Virus record (IMG/VR): IMGVR_UViG_3300031787_000064
Location: 15,662 to 79,661 of that record
DNA: 64,000 nt
Strand: one strand, 5' to 3'
From: a virus
Shown here: positions 1 to 64,000 of the stretch, piece by piece
Layout: every line of letters begins with the position of its first letter
Position numbering within the stretch: position 1 is the first letter of the stretch
The notes under the pieces: model-generated
What the model was told of the DNA's origin: nothing
Database searches by the model: none
What the model saw: the letters and a program-made list of their open reading frames with translations, nothing else
Position numbers and translations under genes: made by a program

Positions 1-141
1 CTAGAGAGATATTGACACTCTGTAAAACGAAGAAGCAACTAAGTTACTACGAAGTATATTGGCAGATGCACTTGAGAGTTCTTGCCATAGAATCATACAA
101 CGATAATATACAAGGAAGGTTCTATAGAAAGGATCTAGAAT

Positions 142-170
142 AAAAAAACCCCAACGATTAAGTTGAGGTT
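142..170 (-). terminator. Intrinsic terminator
   Basis: Minus-strand AACCTCAAC-TTAATC-GTTGGGGTT hairpin followed by a T-run, downstream of ORF 200..1183. Confidence 0.75.
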
Positions 171-199
171 AATTTATGCATGGGATTTAAGGGGTATTT

Positions 200-1183
200 T
201 TACATTTCAACTCCAGAGGAGGAAACAGTTACTTCTTCTTCGAAAGGTTCACCTGCTTGTTGATCTGCTCCATAGGCAGCATTGTCAGCAGCTGTTACAT
301 TATCACCATCTTCAGCTATAGTAAAGTCTGTAGCAAAGAAGTCAACAATGTCCATTGGATCAAACCCATCATCAACAAGGTCTTTAACAGCTTGTTTAGT
401 TATTGAGCTAGTAGAAAGCATATTGAAGATAGACTTGTCAGATATCATCATATCTCTAGCTTTATCTACTGCATTCTTAATTTTAGGAAGTTGAGCTTCT
501 AATGTTCTATCAATAAGCCCCATCATACGATCAAACTTCTCTTGTTCAGCACTAAAAGCTTCTTTTATTTGTGGAGTGTTTGTTATAGTTAGTGTAATAT
601 AGTCATCTGTACTATCCCACCTATCAATAAAGTCTTTAAGATACTTTTCTTGCTCAGGAGTCTTTTCAATAGAATCGTCATAAAGAAGTTCATCAGCACT
701 CATTTCAGGAAGATTATTTTGCTTCGTCCACTCTTGATACTCTTGTGATAGTTCATCAGTTACAGTATTGTCTACAATATCAATATCAATAGTAGCATTT
801 TTAAGTCTATCATTAATTATGTCAACAATATCTTCAATAGGAGCTAGTCTAAATTCATCGTCTTCCTCTTGTGATTTTACAACATCTTCATCATCAGAAA
901 TATTATCAAGAATCCACTCATAAGCGTCTTCACTAGATTCAGGATCAGATAGATCAAATTTCTTCTTAACTTGGCCATCTACAGCTTCTTCTACAGGAGC
1001 AACTTGATCATACTCACTACCCATACCATCAAGGTGTGGATCAGGTCCTTTGTAAGGAATTTCAGTATCTAACTGCTCTTCTGATTCTTCTTTTAGAGGA
1101 TTCAGATCAACATAAGGTTGGAACATACTAAATGGACCTTGATAGTTTTCTTTAAGGTATTTAGCGAGGTTAAAGTCTTTCAT
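200..1183 (-). CDS. Acidic hypothetical protein, probable virion-internal protein
   Basis: 327 aa, very D/E-rich; N-terminal MKDFNLAKYLKEN motif shared with the neighbouring ORF. Confidence 0.55.
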   Translation of the reverse strand: MKDFNLAKYLKENYQGPFSMFQPYVDLNPLKEESEEQLDTEIPYKGPDPHLDGMGSEYDQVAPVEEAVDGQVKKKFDLSDPESSEDAYEWILDNISDDEDVVKSQEEDDEFRLAPIEDIVDIINDRLKNATIDIDIVDNTVTDELSQEYQEWTKQNNLPEMSADELLYDDSIEKTPEQEKYLKDFIDRWDSTDDYITLTITNTPQIKEAFSAEQEKFDRMMGLIDRTLEAQLPKIKNAVDKARDMMISDKSIFNMLSTSSITKQAVKDLVDDGFDPMDIVDFFATDFTIAEDGDNVTAADNAAYGADQQAGEPFEEEVTVSSSGVEM

Positions 1184-1194
1184 GTGATTATTTT

Positions 1195-1491
1195 TTATTT
1201 CATGTTTTTTGCTGCTTTTATCACCGCTCTTACATAGTGAAGTATGTCTCCTTCAGAATATCCACCTCTAACTAAACTAACTACAGCGTTTTTAATACGA
1301 GGACCTTGATATCCACCGAATACATCGTATCCCGGCTTATCATCTATACCTGGAAGTTCATACTTTTTATCATAAGGATCATTTCCAGTATACTGGTTAC
1401 TTTCTTGCGTTTGTCCAAATTTATCTGAATCATAGGACTCGCGCATCAAAGTTTTATTGCGTAAATATGCTTTTAAATTAAAATCTTTCAC
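1195..1491 (-). CDS. Hypothetical protein with a KDFNL N-terminal motif (probable GTG start at 1491)
   Basis: VKDFNLKAYLRNKTLMRES parallels the start of 200..1183; a GTG start removes the overlap with the upstream ORF. Confidence 0.55.
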   Translation of the reverse strand: MKDFNLKAYLRNKTLMRESYDSDKFGQTQESNQYTGNDPYDKKYELPGIDDKPGYDVFGGYQGPRIKNAVVSLVRGGYSEGDILHYVRAVIKAAKNMK

Positions 1492-1495
1492 GCGA

Positions 1496-1756
1496 TTATT
1501 TTTTAATGCCTGCGGCTCTTTGTAATTGTGCAACTTCTTCCATTTGCTCAGTAGAATCTTCTATAACGTCAGCTCCATACATACCTCCAGGACCAAATCC
1601 AAAGTCAGTAGGATTTTCGATCTTAGCTAGATATACTGTATCTTCTTCAAAAGCATCCTCTTTAAACTTATCAAAAACTTTTCTAGCAGCTTCTTCAGTA
1701 GCATGAATGGAGTATCTATTATCTCCATCAGGATTTGCATGTATTACAATGAACAT
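1496..1756 (-). CDS. Hypothetical protein
   Basis: Preceded by the ATATTTATT motif (1778-1786); ends in LQRAAGIKK, similar to LKKTAGLLKE in ORF 7076. Confidence 0.55.
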   Translation of the reverse strand: MFIVIHANPDGDNRYSIHATEEAARKVFDKFKEDAFEEDTVYLAKIENPTDFGFGPGGMYGADVIEDSTEQMEEVAQLQRAAGIKK

Positions 1757-1791
1757 AATTAAATAAATTTATACACTAATAAATATCGATC

Positions 1792-2073
1792 TTACTTAAA
1801 TAAACCTTTGATACCGATCCATAGAAGTGTGATAGGAGTTATGATAATAGCAGATATAAGACCACTAAATGCAAGAACAAGTCCTATACAAAGAAACAAT
1901 CCTATAGAGGTACCAATCACTTGAGCAGATAATTCACTATTGAAAGGTAGTATTGCTATACCTAGAAAGAACAGTCCAAGCAAGATCAAAAATATATACA
2001 ATACCTTTTCAACAAATTTGACTAGTAAGAAAGAAACTACCAGTGATAATATGATTAATGAAGTAATTAGCAT
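1792..2073 (-). CDS. Small membrane protein (about 3 TM)
   Basis: Almost entirely hydrophobic, 93 aa. Confidence 0.6.
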   Translation of the reverse strand: MLITSLIILSLVVSFLLVKFVEKVLYIFLILLGLFFLGIAILPFNSELSAQVIGTSIGLFLCIGLVLAFSGLISAIIITPITLLWIGIKGLFK

Positions 2074-2122
2074 AAAAAAGGATTTTTTCCGTTAGAGGGC
2101 CTATTTTACAATATATACAAAT

Positions 2123-2614
2123 TTATTTACCGAAGTCTTTAGGAGTCACAGTAAGCTTGTCACCTATTTCTTTGATAACTTTTATGGCAGTATTAGAATC
2201 AATTTCAAAGCCTTCACGTTTTGGGTTGACACGGTAGCCTAGGTCTTCAAGGTGTTTGTGCACAGCCTTTTCTAAAACAAGGCTATTGATGCACTTGTAT
2301 TTGAATACAGCGAACCAAGGAGTAATAACTCCTGTTGCACTATTGATTTCTTTCACACGTTGAGGGACAGACGTAGTAGTCATACCGATCTTACAAATAC
2401 CAGGCATACTCTTATTGACTAATACATATACCCATTCTGGCTTCTTTGGGCTAAGGCTAGGATCAAGGATACCTTCACCATAATAGGTAACGTCTTGCCA
2501 ACCAGGCTCACCAGAATCGGTCAGGGTAAAGGCCACGGCCTTTTCCATCTTACGAGGGTCGTCACCTGTTAACTTGACGTAGAAGTGGGTCTCGTTAGCA
2601 GTTATTCTTATCAT
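2123..2614 (-). CDS. T5orf172/MUG113 GIY-YIG-like domain protein
   Basis: WVYVLVNKSMPGICKIGMTT...RVKEIN...LEKAVH...REGF pattern; likely start MIRIT at 2614. Confidence 0.8.
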   Translation of the reverse strand: MIRITANETHFYVKLTGDDPRKMEKAVAFTLTDSGEPGWQDVTYYGEGILDPSLSPKKPEWVYVLVNKSMPGICKIGMTTTSVPQRVKEINSATGVITPWFAVFKYKCINSLVLEKAVHKHLEDLGYRVNPKREGFEIDSNTAIKVIKEIGDKLTVTPKDFGK

Positions 2615-3288
2615 AGATAACGCCAGTTTCGTCAAATACTTTAACTACAGGGTTTTTGGTACAACACTCTTTAGCTACTACGGCCAAAGCATATTGTTTA
2701 GGATACTTGACCAATTTATGAGTAGTAGTATAAGTACCATCTTTAAATAAGAATGTAAGTCTACTACCACCAGGCTTACGTGTTAATGGATGAACCTGGA
2801 AATTTACGGATTTACTTTTTTGGAAGAATTGCATATTTCTGAAAGTTTAGATTTTAGTTTTTACGATTTTTTAGTAAATTTCTGTATACGGATTTATAAG
2901 TTTACTTTATTAACTACCTTTTTTTTGGTCTTAGGCTTCTTGAGTCTATCAAGGCTAGATATAGCAGTCTCTAATGAAGCAAATACATTAGGGTACGTTG
3001 AATTGTATATATTAGCATCTATCCATATAAGACCTAGGAGTTTAACCTGTACTTCGTACCACTTATAGGTACCTTTTGTTACTTCGAGGATTCTGGTTGT
3101 CATATTTAAAACTTTTTTGCATGATTATAAAATGAATGGCCAATTGCCAATAGAGATACTAAGGCTATCAACTTGACTTGTACCATATAAGAATACTGAT
3201 CTATCAATAACACTATGAATGAAATTCCTAATAGGCACAAGATAACGATACATGCTACGACGAATGCTTCTATGTTAAAACCTTTCAT
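2595..3288 (-). other. Three small hypothetical CDSs (2595-2834, 2894-3103, 3106-3288; the last is a membrane protein)
   Basis: ORF track, co-oriented, tightly packed. Confidence 0.55.
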
Positions 3289-3407
3289 GTTATTTACGTA
3301 TTTACAAATTAGATAAGATTGGAAAATTCCCGGGTGTTAGTGGCCAGTCAACGCGGGCCTCCCTGCTAGGGGCCCCCTATCTACCACAATTAGCCCTTTT
3401 GTGGAGC

Positions 3408-3458
3408 GCTAGCAAGGTGCTAACATGATGCTAACACCCTACTAACATACCACTAGCA
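3408..3458. repeat. Five phased RCTARCA heptamers at exact 11-bp period
   Basis: gctagca 3408, gctaaca 3419, gctaaca 3430, actaaca 3441, actagca 3452; inverted copy tgttagt at 3335. Confidence 0.85.
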
Positions 3459-3460
3459 GC

Positions 3461-4276
3461 TTAGTGCGCGTAAGCGTCAGCCAACTGCCAAAGATCTTGG
3501 TTCAACGTAAAGTCTTCAATAGGGTTCTTGATAGCCCTAGCTTGACGGTTATTCAGTTGAAAGCCACCTTTGATCAGGTTCTCTTGAACCACGTTATAGG
3601 TCTTCCATAAGGTATTGCCTTCATCAGCCTTACGCTTAGGGTTCAACATATCTAAGATCTCATACTGTTCAGGCTTTCTATCTGTAGACAGTCTTAATGC
3701 CAATGCTTCTACAGCAAAGTTATATCTGTCTTTATCTGACATTTCTTTCATATTCCATTGACTGATCTTACTAACCACGTTCTTAAGACCATCTACCTTT
3801 TGGCTGATCAGGTCTTTAACACCTTGGAAAGACAGCTTAGTGTGACGCTCTCTAAACGATCCCATGTCTTGGTCTTTGATCACCAGACCATTCTCACATA
3901 CAAGACGGAATAGACCCATCTCAAATTGAATAGGACGTGTACCGTCATGAGAGTTAATCAATACAACCTCAGGCCTTGCTTCAACGTCTCCTTCAGGGTT
4001 CTTGATAAACAGTTCAGGGTGTTGGAACTTAACGATATGGATACCCCAGTTCTTACGTAGGTCTACGTTAGATGAGGATTGGCGTACACCTGTCAAGGCA
4101 TAGCCCATGTCCTTCATATAGTCAACGACTTCGAAGGTCGGGGTGAATGAGTACTTAGGACTCTTGATTGTTGGAGCAGGACTAGTTGCAAAGATAGCCG
4201 GAGCTGTACGCTTTGCTTCGTCCATAGAGATAGAGGTAATAATACCTTGCTTGAAGTTGTTTCCTGATTTTGACAT
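3461..4276 (-). CDS. DUF932/DUF945-family phage protein
   Basis: PEVVLINSHDG...GLFRLVCENGLV...TLWKTYNVVQENLIKGG motifs. Confidence 0.85.
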   Translation of the reverse strand: MSKSGNNFKQGIITSISMDEAKRTAPAIFATSPAPTIKSPKYSFTPTFEVVDYMKDMGYALTGVRQSSSNVDLRKNWGIHIVKFQHPELFIKNPEGDVEARPEVVLINSHDGTRPIQFEMGLFRLVCENGLVIKDQDMGSFRERHTKLSFQGVKDLISQKVDGLKNVVSKISQWNMKEMSDKDRYNFAVEALALRLSTDRKPEQYEILDMLNPKRKADEGNTLWKTYNVVQENLIKGGFQLNNRQARAIKNPIEDFTLNQDLWQLADAYAH

Positions 4277-4296
4277 AACCTTTATTTTTATTTGAT

Positions 4297-4313
4297 TAAA
4301 TTTAAGACAATTA
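4297..4313 (-). promoter_or_regulatory. Putative promoter 17-mer, identical copy at 10657-10673
   Basis: taaatttaagacaatta occurs twice; the minus strand ends in TAAATTTA, resembling the Bacteroidota -7 element TAnnTTTG. Confidence 0.55.
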
Positions 4314-4409
4314 CTTGATGTTAAAAAATTAAACTTTTAAGTGAACAGTATGAATGATAAAGCCCAGAGTAAATACTCCAGGCTTTGACCAATCATTGGT
4401 TGGATCTAA

Positions 4410-4646
4410 TTAGAAGCTAGAAAGCTTAACGGCGTTAGATACACGACCACGAGTCATATCGTAGGCTTCGTTCACGATACGCTCATTGAAATACTTACCA
4501 CTAATAACGTCAGAAACGTGAGTAGTAGAGAAGCCAGTGGTGTCGGCAACACGAGTGATGTCACCATTACGGAGTTTGCGATTGATGCGGCTAACTTTCT
4601 GAGTGTAGCTGAGTTTAGCATAGCTGCTAGGGCGGTTACTGTTCAT
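4410..4646 (-). CDS. Small HTH DNA-binding protein
   Basis: ITRVADTTGFSTTHVSDVISG helix-turn-helix pattern. Confidence 0.7.
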   Translation of the reverse strand: MNSNRPSSYAKLSYTQKVSRINRKLRNGDITRVADTTGFSTTHVSDVISGKYFNERIVNEAYDMTRGRVSNAVKLSSF

Positions 4647-4721
4647 AACTGTTTGTTTTTGTTTTTAATTGTTTAACAATATAAATATAAGACTATTTTA
4701 CGAACCTGGTACAGTGGATCT

Positions 4722-5612
4722 TTATAGTTTACCACTATTTTCTATACGTACAACCCACAGACTCATAACGTTCTCAAGACACTCCATAGCAGTATCTACC
4801 ACCTCATCTGATTCTAGATCTACAGAGTCAAGTTCAATTCTATTGCCACTAAGACTGAACTCGGCTGTGCTGATATCAATGAACCTATCAGATCCACTAT
4901 GGCCTTCGAAGTTGGCTTCAAGCCTATCACGGACAGCATCTAAGAATCCATCATAGTTAATTTCGTCAACCAAGATCTTACTACCCGCAAGGATATTTGT
5001 AGGAGACTCCACGTGCTTAATCATGCCAACAAGGCTTGACAAAGAATAATGAACACCATCAATCTTTACAAACGTATTGATCTGAGATATAGCATCATAG
5101 ATAGCTTCTCTAGAAGGAGAAGGCTGTTGAACGGCAATAGTAACAGCATCAAAGCATGACGATAATACTGGGTATTCAACACCTTCAGTAGGATCAAGGA
5201 TCCACTCTCCAGCACTATTACATACGGCAGGCTTTACTGTTATATACTCACGGCCTTCAGAAGAATAGCCAATCTTTGTAACAATACCATACCAACCTTC
5301 AACGGTCTTGCCATATCTGTTAGCGCCTGCATTACCTACAACGACGTCTCCTACTTTAAATGATCCAGGCTTTTCAACAACAATACTAACAGGATCAAAG
5401 CATGAAGCCAATACTTGGTATTGAGCCTGATCTTTAGGATCAACGATCCACTCATTAACACCAATACTTATGGCTGGCTTAACCGTTATATACTCACGAG
5501 CACCAGCAGCATCAACTTCTGTAACAATACCATACCAACCTTCGATGGTAACATTATACTTGTTAGCACCAGGATTACCTACAACCACATCGGACACATT
5601 AAACTTACTCAT
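4722..5612 (-). CDS. Hypothetical protein with two tandem ~80-aa N-terminal repeats
   Basis: F.V.DVVVGN.GAN.Y..T.EGWYGIVT...REYITVKPA...EWI.DP...Y.VL.SCFD occurs twice. Confidence 0.7.
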   Translation of the reverse strand: MSKFNVSDVVVGNPGANKYNVTIEGWYGIVTEVDAAGAREYITVKPAISIGVNEWIVDPKDQAQYQVLASCFDPVSIVVEKPGSFKVGDVVVGNAGANRYGKTVEGWYGIVTKIGYSSEGREYITVKPAVCNSAGEWILDPTEGVEYPVLSSCFDAVTIAVQQPSPSREAIYDAISQINTFVKIDGVHYSLSSLVGMIKHVESPTNILAGSKILVDEINYDGFLDAVRDRLEANFEGHSGSDRFIDISTAEFSLSGNRIELDSVDLESDEVVDTAMECLENVMSLWVVRIENSGKL

Positions 5613-5655
5613 AACTTTTATTGTTTTAAAATGATTAATAATATATAGAAAAGAA

Positions 5656-5964
5656 TTACTTCAACAAGTACTTAGCCACACAGATAAGCCCTTTGGCCTC
5701 AAGATCATTCTTGATCTCGGAATGGAACTTCTTAGGAAACTTACCCAACTTAACCGGGTATTCACTCAACACCTGGTTAATGGTCTTAGCCTCTGACTTA
5801 AAGATAGCCAAAAACTTACTAGCCTCGTTCAAGGCTTTACGACTCTTACACACGATCTGGTGGGTCTTGCCCATAAAGTCTGTATACTGTACAGTCACGT
5901 TGAAACGGACGTTATTACTCATTTTAGAGGCGGCAAAATTCACGGTAGGATTGTCTTGGAACAT
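5656..5964 (-). CDS. Hypothetical early protein
   Basis: First ORF downstream of promoter cassette 1. Confidence 0.6.
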   Translation of the reverse strand: MFQDNPTVNFAASKMSNNVRFNVTVQYTDFMGKTHQIVCKSRKALNEASKFLAIFKSEAKTINQVLSEYPVKLGKFPKKFHSEIKNDLEAKGLICVAKYLLK

Positions 5965-5984
5965 AGTAGTTATTTAAATGTTAT

Positions 5985-6163
5985 AAGTAAATATACTACA
6001 ATCTTTTGACACAAAAAAATCTGGAGTCAACTATTTTGAAAATTCTCTATTGATAATCAATCAGTTATGCAAGCCCTTGGAAGCCAATCAGTTATAAGTC
6101 GTTGGTAATCAAACTGTTATATACGTAAATATGCTTTCTAAGTAATTGACTGTCAACTAGTTG
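5985..6163 (-). promoter_or_regulatory. Promoter cassette 1 with tandem IHF-consensus sites
   Basis: GTATATTTAC box, conserved AACTATTTT(G/A)AAAATT block, WATCAANNNNTTR matches or near-matches at 6055, 6082, 6107, 6151. Confidence 0.75.
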
Positions 6164-6220
6164 TGCGCCGCCGGCGAGACCTGGCCCTAGAACCTGGCTA
6201 CCCTTTCCTATATATAAACT

Positions 6221-6260
6221 AACACAAATTGACACAAAATAACACTTTCTAACACTTTAT
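6221..6260. repeat. Four (A/G)ACAC units at 10-bp period
   Basis: aacacaaatt gacacaaaat aacactttct aacactttat. Confidence 0.7.
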
Positions 6261-6370
6261 TTATGGATACACATATTTTTTTAGTACCTATTCTTTATAG
6301 TAATAGGCTTCCGCCTATCTTATTTGTATGTTTCCAGTTTAAATCCATACCCAGACTTATACCCACAGTA

Positions 6371-6574
6371 TCAATTTTGGCACATTTCTACCAGCATCTT
6401 CTCCATTCTATCATATAGATCTTTGTCTTCTATCTTATCTCTCAGGCTTATAAAGTAGTCTACCTTGTCTATCAGGTTCTTTACCTTTTGACAGTGTTCA
6501 TATTCTTCTATCTCTACCAGCTTATTTAGACTAGTATTTAATCTATCCTTTATATTCTGGATATTACTATTCAT
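6371..6574 (-). CDS. Small protein with a UVR (UvrB/C)-like motif
   Basis: LNKLVEIEEYEHCQKVKNLI resembles L..A...E.YE.AA..RD.I. Confidence 0.5.
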   Translation of the reverse strand: MNSNIQNIKDRLNTSLNKLVEIEEYEHCQKVKNLIDKVDYFISLRDKIEDKDLYDRMEKMLVEMCQN

Positions 6575-6596
6575 TTCTATTTCTTTCTCAGGTGTT

Positions 6597-7076
6597 TTAC
6601 TTCAACTTAATGCTGGTCATTTCATACCCTCTTCTAGAGTCTGTAGTTACCTCAGCATTAGGCAGGTGCTTCTGTATGTACTTGATATACAAACTGAGTC
6701 TTGCATTAGACTCTTTATTCTTTCCTTTGGTAGTTTCAAACTGTAAGTACTTGATATTAGGATTCTTTTTGATCAAGTCTTTAAGCACCTCTACAATTGT
6801 AGCCATGATATTAAATAGGTCTCCTTTTGATGGCACAGCATCAAAGTTCGTGAAGCCCATATCATCTTCATCTGGCTCAACAATCCCAAACTGTACAAAA
6901 GCTGAGTCACGTTCTTCATCTCCTTCTAGAACCTCTATCTCTACTTTATAGTAAAAGCCTGTCTTGGTCTGGAACATGTATTCTTTATAGTCTTCATGGT
7001 CCGCTGTCATCTTCCAATCATACGGCCTAGACGTAGCTTCTCCTACCTCTCTAAGTAGATCAATTAGCTTCACCAT
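6597..7076 (-). CDS. Probable virion-internal protein, paralog of 62038..62565
   Basis: MVKLIDLLREVGE leader; shared I..T.......K.NP....L.F...R/K..LY core. Confidence 0.6.
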   Translation of the reverse strand: MVKLIDLLREVGEATSRPYDWKMTADHEDYKEYMFQTKTGFYYKVEIEVLEGDEERDSAFVQFGIVEPDEDDMGFTNFDAVPSKGDLFNIMATIVEVLKDLIKKNPNIKYLQFETTKGKNKESNARLSLYIKYIQKHLPNAEVTTDSRRGYEMTSIKLK

Positions 7077-7351
7077 TAGTTATTGATTAAGTACTCTGCA
7101 AATCCTTTTATGCTTCCTGCTTCTGGAAAGTACTGCATCATCCTTTCTTCTGATGCTACATTCATTTCCAAGAACTCTACAAGACCATCAACGTCTTTGG
7201 CCTGGATTAGACTGTAGTACTCATCAAAAGAAGCATTGTCGTCCATGAACTTGTCCATGTTCCATTGGGCTTCGGCGTAAGCTCTGTCTTCTGATTCTTT
7301 CAAAAGACCTGCGGTCTTCTTTAACTGTAGTTGTTCTATAAGTTGCTTCAT
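7076..7351 (-). CDS. Hypothetical late protein (start MKQLIEQ)
   Basis: ATATTTATT motif at 7363-7371 immediately upstream; LKKTAGLLKE leader. Confidence 0.55.
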   Translation of the reverse strand: MKQLIEQLQLKKTAGLLKESEDRAYAEAQWNMDKFMDDNASFDEYYSLIQAKDVDGLVEFLEMNVASEERMMQYFPEAGSIKGFAEYLINN

Positions 7352-7509
7352 CTTTCTTTTAGAATAAATATCTAGCCACATTCTTTGTCTTTATGTACTG
7401 ACAAATCCACACTAATCCAAATCTTTAGTCTGGTCCCACACGTCTAGTAGTGCCCAAAGTGCAAAGGCACAAGCACCAACCCATATAACCAAGAATAATA
7501 ATAGGTCTA

Positions 7510-8085
7510 TCATTTTATTTCTCCTCCATCCATTTTATTAGGGTATACCTTTATATCGTCGTCATAGAAGTTTCTGACACTACCGTTCTCGTATAGCACA
7601 ACCTTCCATACCGTATTAACTTGGCTTCCATAGTCTATCCATGCTATGGCCTTGCCGTAGCCTAAAGGTGTTTCTACGTCTATTGTGTTTCTTAGTTCGT
7701 GTATCATAGGTTAACTAAATATCTTTTCTTTTTCTTTTAAAGCCACAACTTCACTATAAAACCAAATCTTTCTATTTTGCAAGTAAGACTCAAAGTTATC
7801 GACCAACTTTCTCACACTCTCCATGTCCTTGTCTTGTTTGTTGAACACTCCATAGAAATTACACTTGATCATGACAGTTTCACGGCCTTTAAACAACTCT
7901 TCTACATAAGACTGAAAAAGCCCTTCTTGTTTCCAATCATGAAGAATATTCTCAAACTCGGAGTCATACTCTGAGTGCCTGTGAGTCTTCTCTAAAAACG
8001 TACACAACTCTGCCATATCACTAGGTATTACCAAAGCTATTAAATACCAATCTGCTTTCTTTTCAAGGTCCCAAATTAGTCTCAT
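7510..8085 (-). other. Two small hypothetical CDSs (7510-7707, 7711-8085)
   Basis: ORF track. Confidence 0.55.
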
Positions 8086-8213
8086 ACTCTTTTGTTTTTG
8101 GATAAGGTTGATACTTAGCTCTTAACTCTTAACTAGCCAAATGGCTTACTGGATAACATATTTGTATTTACAAGGTTTTTGGCCCCCTTCGCGAAACCCC
8201 AACCCCGCGCTCG

Positions 8214-8423
8214 TTACCACCTCAACACGATCGTCTCACCCGTGTTATGTGTAGGCATATAGAACTGCATCTTGTGTTCTCTTAAAACCTTGTGAGTCAG
8301 TTCTTTCATTCTGTCCGAATTACCGGTTATGATCTTCAAAGGAGGTTCATTCATTAGAACCCAATTCTCTACCACGTCTTGAACGTCGTAGTGTGATACT
8401 CCATGTAGGTCTAGTTGTTTCAT
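8214..8423 (-). CDS. Stand-alone Smr (small MutS-related) domain protein
   Basis: LDLHG...LKIITGNS...HNTGETIV signature of Smr domains. Confidence 0.75.
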   Translation of the reverse strand: MKQLDLHGVSHYDVQDVVENWVLMNEPPLKIITGNSDRMKELTHKVLREHKMQFYMPTHNTGETIVLRW

Positions 8424-8492
8424 GATATTATTGACATTATGATAAAAAATCCTACCATACTAACAGTAATAACTATGGTCCAAATATTGTCT

Positions 8493-11400
8493 TTATTCAA
8501 TCTCATGGTAAATTATTTGAGGCTCTAGCTTTTCAAATTCCTCTTTCTGCTTCTCTTGGTTTATGTAGAACTCGGCTTCACTTTTGCTGTGGACTATAAG
8601 CCTGTCATAAGGTCTGCCTGACTTTGTGAAAGCTATCCAACCGTTTCCTTTATTTAATTCAGGTATCCATAGACTATAACTAGGATACTTCTCTTCTAGT
8701 ATTCTGTATTGTGTCATGTCTTTATTGTTTTCAAGCCACTCCATATAGCTGGCTCCTTTTGTTTCATAGATCTGTTCTATGGTCATAGCTTTTTTATCTC
8801 CTCTTTTACTTCATTCCAATACTCTCTAAACTTATCTCTAGCTGATAGTCCTATTTCTTCTCTTGATCCTCCCCAAATAAAGCCTGCATTATTTAGCATT
8901 TCATTTGCTACTATTAACGCACCTTCCTTTGCTCTCCATTCTGGATCAGGTGTATCGGCTACCAATTCATAGATGCGGCTGTTTAACTCCTGTGCTTTGT
9001 CTTTAGGTGTCATTTGTTTTCAAATTCAGATTTGTAATAACCTTTTCCATCACTATAGTCTGCAAGTATATTTCCGTTCCTTCCTAAGAAGTTGCCATCA
9101 TTCCAAGCTTCTTGGATCTGCTCCTTCTCCATTTGTTTGGCTTGTTGAAATAAGCCTTCAAATTGCATTTGTTGCTTATGAGTTAGTTTTAATTGAACAA
9201 ACTCGTACAAAAAGTTTACTGCTGTTTGTTGTGCCATATTATTCACATTTACATTCGTTATTTAATATTGGGTTGTGCTTACATAATTTAACATTATCCC
9301 CTATTGGCATCATATTGGTAAATGTCGAATTACAAAATGCACAAGTGTAATAACCCCTACGGTGTTCAATCCATTTATGACTATTCCAAACCCAGTCGTT
9401 CCAATACATTTTTTCTGCATCTGTTTCAGATATTTTGAAAACTTCTTCTTTAATTGGTATAAACATATTATTTGTTTTTGTATGTTTGGTTGTAGTATTG
9501 TTTATTTAATGTACGTGAGGTTCTTTTGCCTTACACCCTTCCTTTCCACATCCTTGTTCGTAGAATTCTACTATTGCCTTTAGTTTATTATTTTCGATTA
9601 TCTGCTCCTTCTCCATTTGTTTGGCTTTTTCTTTCCATTCACTAGGTGCTGCATATCCTGCAAAAAGAAATCTTTCATACAACCAATCTACTGCTGTTTG
9701 TTGTGCCATATTATTTGTTTTTAGCTATTTCAATCATTTTTGCTAATACTATTTCATCAACATGATCGGCTAGATCTTTAGCTACATCTGCTATTGGTTT
9801 TATTTGAGACACTTCTTTAGCCATTTCTTCAGCTAGTTTTACTCTTTTAGCTACCTCTTGTTTATCTGGTGTCATATTATTTACTTTATACTTCGTAGAC
9901 CGTATGTGGATAGTATTCAACACAGTATACCTCGATAACATCTAGCTCTGTAGTTTTCTCATTATGAATAATGCTTGTATAACTATAGGTATAATGTCCT
10001 TCATAGTCATCAGGATACTTAGTTTCATAAGGAACGAATCCAAGACATTGAGCATCTGTTCCATCTACAGCATAATATTCATCTAAGCCTTTACGTAGAT
10101 CATCAAATGTACTTGCTGACATAATAGGTTTCCCATATTCATTTAATGCTATGTATGTTACTTTAACTCTTGTTCCCATATTATTTTAAATTTTCTGGTA
10201 TCTCCGGTCTTATAAGAAGTTCCCACCATTCTGCACCATCATAGTCACCTCTTTCAGCCCATGTACCATCTTCAAACCATACCGTTCCAAATATTTCTTG
10301 CAGTCCGAACCCTCTATCGTATTCGAAGTCTAGGTATTTTAAGAACTCTTTAAAATCTTCTGGGGTGTAATTACACTTAAGATCGGCTTTAGTTCTTCTC
10401 TGTACACTAGCGGGACTTAACAGACCTTCAGTCCAATACTCATGAACGATTGTAGCACATGACACCGTCTTGTCTTTACACATGTCAAGAAACTCTTCTT
10501 TAGCGTTAATCATATTACTTAGTATATAAGTTAATGAATACTCCCCACTTCCACCAAGCAATCTCTAGGTCTATTTGATCCTGGTAGTTATGAACTGCTA
10601 TTACTGGTAGTACATAACGTTTCCACTTCTCTGTAAATTTGTAACATTGCATAAGGTAAATTTAAGACAATTATTTATTTCTTCTTATGTTTTGGTAGAT
10701 AGTGTTTCACTTTCTTTTTTAGCTTCTCTATTTGAATCTGTTTGTACCAGTTACCAAGCCAACTAGAAGGTTGGTGGTTTTCCCAATAGTGAAGTTGATC
10801 AAAGACTTCTCTATTTGCTTCATTCAAATAATCAATGTCATCATAAGAGTGATCTCCTCTCACGGCTTCTTCCCACTCATCTAGAGTGATCTTAGGTGTT
10901 TCTTCATACTTCTTTCGAAGTTGCTTCTTAATTTTTTTGGTTGGCATATATTTGTTTAAATGTTTCGAAGTCTTCCCACCCATCTTCTACTTCAACCAAT
11001 ATCTTGCCATCTTCTGACTTTGCAATACCGCCTATTCCGAAACCTTCACATATGTAACCGTACACGCACCAACCTTTCTCTAAGTCTTCTGCTATATCTA
11101 TGATTGAAAAATCTGGTTTTATTCCGTGGTGATCGTAGATCTCACACCATTCTTTTGAAAACTCTGCCATATTTACTGTTTTTTATTGGTAGTAACCAAT
11201 TGTGATAAAAGAATGTTTTAGGTTTAAAGTGATCGTCTACGCTCTTTACAAACTTGTTTACATACAACATCAGATTCATCATCTCTTTCTCTTTAACTCT
11301 CTTACCATGCTTACGATAGAAGGCATTGATCTCATCTAATACTTTACTGATACCATGTTGTTTGATATGACCATAAGTTATATAGTAACTAGGTACGTCA

Positions 11401-12347
11401 TAGATCTGGAATGTTTGCTTGTTTTTAAGTAAGTTTGTAGGTAGTTTAAATTTCATCTCAGCCTTGTACTTGTTCCAGAAGCAATACCAAACTGAGCCGT
11501 TACCCCATCTGCTGTATATCATTGTCTGTTTATTTTTTTATATCCTTTATAGTGATAAACTCCATCTTTGAATACAGCAAGGTGCATAACTGTAGACTCA
11601 TTAAAGCTAGCATGTGATATTCTCAACAACTGCTTTTGAATCTGGTAACCATCCCAACCACGCTGATCTTCAGTAACCTTACATTCGTGTATCTCACCTG
11701 TCTCTGTATCTATTAGGTCATGGTATAGGTGATTCTTATTCTCGTTTAGTCTTTCTATTGCCTTTATAAACTTAGGATTCTCTTGCATTAAATAATGTTC
11801 AAGAGGAAGTCCTATATATGTTCTCTTATATATGTCTTCATCTGTTCTATTCTTACGCCTTGTTTTACTATTCTTAAGACGTTGGTAAGTGTCTTCGATA
11901 TCCTTACGAAGCTTAACCTTATCTTTTATGTCTTCTAAAGTAAACTGTGTTTTCACTTTACAGGATTATACATTTTGAATTTTGCTAACTGATTTACTTG
12001 CTTTATAAGTTCGTTAACTTTTAATTTCCACTCTTGGTATTCCTGCCTCTTTCTTTTATCAGGCTTCTCTTCTAATAACTGTTCAATCTCATCAGTTAAT
12101 TCAACTACGGCTGGCATAATTAAAAACGTTTTGCTATGTTAATAATTGTTTGTTCGTCTTCTTTACTTATTGACATATAGTTTCCTTTCAGTTTATTTAG
12201 AGCATCATCATACTCTTGTTCTGATATAGACTTTATGTCTAGATCTTCTTGAGGTATAAAACCATTATCTCTTAACCAATCAATTGCATAATGAACTACA
12301 CCTTGCTCATTCATTTTCTCCATTGTCTCTGATACAGTTGTTCTCAT
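8493..12347 (-). other. Array of about 14 small hypothetical CDSs, including two MAQQTAV-family paralogs (9010-9246, 9506-9709)
   Basis: ORF track; abutting or overlapping starts and stops. Confidence 0.6.
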
Positions 12348-12430
12348 ATTATTCTTTTTCAGTGTTTTTATGTATTTTATATAAAAGTATAATAATAACG
12401 ACTAATAAAAAATTTTGCATATCATTTATT

Positions 12431-13186
12431 TTATTTTGTATTTCCAACTCTTAATTTACCATCTTCAATAACAAGATATTCACCTGAGGTTCCCATGGTA
12501 TCAACAAAGTAGTATCTACCTCCTGCTGCTTTCTCAGAACCTTTAAGATCAAGCTTCTTCATTTCAGTATGTCCAACTACTTGAATCACACGTCTATTAA
12601 GTATGTTCTTATTTGCTTTCATTAAAGATCTAGGTCTAATCCAAACAGGAGTCTGGTATGTATTGTCACCGTAAGGATCCATACCATTAAAGTCAAATAG
12701 TCTTGGCTTGTATTTGAATAGTTCATTTAGTTGATCAACCATTGTTTCTACTTGCCAACCACCAACAGTGAACACTTGATCTAGGAACTCACTACTAATA
12801 CCTGCATGACTGAACACAAAGTCATCGAACTGATAAGCCATTTGTAAATGCTTTCTATTCTCGTCTATGACTTGCGTAATTGATGGAGCAATTCTAGGTT
12901 GATATCCTGACGTGCCAGTATTACCAACTTCTGGTAAATAGTGCAAATCGTGGTTACCAAATAATAGTATCACTTCAGTCTTGCGTTCACTAAGAGTTCC
13001 TACATTACTAAATGAAGTCTCTTTGTATTCTATAATGTCTTTGAAATTTTGGATCTGTTCTACTCCTGATATATCGAATGAATCGAAGTAGTCTCCCATG
13101 AATATAACCCTTTCTGGGCTTTCTTGATCAACTGCTATTTTCCAGTTAGATCTTCCATGCGTATCTCCAAGCACCAGGGTTTTCAT
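12431..13186 (-). CDS. Calcineurin-like metallophosphoesterase
   Basis: GDTHG, GDYFD, GNHD, SHAG, VGHT motifs. Confidence 0.9.
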   Translation of the reverse strand: MKTLVLGDTHGRSNWKIAVDQESPERVIFMGDYFDSFDISGVEQIQNFKDIIEYKETSFSNVGTLSERKTEVILLFGNHDLHYLPEVGNTGTSGYQPRIAPSITQVIDENRKHLQMAYQFDDFVFSHAGISSEFLDQVFTVGGWQVETMVDQLNELFKYKPRLFDFNGMDPYGDNTYQTPVWIRPRSLMKANKNILNRRVIQVVGHTEMKKLDLKGSEKAAGGRYYFVDTMGTSGEYLVIEDGKLRVGNTK

Positions 13187-13231
13187 AACCTATTTTGTTA
13201 AATATACAATATTAATTGATCGTGATAAAAT

Positions 13232-13573
13232 TTATTTCCAAAGTATCTGAATAAGGATAATAACTAAACTTAAGAGTAAGCACACTCCAGTCTTTGCTGA
13301 TATACCTTCTCTAAATAATACCCAACCCATAATTCCAAAGACAACGATGCCTACAGCGAATCCTAGAATACGGCTTGGATAGATCTCTCCATCGAATGCC
13401 AATATAAAATTCTGTACACTCTTCATGAAAGACCAGCTGATTGGTAGACCTAGGAACATAAGTCCCCAGCCCCACTTCTCAGTCCAACCCCACTTGATGC
13501 CTGCTTGTAATTGAATAAATGATAAGACCTGGCCAATGACGCCATATAAGACTCCCAAAACAAAATGTTGCAT
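13232..13573 (-). CDS. Small 4-TM membrane protein, DMT/SMR-like
   Basis: Four hydrophobic helices; LFREGIS.K..VCLLL C-terminal pattern. Confidence 0.55.
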   Translation of the reverse strand: MQHFVLGVLYGVIGQVLSFIQLQAGIKWGWTEKWGWGLMFLGLPISWSFMKSVQNFILAFDGEIYPSRILGFAVGIVVFGIMGWVLFREGISAKTGVCLLLSLVIILIQILWK

Positions 13574-13596
13574 AACCTAATTTTAGTTGCGTGTTA

Positions 13597-13869
13597 TTAC
13601 TCTTCTGGATTCAGTGTTAATCCTGAACTCATATTGCCACCCTCCTCTTCAAGAGGTTCGTGGATCAATTCGTAGATCTCTTGCTTGATCTCTTTGATAG
13701 CTTCAACATACTGCTTCAACTTTTCTTTCTTGTCTGGAGACAGGCTAGCAATTCTTTCTTTCATGCTCATCTCACCTTTAACAGGTACAGTCTCCTCAGT
13801 CTGAGGCATTTCGTCTTCCATCAAAGATAGGATCGTGTTACGATACTTAACTGGATCTACGTAATTCAT
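13597..13869 (-). CDS. Acidic hypothetical late protein
   Basis: ATATTTATT motif at 13883-13891 upstream. Confidence 0.55.
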   Translation of the reverse strand: MNYVDPVKYRNTILSLMEDEMPQTEETVPVKGEMSMKERIASLSPDKKEKLKQYVEAIKEIKQEIYELIHEPLEEEGGNMSSGLTLNPEE

Positions 13870-13880
13870 ATAAGTTCTTT

Positions 13881-14087
13881 CTAATAAATATTGGACAATT
13901 CAACAAGCTGTTTAGCAACCTCAGGATCCTTGATCACATGGACCTCAAAGTCATTCTTAGATCCAGCTGCTACGATCCCGGTATACTTGGATGCAGTTGA
14001 ATGATCTACACAAGTTGTACTATAACCCATCTTAACACGAAGTGGGTGGATCTGCTTCTGACATACTTTACAAAATTTCAATTCCAT
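13881..14087 (-). CDS. TraR/DksA-like zinc-finger protein
   Basis: CKVCQKQIHPLR...TTCVDH resembles C..CG..I...R......C..C. Confidence 0.55.
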   Translation of the reverse strand: MELKFCKVCQKQIHPLRVKMGYSTTCVDHSTASKYTGIVAAGSKNDFEVHVIKDPEVAKQLVELSNIY

Positions 14088-14092
14088 GTTTG

Positions 14093-16006
14093 TTATTTTT
14101 TAAATGTTTCGTTATAATATAGTTTACCGTTACTGCACTCTGATATGTCCTTTGATTTGTCTGGATCAGACTGTCCATCTTTATAACCATCGTTATAGGT
14201 TTGGATTAGTTGATTCTCCTCCATTTGTTTGGCTTGTTCAAGTATATCAGTAGATACATAACCAATCTTTGTTGTCATTTTAGCAAACCATTCTAATGCT
14301 GTTTGTTTTTCCATTTTACTACCAAATTTTTTAATAAAGTTTTCGTCTGTCTTTAGTTTCTTATTGAACTCATTTTGAGTATATGTGTCATAGTAGTACT
14401 GCACATGATCTTCTGTTTGTTTAAGCCATGTATGAATAAAGTCCCAGTCCCACTGAGTATCTCTTGTGAATTGAATGTAGTCTAGGTACTCTTTTGTGAA
14501 TCTTGGTTTTGCCATAAGTTTAAGATAGTTCTAAAAGATCAACAATAGGGCAAGATACAAAACCAGTACTAACCTCTCTTTTCACAGGTCCTACGATATT
14601 GTTATCCATCAAGAATCCAAGAACTCCTTCGTTCTCTGAATAGTTCTTGATAATAACTTCTCTATTAGTGAGATCAACATCTGGAATGTTTACCGTTGCA
14701 GTTAACACAGGTTCACCTGTCTCTGCATCAGATAATTCAATTGCTGTTCTACCATTAGAGTATTTCAAAAACTCTATTTGTACGTCATAAGCTCCGTACT
14801 CACCTACAAACTTGTAAACTCTACTTTTTGTCATAACTATTTAATTTAATTTTTTACCAACTTGATTGATAGTAATAATCTGCCTCTTCGTCCCAATCTT
14901 GAAGGATACTCTCTAATGCTTGAATAGTATTATCGATTTGACGAAAATAGTATTCATCGTACTCTTCACTACCAAAGAAACATCCATTAGAAACAGGAAG
15001 GAAACAAGGCGCGTCGATCGGCTCTTCTTTTACCTGATAACATAAGTCTAGTAACTCTGTAAGATTTTCTTTAGTTACATAATATTGACTACAATTATCT
15101 TTACCATCTTGAACGTTGTCAACAAACCAACCATGAATTTGATTGGCCTTTCTCCAATACGCAGCTTGCTCTTCAATGTAGGTAATTTTGTTTAGGTCAA
15201 TACTAGTACAAGGTTGACCTCCTCTAGTTATTACTACATCGTACTGTTTTTCAGCAGGCGTATAATCCCATTTTCTTACATACGTTCTCTTACTCAAATA
15301 CATGTCTAATCCCATAACTTTTATTTTTTAGTGTTTAACATATTCTCTTTTGCCATATTCATTAACCTAGTTTCACGTGTACCATACATCCAATGAAACA
15401 ATAGATCGTTAACTAACTCAGCATAAAACTTTGGATCGTTCTTAATGTCTTCAAGAGTAGGCTCGAATGCATCTTCTACTTGTTGACTACGATCAACGTA
15501 ATTAAAGTCTAGATAAGGATTGTACCTTTTGTTTGGTGCAAATACAGAAGTTGTTGTCATAACTTTTATTCTTTTACTAGTTTGATAATCTTGTTCCCTA
15601 CATATTTAGGCGTATTCATTTCATTGAACTTGGTCTTGGCATATACCATGATACCGGCGTCTTCTTTGATCTTTGACCAATCGACCCCTCTTTCCTTTAG
15701 ATAAATGTCTAGTGCACGAAACGCTGAATCGATATCGTTGTGTGCCTCTTCAAACATAAAGACCTGAGAATAGTCATACTCCTCTATTAGCTTAGCTCCA
15801 TTTTCAACACATAAATTTCCAAAGCAATCAGTATAGACACTACAACCATCTTCTATATTGACTAATGCTAGAGTCAATTCTGAAGGATCAAATGAAGTAT
15901 TACTAAAATTGTCTTTTAGTTCATCGAACTTAACTAGTGCTCTACCAACACTTGTAAAATAATCTTGTGTGAAATAATCTGGGGTGTTGAAATAAACTAG
16001 ATACAT
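14093..16006 (-). other. Five hypothetical CDSs (14093-14515 with a C-terminal KQTA..W module, 14520-14834, 14854-15315 of MGLDMYL type, 15321-15560, 15566-16006)
   Basis: ORF track; several preceded by an A-rich AAGTT-ATG start context. Confidence 0.6.
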
Positions 16007-16027
16007 AACTTTTATTTTTTTGTTTAG

Positions 16028-16099
16028 AAGTCAGAGCAGGATTCGAACCTACATCTCTCACCTACTATAGTGAGGCGTTACCATTTACGCTACCTGACT
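16028..16099 (-). ncRNA. tRNA-like element with a non-canonical anticodon arm
   Basis: Acceptor AGTCAGG/TCTGACT, D-arm GCGT-AAATGGTA-ACGC, T-arm GTAGG-TTCGAAT-CCTGC; anticodon stem CTCAC/GTGAG closes 8-nt TATAGTAG. Confidence 0.75.
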
Positions 16100-16115
16100 T
16101 AAGATAACCAAAATA

Positions 16116-17087
16116 TTAGCTCAACTTAGGAAGCCTAATACTAGTAGATCTTTTGCTAGCAAGCTCTTTCTCTTTAGCAATGCTTTCTAAGATCTCATCG
16201 AATCTTTTTACAGCATAATCGCTTTTCTCTTGAGCATCTTTATTTTGCCAAGAAACAACTTTATCAATAAAGTCCTCGAACTGTTTGGTAGTCACTTGGC
16301 AGGTTGTAGTTATGCCAGTATGATTGTCTATAGTAAGATCATATTTGTAACCAACTTTCTTGTTAACCGTGAACTCACGAACAAACACGTAGTCATATTT
16401 AGATCGACCAGTTTGAAGCTTGATCTCACCAGGATTATCTTGAAGCTCACGCTCATTAGAGGAATAATCTTCTGAACGAACCCATTCAATTGACTTATAA
16501 CTCTTGAGCTTAAGTGAAAAACCAGGCTTCATGAAAGAAGTCTTTTGATCGTTTTCAATATCTGACTCAAGTTCACGGATACTACGATGAAGTGCATCGA
16601 TAGGTGATTGTAATTGTCTTAACGCAATACTAATCTCTTTACAACGCTTTGACCAATTATTCAAGAATAGATCTTTGATAGTCTCATGATTCTCACATAT
16701 ACGACCAATCGTGATGCCATACTCGATATCACTAGGATCAGAATGTGTGTTACCACTAGACCAATTGAATTGAAATTCAGGAGCCTCTTTCTCACGCCAC
16801 GTGTTTCTAATACTGAATTCTAGGCGATTTGCCCAACGATCTTTTTGAGTATGCATAGTAAGACTCTCACTACTAATGTCCGCCTTCAAAATGCTAAGAC
16901 GAATGTTTTGATTGAACCACTCTAAGATCTCATCGTTAAGACTCTGTAAATTCACATTGAATACATTCGTAGTGTATTCACTAACCTCGTTTTGTTTAAC
17001 GAGCAATTGCGCTTGAAGCGCTTCCAACATAACTTGTTTGTTGTTCATAACTATTATTGTTTTTTGGTTATCAATATACTGTGCCAT
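16116..17087 (-). CDS. Hypothetical early protein (coiled-coil segments)
   Basis: First ORF downstream of promoter cassette 2. Confidence 0.65.
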   Translation of the reverse strand: MAQYIDNQKTIIVMNNKQVMLEALQAQLLVKQNEVSEYTTNVFNVNLQSLNDEILEWFNQNIRLSILKADISSESLTMHTQKDRWANRLEFSIRNTWREKEAPEFQFNWSSGNTHSDPSDIEYGITIGRICENHETIKDLFLNNWSKRCKEISIALRQLQSPIDALHRSIRELESDIENDQKTSFMKPGFSLKLKSYKSIEWVRSEDYSSNERELQDNPGEIKLQTGRSKYDYVFVREFTVNKKVGYKYDLTIDNHTGITTTCQVTTKQFEDFIDKVVSWQNKDAQEKSDYAVKRFDEILESIAKEKELASKRSTSIRLPKLS

Positions 17088-17117
17088 TTGGACTAGCCTA
17101 AAATGGGCTTAGAATCT

Positions 17118-17252
17118 ATGTAAATATACAACAATCCAGTGAGATAAAAAAATATCTAGTGAACTATTTTAAAAATTGTCGATTGATTATCAATCAGTTG
17201 TGCAAGTTGTTGAAAGTGAATAAGTTATAAGTGGTTGATTACCAATAGGTTA
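17118..17252 (-). promoter_or_regulatory. Promoter cassette 2 with tandem IHF-consensus sites
   Basis: Same architecture as cassette 1; sites at 17188, 17215, 17240. Confidence 0.75.
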
Positions 17253-17260
17253 ACCCTAAC

Positions 17261-18104
17261 TTATTGATTATCAATCCCATACTTCTGGATAAGCTTGTCT
17301 ATTATCTCTTTATCCATCTTATTGAACGTCTTTTGATCTTGTATTTTTCTGACGTAGTCAATATGTTTATTGATAGTGATTAATCTTAAAGCATATTGTT
17401 CGTGGTGGTGTGTATTTGTAGAACAGAACTTATACTCTTTAGTCAGTGTTTCTTTAAGTAACTTAACTCTGTTAATGTAAGGATCTGGTTCTGTCTTCTT
17501 AGGTCTATTCTCGAATAGCTCTTTAGCTTCCATAGCTTTGACAAGTTTATCACCCATCTTCGATATGGAGAAGCTATTGAATTTCATCAGTCCTTAGATC
17601 CCTTAACTATATATTTGAGAATAGTTTTCTGTAGCTCAGATAAGGCTTGTGTATTCTCTCTAATCAGTTCAGAGAGTCTGTCTCTCTCTTCTACAAGTAG
17701 TGCCATCATCTCTTCTTGTAGCTTATCTACTTTAGCTTCTAGCTCGTCGTTCTTTTTAACCAGTCTTTGATGCTGCATCCACGCAAAATATCCAAGGATA
17801 AATGCAACTAGACCTAGTACTCCGTATTGTAACAAATAATCTTTTGTGCTGTGAGTCGTGACGATTTGAAGTAAATACATTGTTAATGTTAATTTAATGG
17901 ACTAATCTTTTTGTACAACATATATTCCCAATACTTGGCATATTCATACAAGTCTTCACGCTTCTCATCTATGATGCCCTTTTCAATCATATCAATCATG
18001 ATCTCTACCCACATATACCTAGGGTTAACATGGTAATAAGGATGGATCTCATTTGGTATACCTGACCCGTCTGCAATGTCGTCTAGCACGTCATAATATA
18101 ACAT
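17261..18104 (-). other. Three CDSs (17261-17587; 17587-17880 with TM plus coiled coil, holin-like; 17889-18104)
   Basis: ORF track; ATATTTATT motif at 18108-18116. Confidence 0.55.
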
Positions 18105-18133
18105 AACAATAAATATTAGTTTTACTTTAAGGA

Positions 18134-18511
18134 TTATTTACCGAATAGTTCTTTAATACATTTTTTGGCATCACGTTTGGCAATCTTGTATGCTTCTATC
18201 TCCATAGGGTGTTTACTATCTGGAAGATACATACTTAAGATCTGGTAATGCCTCATGTTTTGCCTGTAATGTGTATATTCATGGATAATACTACAGGCTA
18301 GTTCATGTAGATCATGGTGCATACTTTTATCTATAAAGATGGTGGATTCTATCTCATCATAGAATGCCATACACCCTTCAGTATAGTAGTCACCATTCTT
18401 GAACTCTATGTAAGGAAGGTCTCGGTTGTATTTAGACATACCATATTTTGCAACACACCAATCAAAGATCTTGTTGGCATGTCGCTTGGTAAGCTTTGGT
18501 TGTTTGTCCAT
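18134..18511 (-). CDS. HEXXH zincin-like metallopeptidase domain protein
   Basis: SIIHEYTHYRQ...HPMEIEAY. Confidence 0.7.
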   Translation of the reverse strand: MDKQPKLTKRHANKIFDWCVAKYGMSKYNRDLPYIEFKNGDYYTEGCMAFYDEIESTIFIDKSMHHDLHELACSIIHEYTHYRQNMRHYQILSMYLPDSKHPMEIEAYKIAKRDAKKCIKELFGK

Positions 18512-18513
18512 AA

Positions 18514-19107
18514 CTAGATTTGTTCTTCAATGAAGACCTGTTCGATCTTCTTGGGTAACTTATTATAGTTCATTCTAAAGTGGTTAGGCATCATTTTAAC
18601 TAACCTCTTGTTTGAATACGGGCTATTGTTAGAGGTACACCATTTCCTGGTGGCCAACATTCTATTATAAAAATGAATGTAACAATTGGCCTTCTTTATG
18701 TATTGATCAATGTCTATATCTAATCCGAACTTCTTTATGATCTTGACAGCTCTTTTCTCGTTGTCTAGTTCTAGGTCTCTAGACACGGCTAGATGCTTCT
18801 TAATGTCTCTAACTTCCTCACCCATCAACCAATCGTCTACTTTAGGGATCGATACATCTGCCTTCTTCCACAAGTCTATCTGATCTACCCATTGGGTCAA
18901 ATGAGCAAACTCATGTGCCAAGATCTCTATGGAGTCTGGTCTATTCATAGAGCATACCAGCTCCTTATTATATTCGTCAAAATACCCAGAACATTGTAAC
19001 TTGCCTGGGAGCCTGACGTATTTGGTGCGTCTGAGATCACACTTGATCCCATACTTCTTGCACTCTTGTTTAACGTACTTTACGAATTCTTTTGCTTTCT
19101 TATTCAT
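18514..19107 (-). CDS. HEXXH zincin-like metallopeptidase domain protein
   Basis: ILAHEFAHLTQW...LELDNEKRA. Confidence 0.7.
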   Translation of the reverse strand: MNKKAKEFVKYVKQECKKYGIKCDLRRTKYVRLPGKLQCSGYFDEYNKELVCSMNRPDSIEILAHEFAHLTQWVDQIDLWKKADVSIPKVDDWLMGEEVRDIKKHLAVSRDLELDNEKRAVKIIKKFGLDIDIDQYIKKANCYIHFYNRMLATRKWCTSNNSPYSNKRLVKMMPNHFRMNYNKLPKKIEQVFIEEQI

Positions 19108-19135
19108 AGAATGTCTTTTTAAAGGTCAAAGAATC

Positions 19136-19459
19136 CTATGATAAATATTCCGTTTGGATTTGTTCTATATGTTTACAGGTTCCAGCCCTGCCACTAAATT
19201 TGAAGGCGTGGCAATTGCATGACCAGTTTTTATGGTCCAGCTTTACAGTATAAGAACGGCCTCCATTTCCTTCAACGTCCCAATCCAACCTCAACTTAAA
19301 GGCCTCATTTGTGCCTCCTACGTGAGGCTTACGGAACCACATAAGGTCGGCTTCCGTAGTCCCACTAGGAACATCGATCCTCTTACCATCTACTTGGACA
19401 TAAGTACCTTTGTCGTCTTGAGTAGGAAAAGGATATTGAAAGCTGTGTATTATTATCAT
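19136..19459 (-). CDS. SWIM zinc-finger protein
   Basis: WSCNC.AF......CKHI (CxCxnCxH). Confidence 0.8.
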   Translation of the reverse strand: MIIIHSFQYPFPTQDDKGTYVQVDGKRIDVPSGTTEADLMWFRKPHVGGTNEAFKLRLDWDVEGNGGRSYTVKLDHKNWSCNCHAFKFSGRAGTCKHIEQIQTEYLS

Positions 19460-22152
19460 AGGGGTTTAAATTTAAATAAATTCCAGACTCTGGAAAAATC
19501 AAAGCCTGTAGTTTTTGGTTTTAGTTTACCGAAGTCATACTCACTATGGAGATTATGTGCTTGAGGTTGATCGTTTCTGCAAGCAGAACCCACTCTAAAC
19601 ATATTCATCCACTCTTGTTGACTTACTTTCTCAGGATAAGTTGTACTCTTAATTTTAATGTTGCTCATATTAATTTTATTTAGTGTAACCAAATATTTTT
19701 GAATCATCAATTTCACAATAAGAATAATCTACTTTAACTACCTTAGTTAACTCCTTTTGCTTGATAGTGCCTGTCTTACGATCTTCAATCATAACAGTAG
19801 CAACACCTGCATAAGGATCAAGATCAATTGAATCATAGTACTCGTTAGCTTGCTCAAATGTATCAAACAAACGCGTCTCTGTATCTTTATCAGTATATCC
19901 ATCTAACAACTCTGATTCAAAGTCGTCTTCATTTTCTACAGTAAAGTAAGGACTAACTGTAACAAAGAACTTATTAGGGTCTTTTCCATCACCTATGATC
20001 TCTCTAGCTAGCTCTTTAATTTGTGCTTCACTCAATTCAACTGTACTATTATCACGTAAAGATGAGAGAGCTTGATTGATTTGCTCGGCCGCAAGATCAG
20101 TAACTGTGCCATTAAAACCACCAATATGCCACTCGATCATTTCATCTGTACGAAGCATACGATATTCTTTCCAATCGTATACAGTAAAGACTTCACCAGA
20201 CTCGAGCTCCATTTCCCACTCGAAGTTGACTTTGTCTTGACCTGTATTTGAATCTTCATTAGGTTCACCTAATACCTGGATTAACTGATCAACGCTTGCA
20301 GTTACAATACTATCATGGAAGCTAGTTCCTGATACACGCTTATTTGTCTTTTTCATATAACCTTTATTTAGTTTTAAATTATTGAATGTCTTCAAATTGT
20401 CCCCAAGGAAAATTCATATCAAACTTGATATTTGCACTTCTACAAACACTACCAAGATCAACTACTACTCCATAAGGAATGTTTGATAAAATAGTATTCT
20501 CTTGTAGAGTTTCTTCAAGGCGAATAGCCGTATTTGGATAATCTACTTTGAATGACGCAATAGCCTTCTTAAGCTCAGGCTTGGCTCTTTCTAATAATGT
20601 TTTCATAACTGTTTATTTTAATTGTTTTTTAAATTCTTTAATTGGATCTTGTTTAGCAATACGTTTAATGTAACTACTAACTCTATGCTTCTCATTTAAT
20701 GAACGCATAAGTTCATCTCGTTCTAAGGTCTCTTTCAACCATTGTTCTCTGTTAGTCTCATATAGACTAAGTTTTTTATCTTTACTCATAACTCATAATT
20801 TGGTTCATAATCTTCATCTGTATCGTAGCATCCTACCATACGTTCTAACTCAGCATCAATACGAAGTTGATGAGGTCTCCAACGTTCATAACGTTCTGCA
20901 TTTGTTTCTTTATCTTCAGGCCAATGACTATCATTGTCCCAACCTTTTGGAAACATAGGCTTAAGATCTTCACTACTTACATTAGGATTGATTGTTTGAA
21001 TCTCACTATCAAACACATTTTTGTCTAGGCTAATAAGCCTCTCTAAATTTTCTTTCACACTTTTCATAACACACAATTTTATAATTAATAATCAAATGAA
21101 TCTCTCATATTGAAGTCCTCGTCTTCTAGAATGTCAATTTGCTCTTCGATCACACTATCAGGAACATGGCCATCCAAAAACATTTCAAGCTCAACCTCTT
21201 TTAGTATCTGATCAATTGGCATTGCTTTGTACTTTCTAATTTCTACTTTGATCTCTTGACCCAAATACTCGATAACTGCAATACCTTTAGTACCTTCTTT
21301 GTAGGTATACTCTCGTCCTTTTGGACTTACGAACGTCTTACCAACTTTAGCACTATCCCAATCTCTCTTCTTACCAACTTCTTTTCTTTGCATCATAACA
21401 TTTATTTTTTAGGTTATTCAAATAAACAATTCTCTTGCTCCCATCGACCGTTTATAAGTCTCTCGATCGTATAGTCACCATTGTACTTACGATTCTCTGG
21501 GTGTGTTAGCCACACTTTCACATCGTCTTTCCAAATCTTGAGTTCGTCTCCGTCCCAAGCTTGCTCGATTGTATCGAGACTTTCTAGTTGTCTTTTTGTG
21601 TATTTCATAACTTTTATTTGTAATTAAATATAATTATGGAGTCGCGGTCAATCAATTAAAGTCCACATTCCATTCTGTATACTCTATCATGGTGTTCAGC
21701 CTCTGAATATACATCTAAATTCAAATATGTATTATTCCAAAAATTATGAAATAAATACGTATCCGCCCATTTAAGGTCAGCTTTCATCACCACTTTAGCT
21801 TCATCAGCTGTTAATACTTCTTTTTGTTTTAATTCTTGTACGTTCATAACTATTATTTTTATTAGCTTAAAGAACTTAATACCACACCTTTGTAACCAAG
21901 GCTATTAGCCTTCTCGATACCAACGAACTCGCTAAAGTCTTCACCTGGTACCTCATACAAGTATACCTGGAAGTTCTCACAAAACTTCTTAATATGCTTG
22001 GACTGCTCGGCCCAATCCATATACATCGTATTGATGCCTAACGTATAGTCAAGCCAATCGTGAACATCACAAATATTCAATACAGGAAATTCGCTTTGTA
22101 GCTCAGCGATAACTCTGTTTCTACCTTCTAATACTAATTCATTCATATTCAT
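19456..22152 (-). other. Array of about 9 small hypothetical early CDSs
   Basis: ORF track; downstream of promoter cassette 3. Confidence 0.6.
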
Positions 22153-22189
22153 AACTTTTATTTTAAGTGTCCTTTAATCAATCGAACAA

Positions 22190-22322
22190 TGTAAATATAC
22201 TACGAATTTTTGACACCAAAAAATTTTTAGTGAACTATTTTGAAAATTGTCGATTGATAATCAATTAGTTATGCAAGTGATTGGAAATCAATCAGTTACA
22301 CACCTTGATAATCAATTAGTTA
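22190..22322 (-). promoter_or_regulatory. Promoter cassette 3 with three perfect IHF-consensus sites
   Basis: aatcaa-ttag-tta 22259, aatcaa-tcag-tta 22286, aatcaa-ttag-tta 22310. Confidence 0.8.
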
Positions 22323-22354
22323 CGTATGTAGGAAAATTAATATGTATAAGTGAC

Positions 22355-22942
22355 TCACTTCTTGTACCTGCACCTGTCAAAATGCCATTGTTTCATGGCG
22401 CTTCCTTTTCCTTTCTTTAAACAGTGCGGACACGTATACACGGGACGAATATCACCAGCATATTTAGGACATTTATCAAAATGATATTTTTTTGCATTAT
22501 TAGATGCTGTTTTAATTCCACAATGAGGACATTCAATATGGCTGTATACTTTTCCTATGCTAGCTTCTTTTATTTTATTTTTATGTTCTTCAGACTTAGG
22601 TTTTCTCATTCTCATTTTTGTTTCCTCAGTCTTAGGTTTTTTCATTCTACTCTTATGGTATTCTGATAAAGGCTTGCCTGTTTTAAATTCACTAATCTTT
22701 TTATTTATATGAGCTCTTTCTTCTGGTGTCATGTTTAATCTTTGACTTATTAAGTGGGCTGCGCAATATTCACCTTTATCATAATGAATTTGATAATGCT
22801 CTTTTAATGGAAGTGCAATAAGATTAAATATATTATTGTTATTTCTATCACCATCAATGTGATGGATATCATAAGTCACTCCATTTTCATCAACTGGTAT
22901 CGGTCCGTAATAATCAGACCATATTTTTCTATAATCAGCCAT
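22355..22942 (-). CDS. Free-standing HNH homing endonuclease (HNH + NUMOD3-like repeats + two CPHC zinc modules)
   Basis: IHHIDGDRNNN...NL...EH..IH; probable true start MADYRK at 22942, since the upstream in-frame extension is the RNA leader. Confidence 0.85.
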   Translation of the reverse strand: MADYRKIWSDYYGPIPVDENGVTYDIHHIDGDRNNNNIFNLIALPLKEHYQIHYDKGEYCAAHLISQRLNMTPEERAHINKKISEFKTGKPLSEYHKSRMKKPKTEETKMRMRKPKSEEHKNKIKEASIGKVYSHIECPHCGIKTASNNAKKYHFDKCPKYAGDIRPVYTCPHCLKKGKGSAMKQWHFDRCRYKK

Positions 22943-23055
22943 AAAATAAAAATGGACCCAGAGGAAGTAAAGGTCCCGGAATGACCGATACTCCATGAGT
23001 CCAATAAATTATTGTAGATAGTTGATTCCGGCAACTTTCTATCTATAATAAATAT
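22943..23055 (-). ncRNA. Two-hairpin kissing-loop leader RNA, copy 1
   Basis: Loops CCGGAAT (23025-31) and ATTCCGG (22976-82) are exact complements; architecture repeated at 61235-61346. Confidence 0.75.
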
Positions 23056-23056
23056 C

Positions 23057-23806
23057 TTACTTTTTAAAATCTATAAATTCATTACCATCTTCTTGACTCA
23101 AATGATCTTCTTTAGACTTAAATAATACATCTCCAGATCCATCTAATCCGAGGTTTTTAAGATGTGTATAATAAAAATCATCGAGTTGGAATAACTCTTG
23201 TGCATCTTCTTTTATCTCTGGTGCATCTATAGGCATTGCTTCTAGACGTTGTAGCATTTTGTTTGAGAACGGATCTTCTATGAACAAGAAGTAACAATTG
23301 TAGCAAAGCCATCTTAGGTTCTCTATTCTCCAGTCACTACGTTTACCGTTAACAAAGTTAAGTAGTAAAGGTGCTTTCATATCTGTCAATCTCTTCTCAC
23401 TGAACTTACATGTTGCACATTGGTAACCTAGTCTACCATCTTTCATTAGAAGTTCTTTCAACCTTATAATCTTCTTGGTATTGATAGGTTGATTCTCTAC
23501 TAACATGTCGTCTAGATTCTTCTTCCACTGTCCACCTACCCAGTTCTTAGGCATACCTTTGCCTGCTTGATTCTTGTGTAGTTCGAACAAGCTTTTGCCT
23601 GTAGCTTCGTCTATATGTTTCTTTGCATACTTCTTGTATGTAACATCTGTAATGCCAAGCCATCTAGCAGCTTCTTTATTGCTTCTAGTATTAGCCATGG
23701 CTTCTCTAATTCTTTCTGGAGATAATTGCAGGCCTCGGTTCCACCAGGTTTCTGGTCTAACGCCTCTAGCCATATTTTCTTTCGTGAAGTTATATTGCTT
23801 GCTCAT
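23057..23806 (-). CDS. HTH plus degenerate HNH/zinc-finger protein
   Basis: SNKEAARWLGIT HTH; CATC...NG...DWRIENLRWLCYNC lacks the catalytic His residues. Confidence 0.65.
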   Translation of the reverse strand: MSKQYNFTKENMARGVRPETWWNRGLQLSPERIREAMANTRSNKEAARWLGITDVTYKKYAKKHIDEATGKSLFELHKNQAGKGMPKNWVGGQWKKNLDDMLVENQPINTKKIIRLKELLMKDGRLGYQCATCKFSEKRLTDMKAPLLLNFVNGKRSDWRIENLRWLCYNCYFLFIEDPFSNKMLQRLEAMPIDAPEIKEDAQELFQLDDFYYTHLKNLGLDGSGDVLFKSKEDHLSQEDGNEFIDFKK

Positions 23807-24549
23807 CTATTTTAGGGTTTACTTTACACATCAAGTTCCACAAATCAGTTGGGTTGTTAAGTATTACCTCGTCTTTATCATTCACTATAATTGGGTTCAT
23901 AGTCCCATCAGAGTTTACTCTATCGTATAAATAGAATCCTATTAGTTCCATACATTGCTTACCGAAGTTCATATACAACAACATGTCTATGATAGTAAAG
24001 AACTTCTCATCATAGTTAGTAAAGTCAAGGTTTAGATCTGCATAGACTATATTCTGTCTAACAAAGATCTCTTCCATCATCACAATAACATTAAAGAATA
24101 GTTCACGCTTCTTGTCTATTACAGACTTCCTCTTCCTTCTAATCAAGGTTTTGGTACCTAAGATCTCATCGACAGCTAACTGAACTTGCTTATATTCTTT
24201 TTCCATGCTTTCTCTTTTTAGGTACGTCTATCTTTCCAGACTTAGGTTTTTCTTGTATGGTGTGAATTAAGTTCTTAATGTGAGTGCACATCTCATAGTC
24301 TTCGTCTTCAACGTACCAGACTAAACAGGTCTCAAGTGCTTGGATCCAGTTGTTCTTATGAACCTCTACATACTGACCTGAATCGTTTATTTCAAATAAA
24401 GATGCGTAGATCTTCTTATCAGCGACTGCTTCTTCTATAGCAAGTGGTACATGCTTCTTAACCAGATCTTTTAGAATATCTGACTTAGCAATTTGCTCTG
24501 GAGTTAAACTATCTAAACTATCAAATAGTGCTCTAACAGGTTTACGCAT
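23790..24549 (-). other. Two hypothetical CDSs (23790-24206; 24190-24549 with a UVR-like EDYEMC motif)
   Basis: ORF track. Confidence 0.6.
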
Positions 24550-24566
24550 AACTAAATTAATCGTTT

Positions 24567-25226
24567 TTACTTGAATCTAGGGTTATGCAGTCTCATAAAC
24601 TCTGCATGCTCTGGTCTTTTCTTGCCATAGAATGGATGGTTTTCTCCTCTCATCTTTTCTTTAAAGCTTTCTGATTGTGTGTTTCTAACTCCTGTATATG
24701 TAGGACAGTTGTCGAAGTGCCATCTATGCATAACATTCTCATTTCCTTTTTTACCACAGTGAGGACACTCAGCATCTCTCTTCTTCTTTCCTTTCTGAGC
24801 TATGCTAAGTTTAAGTTTAGTTTCCTCTGACTTGACTTTCCCTAAACCAGATTTGTTACCTTTAGAAGTAATAGTCAGCTTTTGTCTATGCTCTAACGTC
24901 TTCTTTCTACCAAACCAAGGATGGGCTTCTTTACTTCCGAATCCACCATCTCCGATTTCCTCTTTCATGTTAGCCCAGTTATCTGACTTAACTACATTGA
25001 ATAAGTTAGAATAATACAATCCTAACTCTTTTACTTCATCTTCATTAATTGTTTCGTGAAGTATCCAAGTCTGTAAGTCTGAGTTCTTGAGGTTGTGCAA
25101 GTTAAGGTGTCTTTTCCATCTTAGCCCACTACCTTCATACTTATAAGGATCTTGAACTGTCTTACCTAGATACAATAACCCTTTAGGACTCTGCTTAACG
25201 TATATGTAAGTCTTCTTATTCTCCAC
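24567..25226 (-). CDS. Seg-like GIY-YIG homing endonuclease with NUMOD3-like repeats and a CPHC module
   Basis: YIYVK...YLGKT...Y.GSG..W; GDGG; HPWFG / SEETKLKLS repeats. Confidence 0.85.
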   Translation of the reverse strand: MENKKTYIYVKQSPKGLLYLGKTVQDPYKYEGSGLRWKRHLNLHNLKNSDLQTWILHETINEDEVKELGLYYSNLFNVVKSDNWANMKEEIGDGGFGSKEAHPWFGRKKTLEHRQKLTITSKGNKSGLGKVKSEETKLKLSIAQKGKKKRDAECPHCGKKGNENVMHRWHFDNCPTYTGVRNTQSESFKEKMRGENHPFYGKKRPEHAEFMRLHNPRFK

Positions 25227-25530
25227 CTTTCATAGCTTTGATTATCATCGTAGCTACTGAATTTAAAGGTACGATGAATCCTATAACGTTACGATATGGC
25301 GATCTATCATCAAAATCTACCATTACGCCAGCAGCTCCTAGGCGTTTCTGTAATGCTATACTTATTTGTTGAGCCAAAGCTTGCTTGTCTCTAGGATCTT
25401 GGAACTCTTGATCTAGAATGAACTGGAGTTTAACTCCTTTCTTGGTAGGATTATCGTTAACGTCGAACTGAAGCTTGTACTTCTTTCCTCCGACGGTTAT
25501 ATTGAATAGTGGATTAATAGCCTGCGCCAT
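25216..25530 (-). CDS. Hypothetical late protein
   Basis: ATATTTATT motif at 25541-25549. Confidence 0.55.
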   Translation of the reverse strand: MAQAINPLFNITVGGKKYKLQFDVNDNPTKKGVKLQFILDQEFQDPRDKQALAQQISIALQKRLGAAGVMVDFDDRSPYRNVIGFIVPLNSVATMIIKAMKGGE

Positions 25531-25550
25531 CTTGTTTTTAAATAAATATC

Positions 25551-26834
25551 TTACTCTATTGTTAATAGTGACATATCGAACGGTGGATTTTTAACCACGA
25601 TTTGATCTGGGGCTAGGCTGACCACGTTCTTTACCTCTATTCTGGCTGATCCTAGTTCATATATTCCTGGTTCATAAGGTTCTATAATCGAGCTTATACG
25701 CGTCAGGTTTTGTAGAAAAGGATCTTGTTGAGGATCGACTTTACCAAAGGACACTTCAATTTTAATGTTATAATCATCTGGCTGACCTACTTTGTAGATC
25801 GAATCGAAATCAACCTGATTGTAGAACTCTTTATCGTGTTCCCAATCCTCTAGTGAAAATCCTAATAGTTCGTTTGCTGGATCATGTTGGTTACTGAAGA
25901 TAGATATGATCGCTTTCTTTTGATCTTCGTTTCCTAACCACACTCTTGAAAAGAATGGTTCTATTTGTACTATGAACATCGGATTCAATTTGCCAGGTTC
26001 TGACAAAACTAGATCCATATCGATCTTATTTAGTTTGGGTTCACCATGATTAAAGTTACCCCACTTCTGTAAGAATCTCCTAATCTCTATTCCGTCTGCT
26101 ATTTTCTGAAGTTCAACACGTCTTTGTGCATCTTGATTGTTCTTATCAAACCAATTCTTTCCTCTTGAAGATACACATGTGAAATGATATACCACAGCAG
26201 AGAAAGTTTGTTTTAGACTTATTCCTGCATGTAAACATCTTTGGACAAAGTCAGAATCTTCTCTAGCTCTTCTAAACAAAGTATCATATCCTCCTATCTT
26301 CATCCACGTTTCTTTATGAAATGTATATGGTGCAAAGAAGTAGTCTACTATTTCACTTCTTTTAACTGTTTCTGAAAACTCTACAAACTCATCAAATTTA
26401 AATTCAAGAGGATCTAAACCAAAGTCTTTTGTTATAGTTTTATCTGATGGTCCATGAAGTGGTGGTTCTATTCTAGTAGAACTTAATATTGTATTCTCTT
26501 CTAAAGCATTTATAACTTCCGTATCATAATGTTTAGACACAACCATATCAGATTGTAGATAGCTTATAATGTCATACTTTGCTAGTTCAACTATCAAATT
26601 AGAGTTTCTTTGATAGCCTACTATTCCTTTTAGTTTATGAGTAACTATCTTTAGATCAGTAAAGTCATTCTTTACAGACTTTAAATAGTCAACAGTTCCA
26701 TCTGTGTCTTTATCTACAAATACTATTATTTCATGGTCTTTATTATCTAGATTCTCTTTCAAAGACTTCAAGAGTAGTTTAGTATATTCTAAAGTACCAG
26801 CTCCTACATTAGTTGCAAATGTTATATTTCTCAT
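25551..26834 (-). CDS. Glycosyltransferase family 2
   Basis: IIVFVD..TDGT, YLQSDM, IGGYD.LF...EDSDF, VYHF motifs. Confidence 0.85.
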   Translation of the reverse strand: MRNITFATNVGAGTLEYTKLLLKSLKENLDNKDHEIIVFVDKDTDGTVDYLKSVKNDFTDLKIVTHKLKGIVGYQRNSNLIVELAKYDIISYLQSDMVVSKHYDTEVINALEENTILSSTRIEPPLHGPSDKTITKDFGLDPLEFKFDEFVEFSETVKRSEIVDYFFAPYTFHKETWMKIGGYDTLFRRAREDSDFVQRCLHAGISLKQTFSAVVYHFTCVSSRGKNWFDKNNQDAQRRVELQKIADGIEIRRFLQKWGNFNHGEPKLNKIDMDLVLSEPGKLNPMFIVQIEPFFSRVWLGNEDQKKAIISIFSNQHDPANELLGFSLEDWEHDKEFYNQVDFDSIYKVGQPDDYNIKIEVSFGKVDPQQDPFLQNLTRISSIIEPYEPGIYELGSARIEVKNVVSLAPDQIVVKNPPFDMSLLTIE

Positions 26835-27607
26835 TTTAGTTTATTGTATACTTGTCTAATACCTTCTTCTAGACCAATATAGTTAATTCCAATTGGTTTA
26901 TAATCACCTATATAATTAGTGACGATATTATTGTTAGACGATATAGCAACTTTATAATTGCTAAGATTATTTACCATCATTGCAATATCTAAAAGCGATT
27001 GCTTTCTTTCATAAACACAATCATATGTTTTAGGCAAGTTATTATTGTTTATATAGTAGTCAACTACACTAACTAGATCTTGCATATAAAAGAAGTCCAT
27101 GTATTTGTATTCATAAACCTGCATGTCTTCTTTATTTATGTACTTATTGATGCAAGATTTGATAAACCTAGTGTCTAATTCATTCTCATCAAACACAGCA
27201 AACACTCTCAAATTATAAAAGTTATTTATCTCTTCTATTGATCTAGCTATAACTTTCTTACTCAATCCGTATGGTTCATCAGACATATATAGTTCAGCAC
27301 CAGAACCAAAATGGATTAGTTTATCATAAGACAATTTATTCTGAAGTAGATTATAATACATAGACAAGTTAATGTCCATGTCTAGATAATTGTCTTTTCT
27401 AAGTCTACTACCTCCTGATACTGCGGTATGTATTATTACATCGAAGTGCTTATCTCTCATGTAAACTCTTGTGTCAATAGAGTTAGTAAGGTCTAATGTG
27501 TCTCTGCCAATACATGTTACATCATACTTGCTAGATAGTTCTCTGTAAAGACTCTTAGCAATATAGCCAGATTTACCTGTAATTAATATATTTTTTATTC
27601 TATCCAC
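26831..27607 (-). CDS. NAD-dependent epimerase/reductase (extended SDR)
   Basis: ITGKSGYIA, YGLSK. Confidence 0.85.
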   Translation of the reverse strand: MDRIKNILITGKSGYIAKSLYRELSSKYDVTCIGRDTLDLTNSIDTRVYMRDKHFDVIIHTAVSGGSRLRKDNYLDMDINLSMYYNLLQNKLSYDKLIHFGSGAELYMSDEPYGLSKKVIARSIEEINNFYNLRVFAVFDENELDTRFIKSCINKYINKEDMQVYEYKYMDFFYMQDLVSVVDYYINNNNLPKTYDCVYERKQSLLDIAMMVNNLSNYKVAISSNNNIVTNYIGDYKPIGINYIGLEEGIRQVYNKLK

Positions 27608-29331
27608 TGTATATTTTTTAATTCTCCTGGTATGAACTTACCGTCTTCTCCTAACTTGGCTACTACTTTAGGTTCATGAAATTCATTAGGATCTGTGAAC
27701 ACTTCACATATTGCAGGACCTTCTTGACTAAAGAATTCTTTTAGCGTAGATTCAATATCACTATTGTTCTTTATAGAATAATAAGGTAAGTCGTATGCAT
27801 TTATTAACTTCTTAAAGTCTGGAAAAGAAACTCCGCTTGACTTCTCAGAAGCTACATACTTCCCTTTAAAAAAGGTTTTCTGAGATATCTTTATAGACAG
27901 ATACCCATCGTTGTTTAATAGAATGAGTTTTATAGGAAGGTTATAATGTTTGATTGTTTGTAATTCATGTACGTTCAAATGTAAACTTCCATCTCCTTCA
28001 AGACAAACTATTTTGTGTTTAATAGCAGCTCCTATTGCTGCAGGCATTCCGTATCCCATCGGAGCACAACCAGTATTTGTAATTAGTCTTTGATCTTTCT
28101 TAAGATCTAAAACCTGCATAGTAACTACATTAGCAGATCCATCACTTGTTATTACATGGTGGTCGGTTGGTATAACTTTACTGAGCTGCTCTATAAAATA
28201 ATAGTTACTAACAAAGTCTTGATTGTCTCTGTGTCTTTGTAAAACTTTAGGAGCTTTGTTTACTTCATTACAATGATCAATCCACTCTGTATTAGTTCTA
28301 GGTAACTCTTGAGCCAATAGCTGTTTTAAAAACTGTTTAGCATCAGACTCAACTTTAAGATCAGTAAATAGTGTTGGTTTATTTAATTCATTAACATCTA
28401 CGTCTACATGTACTTTATAAGCTTGTTTAGCAAAGCTATGAAAGTTGTATCCTGTTTGTCTAACATATAATCTGCTTCCTATAGTTAATAAGAAGTCACA
28501 ATCACTGATTAAGTTGTTGGCACATATTTGTGCGTGTGTTCCAAATCTACCATAGTATTGTGGATATTCTGATGTGACTAGATCATTTCCGTTCACTGCA
28601 GTTATAACAGGAATATTGGTTGCTTCTAAAAGTTTATGTAGCTCATCAACACCACCACTTAATCTAATACCATTTCCAACTATTAGTAGTGGCTTCTTTG
28701 CCTCTTTCCATTTATTTAATATTGTTGATAGATCAATGTTGCTAGCATTTTTTATTTCTGTATTATCTTCAAAGCCTACTAATAATTCTGGTTCTATATT
28801 TGCTGATTGTACATTCAATGGTATATCTATCCAAACAGGACCAGGTCTACCTGTAGTTGCTAACTTACAAGCCTTTTCTAAATGATACTTTATTTGATCT
28901 GGTTCATTTACCTGTACTGCATATTTAGTCATGCTTTTTACAGACTCAACTATATTAAACTCTTGGTCTCCTAATTGTCTTAAAGGTAGGTTTGTATACT
29001 CAGTAGTCATTTCTTTATTGACTTGACCACTTATAACAATAACAGGAATAGAGTCTAACCAACTACATAAAGTACCAGTAATAGCATTAGTTCCACCAGG
29101 TCCACTAGTAACAACACAAGCGCCTAACTTGTTATTAATTCTAGCATATCCTTCTGCAGCGATAGACGCAGCTTGTTCGTGGTGCGTTGCTACATATTGA
29201 ACTCCTTCGGTACTTCCTAATGAATCAACTAAGAATATGCAACCTCCACCAGATACTGTAAAAATTGTATCAACTCCATAGTTATCCCTTAAGTATTGAA
29301 TCACAAAGTCAGATACTCTCATACGTTTCAT
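27595..29331 (-). CDS. Thiamine-diphosphate enzyme, acetolactate-synthase-like (YerE-type)
   Basis: HHEQAA..AAEGYAR, TSGPG.TN, GRPGPVWIDIP, GDGS...NN ThDP motif. Confidence 0.9.
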   Translation of the reverse strand: MKRMRVSDFVIQYLRDNYGVDTIFTVSGGGCIFLVDSLGSTEGVQYVATHHEQAASIAAEGYARINNKLGACVVTSGPGGTNAITGTLCSWLDSIPVIVISGQVNKEMTTEYTNLPLRQLGDQEFNIVESVKSMTKYAVQVNEPDQIKYHLEKACKLATTGRPGPVWIDIPLNVQSANIEPELLVGFEDNTEIKNASNIDLSTILNKWKEAKKPLLIVGNGIRLSGGVDELHKLLEATNIPVITAVNGNDLVTSEYPQYYGRFGTHAQICANNLISDCDFLLTIGSRLYVRQTGYNFHSFAKQAYKVHVDVDVNELNKPTLFTDLKVESDAKQFLKQLLAQELPRTNTEWIDHCNEVNKAPKVLQRHRDNQDFVSNYYFIEQLSKVIPTDHHVITSDGSANVVTMQVLDLKKDQRLITNTGCAPMGYGMPAAIGAAIKHKIVCLEGDGSLHLNVHELQTIKHYNLPIKLILLNNDGYLSIKISQKTFFKGKYVASEKSSGVSFPDFKKLINAYDLPYYSIKNNSDIESTLKEFFSQEGPAICEVFTDPNEFHEPKVVAKLGEDGKFIPGELKNIQWIE

Positions 29332-30319
29332 TTAAAACTTTTCTAATGACTTCAATGTCTTCTATATTTTTTAGAAAAGGTTCTTTATCAATAAGCACCA
29401 TAGTCAGTTGACCTGTACTCTTTTTATCAGACTTTACAATCTCTAAAAGTCTATCTAAGTTAAACCAATCTCTTTCTAATTCTAGTTCACTGTCTTTTAT
29501 CAATTTGATTCCTTTGTCTAGAATGATCTCATAGTTGTGAACATCATAGCCAAGATACTTTGAAACTCTAGCCGCTATCATAGATCCTAATATAACAGCA
29601 AGTCCATGAGGTATCTTGTTGTTAGACGTAGTTTCTATTGCATGGCCAAATGTATGTCCATAATTTAGAAAGCGTCTTTCCTTTTTATCAAACTCATCTT
29701 TCTTTAAAATACTAATTTTATATGAAAGACCTTCATGAATCATTTCTAGTATATCTCTAGAAAGATTAAAGTTCTTAATGTCGTTTTGTAATATGCTAAA
29801 TTTATAAATCTCTCCTAAACCACTAATATAATCTTTTCTAGTGAGCGTATTTAGAAACTCTTTATTAATTAATATCTTAGTTGGTGGATAGAAAGTTCCT
29901 ACTAAATTCTTCTTACTACGTAGATTAATAGATGTTTTTCCTCCTACACAACTATCAGCTTGTGCCAAAAGAGTTGTTGGTATTAAAATGTATTCTATTC
30001 CTCTGGCATAAACAGATGCACAAAATCCTGCTAGGTCTTGTATTATACCTCCACCTATAACAATTAACTTGGTTTTTACATTAGCTCTTCTTTCAGATAG
30101 CTGGCTTAATAAGTCCTCAGCTCCTTCAAGAGTCTTTGCTTTCTCAGTTGCTTCTACTATTATACCACTATTTAATTCAGGATATAGGTTAGCGACATTA
30201 CTATCTACAATAGATACGGTATTAGGTTCTTTCATAAGATCCTGAATCACTTGCATCGTGTCTATGAATTCAATAGTATAACTATGAATTGAAGACTCTA
30301 TAGTTAATTTGCTGTGCAT
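29309..30319 (-). CDS. 3-dehydroquinate-synthase-like sugar-phosphate cyclase
   Basis: GGG..QD, PTTLLAQ.DS.VGGKT.IN, LNYGHTFGHAIE, PHG.AV. Confidence 0.85.
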   Translation of the reverse strand: MHSKLTIESSIHSYTIEFIDTMQVIQDLMKEPNTVSIVDSNVANLYPELNSGIIVEATEKAKTLEGAEDLLSQLSERRANVKTKLIVIGGGIIQDLAGFCASVYARGIEYILIPTTLLAQADSCVGGKTSINLRSKKNLVGTFYPPTKILINKEFLNTLTRKDYISGLGEIYKFSILQNDIKNFNLSRDILEMIHEGLSYKISILKKDEFDKKERRFLNYGHTFGHAIETTSNNKIPHGLAVILGSMIAARVSKYLGYDVHNYEIILDKGIKLIKDSELELERDWFNLDRLLEIVKSDKKSTGQLTMVLIDKEPFLKNIEDIEVIRKVLNETYESI

Positions 30320-30939
30320 GTATAACCTCCGTCTATTATAATGTTTTGTCCTGATATGAACGTATTCTCTATTGACATTTGGTATACTAGCTTAGCAACC
30401 TCTTCTGGTTTTCCAAGTCTTTTAGCCGGAACCTTCTTTACAAGTTCTTGTAGTTCTAATTCAGTATTATTCTGATACGTCAAATCTGTTCCTATAAAAC
30501 CTGGTGATATAGTATTGGCTAAAATCCCTTGGCTTGTATACTCTGCTGCTATTGCTTTAGTTAATGCGTGTAATGCATTTTTGCTTGCACTATAAGCAAG
30601 TCTATTAGGTTTTGCTATATTAATCCAAATGCTTCCTATGTTTACTATTCTACCGTATCCTTTTGATATCATATAAGGTAAACACTGTTGTACAATTTGC
30701 AGAGCAGAGTTATAATTAACCTGCATCACATCATTATCAGATATGTCTACAATACTTTTTAAAGGGTTAATACCTGCATTGTTAATAACAATATCGTACT
30801 CTATATCTTCTAATAGAACATCTGATCTCAAGTCTAATTGATCTCTCGTAGGACTAATCACATAATGACCATTACTTTTAAAGTATTCTGTGATTGCTTT
30901 ACCTATGCCTCTAGAACCTCCTGTGACTAATACTTTCAT
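30304..30939 (-). CDS. Short-chain dehydrogenase/reductase (FabG-like)
   Basis: TGGSRGIG, NNAG, YSASK, PG. Confidence 0.9.
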   Translation of the reverse strand: MKVLVTGGSRGIGKAITEYFKSNGHYVISPTRDQLDLRSDVLLEDIEYDIVINNAGINPLKSIVDISDNDVMQVNYNSALQIVQQCLPYMISKGYGRIVNIGSIWINIAKPNRLAYSASKNALHALTKAIAAEYTSQGILANTISPGFIGTDLTYQNNTELELQELVKKVPAKRLGKPEEVAKLVYQMSIENTFISGQNIIIDGGYTCTAN

Positions 30940-30941
30940 GA

Positions 30942-31652
30942 TTATTTAACAAATGTACTATTTCCAAATATTCTTACAATTTCACATTTAGAATTAGAAA
31001 TAGAAACTGGTATTTTATTATCTCCTATTAAGTATTCTTTAAGTGCACTTTCATAAAATATTTCATTGTAATTTTTCTTATACCAATAATCATCTATAAA
31101 ATAATAGTATTTTGTTTTTACATCCATGTAATTTTCTGGGCCTGCCATCCATATATCATATATACCATCAGGTCTTGAATTTGAACATAAAATATGATCT
31201 TTAGATAATTCTTCCACTTTAAATTTTTCTGTATAATTTATATCCATTCTAGTTGAAAAATATATATCATATTTTTTATAATTTCTTGCTATTTCAAAAA
31301 TCTTTCTGGATCCTTCAAGCATATTTTTAACTCCTAAATTTGCTCTAGAAAAATGATGGTCTTTAATATACTCTATTGGAACATTAGGATCTTTATCTTG
31401 TTCTATATATAATATCTTAGGATTATAGGATGCATGTATTCCAGATATGTCTGCTAGCTTTGAAGACTCTTCTAAATTTTTTCCAGTTAAATCATCCCAG
31501 CCATTCCAATAAGATCCTCTATTTGTATTAACTGTATTCCATGTATGAATAAAGATATCACCTGGTATTTGTGAATACACGTTATCAAAAAAATTTCTAT
31601 AACATGATTTCCATGATCTTGAATGCCCGTGAAATAAATAAGCAATTTCCAT
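30942..31652 (-). CDS. Hypothetical glycan-cluster protein (possible GT-A-like fold), very AT-rich
   Basis: IAYLFHGH.R...DIFIHTW...YD....R.D pattern. Confidence 0.55.
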   Translation of the reverse strand: MEIAYLFHGHSRSWKSCYRNFFDNVYSQIPGDIFIHTWNTVNTNRGSYWNGWDDLTGKNLEESSKLADISGIHASYNPKILYIEQDKDPNVPIEYIKDHHFSRANLGVKNMLEGSRKIFEIARNYKKYDIYFSTRMDINYTEKFKVEELSKDHILCSNSRPDGIYDIWMAGPENYMDVKTKYYYFIDDYWYKKNYNEIFYESALKEYLIGDNKIPVSISNSKCEIVRIFGNSTFVK

Positions 31653-31655
31653 TAT

Positions 31656-32456
31656 TTAAATTGTATTTATTGATTGATTAATTCTATCTTGAATCATTTT
31701 AATTCTAGATAAATCATAGTTGGCATTCATATTATAATACTCGTGTTTACTCATTAACCATTCGTATTCAAACATCTGCGCTTTTGATAATGCTCTAGAT
31801 AAATTTTTAAGACTTATAGATGGATCAAATATAGCATATCTAGTTTCAAACTTATCTAACAACCCTTCCGAATTAAGCTTCTTAAGAAAGTTGAGTGAGT
31901 CTACTGATACTGCGCCTCCTAAACAGGCTTTTAATCCCTTCTCTTTTACTTTACTAAATACAGATTTTGTCATTTTAAATATTTCGTCACTATTAACATA
32001 GGATCTATCTTTTCCCATTGAAGAAACTAGATCTACTCTACCAACTGTAATAGCATATAAGCTGTCTGCTTCTTTTATTGAAAGTATAGAATCTATATTG
32101 GATACCGCTTGTTGGGTTTCTATATTAACTAAAAGCTGTAATGATGATACTACGTCTTCTGGAAGGGTTTTGTTTATAGAGTCTATAAACTTTTTTAATC
32201 CAAATGCTGATTCTACCATCGGAGCCACTACTCCTTTAACTCCTATGATAGATAAGTCTTTCATATCTCTTATTGCTTCAGGGCCACCAATCTTTAAATT
32301 AAGTTTTACTTTAGATTGATTACAAACTTCTTTTAATCTAATTGTCTCATTAAAAGTTGCTCCTTCATCTTCAAAGCTTGTTTTTATTCCTATAAGCCCG
32401 TCATTCTCTACCAAGTCGGTTAATATCTTTGAACACTTAAATTCTCTTATATTCAT
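31656..32456 (-). CDS. HpcH/HpaI aldolase / citrate-lyase-like protein
   Basis: KIGGPEA..D, VVAPMVES, NIET, VGRVDL..S. Confidence 0.8.
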   Translation of the reverse strand: MNIREFKCSKILTDLVENDGLIGIKTSFEDEGATFNETIRLKEVCNQSKVKLNLKIGGPEAIRDMKDLSIIGVKGVVAPMVESAFGLKKFIDSINKTLPEDVVSSLQLLVNIETQQAVSNIDSILSIKEADSLYAITVGRVDLVSSMGKDRSYVNSDEIFKMTKSVFSKVKEKGLKACLGGAVSVDSLNFLKKLNSEGLLDKFETRYAIFDPSISLKNLSRALSKAQMFEYEWLMSKHEYYNMNANYDLSRIKMIQDRINQSINTI

Positions 32457-32480
32457 ACTATTTGTTTTTATTTTTTTAAT

Positions 32481-33443
32481 TTACCAAATAAATTTATACT
32501 TATAATATTCTACGATAGCTTCAATCTCTTTACTAAATACTCTATTAGGTTCCCAACCTAAAGATCTAAGTTTAGAATCATCTAAAGCATATCTAATGTC
32601 TTGACCAGGTCTACTGATAGAAAAATCAATAAAGTCTTCAGGTATTATTGACTCTTCTTTAAAATAAGACTTAACTATAGATTCTACAGTATCTATGTTT
32701 CTTTGTTCAAATCCACCGGCTACATTGTATATTTCTCCAATAGATCCTTTTTCAATTATAGTCATAACGGCTTCTGCTGTATCTGCTGCGTGTAACCAAT
32801 TACGATACGGCATTCCATTGTCGTGTAGTGGTATCTTCTTGCCTATTCTTAAATGCTTAACAGATTTAGGAATTAGCTTCTCTACATATTGACCTATCCC
32901 ATAATTGTTTGTAGGTCTTATAATCATATAAGGAACTTTATGAGTTCTACCCCAAGCCATGACTAACATATCAGCGGCAGCTTTGGTTGCGGAGTAAGGA
33001 TTGGATGGTTTTAGTATATCCTTTTCTGTATGATCTCCTGATTCGATATCTCCATATACTTCGTCTGTACTAAAATGGATTAGAACAGGCTTCTCTGTAT
33101 TCTCTCCTCTGTGATTCTTAATTAGTTCTAATAGGTTGTGAACACCGTCTACATTTGATTTAACAAACTCTTTACTACTAACTATACTATTACCTACGTG
33201 CGTTTCAGCGGCAGTATTAATTACATAATCACAATCATATAAGAACTGAACGTCGTTAATGTCTTGTCTTTCAAATGTGAATCTATCTCCGTATTTTTCT
33301 GTAAACTCAAATAATAGATCTTCATTAGAAGCGTAAGTACATTTATCTATTCCTCTAACATACCAACCCTTTTCTAAACAAGCTCGAGTTACGTAAGATC
33401 CTATAAACCCAAAGCATCCTGTAACGTAAACAACTTTTATCAT
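32481..33443 (-). CDS. rmlB: dTDP-glucose 4,6-dehydratase-like
   Basis: TG..GFIG, AAETHV, STDEVYG, PSNPYSATKA, EKLIP, RPGQD.RY. Confidence 0.85.
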   Translation of the reverse strand: MIKVVYVTGCFGFIGSYVTRACLEKGWYVRGIDKCTYASNEDLLFEFTEKYGDRFTFERQDINDVQFLYDCDYVINTAAETHVGNSIVSSKEFVKSNVDGVHNLLELIKNHRGENTEKPVLIHFSTDEVYGDIESGDHTEKDILKPSNPYSATKAAADMLVMAWGRTHKVPYMIIRPTNNYGIGQYVEKLIPKSVKHLRIGKKIPLHDNGMPYRNWLHAADTAEAVMTIIEKGSIGEIYNVAGGFEQRNIDTVESIVKSYFKEESIIPEDFIDFSISRPGQDIRYALDDSKLRSLGWEPNRVFSKEIEAIVEYYKYKFIW

Positions 33444-34294
33444 TTGTCTATTTTTTTATAATGTGATACTAATTTTTTTACTACTTCTTCTATACTATAT
33501 TTAGTTTTAAAACCATAAGAGTTTAACTTGGCTACGTCTAAATATGAATGTTCTACCTGTACAATTTTATGAAAAAAAGGTATACTTATTTCAACGATCT
33601 TAGAAGTGGAGCTAGATTCTTTCATTGCTATGTCTACAACATCAGCTAATTTACTTGGCTTACCACTTCCTATATTGATTATCTCGTTTACGGGTGCATT
33701 ATCTAAACAACACATTATTGCACTACAAACATCATCTACATAAATATAGTCTCTTAATGCCGTTCCTCCGTTGTATAGATTAACATCTTCACCTTTAACA
33801 GCTTGCCTGATCAGGTGTTGCGCAGCATTTTTCTTTTTAGATATCTTATTGTCTCCTTCTCCAAGTACATTGGCCAGTCTAAAGATTCTATACTTAATAT
33901 CAAATGTTTCACAAAAGCTTATTAGCATTTGCTCAGCGCATCTTTTTGTAATTGAATAAAACCCCGTAGGATTACAAATAGACTTCTCTTCATTGAATGG
34001 CACTACTTCATTTTTACCATAGACAAACCAAGAACTTACAAAGTTAAATACAAAATCTTTATTGTTCCTGTCTATATTATCTAACACATTCATTAAGACA
34101 GTTAGATTAGTATCAATGTCCTTATGTAGATCTACGTGTACGTTGTAGTTGTCAATAGTACTAATTAAATACAATACCTGATTTGACTTAGGTACGTAGT
34201 CCTCTCTTTCAAGCTTAATTACTTGGTCTGGATACATTTCACAGAATCTTCCTCCTATGAATCCACTAGCTCCAAATACAGATATATTATTCAT
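33440..34294 (-). CDS. NAD-dependent epimerase/dehydratase
   Basis: GASGFIG, YSITK, RDYIYVDD. Confidence 0.85.
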   Translation of the reverse strand: MNNISVFGASGFIGGRFCEMYPDQVIKLEREDYVPKSNQVLYLISTIDNYNVHVDLHKDIDTNLTVLMNVLDNIDRNNKDFVFNFVSSWFVYGKNEVVPFNEEKSICNPTGFYSITKRCAEQMLISFCETFDIKYRIFRLANVLGEGDNKISKKKNAAQHLIRQAVKGEDVNLYNGGTALRDYIYVDDVCSAIMCCLDNAPVNEIINIGSGKPSKLADVVDIAMKESSSTSKIVEISIPFFHKIVQVEHSYLDVAKLNSYGFKTKYSIEEVVKKLVSHYKKIDK

Positions 34295-35072
34295 CTAATA
34301 TTACTTTTTGAAATTTAGATATGTTATGTTTATTATTTCTAACAAATTGTTCGTAAGGGTATTGTTGATAATCGTCTAAAACTTTTACCAATGGAACAGG
34401 TGACATACCTCTTATTCCACTAGGATCTTGTTTATATTTGAAGCCAGCAAACTCTCTATTGAATCTAGGTTTATTATCTATATGCGTTTCTATGTTATCG
34501 TTTCTTAGTTCATAAGAAGCTTTATTATACAATCCTGGTATTTCTATGTCTGGCATTCTTTGTCCAAACATTTCAATATATCTATGAACTATATCTCCGT
34601 CTTCTTCTCCAAAACCACAAAGTCTTTCATCAAAGTATCCTAATTTATGCATGATACTCTTTGTTAGAACAAAATGAGAAAATTGGTTATTGATAGTAAA
34701 GAATTGACTTTCTGTATTTTTAATAAAAGATTCTACAATAGGAAGTGTTTTAGGATTATCGTAAACCACATCGTCGCAGATCATGAAAATATATTCAGTT
34801 TTACTAAATATGATCAACGTATTCCATAGTTTGCACAAACTCTTAAACTCTGGGCATATGATAGGATATATGCTTTTATACTGCTTAGATAGATCTAGCA
34901 TCTCTTGCCTATATTCTTCTGGCATCTCCTCTTCATTATTTCCATTCACTGCTATCATAATATCAACCGTATCTGGGACGTGTTGCCTGATTTGGTGCAC
35001 TAGTTGCTTAACTAGCTCTGCTCTTTGCTTAAATGTGACTATTGCTATTGTTATATTAGTATTCACTTTCAA
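34287..35072 (-). CDS. Glycosyltransferase family 2
   Basis: ICDD, LGYFDERL...EEDGD. Confidence 0.75.
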   Translation of the reverse strand: MKVNTNITIAIVTFKQRAELVKQLVHQIRQHVPDTVDIMIAVNGNNEEEMPEEYRQEMLDLSKQYKSIYPIICPEFKSLCKLWNTLIIFSKTEYIFMICDDVVYDNPKTLPIVESFIKNTESQFFTINNQFSHFVLTKSIMHKLGYFDERLCGFGEEDGDIVHRYIEMFGQRMPDIEIPGLYNKASYELRNDNIETHIDNKPRFNREFAGFKYKQDPSGIRGMSPVPLVKVLDDYQQYPYEQFVRNNKHNISKFQKVILDE

Positions 35073-36630
35073 ATGCTTTATATAGTTTAACCTTTTGTTG
35101 CTCTAATTTATCTTCAGACTCTTTACTAACTGTATTAGGATGGTCTAAATATATAGCCAAGACTTCTGGTATCAGTTTAAACTTAGCTCCAGCTTTAGCA
35201 AACCTTGCCCACATTTCCCAGTCTCCAATGATACTATATTCTTCTTGATTAAAATAACCTGCCTTGTCATGTAACTCTTTCTTCCATACAGGATCTGGTC
35301 CTATCAGACAAGCTACTTTATAATGATTCTCATAGTTATCTGGAAACTGCAAAATGTTTTTCTTACTGAGATCTAGATTGTTGAAGTTTTCATTTGGATC
35401 AATAGTAGCTGCGTAATAGTTATAAGCTACATCAAAGTCGTTGTTCTCAAGAAGATCATATTTTATTTTGGTATTGATAGGATGCCTTAAGTCGTCTACA
35501 TTCCAATTAGTAAGGTATTTAGTGGTAGCTGCTTTAACTCCTAGATTCCACGCATGATACATTCCGGCTTTCTTATCTTCTTGTATTAATTTAAAGTTAG
35601 GATATTTTTTAAACACATCAAATTGATCAGACCATTCTGAGTAAACTATAATGTGCTCTGTTTCTAAAAAGAAGTGTTGTTCAATTGCATTATTAAAGTA
35701 TCTTAGAATATAATCTGAGTATCTGTTCAGAGGTCCTATTGCTGTTATTACACTGAGTTTGTAAGGGTTTAGGTTTACTGTCGCTTCATTGTTCATACTC
35801 ATGAAGTCATAACCCCAGTTACCTAGGTTTGGTATGTTGTGCTTTTCTGTTTTACTTTTAATGTAGTCTAACTTGTAGTTATTTAACTGGGCAGTTTTAG
35901 ATATAGTATAAGGAGATATTTTTAATGGAATAAAAGTATATTCTTCTTCCCATTTAAAATCATTGACTGACTCATCATAGGCCTTATTTCCTACTATCTG
36001 CACATTGTGCACAAGATTGTTAACATAGTCATAAACTTTCCAATAGTATTGTTTGATAGCTACATGGGTTTTATCTAACCATTGAAGGTGTGCTATAAAC
36101 AAACTTTCCGGGTCTAAAGCTTTTTGATTCTTAGGCATTGGTAAATGAGTAGAGTGGTTTTGTTTCTCTTCAAATTTACAAGCTTCACTATAACAACCTA
36201 TACGATCTTTAAAATTATTCTTCCAAGGTCCATCTACTCTTAGAGTATTGCAAGATGTATATTGTTTCCACTGCAAATGAAACACTGTATCTGGGTTGTC
36301 ATCTAGGAACTGTTCTAATTGTTGTTTAGACATTTGACCATCCAGATATTCGTCTGAATCTAAACAGATAATCTTGTTTGAATATTTGTATGCTGTATCA
36401 AATAATCTTTGTCTTATATTAGTTTCTATGATAAGACTACCATCTTCACCAGTATTAGTTATGATCTCTAGTATGTTGTATGTTTCTTTTACTTCGTTCA
36501 AATACTCAAAGCTACCATCATTGCATCTGTCCAACATAAAAACAAATCCATCAGTATGTTGGCTCCAAATAGGAAGTAACTCTTTAATTAGAGCTAGTTC
36601 ATTTCTGGCCATTGTTATTTGTACAATCAT
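35056..36630 (-). CDS. Two-domain glycosyltransferase family 2
   Basis: N-terminal RNE...D...DGS...LDSDE; C-terminal AWNLGV...WNVDD...GDWEMW. Confidence 0.8.
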   Translation of the reverse strand: MIVQITMARNELALIKELLPIWSQHTDGFVFMLDRCNDGSFEYLNEVKETYNILEIITNTGEDGSLIIETNIRQRLFDTAYKYSNKIICLDSDEYLDGQMSKQQLEQFLDDNPDTVFHLQWKQYTSCNTLRVDGPWKNNFKDRIGCYSEACKFEEKQNHSTHLPMPKNQKALDPESLFIAHLQWLDKTHVAIKQYYWKVYDYVNNLVHNVQIVGNKAYDESVNDFKWEEEYTFIPLKISPYTISKTAQLNNYKLDYIKSKTEKHNIPNLGNWGYDFMSMNNEATVNLNPYKLSVITAIGPLNRYSDYILRYFNNAIEQHFFLETEHIIVYSEWSDQFDVFKKYPNFKLIQEDKKAGMYHAWNLGVKAATTKYLTNWNVDDLRHPINTKIKYDLLENNDFDVAYNYYAATIDPNENFNNLDLSKKNILQFPDNYENHYKVACLIGPDPVWKKELHDKAGYFNQEEYSIIGDWEMWARFAKAGAKFKLIPEVLAIYLDHPNTVSKESEDKLEQQKVKLYKAFESEY

Positions 36631-37613
36631 TTTGAAAGTAGTTTAAACATTCTATGTTTCCAATCGTCTACTGAATAAAATAGTTGGTAGTTCTTTTTAG
36701 CTTGATAAGAACACTCTTCATAGAACAGTTTATCTTCTTTAAGTTGTTTAGCCAGTTCAACTGCTCTTTGTACATCATTAACATCTACAGACAAATTAGA
36801 GTGGCAAAGCTTTTGAGTATCTACTTCACGGTTACCGATACAAGGAATTCCTAGATAAGCGCAGTTAAGTGCAAATGTGCCTGCTGCAATGGTAGGCATC
36901 ATATGAACTGCATACTTGAATGTAGATAGATTCTTCATCCAATCTAACCATGACATTCTAGGTAGGTGGTTAATGCCTCCTATTAGATTCTCATTCTCTC
37001 TTTTAGCGTGACTATCTTGAACAAATATAGGATTGTTAAACTCTGAGGCCACTATATAACTTTCGAATCCTCCATACCATCTTGCCATGTTTCCTCCAAT
37101 GATAGTCTTGTCTTCTTTGTTTGGAGTAATGTCTTTGATCAAGTCGTGGATCATTAGAGTATGTATGGCGTTCACAGGTTTGTTTTGGAACATTCCTTTG
37201 TAATATACAGTATCATGTTCATTGTGACAGAAGATCGAATCACACGCGGCTATCATGTTATAGTAATAGACCTGGTCATATATCTCATAATCATTCCACA
37301 ACCAATGTGGACCTTCTTGAATAAAGTGTATTTTCTTGTTGTTCTTTTTTAAAGTATCTATAAAATTACTTCGAAGAATACCAGATGTAGGATTTTGTTC
37401 ATCACTTAATTTAGTTCCTATTGAGTTAAGGTAGACCGCTCCTTTAGGAAAAATAATGAATACATGATCATAATCATTTATTTTATTAAAAAGAGTTATG
37501 TTGAAGTGGTCTGCGTCTAGCGCATACATCCATGCAAACTCTGTCCTCATATTAGGATATGTAGGAAGTGTTTTTCCATTGAATGGTAATTCTGTTAAAA
37601 ATGCTATTTTCAT
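36627..37613 (-). CDS. Putative GT-B glycosyltransferase
   Basis: C-terminal GTFALNCAYLGIPCIG resembles the GT4 'EA.A.G.P.I' region; cluster context. Confidence 0.6.
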   Translation of the reverse strand: MKIAFLTELPFNGKTLPTYPNMRTEFAWMYALDADHFNITLFNKINDYDHVFIIFPKGAVYLNSIGTKLSDEQNPTSGILRSNFIDTLKKNNKKIHFIQEGPHWLWNDYEIYDQVYYYNMIAACDSIFCHNEHDTVYYKGMFQNKPVNAIHTLMIHDLIKDITPNKEDKTIIGGNMARWYGGFESYIVASEFNNPIFVQDSHAKRENENLIGGINHLPRMSWLDWMKNLSTFKYAVHMMPTIAAGTFALNCAYLGIPCIGNREVDTQKLCHSNLSVDVNDVQRAVELAKQLKEDKLFYEECSYQAKKNYQLFYSVDDWKHRMFKLLSK

Positions 37614-38584
37614 TTATATTCGTTTTTCCAGTATTCAATCATTTCGTCTAGCATAGTTTCGAAAGTATATTTAGGCTGCCAACCAGTAACTTGCTTTAAC
37701 TTAGTGCAATCGCCTTTCAATACATCTAGCTCTTCTGGTCTAAGATACTTCTGATCTTGCTTTACCCACTGTCTCCAGTTTAAACCAAGTTTATCAAACA
37801 CATACTCACACAACTCTCTTACAGTGTGTGATATACCAGTTGAACAAACAAAGTCATCTGATTTATCTTGCTGAAGTATTAACCACATTGCTTCAACAAA
37901 ATCTTTGGCATGACCCCAATCTCTTGAAGCATCTAAGTTACCAAGTCTTAACTCATTAGACAGACCATAGTATATCTTTACAGCTTCTTTAACAACTTTG
38001 TTAGTTACGAAGTTAGTACCACGCCTTGGTGATTCATGATTGAAAAGTATACCATTTGAAACAAATAAATTATAAGAATGTCTGTAGTTCCTTGAAATAT
38101 TATAACCAAATACTTTAGCACAACCATAAGGAGATACTGGATTCAAAGGAGTTGTTTCTCTTTGGAACCCATCTTCATCTATTGAATTACCAAACATTTC
38201 TGATGAAGACGCTTGATACACCTTTGTGGTTGGGCAAACTTCTTTTACTACCTCTAATAGATTCAATACTCCAATACCTGTTGCATTAGCTGTGTATATA
38301 GGTTGATCAAATGATATTCTAACGTGTGATTGTGCAGCTAGATTATAGATCTCATTAGGCTTTACTTTGTTAATCACTCTATAAAGAGAAGAAATGTCTG
38401 TCATATCAGCGTAGTCCAGATTGTCTCTTATGCTTTGGAATATATCATTAAGTCTTGCTGTTTGGTTCTCTGATACAGAGTTTCTCTTGAGTATACCATG
38501 AACTTCATAACCTTTATCTAATAAGAAACTGGTTAAATAAGATCCATCTTGGCCATTGATACCTGTAATTAAAGCCTTTTTCAT
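37610..38584 (-). CDS. gmd: GDP-mannose 4,6-dehydratase
   Basis: ITGINGQDGSYL, LAAQSHV, YQASSSEMFG, FNHESPRRG, RDWGHAKD. Confidence 0.95.
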   Translation of the reverse strand: MKKALITGINGQDGSYLTSFLLDKGYEVHGILKRNSVSENQTARLNDIFQSIRDNLDYADMTDISSLYRVINKVKPNEIYNLAAQSHVRISFDQPIYTANATGIGVLNLLEVVKEVCPTTKVYQASSSEMFGNSIDEDGFQRETTPLNPVSPYGCAKVFGYNISRNYRHSYNLFVSNGILFNHESPRRGTNFVTNKVVKEAVKIYYGLSNELRLGNLDASRDWGHAKDFVEAMWLILQQDKSDDFVCSTGISHTVRELCEYVFDKLGLNWRQWVKQDQKYLRPEELDVLKGDCTKLKQVTGWQPKYTFETMLDEMIEYWKNEYK

Positions 38585-39483
38585 TTCCTTATTGTCTCGT
38601 AGTTTTCATTGAACCAATCAATTGTTTCTTTTAATCCTATCTCAAGTGGAATAAAATTATAATTGCCTATGATATCTATAAGTCTTTGATTAGAAGACGG
38701 CTTTCTAAACTGTCCATCTGGTTTATCTGTAAGCCATTTGACTTCACCTTTAAATTCCATGTACTGAACAATCAGATCAACCACTTCTTTAATAGAGTAT
38801 TCTTTTGGATTAGAGATTATAACAGGATCAGTTCCATCATAATTTTCTAGTAGTAGATCAATTATGTTTGCTACATCTTCTGAGAAGACAAACTCTCTTA
38901 AAGGTTTACCAGATCCCCATACTTCAAAAGCTGTATTATTCTTTTTAGCTAGATAGCATTTATGAATAAGCATTGGAATAACGTGACCATTCTCAAGGTC
39001 AAAGTTATCATTAGGACCATAAATGTTTGTTGGTATTACACAGAAGTATTTTGTGCCGTATTGTTTATTGTATGCTTGTATTTGAACGTCTGCCATTCTC
39101 TTTGCATATGCGTATGGTGCATTAGAGAAGTGAGGTTCACCTTTATGTATCTTAGTTTCATCTAATGGATATTCTACATTGTCTGGAAATACACACGTAG
39201 ATAGAAAACAAACAAGCTTCTTAACTCCAAATATGTAGGCTTCATTTATAACATTTGTATTCATCATAATGTTGTTATAAAAGAAGTCAGCGGGATAATT
39301 CATATTAGCCCCAACACCACCTACTGTAGCAGCTGTATGGACCACTACACCTGGCTTATGATCCATAAACATCTTTCTAGTTTGCACTTCTGATATTAGG
39401 TTGTAGTGCTTAGAAGATAATTTAGTGCCATCTTTAAAAGCAGAACCAACCAAACCAGTTCCTCCAGTTATGATCTTCTTCAT
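38581..39483 (-). CDS. fcl: GDP-L-fucose synthase
   Basis: AA.VGG..AN, YAYAKR, PTNIYGPNDNF, HVIP, WGSG.P.REF, KPDGQ. Confidence 0.9.
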   Translation of the reverse strand: MKKIITGGTGLVGSAFKDGTKLSSKHYNLISEVQTRKMFMDHKPGVVVHTAATVGGVGANMNYPADFFYNNIMMNTNVINEAYIFGVKKLVCFLSTCVFPDNVEYPLDETKIHKGEPHFSNAPYAYAKRMADVQIQAYNKQYGTKYFCVIPTNIYGPNDNFDLENGHVIPMLIHKCYLAKKNNTAFEVWGSGKPLREFVFSEDVANIIDLLLENYDGTDPVIISNPKEYSIKEVVDLIVQYMEFKGEVKWLTDKPDGQFRKPSSNQRLIDIIGNYNFIPLEIGLKETIDWFNENYETIRK

Positions 39484-40793
39484 AGCTTACTTACAAATTG
39501 ATCTAAAATAGTTTCAATATAGTCAGTCTTTTCTTTATCAATAACAGGACTTGTGCCTAAGAAGAATGTGTCTGTTGTAACTTTACGAGCAACAGGAAAA
39601 TTCTCTATCACATCTTTAGGATCCATAAGTCCTTTGTATGCTGGTTGAAGCATAATGTTGCCAGCAAAGTAAGGTCTAGTTTGAATCATATTCGCTTCAA
39701 AGAACTTACAGATATCAGACCTTTTGAAAGGAGCATCATCTTTTACGGTAACAGGAAATGCAAACCAATCTGGATCAGATCCTGGTTGTGCTTTATGTAA
39801 GTGGAAGTACTGTTCATATTTAGAGAATGCATTAAACAAGTTAGTATAGTTCTCACGACGTTTAACTCCTATCTCTTGTAGCTTATTCATTTGAACAAGA
39901 CCAATAGACGCTTGTAGTTCAATTGGTTTTAGATTATAACCAATCTCTTCATAAACGTATTTGTGATCAAAGATATCGTTCGGTAGTGCTGGTAGCCAAT
40001 TGCTAAATCTACAACCACACGTTCCGTTCTCTAATAGGTTTTGTTTACCAATACAGTAGCAACCACGACCCCACTCTCTAAAGCTACGGATAATAGTTTC
40101 AAGTTGTGGATCATTCATAGCAACAAAACCACCTTCACCCATTGTCATATGGTGTGCAGGATAGAACGAACAACTTGCCATCATACCAAATGAACCTAAA
40201 GGCTTTCCTTCGAATGTAGAGCCTAAAGCATCACAACAATCTTCTAACAAGATTAGTTTATACTTTTCTACAATTTCCATTAGCCTGTTCATATTAGGAG
40301 GATTTCCTAGTACGTGAGCAAATGTAATGATCTTACAATCAGGGTATTTAATGCAGGCCTCTTCTACTTGATCAAGGTTTAGGTTTAATGTATCTAGTTC
40401 AATATCTACAAAGATAGGTGAGAATCCTACTTGAAGTATTGGATTGATAGTAGTTGGAAAACCTGCAATAGGTGTAATTACTTTTGTACCTTTAGGAAAA
40501 GCCAAACCTCTTTTAGACGTCATTGCTAACATCATAACTAAGTTAGCACTAGAACCACTATTAAGTAGTAGTCCATATTCTTTTCCAAATAGTTTAGGAA
40601 ACTTTCTCTCAAACTTGTTAGCCTCTGCTCCTAATACTAACCACTCTCCTAATAGAGTTTTAACTGCTGCTATATACTCTTCAGAAGAAAAATAAGGTCC
40701 AGCATACTGAACCCAATCTTTTCCAGCAGTCCAGGTTTTCTTACTATGTTTTTCTTTAATGTACTGATCTACTAAGTCTAATATTTCTTTCAT
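39480..40793 (-). CDS. rfbH: NDP-4-keto-6-deoxyglucose 3-dehydrase (E1, PMP/Fe-S)
   Basis: NSGSSANL, EDCCDALG, SFYPAHHMTMGEGG (His in place of Lys), WGR.CYC...C..RF, DHKY. Confidence 0.9.
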   Translation of the reverse strand: MKEILDLVDQYIKEKHSKKTWTAGKDWVQYAGPYFSSEEYIAAVKTLLGEWLVLGAEANKFERKFPKLFGKEYGLLLNSGSSANLVMMLAMTSKRGLAFPKGTKVITPIAGFPTTINPILQVGFSPIFVDIELDTLNLNLDQVEEACIKYPDCKIITFAHVLGNPPNMNRLMEIVEKYKLILLEDCCDALGSTFEGKPLGSFGMMASCSFYPAHHMTMGEGGFVAMNDPQLETIIRSFREWGRGCYCIGKQNLLENGTCGCRFSNWLPALPNDIFDHKYVYEEIGYNLKPIELQASIGLVQMNKLQEIGVKRRENYTNLFNAFSKYEQYFHLHKAQPGSDPDWFAFPVTVKDDAPFKRSDICKFFEANMIQTRPYFAGNIMLQPAYKGLMDPKDVIENFPVARKVTTDTFFLGTSPVIDKEKTDYIETILDQFVSKL

Positions 40794-41407
40794 AACACTG
40801 CGTATAACGTATTTTGTTTTTCTTGTCTCTCGATTGTTTTAGGATGAATCAGGCAATAGAATTCCTCAGGTGGCATCATAGCATACGTATTATGCCCTGT
40901 CAAAACCTCATGAACCTTGTTGACCCAATTGATCTTAGGTGAGTTCTGTAAGATCCTTGTTTGATAGTCTGGAAAGTTTACCCAACCTTTATCGTCAACT
41001 CTCCATCTCCAGATATCAATATGTTTTTGAGCCAGTCCTTCTACTGTGTTAATCCTAGGTAATAAAAATAAATCAATTGTTGGATTATCTTGCAGAATTT
41101 CTGGCAAGTGTTGTATAAATTCTTCTTTTAAGTATTCATCAGCGTCTATTTGAAAGATCCACTCTCCAGAACAATTTGCTTTAAGGTTATTCTTGAAAGC
41201 GCCGAAGTTGCCTTTAAGTGCAAACTCTACTAATCTAATTTGATTCTTATATTTATCAACCACTTGATAAACTTCTCCAGTAGTGTTACCAAGATCTGCT
41301 TGAACCACAATTTCATCTTCAGGTCTTTTATTCTTAATTAGTAGATCTAACAGTCTATCTAATTCTTTATGTTCATTACAAACTGGTATGGCGTAACTGA
41401 TTCTCAT
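40790..41407 (-). CDS. Glycosyltransferase family 2
   Basis: WIFQIDADE, FPDYQ.R, VHE. Confidence 0.85.
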   Translation of the reverse strand: MRISYAIPVCNEHKELDRLLDLLIKNKRPEDEIVVQADLGNTTGEVYQVVDKYKNQIRLVEFALKGNFGAFKNNLKANCSGEWIFQIDADEYLKEEFIQHLPEILQDNPTIDLFLLPRINTVEGLAQKHIDIWRWRVDDKGWVNFPDYQTRILQNSPKINWVNKVHEVLTGHNTYAMMPPEEFYCLIHPKTIERQEKQNTLYAVL

Positions 41408-42094
41408 TATTGTTGTATATCAAATAAACCAATATAGTCACAGGCTTCAAAGTATCCGTCTTGTCCAAAGTTTTGTAGCGTTTTAGAATCTGACTTGTGT
41501 GTCTTTCCTTTAAACCTTGGATTATCTTTCTCTTCTTCTGTTAAAGGTACAGACTTAATACCACTCCACTGCCATTCATCTTTTGAAGGACCGTTTGCAA
41601 AAACTGTTCCTAGTCCATCAACATTAACAACATTAGGGTACCACACGCGGCCTTCTTCATCTACATGCTTAATATCTTTGAAGAGTTCAGGCATCTCGGC
41701 TTCGTATGTTTCAACATCGTATTCACCCTCTCTGATAAGGTCAGATGTATTATATCCACAGCTCAAACAAGAATATGCACTATGAAACTCGTTAATAGGA
41801 GTTTTATAACAAGCTAATGATTCTTTACATTTAGGGCAAGTAATTAAATTATCAGTCATTTAATTGTTGTTTTTTCTTTTGACTATTAGTATAGTTGATT
41901 GTAGTTCCTTCAGGATATGAATATGTAGTTGACGTGTTTATAAATCCTGTTCCACCTATTCCGATTGAAATTCCACCATCATTAACTTTTGATAACTCTT
42001 CCTGTATTTCATCCCATTGTGCAGGTGTAACATTGTATGGATTAGCAGCTTTAGAGAATCCTTTTAACCATATAACAAATTCTTTCGACGTCAT
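41407..42094 (-). other. Two hypothetical CDSs (41407-41859 zinc-ribbon; 41852-42094)
   Basis: CPKC...CLSCG in the first. Confidence 0.6.
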
Positions 42095-43401
42095 ATTTTA
42101 TTTAATTTAGGAAGTTCTATTTTCTTTAACTTAGGTAGTTGTAATTGAGGTTGAGTTGACTTAGGAACTTTGTCAAAATAAGTTTTAATCAGCTCTTTCA
42201 TTTTATCAAAGCTAAATTCTTCTCTTGACTTCTTAGCTTGCCTCTTTGCCAACTCTTGATACTTGTTATACTTCTCATAAACGTCTTTAAGATAATGTTT
42301 AGCTTGAGATATATCAGGGCTGAACCATTGTGCATCTGGAAGAATAATTCCTGGAACATGTGTTGATGGATGCGTTGGTTTTAATTCTCCTCCTATTTGA
42401 CAAGTAAACTCACGATCTAAAAAGTCTGTTTGTCCTGACCAGCCAGAAACAATAATAGGCTTTTTAGCCAAAGAGAATTCAAGAAGAGGTCTACCGAACC
42501 CTTCACCTTTAGTTAGATTGAACATCGCTTTAACTTTACCGTGATTATAAAGGTAGTTAATGTCTTTGTCGTCTAATTCTCCATGAAGTAGATATACATT
42601 AGGAAGTTTTCCTTTAACTGATTCTCTGATAGCATCTATCTTTTTTAGTAGCGCATCTCGATCCATAATACTAGAACCAGCGCCAGATACTTTCATAATC
42701 AAAGCAGGTTTATTCTTTTTATCTTTGAATGTCTCTAAGAATGTTTTAAGCATTAGGCTTACATTCTTTCTGTCTTCGCCAATTTCACCTTGAAGCCAGT
42801 GACCAACAAATAAAAAGCAAAAGTCTTCTTCAATTTGATCTAACTCTTGAACTAATTCTGTTTCTTCAATATCATTATCTTCTAAAAAGAAGTATTTGTT
42901 TAGATCAACTCCTTCAAATAGAACATCAACAGGTTTTTGTAGTTTAATATCTTGAATAAGTTGATTAGTGTTTTTGTCTCTCTTCTGATATGCGGTTTGC
43001 TCAAATACAGTTTTAGCGTGTTTAGAAGACACTAGGGTAACATTCATTCTATTTATTCCTTCTATCCACGCAGGATCGCAAGCAGTAGTTTCTATACCAG
43101 CAGTTATACCAATATTATAAACTCCTATTGGTTGAAATTCATTTGGTACAGTTATTTGAATCCACACATCTGGCTTTTTTGGAAGTTCTGGTGTGTGATG
43201 AATCATAGGAAGTATCCAACCCCACTCTTCCATATTATCTTGAATATAACCCCAAGGAGTAGCTCCCCATCTTTGACTTAAGATTTTAAAGTCATATTCA
43301 CTTTTCTTAGTTTGATATAAAGCTCTAAAGAAATCTCTAGCTCTAGCACCGTAACCGGAGTAAGTATCAATAGGACATGATACAATACACAACTGTTTCA
43401 T
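42091..43401 (-). CDS. Glycosyltransferase family 4 (GT-B)
   Basis: SGYG, RKN, GEGFGRPLLE. Confidence 0.85.
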   Translation of the reverse strand: MKQLCIVSCPIDTYSGYGARARDFFRALYQTKKSEYDFKILSQRWGATPWGYIQDNMEEWGWILPMIHHTPELPKKPDVWIQITVPNEFQPIGVYNIGITAGIETTACDPAWIEGINRMNVTLVSSKHAKTVFEQTAYQKRDKNTNQLIQDIKLQKPVDVLFEGVDLNKYFFLEDNDIEETELVQELDQIEEDFCFLFVGHWLQGEIGEDRKNVSLMLKTFLETFKDKKNKPALIMKVSGAGSSIMDRDALLKKIDAIRESVKGKLPNVYLLHGELDDKDINYLYNHGKVKAMFNLTKGEGFGRPLLEFSLAKKPIIVSGWSGQTDFLDREFTCQIGGELKPTHPSTHVPGIILPDAQWFSPDISQAKHYLKDVYEKYNKYQELAKRQAKKSREEFSFDKMKELIKTYFDKVPKSTQPQLQLPKLKKIELPKLNKI

Positions 43402-43402
43402 A

Positions 43403-44845
43403 TTAGTATATTAATTTGTGTGTAATTTTATTTTTAGGTAACTTTTCTATTTTAAGTAGTTCAAACTTCTTTCTAGGTTTAAACTTAACAAATGTTTCAT
43501 CTACTGATTCAATGATATTGTCGCACATGTGTTTTGCACTCATCATAGATTCTTCAGATAGAACCCATTTACGTCCAGCCATACCTCGTCTTTGTCTTTC
43601 TTCTATTGGCATATTATAAACCTGTTCTAGCTTTTCTGCTGCATCAATGAAGCTACAGCGATCATCTATAATATAAGGTGTAGGTATTGAACCAACTATA
43701 CTTTGATTTGTTGGAAATAAAGGTATTGCCCACTCTCCACATTCTTTATATGTACCGTAATGATTAGAACAGAATTTATCATCGAAGTCAATCCACTTAC
43801 CATTCTCATCAACAAACCTCATTTGATCTTGCATACCACCAGTTACATTTGCCATGATCATTTTACCGCACATCATACCTTCAGTTAAGCTAAGACCCCA
43901 ACCTTCATTGGAAGACATTAACATAACAATGTCGCTTAAGTTATAGAGTAGATTAACTTCTTCAGCTGGTACACGTGAATCAGAGAAGTATACCTTTTGA
44001 TATTCTGGGTCGCAAAGGAGTTCTATTACGGCTTCTAAGTCTGTACCGTTTTCGTCTTGTCTTTGTGTGTGAAGTACAAGCGCACATTTAGAAGCCTTTT
44101 CTTTACCTATTCTATCACAAAATACAGAATACGCTGCAATAGTGTCTGCTGTACATTTACGTCTAATATTTCTTGAATTGTAGAACACAATAAACTCTGG
44201 TTCAAAATCACCAAAAATTTGCTTTCTTTTTGCTTCTAACTTGTCATTTTCGGGATTCATGAATTCTGTGATAGGATAGAATATCTTCTCATTAATTCCA
44301 TGAGGTACATACTTAATGATCTTGTCTTTAGCTTTATCTCCTAGAACAAGTCTATTAATATTTTGAGTTTGTTTAGAGATTGCCATTAAAGTATCACAAG
44401 ACTCATAGTATGATTTGTTATATAATGGAGCTGGCATATCGTCCCAAATATTCAAATAGATCATTGGAACTTTTTTACGTATCTCATTCTCCATCTGGAA
44501 TAACCATATCCAGTATCTAGGATCAGTAAAGAACATGATAGCGTCTGGCTTTTCTATTTCCATTAATTGCCTAATCAACTCTACCGTACCATATCCAGAT
44601 ATTGGGTACATATAAACACTTGCATCAGGAATATCAGCAACACGATTAGTATCTTGAGAAATGTCTAGACGTTTGCCTTGATCTGGGTGATTAATAGCAG
44701 CTCCTAAATTAACCCAATTGTATCTGTGTGCTGTACCTACAACTATCTCTCTAGCCATGGTAGAGATTCCAGAAGTCATGCGTATGTCATCACATAAGAA
44801 CAGAATTTTCTTTCTCTGTTCTCTAGGAATGTAACCTTCTTTCAT
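43403..44845 (-). CDS. Glycosyltransferase family 4 (GT-B)
   Basis: YVPHG, RNIRRK, NEGWGLSLTEGM.CG. Confidence 0.85.
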   Translation of the reverse strand: MKEGYIPREQRKKILFLCDDIRMTSGISTMAREIVVGTAHRYNWVNLGAAINHPDQGKRLDISQDTNRVADIPDASVYMYPISGYGTVELIRQLMEIEKPDAIMFFTDPRYWIWLFQMENEIRKKVPMIYLNIWDDMPAPLYNKSYYESCDTLMAISKQTQNINRLVLGDKAKDKIIKYVPHGINEKIFYPITEFMNPENDKLEAKRKQIFGDFEPEFIVFYNSRNIRRKCTADTIAAYSVFCDRIGKEKASKCALVLHTQRQDENGTDLEAVIELLCDPEYQKVYFSDSRVPAEEVNLLYNLSDIVMLMSSNEGWGLSLTEGMMCGKMIMANVTGGMQDQMRFVDENGKWIDFDDKFCSNHYGTYKECGEWAIPLFPTNQSIVGSIPTPYIIDDRCSFIDAAEKLEQVYNMPIEERQRRGMAGRKWVLSEESMMSAKHMCDNIIESVDETFVKFKPRKKFELLKIEKLPKNKITHKLIY

Positions 44846-44852
44846 TTAAAAC

Positions 44853-45071
44853 TTATTTTATTGCGTCAATTAAAGTAGATCCTGTGTAGTATGTGTTATA
44901 CTGTTCGTGAACAGATTGTCTGAAGCCTGAGTCAGTTAGATACATGAACATAGCTCTTTCAACTATGTCTTGTAAGCTCATCTTTGTTTTTACTGATGTA
45001 ACTTTAAAGTCTTCGTATAAAGTCTGTGGGATCTTTACAGACGTTATGACTCTTTTTGATTTGTTTACCAT
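44853..45071 (-). CDS. Ribbon-helix-helix-like small protein
   Basis: ITSVKIP..LY..FK......SLQDIVERAM. Confidence 0.55.
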   Translation of the reverse strand: MVNKSKRVITSVKIPQTLYEDFKVTSVKTKMSLQDIVERAMFMYLTDSGFRQSVHEQYNTYYTGSTLIDAIK

Positions 45072-45131
45072 ATTCCTTTTCTAATAAATATACTAGAATA
45101 TACAAATAAATATGTAAATAAAAAAATATTT

Positions 45132-46037
45132 TTAGGCTTTTTTATCACAAAGTTCTGGCTTGTTAGTATAAGGACAGAACTTACAACTGTTTAAATTCTT
45201 AGGGTATAATCTATCTTTGTTGTACTTTGCATCAACTGTGAAACACTCTCTTATAAACAGAGATAAATCTTTGATAGCATCTTCTACTTTCTTTTTACCA
45301 TTTGGAGGTACGAACTCTTGTACTCTATAGATTGGATAGTCTGGATTCTGATATACTTTTCTCTTTACTATAAAGAACTTAACGTCTATCTTTTCCTCAG
45401 GCACATTCATTACCTTTGAGTAGAACCTCTTGTACAACAGTATTTGATTGATTTTAGTCTGGTCTTTCTTTTCGTAGTCTGACCAACCTTTTGTGCTGGT
45501 TTTGATATCGTAGATGGTGTAGGACTCTGTGTTTTTTTCATAGATAATAAAGTCAATTGATCCATTCATTAATACGTTTGGTATGTCTTCTAGAACAGGC
45601 TGAAGGATAGGGATCTCTATACCAACTAATTCAGTGTTACGAATAGAAAAGTACTTCTTCCTATTCTTCTTAAGCCAGTCTAGTGTTGATTGACCGTCAG
45701 CCAAAAACTCTTTTAACTCTTCTTTAGTAGTAAAGTGTTCGTTTTTATTTTCTTGTAAGCTTATCCTATAGTTTTCAACAAGCCTGTCTTCTAGCATTTT
45801 ATTCAGATCTAATTCATCTGCAGCTTTACCAGACTTCTCATACATTGTCTGTAAGTAACTCTGAATGGTTTCATGCATGGCAGTTCCATATACTAGGTAT
45901 ATAGAAGGCTTGAAGCTAGACTCTTTCTTAATATACGTTAAGTACCATTGGTATTGACACTGCTTATATATAGAATACTGAGAGTAGCTTACTGCCTTTT
46001 GATAGGCAAAGTTTATGTCTATTTTTGGCTTAGGCAT
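45132..46037 (-). CDS. PD-(D/E)XK exonuclease (RecB/Cas4-like)
   Basis: SYS....C, GT.MH, G.ID...DIKT, Q...Y, C-terminal CKFCPY....C. Confidence 0.85.
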   Translation of the reverse strand: MPKPKIDINFAYQKAVSYSQYSIYKQCQYQWYLTYIKKESSFKPSIYLVYGTAMHETIQSYLQTMYEKSGKAADELDLNKMLEDRLVENYRISLQENKNEHFTTKEELKEFLADGQSTLDWLKKNRKKYFSIRNTELVGIEIPILQPVLEDIPNVLMNGSIDFIIYEKNTESYTIYDIKTSTKGWSDYEKKDQTKINQILLYKRFYSKVMNVPEEKIDVKFFIVKRKVYQNPDYPIYRVQEFVPPNGKKKVEDAIKDLSLFIRECFTVDAKYNKDRLYPKNLNSCKFCPYTNKPELCDKKA

Positions 46038-46306
46038 TATTTCTTTTTACCTACAATAATCGTTTTGATCTTTTGTAGATATAGAATGTTATCCATTTGT
46101 TCTTCAATGGCTGCATCTATCCACTGTTCTAAAGACCAATCTTCACGATCTAATGTAGTACCATATTTAGCTTTGCCTACGTTTGACCTACTGATAAACT
46201 TATCAACAATAGCATCAACAACAGAGTCAGCTTTAGGAACTTCTCTTTTTTGTATAGGAACATTATCATGAATTGTGATAGTTCCCAGATCTCTATTCAT
46301 TGTCAT
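46037..46306 (-). CDS. Small all-alpha nucleotide pyrophosphohydrolase-like protein
   Basis: R..VG..KYGTTL.R.D....W...A.EE.MD..LY. Confidence 0.5.
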   Translation of the reverse strand: MTMNRDLGTITIHDNVPIQKREVPKADSVVDAIVDKFISRSNVGKAKYGTTLDREDWSLEQWIDAAIEEQMDNILYLQKIKTIIVGKKK

Positions 46307-46529
46307 TTTGCTTCAATTCTTTAGGGTAAAAGTCATCGTTTACATGTCCACATTTAGTACACACAAAAGTAGGAATTGGAAGAACTCCATCTTGTGCTTG
46401 ACCAGTTAAGAACTTACTAACTTTACGAAGCATTAGTGCTTCTTGAAATGTTTCGTTACCACACGATTCACATTTGATCCCTACAGTTTTGTCTAGAGAT
46501 ACGTTTACTTTTAATCTTTGATCTTGCAT
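46293..46529 (-). CDS. Zinc-ribbon protein
   Basis: CESCG...CTKCGH. Confidence 0.65.
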   Translation of the reverse strand: MQDQRLKVNVSLDKTVGIKCESCGNETFQEALMLRKVSKFLTGQAQDGVLPIPTFVCTKCGHVNDDFYPKELKQNDNE

Positions 46530-46550
46530 GTTGTTTTATTTAAAAATGTT

Positions 46551-46878
46551 GCTACTGTTCTTTAACTTATTTTTTATTTCTTTTTAGTTAATTTATTTTC
46601 TAATTTATCGAAGCGTGAATCTGTATAGCTATAGTTCTCATCAATTCTACGTTCTACTAAATCTATTGCTTGATCTAGTTTACGTTCTATTGAATCATAT
46701 TTATCTTGAATTTCTCTCCATAGAGATTGATTTTGTTGTTCTAGTGACTTGACCTTCTTTAACATTTTAACAATATTGATGATAAGCCAAACCAATATCC
46801 CGACTAACACTGTAGCCGAAACACCTAATAAAAATGTATTCATAATTTATATCTCCTTATATGTCAAAGAACAGTAGC
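46551..46878 (-). repeat. 16-bp inverted repeat enclosing ORF 46574..46843
   Basis: gctactgttctttaac (46551-66) versus gtcaaagaacagtagc (46863-78); the single difference forms G-U on the minus strand. Confidence 0.85.
46574..46843 (-). CDS. N-terminal TM plus coiled-coil protein
   Basis: Hydrophobic residues 4-25, heptad pattern, TAAGGAG upstream. Confidence 0.65.
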   Translation of the reverse strand: MNTFLLGVSATVLVGILVWLIINIVKMLKKVKSLEQQNQSLWREIQDKYDSIERKLDQAIDLVERRIDENYSYTDSRFDKLENKLTKKK

Positions 46879-46881
46879 TTG

Positions 46882-46963
46882 TGCCCCAAGAGAGACTCGA
46901 ACTCTCACATCTTTCGATACTAGATCCTAAGTCTAGCGCGGCTGCCAATTACGCCATCGGGGC
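46882..46963 (-). tRNA. tRNA-Leu(TAG)
   Basis: Cloverleaf, CTAGA-CTTAGGA-TCTAG anticodon arm, long variable arm; no encoded CCA. Confidence 0.95.
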
Positions 46964-47080
46964 AGGTGTTAGTCTTTTGATCTACCATAGAGATCTACAG
47001 GTACTCCGAAGAGCGCTAACACCCCTGCTACAGATAATTTGAATATAACTATTTACGTTAATAAAGAACTATTGATCTTA

Positions 47081-47356
47081 TTAGTGTCCATGAATAAATA
47101 AGCTGATCTCGATCCCTAATAAAGATCCTGCAACTCCACCCATTGCATAACCAAACCACAAGTGCCAACTATCATCTGACTTGGCGATCTTCTTAATAAC
47201 AAAGAAGCTAAATGTTGCTAATAGAAAATCTGATGTAGCAGACCAAAAGTAATTTGCTTGCGCAACTGCCCGATAGTTAACAACCATCATACCATAGTTT
47301 AGAGTTTGTATTCCAAACATAATAGCTGCGTCACCAATATCTTTCCAGGTTTTCAT
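47081..47356 (-). CDS. Small membrane protein
   Basis: Three hydrophobic segments, GY..GG..G..LG. Confidence 0.6.
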   Translation of the reverse strand: MKTWKDIGDAAIMFGIQTLNYGMMVVNYRAVAQANYFWSATSDFLLATFSFFVIKKIAKSDDSWHLWFGYAMGGVAGSLLGIEISLFIHGH

Positions 47357-47365
47357 AACTTTGTT

Positions 47366-47824
47366 TTAAATTGATAAAATGTCTTGGTGTCTTTTTATGA
47401 TGTCTCTAAGTTTTTTAGCATAGCCTCTTGACTCAGAGTATTTTCTATCGATAAAGTTTATATATTGTGATCTAGTCATTTTTCTCTTTCTCATCATGAA
47501 CTCTTGATAGAGTGCATAGTCTTGAACAGAATGCATCCATGTTTCATAGACAGCAAATCCACGTTCATTCTTTCTGATGGCAACAGTCTCTCTTACATTA
47601 GGCATCATCATACCAAATAAGTTGTTTGCTTCTTTACAGGTCTGGCTTTTGAAGTGACCTGTTTCAAGAATGGCTTGAGCAAATGCAATCTCTGGGTACA
47701 TGATGTCCATTGCTTTAATGGTCAACCATAGATTTTCTTTAGTTAATAGACCAAGATCATTCTTAGCTTTTGTGTGAGGCATAAAGCTCGATAACACCAA
47801 CAATAAAATGATTAGCTTTTTCAT
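47366..47824 (-). CDS. Secreted glucosaminidase/muramidase (GH73-like)
   Basis: Signal peptide; AQAILETG, NNLFGM, Y.....Y. Confidence 0.8.
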   Translation of the reverse strand: MKKLIILLLVLSSFMPHTKAKNDLGLLTKENLWLTIKAMDIMYPEIAFAQAILETGHFKSQTCKEANNLFGMMMPNVRETVAIRKNERGFAVYETWMHSVQDYALYQEFMMRKRKMTRSQYINFIDRKYSESRGYAKKLRDIIKRHQDILSI

Positions 47825-47839
47825 GTTTATTATTTTTAG

Positions 47840-47910
47840 ATGTCCCTCTAGGATTCGAACCTAGACTAAGTGGACCAAAACCACTTGTGCTACCGTTACA
47901 CCAAAGGACA
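47840..47910 (-). tRNA. tRNA-Gln(TTG)
   Basis: AGTGG-TTTTGGT-CCACT anticodon arm, GGTTCGAATCC. Confidence 0.95.
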
Positions 47911-47968
47911 ATGTAAGCCGACTTTCGTCGACCTACGTGGCGTCAATGCTTATCGCACCGTCTTCAGG

Positions 47969-48040
47969 TACTCGGTACGAGAATCGAACTCGTATCACCA
48001 CCGTGAAAGGGTGGTGTCCTAACCGTTAGACGAACCGAGC
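47969..48040 (-). tRNA. tRNA-Glu(TTC)
   Basis: CCACC-CTTTCAC-GGTGG anticodon arm. Confidence 0.95.
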
Positions 48041-48046
48041 AAGGAG

Positions 48047-48123
48047 TCGGGTTGGCTGGATTCGAACCAGCGAGTTCTCCACATCCCAAATGTGGCGGGG
48101 TAACCGGACTCCCCAACAACCCG
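48047..48123 (-). tRNA. tRNA-Pro(TGG)
   Basis: CCACA-TTTGGGA-TGTGG anticodon arm, 5' CGG. Confidence 0.95.
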
Positions 48124-48212
48124 TTCTAATAATCAAATTACAAAAATCTTTATTAATTTAAATATTAAATTAGCTAGTATTGTAAGTTTATACTATATAG
48201 TGTAGCCACTAT

Positions 48213-48243
48213 AAAAAAAATTGGGACAACATAGTTGCCCCAA
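48213..48243 (-). terminator. Intrinsic terminator
   Basis: TTGGGGCAAC-TAT-GTTGTCCCAA plus T8. Confidence 0.75.
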
Positions 48244-48269
48244 CTCTTTATAATAATAAACTAAGTAAA

Positions 48270-48542
48270 TTACTCTTCGTTGTTTTCTGCTTCGATTTTT
48301 TCTTTTTCAACTTCTGTTTTACGGTTTGTCCATTTGTCAACAGAAGCGATACCAAAAGCACCAAGGGTAATTACCATGAATCCATCAAAAATGAACTCAT
48401 TGATAAGAAGTTCTTTGCCTAACCAACCTGTGATTAGATCAACTCCTAATGCAATTATCATACAAATAAATGACATAAAACCTACAACACTCTTTTCATT
48501 GATGTCGTTATTGTCTCTGAATAGATCTTTCCAGAAGCTCAT
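48270..48542 (-). CDS. Two-TM holin-like protein
   Basis: Two TM helices, charged C-terminal tail, lysis context. Confidence 0.5.
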   Translation of the reverse strand: MSFWKDLFRDNNDINEKSVVGFMSFICMIIALGVDLITGWLGKELLINEFIFDGFMVITLGAFGIASVDKWTNRKTEVEKEKIEAENNEE

Positions 48543-48567
48543 AGTTTTGAGTTTTGTTGTGAACAAT

Positions 48568-48987
48568 TTAATTTAATGCCGCAACTACAACAGTCGTAAC
48601 TATTGAGAAGAACATCCAAACAGCCCACATCCTCTTTTCTCTCCAATGTTGTTTATCTTCATCTTTAACAAGAGTATCTAATGTTTCTATTTTTTTATCT
48701 GATACTACAAGTTTTTCAGACGCATATACAAAATTAGAATCTAGTTTTTGCTTCTCAACCTTTAGAGAATCTATTTCTACTTTATTTACATTGACAGTTT
48801 TGTCTAATGCACTTATACTATCTCTTAAGTCAAGGAATTTTTTATTGATCTCATCAGCCTGTTTAACTGTCATTATTACAACAGTGTCCTTACCTATCGT
48901 TTTTACCACCGGATACTGGCAGTAACTTGAAAGGCTTGCCAAGATCATCAGCACTGTCAAGCATAATCTTAAGTTCATTGTTTTCAC
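48568..48987 (-). CDS. Envelope coiled-coil protein (N-terminal signal, C-terminal TM), spanin-like
   Basis: Signal peptide, heptads, C-terminal hydrophobic helix; overlaps the next gene. Confidence 0.5.
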   Translation of the reverse strand: MKTMNLRLCLTVLMILASLSSYCQYPVVKTIGKDTVVIMTVKQADEINKKFLDLRDSISALDKTVNVNKVEIDSLKVEKQKLDSNFVYASEKLVVSDKKIETLDTLVKDEDKQHWREKRMWAVWMFFSIVTTVVVAALN

Positions 48988-49225
48988 TTTTTAACTGTTT
49001 ATTTTCTTGTTTCAAAACAGTAATTTGTTTAACAACGGTTTCTACTTTTTGGTTAATTGTGCTATCACTTTTTGCACTTGCTGCACTAGAGGTTGCAAAA
49101 GTTTGCTCACTGTGGATAATGATTGAATCAATTTTGTCAATGCTTTCATTTGTTTCGATTTTTGCGTCTATTTTAGGCTGACAACCTATTAACATGACTA
49201 TTGCTAGAAAGTATAACGTTTTCAT
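48890..49225 (-). CDS. Coiled-coil lipoprotein, spanin-like
   Basis: MKTLYFLAIVMLIG-C lipobox. Confidence 0.55.
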   Translation of the reverse strand: MKTLYFLAIVMLIGCQPKIDAKIETNESIDKIDSIIIHSEQTFATSSAASAKSDSTINQKVETVVKQITVLKQENKQLKSENNELKIMLDSADDLGKPFKLLPVSGGKNDR

Positions 49226-49229
49226 AGTA

Positions 49230-49535
49230 TTATTGTATTTTACCAAGTTGTTGTAATACTGCGATCTTAGATGCCAATGCAGATGAAGTGCTATCTGACT
49301 TACGTAGTTGCTCAGACATTTGTGATAGTTTTGTTTCTAACTGCTCTATCTTGGCGTTCTGCCTATCTTGAATGGCAGTGTTAGACATTTTGATATCTAC
49401 ATAAAGATATCCTACTGCCACAATACAAATAAACATAAGACCTTTTACAGGATCTTTAGAGAACTCCTTAAAGGTAATAGGAGGCTTTATAGTGCCTGCT
49501 ACTGATTCTGCTACGGATGCAGCTTTTCTTGCCAT
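49230..49535 (-). CDS. TM plus coiled-coil protein
   Basis: Probable start MARKAAS; single TM then heptads. Confidence 0.55.
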   Translation of the reverse strand: MARKAASVAESVAGTIKPPITFKEFSKDPVKGLMFICIVAVGYLYVDIKMSNTAIQDRQNAKIEQLETKLSQMSEQLRKSDSTSSALASKIAVLQQLGKIQ

Positions 49536-49554
49536 TTTATTTAATTTTATATAA

Positions 49555-49591
49555 ATAAAAAAAGGGCTGTATATACCGATATACAACCCTT
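49555..49591 (-). terminator. Terminator downstream of tmRNA
   Basis: AAGGGTTGTATAT-CGG-TATATACAGCCCTT plus T-run. Confidence 0.75.
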
Positions 49592-49632
49592 CAATTACTT
49601 TTCAGTAATAAATATGTAGATTATGTGTTTTT

Positions 49633-50067
49633 TGGTGGAGGAGACGGGACTCGAACCCGTGTATCCATAAGGAACAATAACACCAGCGTATCACATGCTT
49701 AGTACTGAATTGTAAGAGACGTGGGTAGTAGCTTTTATCTCTTCTTTGCTCCATCAGTCTTGCGACCAACTCTGTACTGTAATTTGGGGACGTCGGTTTT
49801 GGTCGACGTCGCTTCCACCACCTAATTTTTTAGCGGAAACTAGGAAAACCAGAGTGCTGTTCTGTTGCAAGGCTATCAGCTGCCCCTGCGAGGATTAGGC
49901 TGCTAGAGCGAACTCCTCATTGAAGATAGAAGCTAAAATAGCTTCACCTTCAGCAATACGTTCTTGACGTGTTGCATTTATTTGTTGATTGTTTGTTTAA
50001 AGACGACACGACCAACCGTCTGCATGTAGTGGTACCTTCACATTACGGAGCAATACCTGGCTCCCCC
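49633..50067 (-). ncRNA. ssrA: tmRNA
   Basis: Acceptor GGGGGAG/CTCCTCC-ACCA with G3-U70, T-arm ACGGG-TTCGAGT-CCCGT, tag ORF 49895-49975 after ATAAAT ending FALAA*. Confidence 0.95.
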
Positions 50068-50074
50068 ATATATA

Positions 50075-50311
50075 TTAAGCGCCCGTGTAAGAAACAGGCT
50101 GTTCAGCCCAATATTCCTTTTCTAACTCTTCTGTCCAATCTGAGAAAGAATCTTCTTCTAGTTCAAACCTGGACTGATCAAAACAATTAAACCCTTCTGG
50201 AGGCGTTACTCCTTCTAGGTGGTAATTACCTCGTCTTGTAAAATGAATTACATTATAAAGTTCACCTTCGATTAAGATATTACCATCACCTTTAATACAA
50301 CGAACTAGCAT
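50075..50311 (-). CDS. Hypothetical protein
   Basis: ORF track. Confidence 0.55.
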   Translation of the reverse strand: MLVRCIKGDGNILIEGELYNVIHFTRRGNYHLEGVTPPEGFNCFDQSRFELEEDSFSDWTEELEKEYWAEQPVSYTGA

Positions 50312-50390
50312 ATATAAAGATTATTTTTTATAAGAAAAGACGTTTCAACGGTAGTCTTGCCCGAGCGTTTCCCTCGACAACCTTGATTGA

Positions 50391-50570
50391 TTACTGGGCA
50401 GTAGCAGTACTAGTGCCAGCAATTGTTGCTGAATCAGCTACAACAGTAGTGTCAGCAGTTACAACTGTAGAATCAACAGCTGTAGAGTCTTGAGTAGGTT
50501 TAGATTCACCAACTCCGTTGCAAGCAGCAAGGGTAAGAGCTGCGGCAAACACGATCATGATTTTTTTCAT
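50391..50570 (-). CDS. Small low-complexity lipoprotein
   Basis: MKKIMIVFAAALTLAA-C lipobox; DST/DST/DTT/DSA repeats. Confidence 0.8.
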   Translation of the reverse strand: MKKIMIVFAAALTLAACNGVGESKPTQDSTAVDSTVVTADTTVVADSATIAGTSTATAQ

Positions 50571-50648
50571 GGGTATTTTGTTTTTAATTAATACAAATAT
50601 AACCAATTTAGTTGATCTTTATACAATCAATCTTATTAGTTGACCACT

Positions 50649-51002
50649 TTATTTTTGGGTCTCTCTACTTTTGATGATGAGTTCACCGATTACTTCTAAC
50701 TTTCCAACTAGGCGTTGAAATTCGGTTTGAGTCATTTCCACATCTTCGGATGCTTTAACTAATTTATCTAGTAGATCTTTATACTCTGTCTTTCCTTTCT
50801 CAGGATCAAATTTACCTTTCTTAGCTTTGTCATAATAAGGAAGCTTAACTATAAAGTGGTTATAGGTTAGCATAGAAATACCACCTTTCTCTTTGGCATT
50901 GTTTGCTATCTTTTCTGCACCATCACGACGCTTGGTAGAAAACTCTTCAAACTTCTCTGATTCGTTTACTGCCTCGTTTAGTAGGTCAATTAGTTTTGTC
51001 AT
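50649..51002 (-). CDS. Probable virion-internal protein
   Basis: MTKLIDLLNEAVNE leader. Confidence 0.55.
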   Translation of the reverse strand: MTKLIDLLNEAVNESEKFEEFSTKRRDGAEKIANNAKEKGGISMLTYNHFIVKLPYYDKAKKGKFDPEKGKTEYKDLLDKLVKASEDVEMTQTEFQRLVGKLEVIGELIIKSRETQK

Positions 51003-51003
51003 A

Positions 51004-51603
51004 TTATTTTAATAGATCGTAATACTCTTTAAAGTGCTTGATGCGATCAGGAAGTCCAATCGTTCCGCCATTTACGCGCTTTGTAACAGAAGTTACTACG
51101 GCATCAGTTGCACCTTGGTCAGCAATCTTGTGTAGTCCATTCTTATTAAAGAACCAAGCTGCAGAAAGAAGAGGGTATTTTGTAGCAACTACATCTGGAT
51201 TGGCTGCAACATCTTCATTGATAGCCTTTCCAAAAGCTGTGTAGTTGTCTTTACCTGTCAATTGAATGTAGCCACGGCCACGAAATTTGTAACCATCTCC
51301 AGATGATTCTGGACCGTTACCCATCCTTGATCCGTAAACCAAGTTAGCAATCTTTTCAGGCTTTCTTTCATACAACTTTGCTTTTTCTTCAGTTGGAAAA
51401 TACTTCTTGAATATACCAAGAAGCCCTTTAGCTCCGTAGTTCAAATTCTCGTTGACTACTTTAAACCCGCCAGACTCATGGCCACATTGTGCCAAGAAGT
51501 GAGCAAGTCTAAGTGGAGTATTGATTTCAAATTTAGCTAGAGTGTCTGGGATCTGTGCTATCACAGAGTCAGGAACGTGTCCTTTTAGTTTACTTATATC
51601 CAT
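51004..51603 (-). CDS. GH19 (chitinase-like) endolysin
   Basis: AHFLAQ..HES, ENLNY, FRGRGYIQLTG..NY, SAAWF, VNGG..GL.DR. Confidence 0.92.
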   Translation of the reverse strand: MDISKLKGHVPDSVIAQIPDTLAKFEINTPLRLAHFLAQCGHESGGFKVVNENLNYGAKGLLGIFKKYFPTEEKAKLYERKPEKIANLVYGSRMGNGPESSGDGYKFRGRGYIQLTGKDNYTAFGKAINEDVAANPDVVATKYPLLSAAWFFNKNGLHKIADQGATDAVVTSVTKRVNGGTIGLPDRIKHFKEYYDLLK

Positions 51604-51637
51604 GATTATGTTTTATGGATATAAATATCTAGTAAGC

Positions 51638-51895
51638 TTATTTGAAGTTGTTAAAAGCCGCTTCTAATTGACCTTTAGACATTGCTCCGGTATGTCTGTA
51701 GACAGTGTTTCCTTGATAGTCTACAAGGATAATCGTAGGAATTGAGGTCACCTCATATTTCTGAGACATGCTTGGATCATAATCTACATTGATATCTGTC
51801 CATCTTATATTCATTTCTCTTACAGTCTGTTCTACTAGAGGTTTGAATGACTTACAAGGGCCACACCATGGGGCTCCAAAATACAATACTTGCAT
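51638..51895 (-). CDS. Thioredoxin
   Basis: WCGPC, SIPT. Confidence 0.92.
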   Translation of the reverse strand: MQVLYFGAPWCGPCKSFKPLVEQTVREMNIRWTDINVDYDPSMSQKYEVTSIPTIILVDYQGNTVYRHTGAMSKGQLEAAFNNFK

Positions 51896-51898
51896 AAT

Positions 51899-52090
51899 TT
51901 ACTTTTGATATTTAAATTTAGGTTGTCTAAATACGTCGTGAGTTCTAACAGCTCTGAGAGGCTTGAAGGTATATCCTTGTTTAGGCTTATTCTTCTTTAG
52001 CCACTCTTCATAAATATCCTCTCTAGCCCAGTTGTCGGACTGCCTTCTCATTTGCTTTAGTAAGAGATTCCTTCTTTGTTCGTAACTCAT
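51899..52090 (-). CDS. Basic hypothetical protein
   Basis: Preceded by TTGTATATTTG (Bacteroidota -7-like box) at 52095-52105. Confidence 0.5.
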   Translation of the reverse strand: MSYEQRRNLLLKQMRRQSDNWAREDIYEEWLKKNKPKQGYTFKPLRAVRTHDVFRQPKFKYQK

Positions 52091-52094
52091 AGAT

Positions 52095-52135
52095 CAAATA
52101 TACAAAACCTGATCTAAACGTAATCAATATTTATT
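52095..52135. promoter_or_regulatory. Divergent promoter pair
   Basis: Minus-strand TATATTTG (52095-102) and plus-strand ATATTTATT (52127-35), the latter 5 nt before ATG 52141. Confidence 0.6.
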
Positions 52136-52140
52136 AGAGT

Positions 52141-52398
52141 ATGGTAATAGTTGAACAAATGCCTTGGTTACACTTTGTAAAACTATCTCATATAAGTAAG
52201 CTCCCTTTAGAAGAACAAGTTAGGAAATATAGGCTTTACTTATGCGAGCTAGAAACTATCAGAGTCGGTATAGAGTGTGGTGGTAAATCTGCTACTAAAA
52301 AAATAGTGAATGAAGGATTTTTGCAACAAGAAGACCTATACTATATCTTACAAGAAGATGGATCAAAGATTTACATAACAGTAGAAAAAATGATATAA
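52141..52398 (+). CDS. Small putative structural protein
   Basis: LQQED..YILQEDGSKI motif; late-type motif upstream. Confidence 0.55.
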   Translation: MVIVEQMPWLHFVKLSHISKLPLEEQVRKYRLYLCELETIRVGIECGGKSATKKIVNEGFLQQEDLYYILQEDGSKIYITVEKMI

Positions 52399-52399
52399 C

Positions 52400-53023
52400 A
52401 TGCCAGATTTACCGATATCAGGGCTTCCTGAACACGACAATTTAACAGGGTCAGAATTATTTGCTATAGTCCAAGGAGGAATTACTAAATACGCAGATCT
52501 AGTAGACATTAAAAATTATATGACATCATCAACTCCTGGTTTAGGAGGTTCTGGTTTGGGGTGGGCTCGTTATGATGATACACAATATACTACATCATCA
52601 TTTCTAACTGTGACTGATGGCACAAATGTAGTTATACCTAATAATGCCGGATCTAGTGTTACTACTTATATAAATTCCTCTGTGGCATTTTATAATGGAA
52701 CTACTAAAAAAGTACAAACAGAAAATGAAGCTGACGTTTATACTATGATTGTCACTTTCAAAGCTAAAGCTCCGAATGCAAATCAAACTCATATAGATAT
52801 CTCCTTATCATCAACAGGAGCCACTCCTTATGATAGAGTTTCTAAAAGTTTAACATTCGCTAAAGGTAATAACCAATGGCAAAACTTCTATGAAAGCTTC
52901 AGCTTTTACGCAGATGCGGATTTTGTTACCAATGGCAATCAATGGAAAATATATGCAATTGGAGGAGACGTTCATGTTGCATCATGTATATATTTTATTC
53001 AGCGAACATTTAATGCAGGATAG
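52400..53023 (+). CDS. Putative fibre/decoration protein
   Basis: MPDLPISGLP...LTG.E...IVQGG.T N-terminus followed by a beta-rich domain. Confidence 0.55.
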   Translation: MPDLPISGLPEHDNLTGSELFAIVQGGITKYADLVDIKNYMTSSTPGLGGSGLGWARYDDTQYTTSSFLTVTDGTNVVIPNNAGSSVTTYINSSVAFYNGTTKKVQTENEADVYTMIVTFKAKAPNANQTHIDISLSSTGATPYDRVSKSLTFAKGNNQWQNFYESFSFYADADFVTNGNQWKIYAIGGDVHVASCIYFIQRTFNAG

Positions 53024-53045
53024 TTTATCATAAGCAAAAGATAAA

Positions 53046-53078
53046 TAAAAAAGCCCCTTATTCAGGGGCTTCTTTTTT
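53046..53078. terminator. Bidirectional terminator
   Basis: A-run, AAGCCCCT-TATTC-AGGGGCTT, T-run, between convergent genes. Confidence 0.85.
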
Positions 53079-53095
53079 ATGCTAGAGTAAGAATA

Positions 53096-56000
53096 TTACT
53101 TACCGAAAGTGTAACGAAGGCCTAGCTGAGCTGTCCACACATCAAACACAGATGAGTTGAATTGATATGTATCACGAGCCAAGAAAGAACCTGTTGCATC
53201 TCTCTGTGTAGATAGTCTATATGTTGGAACACCTGCAGCATCACGGCTTACGAAGTTTAGCAATTGAGGTGCACCTGCACGTTGAGATACGCCCCATTTG
53301 TTACTCAACATATTACCGAAGTTCAAGATATCTGCACGGATCTGGAAAGCATTACGCTTACCTTTGATCTTTACAAAGAAGTCTTGAGCGGCAGAAAGAT
53401 CAAAACGGTGTAGGAATGGTAGATCTAACGCATTTCTTTCTGCGTATTGACCCCTACGTGTTTTCAAATATGGATCTTGATTAATGAAAGCATCGAATGC
53501 CGCCTGCTGTTGGGCTTCAGTATAAACTGTAGTTCCAACTGTTAATGGAGCAAAGCGAATATCAGATGCTTTATGTGGTACAAATATCAAATCATTATTG
53601 CTTACACGGTCACCATTTAAATCACCAGCAACAATATATGAGAATGGATTGTTTTGTGATCCTACATAACCTAAGGTTAATGTAGTAGCAGTACCATATT
53701 TCTTATCACCTTCAATACGGTATCCTAATAAACCAACAATACGATTTCTAACTACGAAATCTGAAGTTGTTAAATTAAGAGTATTATTACCGAATACAGA
53801 TTGAGCTGATTGCCAAGAACCAGAAGCAATAGAACCAGCACTCATGAAGTCTTCAGCTTGAGCATTTGTGTATGCTACATAGCCCCAAATACCTTTAGAT
53901 ACTGGCTTTTCTAATTTGTAAGTGATTGAACGGTTATAGGCACCATTTCTGTTTGTTAAAACAGCAGCCATTGAAACGTTATCATTTACACGAACACCAT
54001 TGTCATTACCGGCATACAATGGTCTTGTATCAACACCTAATAGATTGCCTACTGGTTTGTCTAGGTTAGCATTGTAATAATGAACAGCATTAAGTGTTTG
54101 ATTGTATAATACTTCAACACTTGCTACTAAACCTAACCAAGGCAATTTATGCTCTACTGCCAAGTTATTCTTCCATACTTGTGGAAACTTGTAATTAGGA
54201 TCTGTCAATGCTAGATCAAATGTAGAAGGTAGAGTTGGTGTTGAAGGAATGAAGTACTGGTTTGGATTAGCAGTAAAGCCATAAGCGGCTGCAGCTGCAC
54301 CAGATACATCAATAAACCCTGACAATACACCATTGTTACCGATCTGGTTAGATAAGAATACAAGAGGAGGGCGGCCAGTAAAAATACCACTACCACCACG
54401 TACTTGTGTTTTACCTTTACCTTTTACGTTCCAGTTAAAACCAAAGCGAGGTTCAAATAACAATTGCATTTCTGGCATTACACCTGTATTCCACTTCTCA
54501 CCATCGGCAAAAGTCATTGCTGTAATGGCTTTGTTCTCTAGAGCTGTGTTATTGATTCCAATAATGTTTGCTCTGATACCAACAGTTAGCTTTAGGTTTT
54601 TAACACCATTATATTCATCTTGTAGATAAACATCTGTTCTAGTTGATTCTAAAGTCTGCATTGGTGCAATTCCACCTGGTAAAGCAGAGTAGCGAAGTTG
54701 GAAACGTGCAGGTGCAAAAGTTGAAGGACGACCATTATTTGCTAATGATTGATTAGCAGCAGTATAGAAGTCATTCAAACTATTAAAGATATAAACACCA
54801 TTAGAGGCTGGGAAGAACAAATTGTTTGACTGATATTGTTGGAAGTTAAAACCACCAACTACAGTATGTTTACCAAGATACTTAGTTAAGTTGTTAGTAA
54901 CGTTAAATGTCCAATAGTCCAATTTGTTATCTGGTGTAAATGGATCAAACCCTACTGAAGTGTAAGTTGCTGAACCTTCACGAATATCAATGGTTGGAAA
55001 CATTTGACTCATGTAAGCCCTGTTCTCAATTTGCTTGTCGTAAGACACGATCAAGTTATTGTGAAGTGTGTTAGAGATCTTTGAGTTAAGTTCCAATACT
55101 GCTGAACGGGTGTTATCCATAATAATGTAACCACTATTTTGGAAACTCATAGCATTAAACTGAGTTGTACGGTTACCAGCACCTGCCGACTGAGAGTTTG
55201 AAATATTTATTTCAGCCGATGAGTTATGGTGAACATAACGAGCAGTAAGTTTGTTTTTAGCATTGATGTTCCAATCAACACGAACGAGAAATTTGTTAGA
55301 CTCATTAGTGTTGGAATACCCTTCCCATGGTCCGGTTGTATAGTTAAACTTCTCTTTCATGAACTTAGAAAGTGAGTCCATTGCAGAGTATCTAACACGA
55401 GATACTTGACTTCCTGTTAAAGGAGATCCGGCTGAGATCCAAGTTGTTCCTGGTTCTGTGCGTTCAATCTGCTCATAGTTACCAAATACGAACAATTTGT
55501 TCTTGATAATAGGAAGACCTAAACGGAAGCCTTGTACTTTCTCATCAAACTTCTGTGCTGTGACAGTTGTACCACGAGCATTATTACCTACATAACGAGA
55601 TGAATTATCACGTTGTGTTTGATAAACTGATCCTTCGATATCGTTTGTACCAGAGCGAGTTACAGCATTGATACCAGCACCAGTGAATCCAGATTGACGA
55701 ATATCAAATGGAGCAATGTTAACTTGCAATTGATCGATAGCGTCAAGAGAGATAGCAGAAGCTCCTGTACGACCACCGGCTTGTGCTGAAGATCCTAGAC
55801 CGAAGTTGTTGTTGAATTGTGAACCGTCAATAGTGAAGTTGTTCATACGAGAGTCTTGAGCTCCGAATGAAGTACCATTACCAAATGGATTGTACTTAGT
55901 AATACCATCGATTGTTCTGGCTCCTGTGATAGGAATAGAAGTTAATTCACGACGACCGAACTGCTGAGCAGCCCCTGTTTTTTGTCTTGAAAAGGCACTA

Positions 56001-56362
56001 TTGCCACTAACAACTACTTCTTTGAGAGCCTTTACCTCATCAATCAAAACGAAGTCAACGTTAGATGTTAAACCTAACTGTGTGTTGACGTCTACAACTT
56101 CTCCTTTCTTGAATCCTACGAAAGAAGCGTGGATTGTGTAAGGACCTCCTACTCGAACAGCAGGAAGCACATACATACCTGATTTGTTTGTGGTAGCAGT
56201 GTACTCTGTACCTGTTGGAAGGTGGATTGCATGGATTGTTGCACCTACCAACTGATCGTTCTTGTCATTTTTTACTACTCCAGAGATTGCAGATGTTGTA
56301 ATTTGACCGAACCCTGCAAAGGCACTAAGTAGAAAAAACAACGATAGAATCGCATTTTTCAT
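53096..56362 (-). CDS. TonB-dependent receptor (Oar-like, carboxypeptidase-regulatory-like N-domain)
   Basis: Signal peptide MKNAILSLFF..., plug motif ISLDAI......APFD.RQSGFTGAGINAVTRSGTN, EPRFGF, C-terminal QLGLRYTF. Confidence 0.92.
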   Translation of the reverse strand: MKNAILSLFFLLSAFAGFGQITTSAISGVVKNDKNDQLVGATIHAIHLPTGTEYTATTNKSGMYVLPAVRVGGPYTIHASFVGFKKGEVVDVNTQLGLTSNVDFVLIDEVKALKEVVVSGNSAFSRQKTGAAQQFGRRELTSIPITGARTIDGITKYNPFGNGTSFGAQDSRMNNFTIDGSQFNNNFGLGSSAQAGGRTGASAISLDAIDQLQVNIAPFDIRQSGFTGAGINAVTRSGTNDIEGSVYQTQRDNSSRYVGNNARGTTVTAQKFDEKVQGFRLGLPIIKNKLFVFGNYEQIERTEPGTTWISAGSPLTGSQVSRVRYSAMDSLSKFMKEKFNYTTGPWEGYSNTNESNKFLVRVDWNINAKNKLTARYVHHNSSAEINISNSQSAGAGNRTTQFNAMSFQNSGYIIMDNTRSAVLELNSKISNTLHNNLIVSYDKQIENRAYMSQMFPTIDIREGSATYTSVGFDPFTPDNKLDYWTFNVTNNLTKYLGKHTVVGGFNFQQYQSNNLFFPASNGVYIFNSLNDFYTAANQSLANNGRPSTFAPARFQLRYSALPGGIAPMQTLESTRTDVYLQDEYNGVKNLKLTVGIRANIIGINNTALENKAITAMTFADGEKWNTGVMPEMQLLFEPRFGFNWNVKGKGKTQVRGGSGIFTGRPPLVFLSNQIGNNGVLSGFIDVSGAAAAAYGFTANPNQYFIPSTPTLPSTFDLALTDPNYKFPQVWKNNLAVEHKLPWLGLVASVEVLYNQTLNAVHYYNANLDKPVGNLLGVDTRPLYAGNDNGVRVNDNVSMAAVLTNRNGAYNRSITYKLEKPVSKGIWGYVAYTNAQAEDFMSAGSIASGSWQSAQSVFGNNTLNLTTSDFVVRNRIVGLLGYRIEGDKKYGTATTLTLGYVGSQNNPFSYIVAGDLNGDRVSNNDLIFVPHKASDIRFAPLTVGTTVYTEAQQQAAFDAFINQDPYLKTRRGQYAERNALDLPFLHRFDLSAAQDFFVKIKGKRNAFQIRADILNFGNMLSNKWGVSQRAGAPQLLNFVSRDAAGVPTYRLSTQRDATGSFLARDTYQFNSSVFDVWTAQLGLRYTFGK

Positions 56363-56519
56363 ACGTGTTTTGTTTTGGTTAAAAAATAAAGAGTGAAAAA
56401 TAATACCCTGGTAAGAACTACCAGAATATAAAGATTTATGTATATAAAACGAAACGTCCATTCTCTAATAAATATTTCCAAGGCCTCCAGGTTCCGTACC
56501 AAGTATTAACAGAATATTA

Positions 56520-57605
56520 TCAATTTGATAACGGAGCCTTGATAGAAGGGTGTGATTTGTAGTTCTCCAAAGTAAGGTGTTCTACAGAATATTCAGGTAA
56601 ATTCCCCTCATGTCTTATCACTTCATTTGAAATTTTTAATGTAGGCAATTCAAATGGCTCTCTACTGATCTGCTCTTTTGCTTGATCTACATGGTTCAGA
56701 TATAAATGGGTATCCCCTAGACTACCTACCAATTGATCAGGAACCATGTTCACTTCTTTGGCTATAATTTCAAGTAGCAGTGCATAACTTGCAATGTTGA
56801 ATGGTAAACCTAAGAACGTATCTACTGAACGTTGATTCCACATTAGTGAGATTGCTCGTTTAGGTATATTATGTGATTGTAATTCCTCACTTAATCCACC
56901 GCCGAATGGAACAATATCATCAACCATTGATTTGAATCTATCATCACCAACTTTCTTTTTTAATAAATTCCATCTCTCTCCGATGATCAATTCTCTTGTA
57001 TAAACTTGAAAACCGTAATGACAAGGTGGTAAAACCATTTGGTCTAATTCACCTACATTCCAAGCATTGACCATCATGCGTCTACTATCTGGGTTTGTTT
57101 TGAGTTGCTCGATTAGGTTTGTGATTTGGTCTATATAATCTATAATATGGAGTGTTTCTTTATGTTCTGTATCTTCTACTTTCCTATATCGTTTCCAACT
57201 TCTCCATTGCTTACCGTAAATTGGACCTAAGTCGCCCCATTGCTTAGCAAACTCATCATCGGTTTTGATCTTGTTAATGAACTCTTCTTTTGTTAAATAA
57301 TGTTCATGTCCTACTGGAGCGTTATGTAAATGTACTTTATATGCATCTCCATCCCAAATATGACATCTATTATCAACAAGATATTTGATATTAGTATCAC
57401 CTCGTAAGAACCACAATAACTCTGTTACCATAGTTTTCCAAGCCATCTTCTTTGTTGTTAACAAAGGAAAGCCTTCTTTCATATTATGTCTGATAGTATA
57501 GCCAAAGATTGACTTGGTGCCAGTTCCTGTACGATCTTTCTTTTCTACGCCATAGTCAAGTATGTCTTGAAGTAGTTGTTGATACTGCTTATCTATATTG
57601 TTCAT
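56520..57605 (-). CDS. thyA: Thymidylate synthase
   Basis: DRTGTGT, FPLLTTK, GPIYGKQWR, LPPCH, QRSVD.FLGLPFN, DTHLY. Confidence 0.95.
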   Translation of the reverse strand: MNNIDKQYQQLLQDILDYGVEKKDRTGTGTKSIFGYTIRHNMKEGFPLLTTKKMAWKTMVTELLWFLRGDTNIKYLVDNRCHIWDGDAYKVHLHNAPVGHEHYLTKEEFINKIKTDDEFAKQWGDLGPIYGKQWRSWKRYRKVEDTEHKETLHIIDYIDQITNLIEQLKTNPDSRRMMVNAWNVGELDQMVLPPCHYGFQVYTRELIIGERWNLLKKKVGDDRFKSMVDDIVPFGGGLSEELQSHNIPKRAISLMWNQRSVDTFLGLPFNIASYALLLEIIAKEVNMVPDQLVGSLGDTHLYLNHVDQAKEQISREPFELPTLKISNEVIRHEGNLPEYSVEHLTLENYKSHPSIKAPLSN

Positions 57606-58592
57606 AGTTTGTACTTTCTTCCTTTCTCTGTTAGACCGTATACAATTTCACCTGATTCGTTGATTAGTGCTTCTATGACACCTTTGTCAATCATGCCATT
57701 TAAAAGGTCTTGGGTGTATTTAAGGCCAGCATCATCATAACACTTTTCTATCTCTTCCATAGTCAACATAAATGTGTCCTTATTTCCAATTATGTATTCG
57801 TTATAACTTTCTACAGCTGTCTGATATATATTTTCATACCAATACTTTAATAACTGGGCTGGTGTTTCATCGTTAGGTGTTTCTTTAAGAGTGTTGACTA
57901 GCAACTTACCATACTCTTCACCTGATTGTATATTATCTAGCATAGTTTACTCTTTTATTTTTAGGCCGTAGTTCATATCAAACATAGCCATTTCAGACTC
58001 TGCTTGTGTTTTTAGCACGTTTAAATGACGCTTTATGAACTTTGTACCCCAGTCTACCCACTGTTTGTTTTCTTTTTCAGTCATTGTCCATTCTTGGTAC
58101 CATTCATCTTTTCTACCAACAATGTCTTCATACTTAACATCGTGGCCAGCAATTTTGAACATTTCATTGATCAACGCTTTCGTGATCTGTTGTTTGTCTA
58201 ATCTTCCCATAACATTTATTTTAATCCCACCACCTCTCAATATATTGATCGAGAAGTTTAAATAGAATACGTTTTGCTTTATCGTGTTTTTTTACACCTT
58301 TATCTATTTGCTCTCTAGTGATCTCATCATCACCAATAAATTCAAATAGATATTCTTCATCTTGCACTTTCTTCATTAGTCTAGCACACAGCATCATTCT
58401 ATCAGCATCATAATCTGCCATAGTATGATTGCCTGTTTTACGAATTGTCTCAGACATTATAATCAACTTGTGCCTAAGTATCTCAAATATATAGTAGTGA
58501 TCCCACTGTTCGTCTTTCCATATAATAGGAATCCAACGAAGTAGGTTCTTAGTGCGTCTTATGATTCTTCTGATCCTCCACATACATAACAA
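57602..58592 (-). other. Three hypothetical CDSs (57602-57943, 57947-58240, 58221-58592)
   Basis: ORF track. Confidence 0.55.
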
Positions 58593-58619
58593 ATATACAA
58601 AAGGGTTTTGACAAAAGGA

Positions 58620-59084
58620 TCACAATCTTATAAGTGGTACGTCTAATTTGGTATGGAGTACATGTCTAGGTTGGCCTGACTTTGTAAAACCTATACTATA
58701 GGCTTTGTGCTTAATGATAGGAGTCACTTCTATTATTCTAGACTCTTCAGGATTATTTCCCCAGATACACAAGATCTTCTTACAAGTGATAGTCATTCTT
58801 TGAATCCACTTATCATTTTCTTCAAGTACAGGATTCTCTACTTCTTTTAGTAGTTTAGGATCTGGACTAATGTAACTATATAGATTAGTTATAAAGAGGC
58901 TATCAAAACCTTCACGCTTTGCAATTTTTGATAATGCTGACACTGTTAAGTTCTTACCGTCTTTTGTTATAGACGGGTTTAACCCAACTACACCTAAAGG
59001 GTTTTGCATAGACTGTTCATAGAACCAACTAGCAAACTGGTGTTTACCGCAATGACTCTTGAACTTTTCTATATTTAGCATCAC
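58620..59084 (-). CDS. DUF1643-family protein
   Basis: GLNPS...NLY....DP..L...END...WG...G.TK.G.PRH. Confidence 0.75.
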   Translation of the reverse strand: MMLNIEKFKSHCGKHQFASWFYEQSMQNPLGVVGLNPSITKDGKNLTVSALSKIAKREGFDSLFITNLYSYISPDPKLLKEVENPVLEENDKWIQRMTITCKKILCIWGNNPEESRIIEVTPIIKHKAYSIGFTKSGQPRHVLHTKLDVPLIRL

Positions 59085-59541
59085 GACGTTCTTTCATTAA
59101 GTCTCTAACATGTACAAATAGTTCATGAGTAGTACCGTCAAATGTTTCCATGATCTGGTCTAACTCATCGTATGTAATTCCTGTAACTACTCTAATCTCT
59201 TTACGAAGGTCTTTGATAATTTGCTTCTCATCTTTCTCGTAGTCGTCCATCAATCGCTTGTACCTTGTTCTAAACAAGCTAACATCATCTAGCATATCTT
59301 CGTAATACTTCTTGCCTTTGATCTTGTCTTCAAGAAGATAGTTCTCATGCATTGCTTGATAGTAATAATCAGAGTGCTCGAAGTCACCATTGAGTATTCT
59401 CTCTTCTAGTGGCTTTTTGTTGTGTAGTGTTTTTCTGTAGAGGTACCTACGCCACCATTGAAATTGGTTGTAGGTTTTCTTTTGCAGTTTAGACAACTCG
59501 GCCTCTAGAAACTCTCTAGATTGTAATACAGGAAATAGCAT
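59044..59541 (-). CDS. Hypothetical protein
   Basis: ORF track, 165 aa. Confidence 0.6.
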   Translation of the reverse strand: MLFPVLQSREFLEAELSKLQKKTYNQFQWWRRYLYRKTLHNKKPLEERILNGDFEHSDYYYQAMHENYLLEDKIKGKKYYEDMLDDVSLFRTRYKRLMDDYEKDEKQIIKDLRKEIRVVTGITYDELDQIMETFDGTTHELFVHVRDLMKERRDAKYRKVQESLR

Positions 59542-59656
59542 AACTTTTATTTTAGTAAACTAATAACAATAACTGTTGATTGCAATATAATAACAAATAA
59601 TGCAAATACGAGAGTTAAAAAGTAAGTAGCCTCTTCAATTTTGTGTTTCATAACCT

Positions 59657-60295
59657 TTATTTAAGCATGTTGTAATGTCTTGGATAGATATGTAGATTAG
59701 TAATGAACCAATGCATATCACCTACTTCATAGCCAGTCTTTTCAGATACTAGCTCCATTAGTTTAGCAAAAGTGTATTGATCATTACAGAATCCGTAAAC
59801 TAGGTCAATTGATCTAGCAAATACAGTTAGTTGTAACTTATCATCTTGAATATAGAAGTTAAGTACATCATTACAAGGTGTGTCGTATTTGTATCGATCT
59901 AACTCGTCTAGATTATAATGTACTACAATAGCTCTACGTGTTTCTTTGTTAGTCTTAAGATCTTCAATGATACGGTTTAGTTGATCGTTGTAATTCCAGA
60001 AGTAGCCATAGTTAGAGTTTACTTCTGTTGTACCTGGTACCATCATTTGTTTCCAGATCTTGGCACGTTCAGATATTTCTGAAGCATCACGATCACCTTT
60101 GAGATACCAATCCCATTCGTAGTCAGCGTAGTCTTTGTTGAACTTACGCTCAGGTGTTGTTACAACTTTATCTTTAGGATTATCGATAGTAAAAGATACA
60201 TTGAACATTGCTTTTGTGCCAGCAAAGTCTTGACCATTTGCCATGATATCACGAAACAAAATCTCGAATGCGTCGGTTGCGTTATTGTACCTCAT
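59657..60295 (-). CDS. Thymidylate-synthase-fold enzyme, dCMP hydroxymethylase-like
   Basis: SNYG, TRRA, DTPC, RSIDLVYGFCND (Asp at the position where ThyA has Asn), NLHIY. Confidence 0.8.
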   Translation of the reverse strand: MRYNNATDAFEILFRDIMANGQDFAGTKAMFNVSFTIDNPKDKVVTTPERKFNKDYADYEWDWYLKGDRDASEISERAKIWKQMMVPGTTEVNSNYGYFWNYNDQLNRIIEDLKTNKETRRAIVVHYNLDELDRYKYDTPCNDVLNFYIQDDKLQLTVFARSIDLVYGFCNDQYTFAKLMELVSEKTGYEVGDMHWFITNLHIYPRHYNMLK

Positions 60296-60695
60296 ACTTC
60301 TCTACTTGTATAAATTGTTTAAGAAAGTTAATACCTTCAGTGCTTCTGTATTCATTCAAATATACAACACGTTTGATTCCGGATTGCAGTATAAGTTTAG
60401 AGCAATCTAAACATGGGCTAAGTGTTAAGTACAAAGTAGACCCATCTACAGAGTTGCCTGTTTTGGCAGCTTTTAAGATTGCTCCCATTTCCGCATGAAC
60501 AACATATGGTAAAGTAACATTGTCTTTTTCACAACAATTATCCATTCCTGGAGGTGTGCCATTGTATGACATGCTTATAATATTACCGTCTTTAACTAAT
60601 ATTGCACCTACTTTAGATCTATTACATTTAGACATAGTAGATATCTCTTTAGCTATGTTTAAAAAAATAGTATCTAGTTGTTTTTGGCTTGGCAT
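60282..60695 (-). CDS. dCMP deaminase
   Basis: YNGTP.G..N, HAE..AI, SPC..C. Confidence 0.9.
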   Translation of the reverse strand: MPSQKQLDTIFLNIAKEISTMSKCNRSKVGAILVKDGNIISMSYNGTPPGMDNCCEKDNVTLPYVVHAEMGAILKAAKTGNSVDGSTLYLTLSPCLDCSKLILQSGIKRVVYLNEYRSTEGINFLKQFIQVEKYEVQ

Positions 60696-61234
60696 ACTCT
60701 TCCTTTTTTATATCCTTCTGGTATTTCTTTACCTTCTTTGATTAATATGTTGTTGACTCCGTTTGTATACCAATGCTTGGGGTGGTACTTTCTTGGTAAT
60801 AAGCTAATTCTTTTGAGATGTCCTGATTCTACATTGTTCTTTCCTTGCATTGCTCCACCTTTTATACAAACTTCTCTTCTAAGTTCTTCATTAAAAAAAC
60901 AGTTTAGTTTGTTTTCTCTACATACTTTAGCTGCAATTTGTCCAGCCAGTTTGTTATCAGACATGGATTGTATTTTTTTCATGAAGCCAGAATCTGCATT
61001 TATTTTCCCTTGTCTTTTTCCATTCATTGATCTTATTTCATTAATCAACTCTTCTTTTGATATTTGCCCAGATAAACATCTCCAAGCAATAAAGTCTTCT
61101 TGCATACCATATTTTTCCCATAATAGTCTATGCTCTTCTGCATGTTCTTCTAATGTTACTAGTTTTATATTTGAGGGATCATCAGATCCTCCTGCGTGTT
61201 TAGGTACTATATGGTGTTTGTACAATTTATTCAT
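60674..61234 (-). CDS. Free-standing HNH homing endonuclease
   Basis: HHIVPKHAGGSDDPSN....EEH...H; C-terminal WYTNG...GY.KGR module; probable true start MNKLYK at 61234. Confidence 0.85.
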   Translation of the reverse strand: MNKLYKHHIVPKHAGGSDDPSNIKLVTLEEHAEEHRLLWEKYGMQEDFIAWRCLSGQISKEELINEIRSMNGKRQGKINADSGFMKKIQSMSDNKLAGQIAAKVCRENKLNCFFNEELRREVCIKGGAMQGKNNVESGHLKRISLLPRKYHPKHWYTNGVNNILIKEGKEIPEGYKKGRVCQAKNN

Positions 61235-61346
61235 AAAAATAAAAGGTCCCAAAAAACAGAGGAGCTACTACCTTCCTAAGTCTTAGGGGACCAATAAGTT
61301 TATTATAGATTGTTGGTAGTAGCAACATTCTATCTATAATAAATAT
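61235..61346 (-). ncRNA. Two-hairpin kissing-loop leader RNA, copy 2
   Basis: Loops CTACTAC (61316-22) and GTAGTAG (61265-71) are exact complements. Confidence 0.75.
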
Positions 61347-61353
61347 CTACAAC

Positions 61354-61776
61354 TTACAATCCTGTTGAACCAAAACCGCCCTTTCTCTCAGTATTGTTCT
61401 CTATATTATCAACCTCTTCTACGTCAAAGTAGCATACTGGAATAAGAACAAATTGTATCAACTTTTGACCTGTTGCTACTGTTTGATCTTTGTCAGATAT
61501 GTTGATAACATGGAGATGTATCTCCAACCTATAGTCTTCATCAACTACACATGCACCAACTTGTAGACCTTGCTTAGTAGCAACGCCTGATTTGTTGAAT
61601 GCAATTAGTGCATAGCCTCTTGGCACTTGTGCTTTGATTCCTGAAGGAATTAATACTGATTGGCCTGGTTTTAGGACAACGGTTTCAAAGTCTTCAGGCA
61701 CATAGAAGTCAATACCTGCTGATACAGAGGTACCTCTACTTGGTGTTTTTACGTTTCGTAACTTTTGTACTTTCAT
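61354..61776 (-). CDS. dut: Trimeric dUTPase
   Basis: SAGIDF, KSG, VVDEDY, Q, RKGGFGSTG. Confidence 0.9.
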   Translation of the reverse strand: MKVQKLRNVKTPSRGTSVSAGIDFYVPEDFETVVLKPGQSVLIPSGIKAQVPRGYALIAFNKSGVATKQGLQVGACVVDEDYRLEIHLHVINISDKDQTVATGQKLIQFVLIPVCYFDVEEVDNIENNTERKGGFGSTGL

Positions 61777-62041
61777 CGTGAATAGCATTTTGATAGTCAT
61801 TTAATGAAGCAATGTAAGCAACACAATCTAAGAGGTTGTCCTCTTTGTGATTGTAAGCTTGTCTCGACAACTTCAGTGCGATCATGCAGTTGTACATGTC
61901 CACAGCAGTTAAGTCTTTTCTTGATAACAATGATGCAATCTTGGCTGCCTCTTGCATACCTTCTTGCATTGGCCCATATTGACGGGCTTTCTCTTCGGAT
62001 CTCTTGTAGATGATCTCGTTAGCTTGTTCTAGTATATTCAT
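61736..62041 (-). CDS. Small nucleotide-modification-associated alpha-helical protein (DUF6378-like)
   Basis: IL.QA..II...R..QYG......M.ALKLSR...K.DN..D..AY. Confidence 0.65.
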   Translation of the reverse strand: MNILEQANEIIYKRSEEKARQYGPMQEGMQEAAKIASLLSRKDLTAVDMYNCMIALKLSRQAYNHKEDNLLDCVAYIASLNDYQNAIHDESTKVTKRKNTK

Positions 62042-62565
62042 AACTTTGTTTTATATATAACAAAACCAGAGAAGTCAGATCCTCCAACCTCAACGTCTTT
62101 TAGCTTCCAATTTGGTCCTAATTGAGATAGTCTTTTTACAACTATCGTTTTATACAATGCGCTCTTTTGTGGATCTGTTTTAGTCAATAAATTCTGAGGA
62201 TCTTTATTAGCTGCAAAGAATACAAGTGCTTCTGTTTTTGGATTGTCTTTCACATACTGTAACACTATATCAGTTACTGTTTTAAGTATTTTGATTAGTT
62301 CTTTGTATGTCGCCTTTTTATATTGTGATTGTTCTCCTTCTATTGTATATTCTACATTAATGGTATTAGGCCTTTTAGTAGGTATATTTAAAAGCTGGAA
62401 CTCTCCAAAAGGTATTACAGATAATTCTACAGTTACTTGCCAACCTTGATCTGTAGTAAATGTATTGTTAGAATACGAGTAAGCTTCTACACCTTCTAGA
62501 TCTCCAACTTCGTTGAGTATATTCAACAAACTAGTTCTCATCTCTAGTAGGCTAAGTTTATTCAT
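62038..62565 (-). CDS. Probable virion-internal protein, paralog of 6597..7076
   Basis: SLLNILNEVGD leader; ATATTTATC motif at 62570-78. Confidence 0.6.
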   Translation of the reverse strand: MNKLSLLEMRTSLLNILNEVGDLEGVEAYSYSNNTFTTDQGWQVTVELSVIPFGEFQLLNIPTKRPNTINVEYTIEGEQSQYKKATYKELIKILKTVTDIVLQYVKDNPKTEALVFFAANKDPQNLLTKTDPQKSALYKTIVVKRLSQLGPNWKLKDVEVGGSDFSGFVIYKTKL

Positions 62566-62603
62566 ATTGGATAAATATAAAACAGATTGGTGAAATGATA
62601 AAA

Positions 62604-63491
62604 TCATTCTCCTAAGTACCTAGTGATATCACTCTTATCACCCCACTCTCGTTGAGAGTCTACGTCACTTGGCTTGATTGTTGGCTTAGGCATGTTTCTT
62701 GCAACATTCCAGAACCAATCTCCTAAGTTGCCGTAACGTTTCATATAGTCCCAACCTTTTGCGTCATAGGTCTTGATACAATCAAATGGAGTATCGATGT
62801 CTGCTTCTTTTAGAAACTCTTTATGGTATGTATAGAATTTAGCTCTACCAAGTTCACCTGGTTGTACATTTCTTGCAACAGCAACTGCGTTAAAGTTTAC
62901 ATGAGGAAGTGCTATCTGTAAAGTTCTTGATAGAACACCTGTAGAAAATACACTCCACATTGTTTCTACACGCTTGTCTTTAAACGCTTCATGAAATATC
63001 TTGACTCCTCCTGCTACTACTTGTTCATGCTTAAGACCAAAAGGTAGATATTTTGCGCCTATCTTTTGAGCAAACTCTTTTGCCCAACCGTTAATAGTTG
63101 GCATTGCAGGTGTTTTTAAGAAGATAGGTGTTGCTCCATCTTCAATTACACGTAGTTGATGTTCAGATGCTTCTTTAGATGCCGGCATAAACAACACTAA
63201 CTTCTTGTTATACTTCTTAGCAAGGTAAGTTAATGAATAAGGAGCATAGCCTGTTCTAGGTGCAACATAAACTAATGTGTCTTCTTTGACTTGACTGATC
63301 ATAAAGTCACCCATCTTAGCTTTAGTCCCGTATTGAAACTCGCCGTCGTCTACAATAGTAAACCCTTCTACTTGTTTTAACTTAAAGTCAAAGTCTGGTG
63401 TGTAGTCCTTTGTCATTTCAAGATAGTAGTTTAAGTCTCTACCATCTGACATGTCTAGATTAGACTGATCTATCGCTTTGTTTATAAACAT
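62604..63491 (-). CDS. PLP-dependent enzyme, fold type II (TrpB/ACC-deaminase-like)
   Basis: DD....GTKAK, G.A..SL, YLPFGL, STGVL, YDAK, FWNVA. Confidence 0.7.
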   Translation of the reverse strand: MFINKAIDQSNLDMSDGRDLNYYLEMTKDYTPDFDFKLKQVEGFTIVDDGEFQYGTKAKMGDFMISQVKEDTLVYVAPRTGYAPYSLTYLAKKYNKKLVLFMPASKEASEHQLRVIEDGATPIFLKTPAMPTINGWAKEFAQKIGAKYLPFGLKHEQVVAGGVKIFHEAFKDKRVETMWSVFSTGVLSRTLQIALPHVNFNAVAVARNVQPGELGRAKFYTYHKEFLKEADIDTPFDCIKTYDAKGWDYMKRYGNLGDWFWNVARNMPKPTIKPSDVDSQREWGDKSDITRYLGE

Positions 63492-63494
63492 TAA

Positions 63495-63938
63495 TTACTG
63501 TTTTTTATCTTGAAGGTCCTTACTCAATTGACTAATAGGTACAGGAGTTCCTACAGGATAAGGAAAGCCTTCTTTAGCAGCAGTGATAGATGTCATTCCT
63601 GATTTAACAGGAATTGCTTTGCGAAGTGGAACTGCCGCTTCATTAAGAGGTCCATATACTTTTGCTAATACGATACCTGAAGATGTTGTATCGAAGATAA
63701 TACCTGGCATTGCAAACATGTTACTCTCACTTGTACTTGCTGAATCAAGGTTTATAACAAATGCACGATTTACAGGCGGTAATAATTCCCACTCATTTGT
63801 TGATGGATTAAATTGAGGTATCAATTTTGTTGAATCATAGTACCAAAATAAGGACCATACAGTTTTATCTGTCCCATCAGGTGTTTGGAAGTTTTCGCTT
63901 ACATTAAATTGTCCATAAGTTCCACTGATTCCTTGCAT
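63495..63938 (-). CDS. Hypothetical protein (may extend beyond the window)
   Basis: ORF track. Confidence 0.5.
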   Translation of the reverse strand: MQGISGTYGQFNVSENFQTPDGTDKTVWSLFWYYDSTKLIPQFNPSTNEWELLPPVNRAFVINLDSASTSESNMFAMPGIIFDTTSSGIVLAKVYGPLNEAAVPLRKAIPVKSGMTSITAAKEGFPYPVGTPVPISQLSKDLQDKKQ

Positions 63939-64000
63939 TGCTAAATTGGAAATAGATGGTCCATCTAGTACAGGACATATTGCGCACCCTTCATCATACT

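Follow-up and report, generated by a model that had tools for sequence, protein, structure and literature searches.

Homing endonucleases are selfish and may harm the phage in which they reside, and their restraint is known mainly from T4, in which single hairpins hide the ribosome-binding site. The locus described here raises the question of what restrains such genes in a host lineage that seemingly does without Shine-Dalgarno pairing, and it points to a different solution, a compact two-hairpin RNA closed by a 7-bp kissing helix. The window, a stretch of 64,000 nucleotides (positions 15,662 to 79,661 of IMG/VR virus record IMGVR_UViG_3300031787_000064, which spans 79.7 kb), holds two homing endonuclease genes, each with a leader of about 112 bases in front of it; the record has these two copies only. 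Both copies lie on the minus strand and follow one plan, from a promoter-like 9-mer, ATATTTATT, through hairpin 1, hairpin 2 and a U tract to the ATG.

The original prediction had described copy 1 as two hairpins with complementary 7-nt loops, and the letters, the hairpins and the loops CCGGAAT and ATTCCGG all proved to be as stated. By sequence reading, the whole leader occupies 23056-22943 on the minus strand, as do all its features. The stop codon of the upstream gene lies at 23059-23057, and one base later starts ATATTTATT (23047-23055), which, as had also been claimed, overlaps the 5' arm of hairpin 1 (23009-23051, from folding and covariation). Hairpin 1 consists of a 12-bp AU-rich lower stem with one A/C mismatch, a GAAA bulge and a 4-bp GTTG/CAAC upper stem, topped by the 7-nt loop CCGGAAT at 23025-23031. 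A conserved unpaired linker at 23004-23008, for which alignments A3 and A5 give the family consensus AACTTATT, leads into hairpin 2 (22953-23003; fold of -23.7 kcal/mol, z -4.4). This hairpin rises in three tiers, an 8-bp GC-rich basal stem, a 6-bp middle stem and a 4-bp upper stem, to the 7-nt loop ATTCCGG at 22976-22982. The U tract (22943-22952), which is conserved across all leaders, directly abuts the start codon of a 195-aa HNH homing endonuclease gene (22355-22942, ATG at 22942; Pfam HNH_3, 2.2e-09; PHROG intron-like DNA endonuclease, 1.2e-23). The 249-aa gene on the upstream side of copy 1 (23057-23806, minus strand) also matches HNH endonuclease PHROGs (8.6e-11); it has no kissing leader, and in L064 it precedes a different leader.

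The same architecture, with loops CTACTAC and GTAGTAG, had been claimed near 61.2 kb before a dissimilar HNH gene, and we found it there. Copy 2 (61235-61347, minus strand, as matched by model R1) has ATATTTATT at 61338-61346 and the U tract at 61235-61244 by sequence reading; folding places hairpin 1 at 61299-61343 with the loop CTACTAC at 61316-61322, and hairpin 2 at 61245-61292 with the loop GTAGTAG at 61265-61271. The protein encoded behind it on the same strand (60674-61234, 186 aa; Pfam HNH, 8.6e-04, under the curated cut-off; PHROG homing endonuclease, 1.3e-08) differs from the HNH_3 protein behind copy 1. Its cassette sits between the dUTPase and dCMP deaminase genes, and according to the ORF table the 3' end of the nuclease gene overlaps the deaminase start. 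Between the two copies, hairpin 1 is near-identical save for its loop and hairpin 2 is dissimilar in sequence; a 20-mer common to both occurs twice against 0.06 expected. The predicted folding energies of the two leaders are -32.0 and -32.8 kcal/mol, with z of about -4 relative to shuffles, and model R1 scores the copies at 141.5 and 65.4 bits, all leader features being present in both.

Relatives of the leader were gathered with DNA patterns that fixed the arms of hairpin 1 only, so that the loops and the entire hairpin 2 were unconstrained; the scans covered viral contigs and metagenome contigs, and duplicates and reverse-strand matches were dropped. This yielded 62 distinct leaders with 21 different loop pairs. 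In every one of them (62/62 leaders, 21/21 types) the apical loops of hairpins 1 and 2 show perfect Watson-Crick complementarity over 7 nt or more, and homologs devoid of loop complementarity were absent from the set. Cognate loops match at 7/7 positions, whereas non-cognate combinations match at 3.5/7 on average and never at all seven. Fifteen pairs of loop types are separated by a single difference at a compensated position, and position 6 of the hairpin 1 loop is A throughout the 62 distinct leaders. The GC content of the loops is 54%, as opposed to 28% for the remainder of the leader.

For a formal count of covariation, a covariance model was built from 11 gap-free leaders with the two hairpins included and the pseudoknot left out; 37 model matches (33 distinct) were aligned, and the kissing helix was added afterwards for pair counting. 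MAFFT followed by RNAalifold on 24 leaders had misaligned hairpin 2 and so recovered the fold just in pieces, and the model-based alignment was used instead. Across its 33 distinct leaders, compensatory changes occurred in 6/7 kissing pairs and in all five stems. Both-sided changes affected 4/4 pairs of the hairpin 1 upper stem and 7/8, 5/6 and 4/4 pairs of the hairpin 2 tiers, and the hairpin 1 lower stem was 96.5% paired. Altogether 93% of cells were paired, compared with 30-41% when partners were slid by one to three columns, and none of 500 shuffles matched any of the observed covariation measures; the few unpaired kissing cells came from rows with shifted loops. The complementarity of the loops is therefore selected and not a product of chance, as the original prediction had held. 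An extended duplex formed by the two apical stem-loops was considered and rejected, as the stems are unmatched past the loops; the sole exception is the CTACTAC type, with one additional G-C on either side of the loop pairing.

The stems also reveal which strand folds. Cells of the G-U type (42) outnumber those of the A-C type (11), and thus the fold belongs to the nuclease-sense strand, that is, to RNA. A purely DNA-level element, such as a cruciform or a recombination signal that aids movement of the cassette and has no role as RNA, would account for the near-perfect DNA palindrome of the hairpin 1 lower stem, for homology blocks that stop at the leader borders and for a palindrome-type deletion in one copy (L107). 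The roughly fourfold excess of G-U over A-C is, however, strand-specific and points to RNA, and the fixed distance and orientation relative to the ATG fit an mRNA leader; we consider the DNA-level explanation very improbable.

The leader constitutes a well-supported structured-RNA family that is missing from Rfam. A search of Rfam, whose families include HEARO, kissing-loop riboswitches and ribozymes, gave no match at gathering score in the window and none at E values up to 10 on four leader loci, in keeping with the original prediction, which had recognised no described family. Blastn of the leader against 50,697 GenBank phage records found no match, and a literature search for a kissing loop or covarying RNA motif associated with phage homing endonucleases found no description. 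The leader is not mentioned in the main text of PMC10690425, the supplementary catalogue of which (more than 10,000 motifs) lay outside our search.

The association of the leader with endonuclease genes, likewise part of the original prediction, turned out to be strict. An ORF with an HNH or GIY-YIG N-terminal signature follows 60/62 leaders, and the two remaining ORFs, a truncated remnant of 40 aa and a 5-aa stub at a contig end, are too short to judge. Pfam and PHROGs assigned the downstream ORFs to HNH_3, HNH, GIY-YIG, NUMOD modules and 'homing endonuclease' families, and the leader module is common to at least four nuclease families. The spacing is narrow: the nuclease ATG lies 104-116 nt past the TTTATT that opens hairpin 1 (mode 110), and most leaders start 1-14 nt past the stop codon of the upstream gene. 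The truncated remnant belongs to L106 (4305-4427, minus strand), in which an intact leader with loops CTCTAAC/GTTAGAG stands before a nuclease ORF cut to 40 aa; this is probably a decaying cassette.

Leader and nuclease are nevertheless separate units. The loop CCGGAAT is found ahead of HNH_3, of a second HNH type and of three GIY-YIG-like N-terminal clusters; in turn, one nuclease occurs with different loops, and among relatives different leaders are found behind one and the same upstream gene (PolA, dUTPase and others). In a comparison with RNA-library sequences, namely contigs of four metatranscriptome runs, one contig matched the window at 22939-23057 alone, which is exactly the leader, and its flanks were unrelated. 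Two leaders on a single 169-kb metagenome contig (L151:52-170 and L191:8819-8937) are identical over 117 nt and precede unrelated nucleases, one HNH and one GIY-YIG; their identity begins right past the upstream stop and ends at ATGG. These twins are evidence of leader copying or nuclease swapping inside one genome. Since the leader is a separate module, its loops are not element-specific barcodes, and that part of the original prediction has to be abandoned: the same loops accompany different nucleases, the same nuclease accompanies different loops, and twin leaders share one contig. In sum, the leader is structured, covarying, modular and exclusively tied to nuclease genes.

The number of leader copies ranges from 0 to 6 or more per genome, with six on one 52.7-kb fragment. 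The notion that all loops must differ within a genome holds for this six-copy fragment, where by our own arithmetic (14 loop types were then known) it would be expected by chance in about 29% of cases; it is refuted by the 169-kb contig with its two identical leaders. A contig of a related phage in one RNA-library run joins position 22364 of the window directly to 23168. This junction omits 22365-23167, so that the nuclease gene and its leader are missing, as are about 110 nt of the upstream gene; that relative therefore either lacks the cassette at this place or has another one.

Not every carrier retains a complete hairpin 1. L107 (3284-3374, minus strand) has lost the hairpin 1 core of about 30 nt between the palindromic arms; its hairpin 2 and U tract are intact, and so is the HNH ORF, at least at its start. 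L245 (1385-1503, plus strand) is a divergent leader in which the lower stem of hairpin 1 is unpaired, whereas its apical stem and a complementary pair of loops, CTCGTAC/GTACGAG, persist. These losses show that a cassette can be carried, at least for a time, without an intact hairpin 1. Kissing leaders are not general for the GIY-YIG family: two-hairpin matches with complementary loops occurred in 6/63 non-canonical upstream regions of GIY-YIG relatives versus 13/204 controls, which is no enrichment, and L245 is the only true divergent member among these 63 regions.

How the two loops might meet is suggested by the proportions of the fold. The apical stems are 4-5 bp long, and under each of them lies a hinge: hairpin 1 has a bulge of four purines there, hairpin 2 a 2x2 internal loop. 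Some 13 stacked pairs follow in each hairpin, the two are about equally tall, and a conserved linker of 9-10 nt joins their bases. In this geometry a 15-bp rod made of stem, kissing helix and stem, together with the two 13-bp arms, should be able to close a triangle, and pairing within one molecule is thus sterically reasonable. Loops of 7 nt that are fully complementary are, on the other hand, the classic design for kissing between molecules, and the order of promoter, hairpins and U tract is the layout of a small RNA gene. Hairpin 1 of one leader RNA could accordingly pair with hairpin 2 of a partner, giving a concentration-dependent switch or the assembly of a stable small RNA released by termination at the U tract. 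We regard such pairing as rather improbable: the matched hairpin heights, the matching hinges and the fixed-length linker fit intramolecular closure, a nuclease ORF invariably follows the element at a fixed spacing, and its variable copy number is unlike that of a packaging or housekeeping RNA.

Known kissing RNAs offer points of comparison. The pRNA of the phi29 family is a phage RNA with two complementary loops that covary among relatives; it is encoded by one gene per genome, and its loops pair between molecules to build the ring of the packaging motor. Our leader resembles it in having two complementary loops that covary between relatives, and differs from it in heading nuclease genes, in multiple or no copies, at 104-116 nt from the ATG. 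In ColE1 RNA I/RNA II and R1 CopA/CopT, loops of seven nucleotides pair at every base with the complementary loop, but these are antisense pairs from opposite strands that act in trans on replication. The leader shares the fully complementary seven-nucleotide loops, whereas its two loops belong to a single sense-strand transcript and are separated by about 44 nt, with a G-U to A-C ratio of 42:11. In plant RNA viruses, hairpins of the 5' UTR form kissing loops with distant 3' cap-independent translation elements. Here the likeness is one of covarying loop-loop pairs in a single mRNA and of expression control, which for the leader is our reading; the plant-virus case, unlike the leader, concerns eukaryotic RNA viruses, kilobase distances and the activation of translation.

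The 5' end of the module is formed by the 9-mer, which is not confined to nuclease genes. On the gene strand of the window, ATATTTATT occurs 11 times, compared with 3.5 occurrences expected on both strands, and it stands 3-21 nt ahead of the ATGs of other genes, whose A-rich leaders past the motif are unlike the nuclease leader. A cultured relative has the 9-mer 20-40 nt ahead of groES, phoH and a structural gene. Judged by this distribution, ATATTTATT is probably a phage promoter of late or middle type. Several cassettes carry a second copy ahead of the next gene: in L004 (2860-2878), and also in L123, L007, L109 and L114, a further ATATTTAT(T/A) lies past the nuclease stop, 3-30 nt before the next gene, and some cassettes are thus bracketed by two promoter-like motifs. 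In other phages, many relatives of the GIY-YIG nucleases are without a structured leader, and ATATTTAT(T/A) stands a few bases ahead of their ATG. Among these leaderless relatives, L261, L262, L272, L281 and L301 share a GC-rich conserved element, TTGGTGTGCCCCTTGGATTT, just before ATATTTATT and some 25-50 nt ahead of the nuclease ATG; this element is a candidate small hairpin or terminator.

The overlap of the 9-mer with the 5' arm of hairpin 1 invites comparison with T-even phages, in which hairpins in the leader, late promoters embedded there and internal terminators keep the expression of nuclease genes low (PMC2988022). There, leader hairpins with an embedded late or middle promoter precede I-TevI, I-TevII, I-TevIII, segB and Aeh1 mobE (PMC2988022). 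An analogous timing switch would work as follows: read-through transcripts form hairpin 1 and stay silent, and transcripts from the embedded promoter, which are without the 5' arm and cannot kiss, are expressed. Given that the 9-mer elsewhere stands 3-21 nt from the ATG, transcription that began a few bases past it would leave out the lower stem of hairpin 1; the motif also precedes structural genes in the cultured relative, and the arrangement parallels that of I-TevI, segB and Aeh1 mobE (PMC2988022). Two results nonetheless speak against the switch. There is no Shine-Dalgarno sequence ahead of the nuclease ATG, either in the window copies or in the collected leaders, and hence no ribosome-binding site to sequester. 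In addition, hairpin 2 and the start region are predicted to fold alike in long and short transcripts: in folding predictions for 27 leaders, the unpaired probability of positions -12 to +6 was similar in the long and the 5'-truncated transcript, with no transcript-dependent masking of the start site. We therefore judge a timing switch to be unlikely, and the translation lock raised in the original prediction, if of the I-TevI type, is unsupported on the same two grounds.

The 3' half of the leader offers another means of restraint. All copies have a GC-rich basal stem of the GGNCC type with a U run that starts 0-2 nt behind it, bearing out the earlier impression that hairpin 2 and the U tract resemble a terminator, and the U fraction is 0.68 in the 14 nt ahead of the AUG. 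The attenuator that the original prediction had offered as one reading is thus a plausible one. The leader most likely keeps nuclease production low. We think there is an even chance that it does so in cis, as a modular 5' leader RNA that serves free-standing homing endonuclease genes as a tertiary-locked attenuator; in this model, that the 9-mer is an active promoter, that transcripts terminate, which way the regulation runs and what the kissing contact does are all inferences. The module would start with the phage's own promoter-like 9-mer directly behind the upstream stop codon. Its GC-rich 7-nt loops would form a 7-bp Watson-Crick kissing helix, and hinges and linker would close the fold into a rigid frame. 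The GC-clamped hairpin 2 with its U tract could then serve as an attenuator at which most transcripts, whether they enter from upstream or from the module's own promoter, would end before the AUG. Only read-through transcripts would carry the AUG, in a U-rich, atypical initiation region beside a stable structure. With few such transcripts and a weak initiation region, little nuclease would be made. The kissing contact would lock and insulate the fold, allowing the module to work in any genomic context in which the cassette finds itself.

At about 50 nt and with internal loops, hairpin 2 is unlike the short canonical terminators of these phages, which counts against the attenuator. A simple terminator scan did not call hairpin 2 and the U tract in the window, because of these internal loops. 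Termination, moreover, cannot be complete: in copy 2, as in two relatives, the dCMP deaminase gene begins before the nuclease ORF ends, and no promoter motif lies between them. Further points against the attenuator are the like folding of long and truncated transcripts and the natural variants L107 and L245, with their losses in hairpin 1. A more specific version of the attenuator would represent a new type, in which tertiary docking of its loop with that of an upstream hairpin determines how efficiently an intrinsic terminator acts, the whole being a portable, context-proof module that moves among unrelated nucleases; this we put forward only tentatively. If it is true, the integrity of hairpin 1 would set the amount of nuclease, through the choice of promoter or through ribosomes finishing the upstream gene 1-14 nt away.

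The pattern of conservation would also suit an element of RNA processing or stability. The lower stem of hairpin 1, the bulge and the linker are near-invariant in sequence and the rest of the leader drifts, as expected for a protein recognition site, and the kissing helix is essentially Watson-Crick only. The locked fold or a quasi-continuous 15-bp helix might be cut by a double-strand-specific RNase; alternatively, the leader might be a protective 5' cap, determining how long the nuclease mRNA lasts and keeping it apart from the upstream message. In T4-type phages, seg and mob transcripts are known to be processed by RNases (PMC2988022). The overlapping 9-mer, however, also accounts for the invariant 5' arm, and pairing to that arm for the 3' arm, and the conserved U tract would be left without a role, so that processing or stability seems to us an unlikely function, if one to be taken seriously.

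The attenuator model and the T-even leaders probably serve the same purpose by a different architecture. As in T-even phages, the ORF of a phage homing endonuclease is immediately preceded by a stable RNA structure, and a phage promoter motif, putative in our case, is contained in the 5' arm (PMC2988022); the presumed purpose in both is to keep a risky nuclease low or late. T-even leaders are single hairpins that bury a Shine-Dalgarno sequence, whereas here there is none and the start region is unburied. Unlike them, the present module has two hairpins joined by a covarying 7-bp loop-loop helix and serves several nuclease families alike. A further parallel for the start region is seg43(25) of Aeromonas phage 25, where a strong hairpin abuts the initiation region and does not cover it (PMC2988022). 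The internal terminators of T4 mobE and segF resemble our proposal in that a hairpin and U tract limit nuclease transcripts, as we suppose for the leader, but they lie inside the coding region (PMC2988022). No second hairpin or tertiary contact has been described for seg43(25), mobE or segF (PMC2988022).

With 21 naturally orthogonal loop pairs on one conserved scaffold, the family is a natural system for the study of tertiary RNA contacts and compensatory evolution, and the kissing leader is a candidate source of insulated expression parts for Bacteroidota. The carriers of the leader are a clade of Flavobacterium-type freshwater phages. For the PolA encoded beside one leader, the nearest counterpart, at 57% identity, comes from the 160-kb myovirus Flavobacterium phage vB_FspM_immuto, all others being below 28%; because this nearest PolA comes from a Flavobacterium phage, the host is probably Flavobacterium or another member of the Bacteroidota. 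The missing Shine-Dalgarno sequences and the A-rich leaders of other genes fit a Bacteroidota host. vB_FspM_immuto, the cultured relative, has no nuclease gene between PolA and groES and no leader copy in a model R1 search, yet its PolA-groES intergenic space does hold ATATTTATT. Elsewhere on the minus strand of the window are a tRNA gene (16027-16099), the anticodon of which ARAGORN left unassigned, a cluster of four tRNA genes (Leu, Gln, Glu and Pro; 46881-48123) and a tmRNA gene with a tag peptide ending in ALAA (49633-50067).

Follow-up and report, generated by a model that had tools for sequence, protein, structure and literature searches.

In the T-even phages, the late promoter of homing endonuclease genes is embedded in a hairpin that only early or middle read-through RNA can form, and weak terminators and RNase sites lower the levels of their transcripts (PMC2988022). 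Homing endonuclease genes need an expression that is harmless to the carrier phage, and in T4 each gene has its own solution to this task. RNA elements with mutually pairing loops are known from other settings, e.g., the kissing complex of ColE1 RNA I and RNA II, in which 7-nt loops are complementary over all seven bases and two different antisense transcripts pair into a full duplex. The pRNA of phi29 holds two mutually complementary loops in one RNA, which covary between phages and pair over 4 nt between molecules, giving a ring on the portal. In the lambda PR'-6S RNA-tR' unit, which works with Q, a structured RNA and a terminator lie within about 100 to 200 nt downstream of a late promoter, and the put RNA of HK022 consists of two adjacent hairpins acting in cis on polymerase.

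The leader family described here, which stands directly before homing endonuclease genes of uncultured phages, is confirmed as a real RNA of about 115 bases with two hairpins that pair through their 7-nt loops. Two copies of it lie in a stretch of 64,000 nucleotides (positions 15,662 to 79,661 of IMG/VR record IMGVR_UViG_3300031787_000064), which is called the window throughout.

Two leader copies and the genes around them

The window belongs to an IMG/VR phage contig of 79.7 kb that is estimated to be about 47% complete and contains two leader copies only. In lake metagenomes the phage is widespread across many studies, and its closest cultured relative is Flavobacterium phage immuto (57% identity of DNA polymerase A; T4-like gp20 and gp23). 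Also encoded on the contig are five tRNAs and a full-length tmRNA (Rfam, 62.5 bits), with window sites at 49633-50067, 46882-48123, and 16028-16099, all on the minus strand.

Copy 2 occupies window positions 61347 to 61232 on the minus strand, between dut and the dCMP deaminase gene (dcd). From 5' to 3' it consists of a ATATTTAT box, which begins 8 nt past the dUTPase stop, hairpin 1, a linker, hairpin 2, a U tract, and the ATG of an HNH gene. The minus-strand description of this copy in the earlier note agrees exactly with the sequence. The features are as follows.

61354-61800, minus strand: dUTPase gene, upstream flank of the insertion
61346-61339, minus strand: ATATTTAT box, late-promoter-like, opening the 5' arm of hairpin 1
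61343-61299, minus strand: hairpin 1, 17 bp, bulged (MFE fold)
61343-61332 with 61310-61299, minus strand: outer helix of hairpin 1, 12 bp, AU-rich
61331-61328, minus strand: AGAA bulge of hairpin 1, 4 nt
61327-61323 with 61315-61311, minus strand: inner helix of hairpin 1, 5 bp
61322-61316, minus strand: loop 1, CUACUAC, 7 nt
61298-61293, minus strand: linker CUUAUU, 6 nt, single-stranded and conserved (alignments), followed by GG as the first pair of hairpin 2
61292-61245, minus strand: hairpin 2, 48 nt, irregular (MFE fold and covariation)
61271-61265, minus strand: loop 2, GUAGUAG, 7 nt, exact complement of loop 1
61244-61235, minus strand: U tract UUUUAUUUUU, directly 3' of hairpin 2 and directly 5' of the AUG
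61234, minus strand: ATG of the HNH gene behind copy 2
60674-61234, minus strand: HNH homing endonuclease gene behind copy 2, 186 aa (Pfam HNH, E = 8.6e-4)
60282-60695, minus strand: dCMP deaminase gene, downstream flank

Both hairpins are part of the MFE fold of copy 2, which has a z of -3.7 versus shuffles. Hairpin 2 is built from a G+C-rich base (GGUCCC/GGGACC), two internal loops, and an apical 5-bp stem. The two loops lie 44 nt apart on the same strand, and their complementarity ends at the loop edges. Counted along the leader, the box takes up positions 2 to 9 and the 5' arm of hairpin 1 positions 5 to 16; the box-bearing hairpin lies about 65 nt from the AUG, and hairpin 2 ends 11 to 12 nt upstream of it. 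An SD-like AGGAAG in hairpin 2 was dismissed as a signal, as it is unconserved in the family and irrelevant in an SD-blind host.

The HNH match of the gene behind copy 2 is weak (19.9 bits versus a Pfam cut-off of 21.4), and homologues at the same site are 80% identical in locus L119 and 62% identical in L148 and L150. Its stop lies about 20 nt inside the dCMP deaminase frame, so that its 3' end overlaps the deaminase start, and the cassette provides the start and the first five or so codons of this gene, which is followed by the thymidylate synthase gene.

The window contains the 5' 20-mer of the leader at exactly two sites, 61347 and 23056, versus 0.06 occurrences expected by chance, and the second site marks copy 1.

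23056-22940, minus strand: leader copy 1, built as copy 2, with loops CCGGAAU and AUUCCGG
23055-23048, minus strand: box of copy 1
23031-23025, minus strand: loop 1 of copy 1, CCGGAAU
23002-22954, minus strand: hairpin 2 of copy 1, with loop 2 (AUUCCGG) at 22982-22976
22942, minus strand: ATG downstream of copy 1
22355-22942, minus strand: HNH_3 homing endonuclease gene behind copy 1 (Pfam PF13392, E = 2.2e-9)
24567-25226, minus strand: GIY-YIG/NUMOD3 endonuclease gene, with neither leader nor box

Further points of the earlier note agree with this comparison. The copies share one architecture and differ in their loops, between which cross-pairing would be possible at only two of seven positions; the two HNH proteins are of different kinds, with no mutual similarity at E 1e-3; and the GIY-YIG gene at 24.6 kb, which starts within the stop region of the upstream frame, has no leader. 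Unlike this gene, its homologues in L007, L247, L260, and L150 carry one. An in-frame ATG at 22996 within copy 1 was rejected as a coding start, as it is not conserved in relatives. Just upstream of copy 1 lies a 249-aa frame (23057-23806, minus strand) with weak PHROG HNH matches (E = 8.6e-11) and no Pfam match; together with the GIY-YIG and HNH_3 genes it makes the region from 22.3 to 25.2 kb an endonuclease-rich island.

A covarying RNA family tied to homing endonuclease genes

A first covariance model was made from copy 2 and one relative and a second from 16 matches, and both were used on related contigs; extra copies were obtained by exact-pattern scans of the IMG/VR and JGI/ENA metagenomes. 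After deduplication, about 66 distinct leaders from uncultured phage contigs were retained, with 22 different loop pairs, all of which are Watson-Crick reverse complements at seven of seven positions. Pattern matches without complementary loops also lacked hairpin 2 and the U tract and were therefore not counted as leaders.

Among 37 distinct sequences, 95.4% of the cells at paired positions can pair, versus 75% after shuffling and 38 to 46% in slid registers, and none of 500 shuffles equalled the observed value; changes on both sides were found in 30 of the 40 pairs. The helix between the loops, in the same 37 sequences, is 98.8% paired with double changes at six of its seven positions, a result that no shuffle or slid register came close to, and position 6 of loop 1 is invariably A. 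Since this helix had been left out of the covariance model, its pairing is an independent test, and the earlier proposal of a genuine structured RNA in which two loops pair and covary stands. The inner helix of hairpin 1 covaries at all five pairs, and all three helix segments of hairpin 2 covary too; the outer helix of hairpin 1, nearly invariant in sequence, shows a few double changes, whereas all other helices covary freely. Stem cells contain 42 G-U versus 9 A-C combinations, so that it is the sense-strand RNA that folds; this speaks against a DNA structure or an antisense RNA.

The family is uncatalogued. None of the 4227 models of Rfam 15, including ribozymes, HEARO, and phage motifs, matched the leader at the gathering threshold; the best permissive match reached 22.7 bits versus a threshold of 49 (E = 0.88), and there was no match to any ribozyme family in Rfam. 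Searches of the literature for kissing loops with homing endonucleases and for Flavobacterium phages with homing endonucleases retrieved no description of it. No true copy was present in 185,579 genomes of prokaryote species, where three pattern matches were rejected as chance AT-rich palindromes of at most 20 bits. In 50,697 phage records neither megablast nor blastn matched the region or either leader, and the three large relatives G001 to G003 are free of leaders, as is immuto, whose sole weak match consists of the box upstream of a lectin-like gene. New loop codes, GGGGAAU and CUGGUAA among them, were observed on leaders of the Tara Oceans (TARA) contigs L297, L298, L315, and L339 and of L328, a contig labelled as marine metagenome. 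Since these are true leaders, the family is not confined to lakes.

Wherever the frame downstream of a leader is readable, it is a homing endonuclease gene, whose ATG lies 108 to 120 nt from the 5' end of the leader. These genes fall into three HNH types, i.e., the HHIxPK type of copy 2, HNH_3, and the I-HmuI/NUMOD type, and four GIY-YIG types. Leaders were located at more than 20 different intergenic sites, including those after DNA polymerase A, GroEL, and dut. The dut-dcd junction was compared across 80 related loci. In about 45 of them the dut stop directly abuts the dcd start (TAATATG), and none of these empty sites has a leader, nor do a dozen loci in which the junction holds one to four unrelated small frames. 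The leader is present in the loci with an HNH homologue (L119, L148 to L155) or a GIY-YIG gene (L130) at this junction, and in L006 and L169 the cassette sits one gene further, between dcd and thyA.

The junction is a hotspot, and relatives contain at least six different sets of small non-endonuclease frames at this position (L120, L122, L126, L128, L131, L132, L159, L162, L175, L179, and L180), including membrane-like proteins of 57 aa and a 102-aa protein with a signal peptide. A remnant was encountered in L140 (449-685), where an intact leader precedes a stub of 40 aa, the first 33 of which match the 253-aa HNH protein of L011. The leader thus remains for at least some time after the loss of its nuclease gene.

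The earlier note had regarded the RNA and the HNH gene as a joint mobile cassette. The first half of this idea holds, since leader and endonuclease gene come and go together, as the leader-free empty sites at the dut-dcd junction document; the exclusive partnership with HNH does not, since GIY-YIG genes of four subfamilies follow the leader as well. Identical leaders stand before an HNH gene in L119 and before a GIY-YIG gene in L130. A single genome (ERZ869921 NODE-8, 169 kb) even contains two leaders of 115 nt that are 100% identical, one before an I-HmuI-like HNH gene (L282:55) and its twin before a GIY-YIG gene (L308:8822), which points to a recent gene conversion or to the replacement of the reading frame behind a resident leader. 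The CCGGAAU leader was seen before HNH_3, I-HmuI-like HNH, and GIY-YIG genes, the CUACUAC leader before four nuclease types, and the site after DNA polymerase is occupied by three loop types. Leader type, nuclease family, and insertion site are freely reshuffled, and the identical leaders before different nucleases make the leader a portable module and not an HNH-specific partner.

The same 169-kb contig, with its two identical leaders, is the counter-example to the further suggestion that orthogonal loops prevent cross-talk between copies. Nor does orthogonality emerge as a rule from eight multi-copy genomes, in which 1 of 29 within-genome pairs shared its loops versus 2.9 expected, a deficit that is not significant (P[<=1] = 0.23). 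Some endonuclease genes of leader-bearing genomes have a box and a short plain leader, and others have neither. Examples of the former are three GIY-YIG genes of G004 (C1, at about 10240, 24640, and 32140; L266 to L268), which exhibit a ATATTTAT(T/A)ATAA box and a leader of about 15 to 18 nt that is free of the leader hairpins. The structured RNA is therefore an optional insert between the promoter box and the start codon.

Putative promoter box, U tract, and possible roles of the leader

The ATATTTAT box is most likely a late promoter of the phage. In the window it occurs 17 times on the coding strand versus 4 times on the opposite strand, mostly 4 to 34 nt upstream of start codons, among them those of endolysin and spanin-like genes. 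In immuto it is located directly before the genes for terminase, tail fibre, structural, tail sheath, tail completion, and baseplate hub proteins; since a reversed-pattern control is equally frequent on the forward strand of immuto, the argument rests on position and not on count. A sigma-70 scan was uninformative for this host type. The near invariance of the outer helix of hairpin 1 is consistent with a 5' arm held constant by its promoter function and a 3' arm that must follow it in order to pair. Transcription starting 5 to 8 nt past the box would remove most of the 5' arm and, because the box sits inside this arm, the full 12-bp outer helix is expected only on read-through RNA.

Two other boxes of the window deserve mention. 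At 49615-49561 (minus strand), a small hairpin comes after a ATATTTAT box that is flanked by the 3' end of the tmRNA and a canonical terminator; a spanin/holin-like frame (49233-49535) begins about 20 nt further on, which results in the order box, hairpin, terminator, and gene, here with no endonuclease. At 62565-62607 (minus strand), a box at 62578 stands 5 nt upstream of an in-frame ATG at 62565, and the 189-aa frame annotated in this region may start there, giving a protein of 175 aa and perhaps a leaderless mRNA.

In nearly all copies, the base helix of hairpin 2, GGUCC(C)/(G)GGACC, is succeeded by U4AU5 or AU5AU4, i.e., a G+C-rich stem with a U tract directly after it as in intrinsic terminators, and the tract resembles the U tails of the canonical terminators of the window. 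A simple terminator scan, which is uninformative for this host type, did not call hairpin 2 with its 48 nt and two internal loops. Positions -1 to -4 of the leaders are 96% U, and A makes up 4% at -3, versus 42% A at -3 and 50 to 65% A at -5 to -13 in ordinary genes of the window. In Flavobacterium and other Bacteroidetes, the SD sequence is unused and initiation is tuned by structure and by an A at -3 (PMC6847099). By its composition, the U tract resembles a terminator tail and should be an unfavourable start context in a host from the Bacteroidota. No SD sequence precedes the AUG. The predicted unpairedness of the start region, calculated from secondary structure alone, is alike in read-through (0.42) and box-started RNA (0.46), which is compatible both with a switch and with its absence. 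In four metatranscriptome runs, contigs covered only dut, one of them extending to position 61283 in hairpin 2, and none covered the HNH gene.

The carriers are immuto-like phages (Flavobacterium-type, with a T4-like capsid), and the leader is found strictly between the ATATTTAT box and the endonuclease start codon. Its most likely role, with chances that we judge to be evenly balanced, is that of a portable cis-acting RNA that throttles free-standing homing endonuclease genes in these phages and confines them to weak, late expression. The fold, the dock between the loops, the association with endonuclease genes, and the modularity are observed; promoter function and effects on termination and translation are inferred. 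The loop-loop dock would tie hairpin 1 to hairpin 2 and create a compact structure beside the AUG. On read-through RNA this docked structure could hinder ribosome loading, and a part of the transcripts would terminate at the U tract, which takes the place that the A-rich start context has in ordinary genes. The nuclease would then be made weakly and mainly from its own late promoter. Several points stand against such a throttle. The accessibility of the start site is predicted to be equal in long and box-started RNA; the latter retains a hairpin 1 of 9 bp, so that the dock may persist on late transcripts; and the terminator scan does not call hairpin 2. A strong stop at the U tract would, moreover, starve the early gene for dCMP deaminase, which lacks a separate box and whose start lies within the end of the HNH gene. 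Finally, the intramolecular closure of a 7-bp loop-loop helix across a linker of 6 nt depends on the positions of the hinges.

It is possible, if on the whole unlikely, that the leader is instead a unit of promoter and terminator, either a small RNA gene of about 100 nt or an attenuator, with the nuclease expressed only by read-through and possibly with the help of a late antitermination factor of the phage. The G+C-rich base of hairpin 2 with its U5AU4 tail looks like the clear terminators of the window, the U tract is unlike the A-rich start context of ordinary genes, a second set of box, hairpin, and terminator precedes a lysis-like gene at 49615-49561, and mobE and segF of T4 bear terminators as well. 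However, hairpin 2 is long and irregular and was missed by the terminator scan, a strong stop would deprive dCMP deaminase and thyA of the transcription through the cassette on which both rely, and the outer helix of hairpin 1 would be left with no role beyond that of containing the promoter.

A bolder version of the throttle, which we consider doubtful, sees in the leader a protein-free portable timing switch that is open to any selfish nuclease gene. The dock would report the presence of hairpin 1, and with it of an upstream-started transcript, to a distant terminator and start-site hairpin, and the fast-evolving 7-nt code would keep the copies self-acting. If true, cis-regulatory RNAs would gain a new class, one operating via a tertiary contact and not via alternative secondary structures.

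The irregular hairpins with internal loops between genes, the conserved AU-rich single-stranded linker, and the precedent of processed endonuclease transcripts in T-even phages would suit a target of RNase III or RNase E that separates the endonuclease mRNA from the upstream message and sets its stability, on the model of the intergenic RNase III sites of T7 or of segB, segG, and mobE with their RNase E sites. Such a function in processing or insulation seems improbable to us, as it would leave the loop-loop pair and the promoter box within the stem unexplained.

Slightly less plausible still is an intermolecular arrangement, in which loop 1 pairs with loop 2 of another copy and dimers or rings are formed as by the pRNA of phi29. 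One RNA does hold two fully complementary, covarying loops, the intramolecular closure of two hairpins of about 17 bp each that are joined by just 6 nt would be sterically hard, and the diversity of the loops would confer self-only recognition. But the leader is always attached to a start codon and has no tie to packaging genes or genome ends, one genome contains two identical leaders, and a bulge and internal loops, which are conserved and lie 5 bp away from the respective 7-nt loop, are possible hinges for an intramolecular dock.

Very improbable is a DNA-level element whose inverted repeats serve as a cruciform or an attC-like single-strand site for swapping endonuclease frames: the reshuffling of leaders and frames exactly at the ATG and the identical leaders before different frames would agree with it, but the ratio of G-U to A-C (42 to 9) fits sense-strand RNA only, no DNA precedent for loop-loop pairing is known, no recombinase travels with the leader, and homologous exchange between leaders of 115 nt suffices for the swaps.

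Comparison with described systems

Whatever its exact function, the leader is a compact, covariation-proven fold whose 22 loop codes provide a natural collection of kissing-loop pairs that differ from one another. Its curation as a new family would be possible and useful for the annotation of endonuclease cassettes in metagenomes. It also offers an entry point to the control of late transcription and SD-less translation in phages of Bacteroidota.

With ColE1 the leader shares two fully complementary 7-nt loops (22 of 22 loop pairs), but here both loops reside on the same strand. With the pRNA of phi29 it has the complementarity of two loops within one RNA in common, but pRNA is not an mRNA leader. 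The reading as a promoter-terminator unit would resemble lambda PR'-6S RNA-tR' with Q; no similarity in sequence or model to this unit or to the put RNA of HK022 was detected, and the leader is tied to endonuclease genes and not to a whole late operon. The terminators of T4 mobE and segF have in common with it a stem and a U tract at the start of an endonuclease gene, which are thought to lower the transcript level, but they are ordinary short hairpins inside the coding region, whereas the leader has its terminator-like hairpin of 48 nt upstream of the AUG and in a dock with another hairpin.

The closest parallel is provided by the T-even endonuclease genes (I-TevI, I-TevII, I-TevIII, segB, and Aeh1 mobE). 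In both cases the element is situated directly upstream of the endonuclease frame, which in T-even phages is free-standing or intron-borne, a late-promoter motif, in the leader a putative one, is part of the 5' arm of a hairpin, and the expected effect is a weak and late expression of the nuclease. The leader belongs to an SD-free host type and its start codon is unpaired in the predicted folds, whereas in T-even phages one hairpin sequesters the Shine-Dalgarno site and the structure of each gene is unrelated to the others. In contrast to this collection of individual structures, the leader is a single two-hairpin family with a covarying 7-bp loop-loop pair, an exchangeable RNA module that a whole phage group shares among at least seven nuclease subfamilies.
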